Positions 1 to 10,367 of a DNA stretch of 10,367 bases are shown here, piece by piece. The stretch's first letter is position 1. Every line of letters begins with the position of its first letter. Source of the stretch: a virus (lineage: Duplodnaviria; Heunggongvirae; Uroviricota; Caudoviricetes); IMG/VR virus record IMGVR_UViG_3300032270_000270, positions 64,001 to 74,367 of that record. One strand, written 5' to 3'. The notes below the pieces were generated by a model that was not told the origin of the DNA, searched no databases, and worked only from the letters and a program-made list of their open reading frames with translations. Made by a program: the position numbers and the translations under genes.

Positions 1-85
1 TATTAATCTCAAACTTCTCTACTACACCAGGGATTTGTGCAATCACTCCATCAGGAATGTGCCCTTTTAATTTATCAACGTTCAT
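1..85 (-). CDS. 5' end of probable endolysin (GH19 chitinase-like lysozyme); runs off the left edge
   Basis: Not in the ORF track. ATG at 85, 2 nt after the stop of 88..681, reads MNVDKLKGHIPDGVIAQIPGVVEKFEIN (28 codons, no stop). This resembles the N-terminus I recall for phage GH19 endolysins (typically continuing TPLRLAHFLAQ). It lies downstream of holin-like and spanin-like genes. Catalytic residues are outside the window. Confidence 0.6.
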   Translation of the reverse strand, partial: MNVDKLKGHIPDGVIAQIPGVVEKFEIN

Positions 86-87
86 AG

Positions 88-681
88 TTATTTAATTTTC
101 CAATAGGATTGTACACCATATACAATCTTACTATTGCCAGTTAAACCAACATTTAATCCAAAAACTTTGTCTTTTTTAGATTTGTAAAGAAATCCTCCAA
201 AAAGAGATTTTACCTCATTAGGATTTCCTGTAACACCCCCACCAATAAATAGAGCTCCCTTAGGAGGAGCCTGCTTAGTGATGATGGTTGTCACAGTAAC
301 TGTTGGAATCTTATAGTTATATTTATAAGACCTGTTCTGTAGCTCGTTTTTATGTACTGTATCAGCTACAGTTACATAACCTAAGGTGTCTATCTTGACA
401 GTGTCAGCATAGATCTTCTTTGCTAAATGAGCAAAGACTAAAGCATCATATTGTGCTTTGAGCTTAGGGTAGTTTGTGTCTGCTATATATTCTGCAGGTA
501 GTGTGTCATGTATTATCTCTTTAACCTTTAACTTCTTGACAATCAATGAGTCATGATGTATCCAGGCTGTATCGTGTAACGTTACAGTATCAGCTTTTAT
601 CTGAGATCCAGTGCATCCTTTATGTTGAAGAGTCACTGTAAACAGTAAAACCATTACAACAAATACTAGAATTTTATTCAT
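88..681 (-). CDS. Membrane-anchored lysis-cassette protein, spanin-like candidate (197 aa)
   Basis: N-terminal hydrophobic segment (KILVFVVMVLLFTVTL) followed by KGC, a DT-rich middle region, and about four C-terminal amphipathic Gly/aromatic beta-strands ending VQSYWKIK. Sits between the holin-like gene (8-nt overlap) and the endolysin. The gene is secure; the function is inferred. Confidence 0.6.
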   Translation of the reverse strand: MNKILVFVVMVLLFTVTLQHKGCTGSQIKADTVTLHDTAWIHHDSLIVKKLKVKEIIHDTLPAEYIADTNYPKLKAQYDALVFAHLAKKIYADTVKIDTLGYVTVADTVHKNELQNRSYKYNYKIPTVTVTTIITKQAPPKGALFIGGGVTGNPNEVKSLFGGFLYKSKKDKVFGLNVGLTGNSKIVYGVQSYWKIK

Positions 682-916
682 TACCTTTTATTTTGTTTAT
701 CCATTTGTCTACAGAAGCAATACCAAAACAAGCTATAGTTAATATTTTGAATGAATCATATATGAACTCATTGACAACCAACTCTTTATGCATAGTGCCA
801 GTGATGATGTCCACTATTGCAAAAATGATCATGATTATAAAAGAAGCAAAGCCAATTACAGCTTTCTCATTAATTGAGTTGCTGTCATTAAATAAATCTG
901 AAAAGAACTTTTTCAT
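674..916 (-). CDS. Holin-like small membrane protein (80 aa)
   Basis: Two hydrophobic segments (AVIGFASFIIMIIFAIVDII; FKILTIACFGIASV) and a charged C-terminus (DKWINKIKGNE), upstream of the probable endolysin. Confidence 0.6.
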   Translation of the reverse strand: MKKFFSDLFNDSNSINEKAVIGFASFIIMIIFAIVDIITGTMHKELVVNEFIYDSFKILTIACFGIASVDKWINKIKGNE

Positions 917-1190
917 TTTCTATGTTAAATTTATTGTTAGGTAATATTGCTACATTCCTAAACACTATTGGTGTTATAGGAATTCTAGTAGGAAAGGAAG
1001 CAGCTGTTTTATAGACCTGTCTTTCCAGATTATCTATACGTGTCTTGTCTATGTTAGACTGAGCCATTAAGACTTTGACATCACCTTTGATTTCGTTTAC
1101 ATCATTCCATATCATCATAGCTAATATAGAAACTAAGGTTGGGAATGTCCAAACTTTAAAAGCCTCAAGTGTAGGGTTACTTTTTATCAT
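888..1190 (-). CDS. Hypothetical single-TM protein with short coiled coil, first gene of the lysis cassette (100 aa)
   Basis: Preferred start is MIKSNPTL at 1190 (A-rich context AAGAAA-ATG), not 1229. One TM segment (VWTFPTLVSILAMMIW), then a heptad-like stretch (VNEIKGDVKVLMAQSNIDKTRIDNLERQV). Overlaps the holin-like gene by 29 nt. Confidence 0.7.
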   Translation of the reverse strand: MIKSNPTLEAFKVWTFPTLVSILAMMIWNDVNEIKGDVKVLMAQSNIDKTRIDNLERQVYKTAASFPTRIPITPIVFRNVAILPNNKFNIENEKVLFRFI

Positions 1191-1200
1191 TTTCTTAAAG

Positions 1201-1222
1201 GGGTGTAAATAAAAATACACCC
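1201..1222. promoter_or_regulatory. Perfect 7-bp inverted repeat in the lysis-cassette leader
   Basis: GGGTGTA-AATAAAAA-TACACCC, ending 10 nt upstream of the ATG at 1190 on the minus strand. The function is unknown. Confidence 0.5.
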
Positions 1223-1281
1223 AGGACATGGATGTATAACATGGTCAGATTGACCTATTTAGGTTAAATTCTACTTCATTG

Positions 1282-1313
1282 CAAAACTAGGTAAAAAACT
1301 TGAAACTACCAAA
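1282..1313 (-). promoter_or_regulatory. Bacteroidota-type housekeeping promoter for the lysis cassette
   Basis: Minus strand TTTG (1313-1310), 20-nt spacer, TAGTTTTG (1289-1282). Matches the -33 TTTG / -7 TAnnTTTG consensus, and is intergenic and correctly oriented. Confidence 0.7.
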
Positions 1314-1320
1314 TATTTTT

Positions 1321-1689
1321 TTAGTAGGGCTGATAGGACTTTTCCTCTACAAAATCACTTCCATACTTAATATTAATATCTTTTTTAATATGTGCTCTCT
1401 TGTCATTTAATATGTAAACATTTCTGGCTAACTGGACAAAGTGATCATCAAACACTTTATCTCTTTCACAATCTCTGAGCCTGTCTTCTACCTTCCAGAG
1501 AGCCTGGTTTACTTCAAGCAACCTGTCTGTCAAAGGATCATGTAATATCTCAGGATGTACAGCATCACTCAGATAATTTCTTTCTTTGAAAACATTAACT
1601 AGTTTGTCTTTGTCTGTAATGTTCAGGGCTTTGATAGAAAGTATAGTCCATTTATCTACAACTTCTCCTACAGAAACTTCAATTTTCAT
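1321..1689 (-). CDS. DUF6165-like small helical protein (122 aa)
   Basis: From ATG 1689: MKIEVSVGEVVDKWTILSIK, NQALWKVEDRLR, FVQLARNVYILNDKRAHIKKDIN, VEEKSY. These match my recollection of the DUF6165 pattern. The ATG at 1716 overlaps the gene's own predicted -7 box, so 1689 is preferred. Confidence 0.7.
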   Translation of the reverse strand: MKIEVSVGEVVDKWTILSIKALNITDKDKLVNVFKERNYLSDAVHPEILHDPLTDRLLEVNQALWKVEDRLRDCERDKVFDDHFVQLARNVYILNDKRAHIKKDINIKYGSDFVEEKSYQPY

Positions 1690-1699
1690 AGCAAAACGT

Positions 1700-1730
1700 T
1701 TTGTTATTTTCAACAAAAATACTAACTTTG
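1700..1730 (+). promoter_or_regulatory. Bacteroidota-type promoter for the glycosylation operon
   Basis: TTTG (1700-1703), 19-nt spacer, TAACTTTG (1723-1730), 17 nt before the ATG at 1748. Confidence 0.75.
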
Positions 1731-1744
1731 TTTGAAATAACCAA
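1714..1744 (-). promoter_or_regulatory. Overlapping divergent promoter for the DUF6165-like gene
   Basis: Minus strand TTG (1744-1742), 20-nt spacer, TATTTTTG (1721-1714), 24 nt before the ATG at 1689. Confidence 0.6.
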
Positions 1745-1747
1745 CAA

Positions 1748-2389
1748 ATGAAACGAGAAACTAGAATAGTAAGTATTCACAATACACCTATGGTTATATT
1801 TGAGAGTCCTGAATGTATCTCAGATGACATAGTTAAGTACAATGATTTCTGGGAATTTCAGTTATTTAATGATTGGAAAGAACACTTCCCTTCTACAGGA
1901 ATGATGTTAGATATTGGGGCTAATATAGGAGGACATTGTGTACAATTTAAACACCACTTCCCTAATCTTAAAATCATAGCATTTGAACCACATCCAGATA
2001 ACTATTCTGTTCTAAAGCAAAACACAAAAAGATACAATGATGTATCTGCAATAAATGTAGGAGTGGGTAGTAGAACATCTATTGTTTCATTTGATGATGG
2101 ACATAGTTCCAACAGTGGTGTGGTAAAGATTGTACCTAATGGAGCACATAAGAACATTGTCTTAGCTCTAGATGATGTATGGTTTGATGAGCCTGTTAAG
2201 TTTATCAAGATAGATATTGAGGGGCATGAGATGTCTGCTTTTGAAGGAATGATAAAATTAATACAAAGAGATAAACCTCTAATATGGTTAGAGGACAATA
2301 CAAGTACAGCTGTAAATTTCTTAGCTAGACTAGGATATACAACAGTTAAAAGAGACTATACAACTCCTGACTTTTTAATGTCAATATAA
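1748..2389 (+). CDS. FkbM-family SAM-dependent methyltransferase (213 aa)
   Basis: SAM-binding motif MLDIGANIGGH, then IIAFEPHP and the FkbM motif IKIDIEGHE. Its stop overlaps the next start (TAATG at 2387-2391). Confidence 0.9.
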   Translation: MKRETRIVSIHNTPMVIFESPECISDDIVKYNDFWEFQLFNDWKEHFPSTGMMLDIGANIGGHCVQFKHHFPNLKIIAFEPHPDNYSVLKQNTKRYNDVSAINVGVGSRTSIVSFDDGHSSNSGVVKIVPNGAHKNIVLALDDVWFDEPVKFIKIDIEGHEMSAFEGMIKLIQRDKPLIWLEDNTSTAVNFLARLGYTTVKRDYTTPDFLMSI

Positions 2390-3318
2390 TGAAACCAGTT
2401 TGCTTAAACTTAGAAGAGTGTAATGGATTAGGGGACCTTATATGTGCCACCCCCACCATCAAGAAACTACATGATGCATATCAAAGAAAGATCACCATCA
2501 TCTCTCAGATGCCTGAGATATTTAAAACGAATCCCTATGTAGAGAAGAGCTATAAAGCTAGTTCTATAGACATGACGTACATACAAAGTAATTACATTGT
2601 ACATAATTCATTCTATCTTGTAGGTAAGAAAGACGAGCGTGGTGTGGAGATGAAGCATAACATGATGGATATCAGACAGTTCCATGCTATACACCTAGGC
2701 TTTATGCTTGGACAAGATGAATTAGAATGCTATTACAAACCTCTAGAACCTAAGAAGAACTTCGTACATGAGAAGTATGCTGTGATACATCCTGTTAACA
2801 GCTGGCCAAATAGAACATGGTCACAAGACAATTGGCTAAAGTTATCTGAAGAGTTAGTGAAGTGGGGATACAAAGTGGTGGCTATAGGTAAAGATAGTTC
2901 TGAGACAGGGTTCTTTAATGTAAACAAACCTGTACATGATATTGATAATCAGAACGTTATCAACTTAATGAATCAAACATCTATCTCTGAGAGCTGGCAC
3001 TTGATCAATGATGCTGCAGTTGTTATAACCATGGACTCTGGCATCCTACATCTAGCAGGTACAACAGAAACACCTATACTTGAATTAGGATCTCCCATCA
3101 ACCCAGAGTTTCGTAGACCATATAGAAAGACTAGTAAGCATATATACGTAAGAGGAGGATGTGGATTACACTGCAGTTCTAATATGAAATATGCTCTTGA
3201 GTATTGGCCTACGATAGACTACGTACAGCCACTGATTGGATGTCTAGAGAAGAAAGAAACTTTTGAGTGTCATCCATCTGTAGCACAAGTGATTCACGCA
3301 ATTAACAATAACATATGA
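2389..3318 (+). CDS. Glycosyltransferase family 9 (RfaF/heptosyltransferase-like, GT-B fold; 309 aa)
   Basis: N-terminal GLGDLICATPTIKKL (catalytic-Asp motif, D16), HPVNSWPNRTW, and the GT9 signature TMDSGILHLAG. C-terminal Cys cluster C258, C262, C285, C294. Confidence 0.85.
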   Translation: MKPVCLNLEECNGLGDLICATPTIKKLHDAYQRKITIISQMPEIFKTNPYVEKSYKASSIDMTYIQSNYIVHNSFYLVGKKDERGVEMKHNMMDIRQFHAIHLGFMLGQDELECYYKPLEPKKNFVHEKYAVIHPVNSWPNRTWSQDNWLKLSEELVKWGYKVVAIGKDSSETGFFNVNKPVHDIDNQNVINLMNQTSISESWHLINDAAVVITMDSGILHLAGTTETPILELGSPINPEFRRPYRKTSKHIYVRGGCGLHCSSNMKYALEYWPTIDYVQPLIGCLEKKETFECHPSVAQVIHAINNNI

Positions 3319-5975
3319 AGAAACTATTAATCATTACTCCTCACCTATCAACAGGAGGAGCACCACAGGTAACTGTAAATAAGGTGGAACTATTACAGAA
3401 TGACTTTGACATTAAGGTGGTAGAATATGCATTCCTAGCATGGCAGTTTGTTGTGCAAAGAAATAGAATCATTAAACTAGTGGGAGATCAGAACTTCCAT
3501 TCACTAGGAGAGAATAAATATGATGAACTGTTGCAAATTCTGCAAGACTTCAAACCAGATGTAATCTCTATGGAAGAATTCCCTGAGATGTTCATGAATG
3601 AAGAATGTGCTGACTACCTATACGATGCAGAGAGACCATGGAAGATTGTAGAAACTACACATGATAGTTCATTCAATCCTAAAAACAAATACTATCTGCC
3701 TGATAAGTTTATATTTGTCAGCTCATATAACTCATTCCAATATATTATATTAAATGTACCTACAGAGGTGATTGAATATCCTATTGATAAGAAGGTTAGA
3801 AACAAGATTGAAAGACAAAAACAACTTGGCTTAGATCCTGAATACAAACACTTTGTAACTGTAGGGTTGTTTACACCACGTAAGAATCAAGCTTATGCAT
3901 TTGAATTAGCTAAGCATTTCAAGAACCACAAGGTTAAGTTTCACTTCATAGGTAACCAAGCAGGCAACTTTGAATTCTATTGGAAGCCCTTGATGGCTAA
4001 TAAACCAGACAATTGTATTGTATGGGGAGAGCGTGATGATGTAAGTGACTTCTTAAAGGCATGTGATGTATTCTTCTTTCCATCCAAAGGAGACAGAGGT
4101 AACAAGGAGTTAAATCCTATTGCCATTAAGGAAGCTATGGAATACAATGATTTGATCAAAGTGATGTATAACCTAGATGTATACTGTAACAAGTATAATG
4201 ATGCAGAGAATATGGTTTATTTAACTGGAGATCTTGGTAGTGATACTACTAATATCATCAACAAATTAAACCTAGATGTACTAGAAGAAGAGTGTATAAT
4301 CCTTGGCACATATCCAAATATTAAAGATAGAGTGCAATGGACTAAGGATACCATCCTATCTCTAAAGCCTTTAGGTAGAAAGATTATACTAGTGAGTCAC
4401 TATCCTGTAGACCAGGACATACAACGTATGGTGGATTACTATATCTATGATAAGCACAACCCTTTGACTCATCATAGTTATTACACTAGGTTTTACAATG
4501 ATAAACCAGAATACTTTGCTGAGATCAATATCAATGGACTGAAGGATAGCAATCAGTCATTGACTGTATTAACTAATATATTCAATGGTGCCAAAGTTGC
4601 TAAGGAGCTTGGATTCAAAAGATTCTTCTATACCACATATGATGTTATGTTAGATGATGATGATATACCTGCAGTGAATGAAGCGTTCAAGACAGATAAA
4701 AAGTTATATGCTGCGACTCTACCCACTCCACAATTACTAGGAATTCAGACCAATGGTATTATGTTTGATACAGACTTCTTCTTAAAAGAGTTTGATGATG
4801 TACGTACACCAGAGGAATGGAACGCTGTGTGTGAGAAAAGAGGATGTGAGAACTATCTAGAAGACTACCTATCTAAGGTGATATTTAGTTTCAATCAAAA
4901 TGATATACAATTAGTTACTAATGATGAGAGTACAATATTGACTAACAGTGGATTAGGTGTAGCATCTAATAGTGAGTATTATTCTATCATCCCTGTTGTT
5001 GGAAAACCAAACATGTACGTGTTCTATTTCTTTACATACAATAGAGACTTTAGAAACATCTATGTATCTATTGCAGATTACATGTGGAAGAGAATCATAC
5101 CAGCTAAGAACCATGAACTTGTTTATCAGTTTGAATTCAAAGGAGATCCTATAGAAGTGAGAATGGATTTCTATGATGGAGATGTATGCTATAAGGTGGA
5201 AGAGTTTACAATAAACAAAGACAACTTAGATACATACACTAATACTGGTAAGTTTGAATGGAAGAAAAAAGACAGACCAAGAATAAAATTAGTTCACATA
5301 CAAACAACATTAAATGATGAAAGAGAACAAGCAAGTAGAACATCCCTTGAACAAGTTAAAGACCATGGATGGGAATATAAGTTACACCTTAACGAGCCCT
5401 ATAAGTCATTACCACCATCATATAACTGCCTTAGACCCAGTTGTGTTTCAATGGAACTCTTCAATGAACAACAAGTTCAACAGCATGGCACTGCACTTAC
5501 CCCAGCACATTATGGATGCTATGAAGCATTCAAGAATGCCATCTTAAGTGAATTCAATAACTGTGACTACTTGATAGTGTGTGAAGGTGATTGTATCATT
5601 GAGGCATCTATTAAAGAATTCATCAAGACTGTAGAAGAGTGTGCAACTAAGCTTATAGAGAATGGAATAGAATACATGTCCTTTGGAGATAAAGATACAT
5701 TAGAATATGGCTGGCCACAAAGTCCTGTTGTCAAAGAAGTGAACGATGACATGTATGTTACAAATCATATTATAGGTTTACAATGTATCATGTTCCCTGC
5801 ACATGTAGCTCCATGGTTAAAAGATACTTTAAGAATGCATGATTGGGATGCTGCTGATATGTATTTTAATAATATCTTTGCAGGAGATAAAATGGGTATA
5901 GTTAAGAAAAGACTTACCACACAAGCAGATGGATTTTCTTTAATAGACAACATGCAAAAAACATTTAGAAAATGA
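3315..5975 (+). CDS. Multidomain glycosyltransferase: GT4 + GT-A-like middle domain + GT25-like C-terminal domain (886 aa)
   Basis: GT4: PHLSTGGAP, VGLFTPRKNQ, E-x7-E motif ELNPIAIKE (265-273). Middle domain from about residue 327: IILVSHYP, VDYYIYD, FFYTTYDVMLDDDD. C-terminal domain from about residue 654: TPAHYGCYEAF, YLIVCEGD, similar to the GT25 GC/EDD motifs. ATGA overlaps at both ends. GT4 is secure; the other two domains are tentative. Confidence 0.8.
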   Translation: MKKLLIITPHLSTGGAPQVTVNKVELLQNDFDIKVVEYAFLAWQFVVQRNRIIKLVGDQNFHSLGENKYDELLQILQDFKPDVISMEEFPEMFMNEECADYLYDAERPWKIVETTHDSSFNPKNKYYLPDKFIFVSSYNSFQYIILNVPTEVIEYPIDKKVRNKIERQKQLGLDPEYKHFVTVGLFTPRKNQAYAFELAKHFKNHKVKFHFIGNQAGNFEFYWKPLMANKPDNCIVWGERDDVSDFLKACDVFFFPSKGDRGNKELNPIAIKEAMEYNDLIKVMYNLDVYCNKYNDAENMVYLTGDLGSDTTNIINKLNLDVLEEECIILGTYPNIKDRVQWTKDTILSLKPLGRKIILVSHYPVDQDIQRMVDYYIYDKHNPLTHHSYYTRFYNDKPEYFAEININGLKDSNQSLTVLTNIFNGAKVAKELGFKRFFYTTYDVMLDDDDIPAVNEAFKTDKKLYAATLPTPQLLGIQTNGIMFDTDFFLKEFDDVRTPEEWNAVCEKRGCENYLEDYLSKVIFSFNQNDIQLVTNDESTILTNSGLGVASNSEYYSIIPVVGKPNMYVFYFFTYNRDFRNIYVSIADYMWKRIIPAKNHELVYQFEFKGDPIEVRMDFYDGDVCYKVEEFTINKDNLDTYTNTGKFEWKKKDRPRIKLVHIQTTLNDEREQASRTSLEQVKDHGWEYKLHLNEPYKSLPPSYNCLRPSCVSMELFNEQQVQQHGTALTPAHYGCYEAFKNAILSEFNNCDYLIVCEGDCIIEASIKEFIKTVEECATKLIENGIEYMSFGDKDTLEYGWPQSPVVKEVNDDMYVTNHIIGLQCIMFPAHVAPWLKDTLRMHDWDAADMYFNNIFAGDKMGIVKKRLTTQADGFSLIDNMQKTFRK

Positions 5976-6985
5976 GAATAGTACACGTAGCTACAGGGCT
6001 TATAACTATACCACCAAATGGATGGGGAGCTGTAGAAAGACTTACATGGGAATATAAACAATCCCTTGAAAAGCTTGGAGATGTTGTAGACATCAAATAT
6101 ATGAATGAGCTAGAGAAATGGCCTGATACAATTGTACATACACATCTAGCTAACCAGGCTTTGTATTGTAGAGACAAAGGTATACCTTATGTATACTCTC
6201 TACATGATCATCATACAGAATGGTATGGTAAAGATAGCTGGGTGTATAAGCAAAACCTAGAAGCTATGAAGCATAGCATTATATCTTTTACACATGCTGA
6301 GTATCTAATAGACTACTTCAGTGAGACTGATAAGTTGTTCTATCTAAGACATGGAGCCAACACAGAATTCTTTACACCAGACAATTCACCTAAACCACAA
6401 GCATTATTAATGATAGCTAACAATGGATTAGCAGGTGACTCAGGCTTTGATAGAAAAGGATTTAGATATGGTATAGAAGCAGCTAGAGAACTAGATATTC
6501 CTATCACGATTGCTGGTCATCCTAATAATGAGAAGTTCTTTGATATACATATAGAGTTAACAAACTATAAAAAGTTAACTTTAAAGTTAACAAATCCTAA
6601 TGATGAAGAAATCAAAGAACTGTATCAAGATCATAGCATTTTCTTACATCCCTCTATGCTAGAAGCAGGACATCCCAATCTAACATTATGTGAAGCAGCT
6701 AGTGTATGTATTCCTATTGTAGGAACTTACAGAGGATCTAAACACTTCCCTGGTATGTGGGTGTTACCAAACATTAGCACAGAGAGTGTAATGCATGGCA
6801 TTACAGAGACAATTAAGACATATGAGATTCGTAGAAATGAGATGATTGAAACACGTGATTCTTATAGCTGGGACAATGTAGCTAAGACATTACATAAATA
6901 CTATGAAAATGTGTTGAAGATCAATGAAGGATACACATCAGAAAGGACAAAACAATTATATATAAACGCATATGATAACATATAA
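5972..6985 (+). CDS. Glycosyltransferase family 4 (337 aa)
   Basis: MRIVHV, IPPNGWGAVE, DRKGFRYGIEAA, FLHPSMLEAGHPNLTLCEAAS, YSWDNVAK: a typical GT4 GT-B layout. Confidence 0.85.
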   Translation: MRIVHVATGLITIPPNGWGAVERLTWEYKQSLEKLGDVVDIKYMNELEKWPDTIVHTHLANQALYCRDKGIPYVYSLHDHHTEWYGKDSWVYKQNLEAMKHSIISFTHAEYLIDYFSETDKLFYLRHGANTEFFTPDNSPKPQALLMIANNGLAGDSGFDRKGFRYGIEAARELDIPITIAGHPNNEKFFDIHIELTNYKKLTLKLTNPNDEEIKELYQDHSIFLHPSMLEAGHPNLTLCEAASVCIPIVGTYRGSKHFPGMWVLPNISTESVMHGITETIKTYEIRRNEMIETRDSYSWDNVAKTLHKYYENVLKINEGYTSERTKQLYINAYDNI

Positions 6986-8048
6986 ATTAAACCATGTTGA
7001 TGGTTTGTTCTTTGAACTAATAGAAGATGGTGGTAAGAACAGAGAATATGATATACAGTTTGTAGATAGAAAAGACAATAAAACTATCTATGAAACAAAA
7101 CTAAAGCCAGGTGCGTGGGCTAGACTTAGTAGAAAGTATATATCTGATATAGCTATATTTATTAAGTATGAAGGACGTACAATTAAACAAGTAAACTTAC
7201 TAGATGAGTTTAAAGGTGAGAGGGTGTTTGTTGTATTTGAATCTAAAAGTCTTGGAGATAGCATAGCTTGGATACCATACTGTTTAGAGATGCAAGAAGT
7301 TTATAAATGTAAAGTGATTGTGTCTACATTTAAGAATGAATTGTTTGAGAGTGTATATCCTGAACTAGAGTTTGCAGACAGAGGAATAACAGTACAGAAT
7401 ATCAAAGCTAGGGTTGAACTAGGTTGGTTTTGGGATAAGGAAAAAGAACCTACACATCCTGCTACTATACCATTACAACAAGCAGCAAGTAACATATTAG
7501 CCCTACCATTTAAAGAGATACATCCTAGAATAGCATTTACACCAAGAGAAAGACCTATACCAATAGGTAACTACATTTGTATATCAACTAGATCTACAGC
7601 ACAATGTAAACACTGGTATTATTGGCCAGAGTTAATTGCTGAATTAAAAGGTAAAGGATATAGAGTTATAGAGATGTCTCAGGAAGCAGATGACTATGGA
7701 GCAGAGAAATTAGAAGATAAATCACTAGAGAATGTAATGAACTACTTGCATCATACAGAGTTATTCATAGGACTGTCTAGTGGTATCAGTTGGTTGAATT
7801 GGGGCATTGGTAAGCACACTGTAATGATTTCTAACTTCACTACACCTGATCATGAGTTCCAAAAAGAATGTACACGTATAGTTAACTTAGATGTATGTAA
7901 TGGATGTTGGAACAATCCTATGTTTAAGTTTAATAAGGGAGATTGGAACTGGTGTCCTGAACATGAAAATAGCCCTAGACATTTTGAATGTCATAAGGCT
8001 ATTTCCTTAGAATCAGTTATAAAAAAGATTACCCCTCTACTGGAATAA
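6972..8048 (+). CDS. TibC/Aah-like (autotransporter O-heptosyltransferase family) GT9 with iron-finger cysteines (358 aa)
   Basis: About 80-aa beta-rich N-terminal domain, KSLGDSIAWIPY (D96), STAQCKHW (K213), FIGLSSGISWLNW, and C309-x2-C312-x15-C328-x11-C340. Overlaps the upstream GT4 by 14 nt. Confidence 0.85.
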   Translation: MITYKLNHVDGLFFELIEDGGKNREYDIQFVDRKDNKTIYETKLKPGAWARLSRKYISDIAIFIKYEGRTIKQVNLLDEFKGERVFVVFESKSLGDSIAWIPYCLEMQEVYKCKVIVSTFKNELFESVYPELEFADRGITVQNIKARVELGWFWDKEKEPTHPATIPLQQAASNILALPFKEIHPRIAFTPRERPIPIGNYICISTRSTAQCKHWYYWPELIAELKGKGYRVIEMSQEADDYGAEKLEDKSLENVMNYLHHTELFIGLSSGISWLNWGIGKHTVMISNFTTPDHEFQKECTRIVNLDVCNGCWNNPMFKFNKGDWNWCPEHENSPRHFECHKAISLESVIKKITPLLE

Positions 8049-8109
8049 TTTTTGCATCTTCCTCTTTAGCAAGAAGTTTTTCAAGAAGAATAGGAAAATA
8101 ATGGTTATA
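8029..8109 (-). pseudogene. Possible orphan 3' end of a displaced gene
   Basis: Start-less frame YNHYFPILLEKLLAKEEDAKIIPVEG* with protein-like composition. Its stop (8031-8029) overlaps the GT9 3' end convergently by 20 nt. Upstream the frame runs through the terminator to an in-frame stop with no ATG. Confidence 0.4.
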
Positions 8110-8117
8110 GACGCAAT

Positions 8118-8150
8118 AAAAAAAGCAGGTATTTAAGCCTGCTTGTTTTT
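8118..8150. terminator. Bidirectional intrinsic terminator between the convergent operons
   Basis: AAGCAGG (8123-8129), TATTTAAG loop, CCTGCTT (8138-8144). An A run at 8118-8124 and GTTTTT at 8145-8150 give a U-tract on both strands. Confidence 0.8.
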
Positions 8151-8171
8151 ATCTTTTGGGGAAAAAATTGC

Positions 8172-8513
8172 CTATTTATCAAATTCATTATGTATTTCAA
8201 TAATTGTCTTTGACACCACCCCCCATTTCATCTCTTTGAATAACTCTTTTAGTTTAGTATAGTCAGCATCTTCTAGTTCCAATGTGGCTTTTCTTTCTAA
8301 CAAGGAGTCATCAAATTTACCTTCTGTTATTTCAAATGTGGATTTATGCTTATCTACTTCATTTAATAAGCGAACTCTTTTAATCATTTCATCTACACTA
8401 AAGCCTTCTTTTGTAGGGCTGTTGATAGCTGATTTTAATAGGTCATAAGTGGTTAAAAATGTGTCCCTTCCGCCAATGTTTTCTTTGGCTACTTTTAATT
8501 CAATTGATTTCAT
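8172..8513 (-). CDS. Hypothetical protein, last gene of the tail module (113 aa)
   Basis: Charged, helical-looking sequence with its own promoter upstream and the terminator downstream. No family recognised. Confidence 0.75.
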   Translation of the reverse strand: MKSIELKVAKENIGGRDTFLTTYDLLKSAINSPTKEGFSVDEMIKRVRLLNEVDKHKSTFEITEGKFDDSLLERKATLELEDADYTKLKELFKEMKWGVVSKTIIEIHNEFDK

Positions 8514-8528
8514 AGTTTATAATTTTTA

Positions 8529-8559
8529 CAAAGATAATTAATTAATTTAATTTTCCAAA
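8529..8559 (-). promoter_or_regulatory. Bacteroidota-type promoter for 8172..8513
   Basis: Minus strand TTTG (8559-8556), 19-nt spacer, TATCTTTG (8536-8529), 15 nt before the ATG at 8513. Confidence 0.75.
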
Positions 8560-8581
8560 TGTAGCTACAACCATAATATAG

Positions 8582-8827
8582 TTAATTGTTATAGGTTTGG
8601 TTGTAATGTTCTATTCCTTTAACACAATGACCATCTTCAGCAAATACTTCTCCGCCTTCATCAAAAGCAAAACTTATCTGCTCTTTTTCTTTTTCAAGTA
8701 AGTATTCAACAATAGTTAATACTACTCCATAAGCTACATTATGCCCATATTGATAATCGGTTAGATTAGTTGGCTGAAAAACTTTACTTTGTATTTCCTC
8801 TTTTAATTCTTGCATTGCAGTTTTCAT
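8582..8827 (-). CDS. Small hypothetical phage protein (81 aa)
   Basis: MKTAMQEL, LLEKEKEQI, HYNQTYNN pattern, which I recall as a common small-protein type in aquatic Bacteroidota phages. Fills the gap between neighbours without overlap. Confidence 0.7.
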   Translation of the reverse strand: MKTAMQELKEEIQSKVFQPTNLTDYQYGHNVAYGVVLTIVEYLLEKEKEQISFAFDEGGEVFAEDGHCVKGIEHYNQTYNN

Positions 8828-8841
8828 AATATTGGTTTTGC

Positions 8842-8849
8842 CAAAATTA
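8842..8849 (-). promoter_or_regulatory. Isolated -7 box upstream of 8582..8827
   Basis: TAATTTTG, starting at the TAA stop of 8847..9215, 14 nt before the ATG at 8827. No -33 element at canonical spacing. Confidence 0.35.
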
Positions 8850-9215
8850 GTTCATTTCCCCTAAAATTTCATCAATAGGAGCATCTTTTCTTAAATCTGC
8901 TAAAATAGAATTTATTGTTTCAGCAGGTATTTCTACTTTTTCAGGCATTGGTGGAACATAATCCCCAATGATTGTAAGGTTTAAACTTGTAGCTACGAAC
9001 TCCCAAGCATATTGGTCGTTTGCTCCCCACTTTGTGTAATCTTCACCTGTCATATTTAAACTACCCTCTTGTAATCTTTGTTGAGCAGCATCTAAAAGGT
9101 TGTAAGTGAACATTGCACTTGTTCCTAAAGTTACATTTGAAGCCCAAGTGTTTAAGTAGATTGCTTCTACAAACTGACCATTTTGCCACATTTGAATCGG
9201 TTGAATTTCTTTCAT
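8847..9215 (-). CDS. Hypothetical protein directly downstream of the tail fibre, possibly fibre-associated (122 aa)
   Basis: Starts 1 nt after the tail-fibre stop. Beta-rich N-terminal part (IQPIQMWQNGQ, MFTYNLL, YAWEFVATSLNLTI) and an acidic, Pro-containing C-terminal extension. Confidence 0.7.
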   Translation of the reverse strand: MKEIQPIQMWQNGQFVEAIYLNTWASNVTLGTSAMFTYNLLDAAQQRLQEGSLNMTGEDYTKWGANDQYAWEFVATSLNLTIIGDYVPPMPEKVEIPAETINSILADLRKDAPIDEILGEMN

Positions 9216-9216
9216 T

Positions 9217-10367
9217 TTATTTATTTTTTAAAGTTTCTATTTCTGCTTTTAATTCTTGTACCGCCTTAATTAAAACAGGTACTAATTCCGTATATCTTAC
9301 CCCTAACATTCCATCACCATTTTTATCAATTAGTTCAGGGAATATTTTTTCTACCTCTTGTGCTATTAACCCAAGATTTTGTTTGCTAGTCTTGTCATCT
9401 TTATAAGAGAAATTAATAGTTTGTAAAGTGGATAATTTTTCTACTGCGTTCTCAATATGACTATTTATGTTTTTAAGTCTAATATCCGAGTTAGCAGTCC
9501 AAGATGTTGCACCTTGAGTTAAATAAACACCACCTGAATAGTTGGTTATGTAAAGTTTATTCCCTGTAAATTGATTAATTAAAATCATATCCCCTGCTGC
9601 CGTACCTGATAAGAATTGACCTGCAGAAGTACACGCACCTAAACTACCACCTATTGTTGGTGAAGTAATTGTGTTACTAAAAGTAATCGCAGGTGCAGTA
9701 CCTGCTGCTTTAAGTTGTTGTGCAGCCGTTGTAGAAAAGAATACTAATTTAGCACCGCTTCCGTTATCAGTAGTTCCAAGTAATAAGTTACCATCACTTG
9801 TAATATACATTCTATCATTACCCCCTGCCCTAAAAATCATTTTATCAGTTCCAAAATCATAGTCTATTTTACCCATTTGAGAACCTGTACTTGCTCTTGC
9901 AAATCTTACTCCTGCAACTCCTGTTGTAGCATTACCTTTTAAATATAAAAATGTACTTCCAACCGAAGTGTCATTTGCAGTTATATCGCCACTAGTATTT
10001 AAGTAACTATTTACGTTTAAACTTTTAGTGGTATAAAATTCTTGACCGCCTGCGCCATACCCAAACTGACCTACTAAAGTACTTGTATTATAAAAATCAA
10101 ATCCATTATCACCACCTGAAGCACCACCAACTAAAGCAACTCTTACACCACCATATATTCCTGATGCAGACCTAATAAATTTACCTGCTGTTCCTGTTGT
10201 ATATGTTGGTTCAGTACCACTATCTAAACTAAATTTACCTTCGGTTGCCGTTACACTACTAGAGAATGTAGCTGCTCCTGTGGATGCTATGGTAAGTCTT
10301 GTTGTATCGGTAATTGAACTTCCTACTGTTCCACCTGTAAATGTTTTAAATGAAAATCCACCATCTA
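9217..10367 (-). CDS. Tail fibre / receptor-binding protein with C-terminal peptidase S74 intramolecular chaperone; 5' end is outside the window
   Basis: The frame is open from 10365 to the stop at 9217-9219 (382 aa visible; begins DGGFSFKTFTGGTVGSSITDTTRLTIASTGAATFSSSV), so the track's Met at 9876 is internal. Gly/Ser/Thr-rich beta-type repeats, then the autocleavage motif SDIRLK (Ser codon 9489-9487), GLIAQEV, VRYTELVPVLIKAVQEL and a terminal coiled coil. Confidence 0.9.
   Translation of the reverse strand, partial: DGGFSFKTFTGGTVGSSITDTTRLTIASTGAATFSSSVTATEGKFSLDSGTEPTYTTGTAGKFIRSASGIYGGVRVALVGGASGGDNGFDFYNTSTLVGQFGYGAGGQEFYTTKSLNVNSYLNTSGDITANDTSVGSTFLYLKGNATTGVAGVRFARASTGSQMGKIDYDFGTDKMIFRAGGNDRMYITSDGNLLLGTTDNGSGAKLVFFSTTAAQQLKAAGTAPAITFSNTITSPTIGGSLGACTSAGQFLSGTAAGDMILINQFTGNKLYITNYSGGVYLTQGATSWTANSDIRLKNINSHIENAVEKLSTLQTINFSYKDDKTSKQNLGLIAQEVEKIFPELIDKNGDGMLGVRYTELVPVLIKAVQELKAEIETLKNK

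Follow-up and report, generated by a model that had tools for sequence, protein, structure and literature searches.

A candidate glycosylation operon for a collagen-like tail fibre in an uncultured Bacteroidota phage

Introduction

What does a phage modify with an operon full of glycosyltransferases? The window analysed here, i.e. the whole 10,367-nucleotide stretch of DNA, comes from an uncultured Bacteroidota phage and contains five overlapping plus-strand genes (1748-8048) served by one promoter and one terminator (Table 1). They encode six glycosyltransferase (GT) domains, namely a GT9 enzyme, a GT4 domain followed by two tandem GT-A domains within a single 886-aa protein, a further GT4 enzyme and a TibC/Aah-family enzyme, together with an FkbM-family methyltransferase. 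This inventory had been proposed in the original prediction, and it holds in Pfam and TIGR searches and in an AlphaFold model. The target had been left open between a virion or host protein and lipopolysaccharide (LPS). Comparative genomics now favours the collagen-like tail fibre of the phage itself and makes LPS less likely.

Table 1. Features of the glycosyltransferase locus (window positions)
Feature	Position	Strand	Basis
DUF6165 gene, divergent; 122 aa, four-helix protein	1321..1689	-	Pfam PF19662, E 1.2e-10
Bacteroidota-type operon promoter, TTTG-N-TAnnTTTG (-33 TTTG, -7 TAnnTTTG)	1700..1730	+	pattern search
Divergent promoter-like site, DUF6165 gene	1714..1748	-	same pattern search
Gene 1, FkbM-family methyltransferase, accessory; 213 aa	1748..2389	+	ORF listing; Pfam PF05050, TIGR01444
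Gene 2, GT9 glycosyltransferase; 309 aa	2389..3318	+	ORF listing; Pfam PF01075 (Glyco_transf_9)
Gene 3; 886 aa	3315..5975	+	ORF listing
Gene 3 residues 1-321, GT4 (GT-B) domain	3315..4277	+	Pfam Glycos_transf_1
Gene 3 residues 322-648, GT-A-fold domain and beta-rich linker	4278..5258	+	AlphaFold model
Gene 3 residues 649-886, second GT-A domain, GT25-like	5259..5975	+	AlphaFold model
Gene 4, GT4 glycosyltransferase; 337 aa	5972..6985	+	ORF listing; Pfam Glycos_transf_1
Gene 5, putative TibC/Aah-family (BAHT) protein O-glycosyltransferase, thumb-less variant	6972..8048	+	ORF listing; TIGR04414
Bidirectional intrinsic terminator, hairpin and T-run	8123..8144	both
Tail-fibre gene, C-terminal part, proposed substrate	9217..10365	-	Peptidase_S74 chaperone PF13884, 1.1e-12; tail-fibre PHROGs

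Results

Operon architecture and genomic setting

The gene junctions had been described as overlapping by 1, 4, 4 and 14 nt, and the ORF listing returned the same values. The single promoter and single terminator were likewise recovered, the latter separating the operon from the convergent tail genes. The promoter pattern occurs at four sites in the window (0.64 expected), every one upstream of a gene, and the -7 box of the operon promoter is kept in relatives. The predicted location, with a lysis cassette on one side and a tail-fibre module on the other, is also borne out: small membrane proteins are encoded to the left, with a GH19 endolysin gene directly beyond the left edge of the window, and a minus-strand tail-fibre gene lies to the right. 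An earlier doubt was that the flanks might belong to an ordinary chromosomal polysaccharide locus. The 74-kb contig encodes a terminase, portal, major head protein, DNA polymerase and rIIA/B, identifying it as genuine phage DNA.

The cassette as first listed lacked the divergent DUF6165 gene, which adjoins it in nearly all related loci and has to be added. We placed the start of this gene at Met10 of the listed ORF because homologues are 122-125 aa long. In a second lineage the gene is co-directional and overlaps the stop codon of the TibC-like gene. A fold search with the DUF6165 model (pLDDT 89) gave no informative match. The suggested check of gene order had a positive outcome, as the genes for GT9, the 886-aa protein, GT4, the TibC-like enzyme and DUF6165 recur across ~30 IMG/VR phage loci (~20 distinct). 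Moreover, GT4 and TibC-like sequences are fused in proteins of ~700 aa (loci L032-L049), 738 aa (megaphage LR756501) and 1226 aa (Microcystis phage Mel-JY01). The conserved order and the fusions suggest that the parts of the cassette form a functional unit. Only some of the related loci have a homologue of gene 1 at ≥50% identity; the FkbM methyltransferase is optional and dispensable in many relatives.

The gene content also bears on whether the enzymes might place glycans on the phage's own DNA for restriction evasion. Hypermodification of DNA by multiple GTs occurs in viruses, according to Pyle et al. 2024 as cited in PMC12619734. We consider it very improbable here: a thymidylate-synthase-like hydroxymethylase was not found in the contig or in three relatives that are at least 92% complete, and the enzyme families are those of protein or oligosaccharide GTs. 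DNA modification would also leave unexplained the position in a structural module and the link to collagen-like genes described below.

Enzymes encoded by genes 1 to 4

The product of gene 1 matched PF05050 (1.4e-16, 61.6 bits; cutoff 22.7) and TIGR01444 (5.7e-22, 78.7 bits; cutoff 37.7). Gene 2 matched PF01075 (1.6e-17, 64.1 bits; gathering cutoff 22) and encodes an RfaF-like core without the N-terminal domain of TibC. Its top PDB match was heptosyltransferase II (1psw, E 1.5e-8), while the match to TibC was weak. Glycos_transf_1 was detected in gene 4 (1.4e-7, 31.7 bits) and at the N-terminus of gene 3 (1.2e-11, 44.9 bits), in each case above the gathering cutoff of 26.4. In distant loci, homologues of the GT4 domain of gene 3 are encoded directly upstream of TibC-like genes.

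For the two GT-A domains of gene 3, sequence searches returned nothing, and both assignments derive from an AlphaFold model with a pLDDT of 79.8. In VIA-align, the first domain (model residues 1-258) aligned to glycogenin (Z 13.8) and WrtF (Z 13.9), and the second (model residues 332-556) to GnT-I (Z 14.3) and the PBCV-1 capsid GT 2p73 (Z 13.0). The tandem pair matched the human collagen galactosyltransferase COLGALT1 in Foldseek (E 1e-10, probability 1.0) and in VIA-align (Z 13.1, 381 residues spanning model residues 1-555), the rmsd of 10.7 in this alignment being due to a different domain orientation. Pfam Glyco_transf_25 gave no hit at threshold for the gene 3 product, and its best score in a gene 3 homologue (E 0.061, 13.6 bits) was below the cutoff of 24. 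An atlas feature search with gene 3 indicated GT25 clusters. WavE was a further weak lead.

Could these enzymes instead remodel the envelope of the host, whether LPS core, capsule or a surface glycoprotein, for example against superinfection or against readsorption of progeny to lysed cells? LPS heptosyltransferases are the best matches of gene 2, GT25 and WavE are LPS families, and accessory genes are frequent near tail-fibre genes. However, gene 2 scored below every LPS heptosyltransferase equivalog cutoff, far below in bits (51.6 versus 134.6), and the substrates of the gene 5 family are proteins. Pfam and TIGR profile searches of the operon gave no match to flippase, polymerase or nucleotide-sugar families, and no membrane-anchored GT is present, both in agreement with the original prediction. 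The cassette proteins have no hydrophobic segment (maximum Kyte-Doolittle 19-residue window of 1.32), and all six, including the DUF6165 protein, are predicted to be soluble. The cassette offers neither a membrane segment nor a flippase, ligase, polymerase or lipid-carrier enzyme. Since envelope remodelling would also not explain the pairing with collagen-like genes, we judge it quite unlikely.

Gene 5 encodes a TibC-like enzyme with a divergent donor site

The proposed TibC-like identity of gene 5 is upheld by a TIGR04414 score of 232.9 bits (curated equivalog cutoff 200) and by a match to the TibC structure 4rap with an E-value of 4e-43 across residues 28-346. Among 21 phage homologues, D96, T209, K213 and W274 do not vary. 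These residues correspond to TibC Asp-110, the catalytic base, Thr-226 and Lys-230, which contact the beta-phosphate, and Trp-305, which contacts the sugar of the donor (PMC4358343). Equally invariant in 21 phage homologues are C309, C312, C328 and C340, with x2, x15 and x11 spacing exactly as in TibC; this four-Cys finger is the predicted counterpart of the TibC iron finger (Cys-339/342/358/370).

Val255 of gene 5 aligns with TibC Arg-286, which contacts adenine N1 and accounts for ADP specificity (PMC4358343). This position is mostly Val, Thr, Ala or Ile in the phage homologues, Arg being retained in L051 and the megaphage copy alone. In addition, gene 5 has a 10-residue gap facing TibC residues 261-270, shared by nearly all phage homologues, and lacks the beta-hairpin thumb that forms the dodecameric ring. 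No CTP_transf_like (HldE-type) or SIS_2 (GmhA) gene was detected in the 74-kb contig, nor a CTP_transf_like gene above cutoff in the complete relatives. Because the adenine-contacting Arg is replaced and the heptose pathway genes were not found, the donor may be other than ADP-heptose. Together with the missing thumb, the Arg-to-Val replacement suggests that mechanism as well as donor may differ from those of TibC.

In repetitive adhesins TibC modifies Ser, not Thr (PMC4358343). Profile searches found no autotransporter in the window. TibC relatives are rare in phage records (4 of 50,697 encode one), and the TibC-like gene has more than 1,200 relatives in metagenomes at 90% clustering.

TibC-like genes of the phage type often neighbour collagen-like genes

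The tail-fibre gene in the window encodes a C-terminal part with a Peptidase_S74 chaperone. At the opposite end of the contig (genome 3-662, minus strand), Gly-Ser/Thr-Ser collagen repeats are encoded (Pfam Collagen, 2.3e-19), and the N-terminus encoded there matches that of a complete relative's 2631-aa fibre. The two parts probably belong to one fibre gene, the collagen part lying outside the window. The repeats are almost pure Gly-Ser/Thr-Ser, free of proline and very poor in Lys, with up to 956 triplets in one 3197-aa fibre.

We surveyed the gene neighbourhoods on a tree of 107 TibC relatives (a quick tree with midpoint root). In the phage-type half, which holds gene 5, a (Gly-Ser/Thr-Ser)n collagen-like gene was found at 31 of 52 loci, with a median separation of 1.9 kb, and at 21 of 25 when only loci of at least 18 kb were counted. 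In the classical bacterial half there was none at 54 loci, and all five classical loci tested had an AIDA-repeat adhesin gene immediately downstream. The contrast between the halves has a Fisher p of 3e-13, a value that ignores relatedness among loci that are not independent. Even so, the collagen label must have been gained or lost at least 10 times on this tree. The pairing occurs on unrelated backbones, namely crAss-like podophage relatives, a 735-kb megaphage and a second lineage whose 3117-aa fibre is encoded convergently, as well as on MAG contigs of 25-66% GC. On Arenicellales chromosomes the TibC-like gene is sandwiched by three small Gly-Ser-Ser genes.

Accessory genes generally accumulate in tail-fibre regions, and the association with the fibre rests on gene neighbourhood. 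Collagen-like fibres are common in phages without the cassette, indicating that they do not require glycosylation.

The neighbourhood might be a positional coincidence, with the glycans destined for a host protein or for another virion protein or domain (capsid, tail tube or a different part of the fibre). In mycobacteriophages, glycans are found on capsid and tail-tube subunits, as PMC12619734 cites from Freeman et al. 2023; the fibre itself also has Ser-rich beta-type regions; and at two loci with long flanks, L046 and L051, no collagen-like gene is nearby and the cassette adjoins other structural genes. Nevertheless, the collagen-like neighbour recurs over unrelated backbones and on bacterial chromosomes without recognised capsid or tail genes nearby, and the adhesins at the five classical loci are of the type that this enzyme family modifies. 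A different protein or fibre domain as the target therefore appears unlikely.

Discussion

Proposed function and significance

We think it probable that the operon, together with the DUF6165 gene, encodes a cytoplasmic O-glycosylation line that acts on the serines in the (Gly-Ser/Thr-Ser)n repeats of the phage's own trimeric tail fibre and then extends and methylates the glycan. Gene 5 would attach the first sugar to fibre serines, as its bacterial relatives do on adhesin repeats, with the GT4 enzyme of gene 4 acting with it or directly after. The GT9 enzyme and the GT4, GT-A and GT25-like GT-A domains of gene 3 would extend the glycan, and the optional FkbM enzyme would methylate it, donors being drawn from host nucleotide-sugar pools. 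The product would be a mucin-like fibre, dense in glycans. What we observed are the gene content, folds, catalytic-residue conservation, gene order and neighbourhood statistics. The identity of the substrate, the sequence in which the enzymes act, the sugars used and the benefit are inferred; the benefit may lie in stability, shielding from proteases or host defences, or receptor binding.

A broader evolutionary proposal seems to us evenly balanced. A widespread branch of TibC/AAH enzymes may have exchanged beta-helical autotransporters for collagen-like proteins with proline-free (Gly-Ser/Thr-Ser)n repeats as its substrates. Phages would have added up to five further GT domains, methyltransferases and the DUF6165 protein, arriving at a self-contained line that makes mucin-like glyco-collagens of kilobase-long tail fibres, possibly with an assembly state unlike the TibC dodecamer and a donor that is not ADP-heptose.

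If the proposed function is correct, an abundant environmental group of Bacteroidota phages heavily glycosylates its tail fibres with enzymes of its own. Host recognition, the stability of virions and their escape from proteases or host defences would thereby gain a post-translational layer. Virus-encoded collagen glycosylation would extend beyond giant viruses to phages, the BAHT family would gain a second substrate class and DUF6165 a first functional context. The soluble enzymes could be used to glycosylate recombinant collagen-like proteins in bacteria.

Comparison with known systems

Gene 5 shares with TibC/AAH (BAHT; TIGR04414; PDB 4RAP/4RB4) the catalytic, donor-binding and iron-finger residues. 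Both are soluble cytoplasmic enzymes whose genes adjoin that of a long, repetitive, Ser-rich fibrous protein. In the case of TibC/AAH, this neighbour is an AIDA-type beta-helix autotransporter, whereas the gene 5 clade adjoins a collagen-like Gly-Ser/Thr-Ser fibre. TibC recognises a folded beta-helix via its dodecameric ring, whose thumb gene 5 lacks. Gene 5 is moreover phage-borne, lies inside a multi-GT operon and belongs to a phage in which ADP-heptose pathway genes were not found.

The best structural matches of gene 3 residues 322-886 were human COLGALT1/GLT25D1, LH3 and Mimivirus R699, the last a collagen GT (PMC9546862), a resemblance that speaks for a collagen-like substrate. As in Mimivirus (R699, R655, L230), collagen-like proteins and glycosyltransferases are encoded by one and the same virus. 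However, sequence identity of gene 3 to these enzymes is only ~9%, and they act on hydroxylysine, whereas the phage repeats are almost without Lys or Pro. Hydroxylysine is thus an unlikely acceptor here. No hydroxylase is encoded in the window, and a 2OG-Fe(II) oxygenase occurs in some relatives only.

A methylated glycan on a collagen-like protein has a parallel in BclA of the Bacillus anthracis exosporium, a triple helix with O-linked, methylated oligosaccharides on Thr residues of its Gly-X-Y repeats (PMC6222408). BclA differs in its Gly-Pro-Thr repeats and its unrelated enzymes, and is a spore surface protein rather than a phage fibre.

Chlorovirus PBCV-1 A064R combines two GT domains with a methyltransferase. 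The likeness lies in a virus-encoded, host-independent multi-domain GT and methyltransferase system that builds a methylated glycan on one of the virion's proteins. At the fold level only, the C-terminal domain of gene 3 resembles the A64R GT domain (2p73; Z 13.0). PBCV-1 differs in infecting eukaryotic algae and in that its capsid glycan is N-linked.

Mycobacteriophages too encode GTs that have been proposed, or shown, to glycosylate structural proteins of the same phage within the host cytoplasm. In these phages of Actinobacteria, one or two GTs modify the C-termini of capsid and tail-tube subunits (Freeman et al. 2023). In contrast, the Bacteroidota phage described here encodes six GT domains and a methyltransferase, with a BAHT-type enzyme as the putative primer and a collagen-like fibre as the probable target.

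Layout of the operon and host of the phage

The window, 10.4 kb long, lies at the end of an IMG/VR viral contig of 74 kb (34% GC; estimated completeness 65%), among whose genes are those for a large terminase, portal, major head protein, DNA polymerase and rIIA/rIIB. The terminase has 40% identity to its counterpart in Leptolyngbya phage Lbo-JY46 and 31% to those of the Cellulophaga phi4:1-type, distant crAss-like relatives. Among 50,697 phage records, the window had no megablast match. A sigma-70 promoter scan gave 41 matches with 36 expected, no excess over chance, and we therefore adopted the Bacteroidota promoter motif (TTTG, 17-23 nt, TAnnTTTG). Four such sites were present in the window (0.64 expected), every one 5' of a gene, and the -7 box of the operon promoter is kept in relatives. 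MAG contigs that carry close relatives of the cassette (the operon glycosyltransferases and a divergent DUF6165 gene) were assigned to bins of Sediminibacterium, Chitinophaga, Saprospirales and Lutibacter. Thus, promoter enrichment and MAG bins indicate a Bacteroidota host, which is probably Chitinophagaceae-like.

The ORFs, promoter, terminator and flanks as mapped show that the original prediction had described the layout accurately, with five overlapping genes under one promoter and one terminator, placed between a lysis cassette and a tail fibre. The membrane proteins on the left and the adjoining GH19 endolysin together make up a complete lysis cassette. Three small genes separate the fibre from the operon; the first and third were found again in the related loci L019, L020, L027 and L055, and they may encode fibre assembly factors. 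A homing-endonuclease-like gene lies amid the late genes.

Features of the operon and its surroundings (window coordinates, or whole-record coordinates where marked genome; positions in locus L005 in brackets)
Feature	Position	Strand	Remarks
Collagen-like N-terminal fibre piece	genome 3-662	-	Gly-Ser/Thr-Ser repeats; Pfam Collagen 2.3e-19
Homing-endonuclease-like gene	genome 61028-61621 (L005:6661-7254)	-	NUMOD4/HNH_3; sigma-70 region 4 helix-turn-helix
GH19 (chitinase class I-like) endolysin	genome 63480-64085 (L005:9113-9718)	-	E 1.8e-8; just left of window
Small membrane proteins	88-1229		Lysis cassette part; left flank
Further Bacteroidota-type promoter sites	1282-1313, 1714-1748, 8529-8559	-	Pattern search
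DUF6165 gene	1321-1689	-	Divergent from operon
Operon promoter, Bacteroidota-type	1700-1730	+	TTTG, spacer, TAnnTTTG; pattern search
Gene 1	1748-2389	+	ORF; 1-nt overlap with gene 2
Gene 2	2389-3318	+	ORF; 4-nt overlap with gene 3
Gene 3	3315-5975	+	ORF; 4-nt overlap with gene 4
Gene 4	5972-6985	+	ORF; 14-nt overlap with gene 5
Gene 5	6972-8048	+	ORF
Terminator, bidirectional	8123-8144	both	Hairpin and T-run; operon end
Small genes	8172-8513, 8582-8827, 8847-9215	-	No family matches
Tail-fibre C-terminus	9217-10365	-	Peptidase_S74 chaperone; right flank

Domain content of the operon proteins

Profile searches identified gene 1 as an FkbM methyltransferase and gene 2 as a GT9 enzyme, and located Glycos_transf_1 (GT4-type) domains at the N-terminus of gene 3 and in gene 4. 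Residues 322-886 of gene 3 gave no usable match in PDB and Pfam sequence and profile searches. An AlphaFold model of this part, built from 16 homologues (pLDDT 79.8), contained two GT-A folds, seen by folding only. Model residues 1-258 matched glycogenin (Z 13.8) and other GT-A transferases; residues 332-556 matched GnT-I (Z 14.3) and the PBCV-1 capsid glycosyltransferase (Z 13.0), and language-model features grouped this last domain with GT25 clusters. The pair aligned with COLGALT1, the human collagen galactosyltransferase (Foldseek E 1e-10; Z 13.1 over 381 residues), and was structurally also similar to LH3 and Mimivirus R699. Family matches and gene 3 folds thus bear out the predicted six glycosyltransferase domains and methyltransferase.

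No operon protein contained a hydrophobic segment, and family searches of the operon genes detected neither a flippase nor a polymerase, and no enzyme for lipid carriers or nucleotide sugars. Modification of host LPS had been considered a live alternative for the operon's function. We regard remodelling of host LPS or capsule as less likely, because the operon encodes no membrane-bound protein and gene 2 scores far under the LPS heptosyltransferase cutoffs. Hypermodification of phage DNA is unlikely and was rejected because no thymidylate-synthase-like hydroxymethylase was found in the contig or in three relatives at least 92% complete.

Gene 5 is a TibC-family enzyme

Gene 5 scored 232.9 bits against the curated Aah/TibC O-heptosyltransferase model (cutoff 200) and aligned to the TibC crystal structure with E 4e-43. 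With residue roles taken from TibC (PMC4358343), the catalytic base D96, the beta-phosphate ligands T209 and K213 and the sugar-contacting W274 are invariant among 21 phage homologues, as are four putative iron-binding cysteines (309/312/328/340) with spacing identical to TibC. Judged by its sequence, the gene 5 product is a genuine TibC-family member. It differs from TibC in that the hairpin thumb, which builds the TibC dodecamer, is deleted, and in that Val replaces Arg-286, which reads the adenine of ADP-heptose. At the position setting heptose stereoselectivity gene 5 has Ser, as in AAH. Assembly state and donor may therefore differ from those of TibC.

As to the ADP-heptose pathway, the contig contained no CTP_transf_like or SIS_2 gene, and no CTP_transf_like match rose above cutoff in complete relatives. 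In the closest complete relative (L008; L052, G001:93807-93935), a 130-aa ORF on the right-hand side of the TibC-like gene gave a sub-threshold match to the CTP_transf_like N-terminus, too weak (E 0.001, 15.8 bits) for us to accept it as a nucleotidyltransferase.

Conservation of the cassette

With gene 5 as query, a scan of IMG/VR returned 44 loci. Gene order across phage genomes, a check suggested with the original prediction, proved to be conserved: ~30 of them (~20 distinct), with identities down to ~50%, have GT9, the 886-aa protein, GT4 and the TibC-like gene arranged in this order. FkbM was found in only some of these ~30, and other lineages have GT2, GT34-like, FkbM or PglD-like acetyltransferase genes inserted. 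Genes 4 and 5 are fused into a protein of ~700 aa in a second lineage, of 738 aa in megaphage LR756501 (735 kb) and of 1226 aa in Microcystis phage Mel-JY01. In more distant loci, the gene directly 5' of the TibC-like gene is homologous to either the GT4 or the GT-A domain of gene 3. Among 50,697 deposited phage genomes, only 4 have a gene for a TibC relative; metagenomes hold >1,200 such relatives at 90% clustering.

The DUF6165 gene, absent from the original prediction, stands beside the cassette almost everywhere in the IMG/VR loci. In the second lineage it runs in the same direction as the cassette, with an overlap at the stop of the TibC-like gene. From this near-constant presence and overlap we conclude that it is a member of the unit. 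Its homologues number at least 7,954 proteins of 122-125 aa, and the homologue search returned no informative names. The best fold match, the archaeal OST1 helical domain, was rejected since its Z of 9.1 is under the meaningful level for helical bundles. A predicted complex of gene 5 with DUF6165 scored 0.08 (mark 0.32), which counts neither for nor against an interaction.

Some relatives encode a 2OG-Fe(II) oxygenase (PF13640, 1.6e-13) directly 3' of the TibC-like gene (L013:11072-11710, minus strand; similar ORFs in L045 and L018). This gene is absent from the window; in the relatives that carry it, its product may act as a hydroxylase on the same fibre.

Collagen-like genes near TibC relatives occur in one half of the tree

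We scanned all loci for Gly-X-Y runs, sought TibC relatives also in bacterial and archaeal genomes, and built a quick tree of 107 distinct relatives. The tree fell into two halves. The classical half, with Acetobacteraceae, Burkholderiaceae and others, had a collagen-like gene in 0 of 54 loci. As a positive control, an AIDA-repeat adhesin was encoded immediately downstream in 5/5 classical loci tested, and thus the neighbour predicts the substrate in the TibC family. In contrast, a collagen-like gene was present in 31 of 52 loci of the half holding gene 5, and in 21 of 25 when only loci of at least 18 kb were counted, at a median distance of 1.9 kb (Fisher p 3e-13 between halves, kinship among loci ignored). 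On the tree the collagen label requires at least 10 changes, and the pairing spans 25% to 66% GC. Giant fibre genes adjoining the cassette consist of near-pure Gly-Ser/Thr-Ser repeats (849 to 956 triplets within 3117- to 3197-aa proteins) and score as collagen-like tail fibres. On Arenicellales chromosomes, three small Gly-Ser-Ser collagen-like genes flank the TibC-like gene. The collagen repeats of Mel-JY01 (L006) were left out of the evidence because the ORF containing them conflicts with the deposited annotation.

Two further arrangements were observed. In Arenicellales (L061:9063-9947, L064:8907-9962) the gene coupled to the TibC-like one is a DUF6502 gene, in place of GT4 or DUF6165. In Acetobacteraceae and relatives, proteins encoded 3' of classical BAHT genes have AIDA repeats together with a Hint_2 domain and not an autotransporter beta-barrel (L114:11157-13580, L117:11153-15481, L103:10979-12976), which may represent another export or processing route for heptosylated adhesins.

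The phage itself has a fibre of this kind. Minus-strand fibre pieces occupy both contig ends, and the collagen-like piece has an N-terminus that matches the one of a 2631-aa fibre from a complete relative (117.6 kb), whose fibre gene likewise faces the cassette. Most likely, the two pieces belong to one fibre gene, the assembly having broken inside its Gly-Ser/Thr-Ser repeat.

Proposed glycosylation of the tail fibre

Enzymes of the TibC type act in the cytoplasm, where they modify Ser residues of repetitive fibrous proteins (PMC4358343). From gene content, folds and neighbourhood statistics, our best reading is that the cassette glycosylates the phage's collagen-like fibre. Gene 5 would prime fibre serines; the GT4 enzyme of gene 4, fused to or overlapping with gene 5, would act next; the remaining glycosyltransferase domains would lengthen the glycan, and FkbM would methylate it. 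Another virion protein is a possible target, as loci L046 and L051 suggest.

In full-text literature we found no paper tying TibC-type enzymes or DUF6165 to phages, and none on glycosylated collagen-like phage fibres. Glycosylation of collagen-like proteins has precedents in BclA (PMC6222408) and the Mimivirus collagens (PMC9546862), and that of phage virions has one in Freeman et al. 2023 (cited in PMC12619734). Fibre glycosylation by the cassette would relate the operon to two known kinds of system, BAHT protein glycosylation and virus-encoded virion glycosylation.
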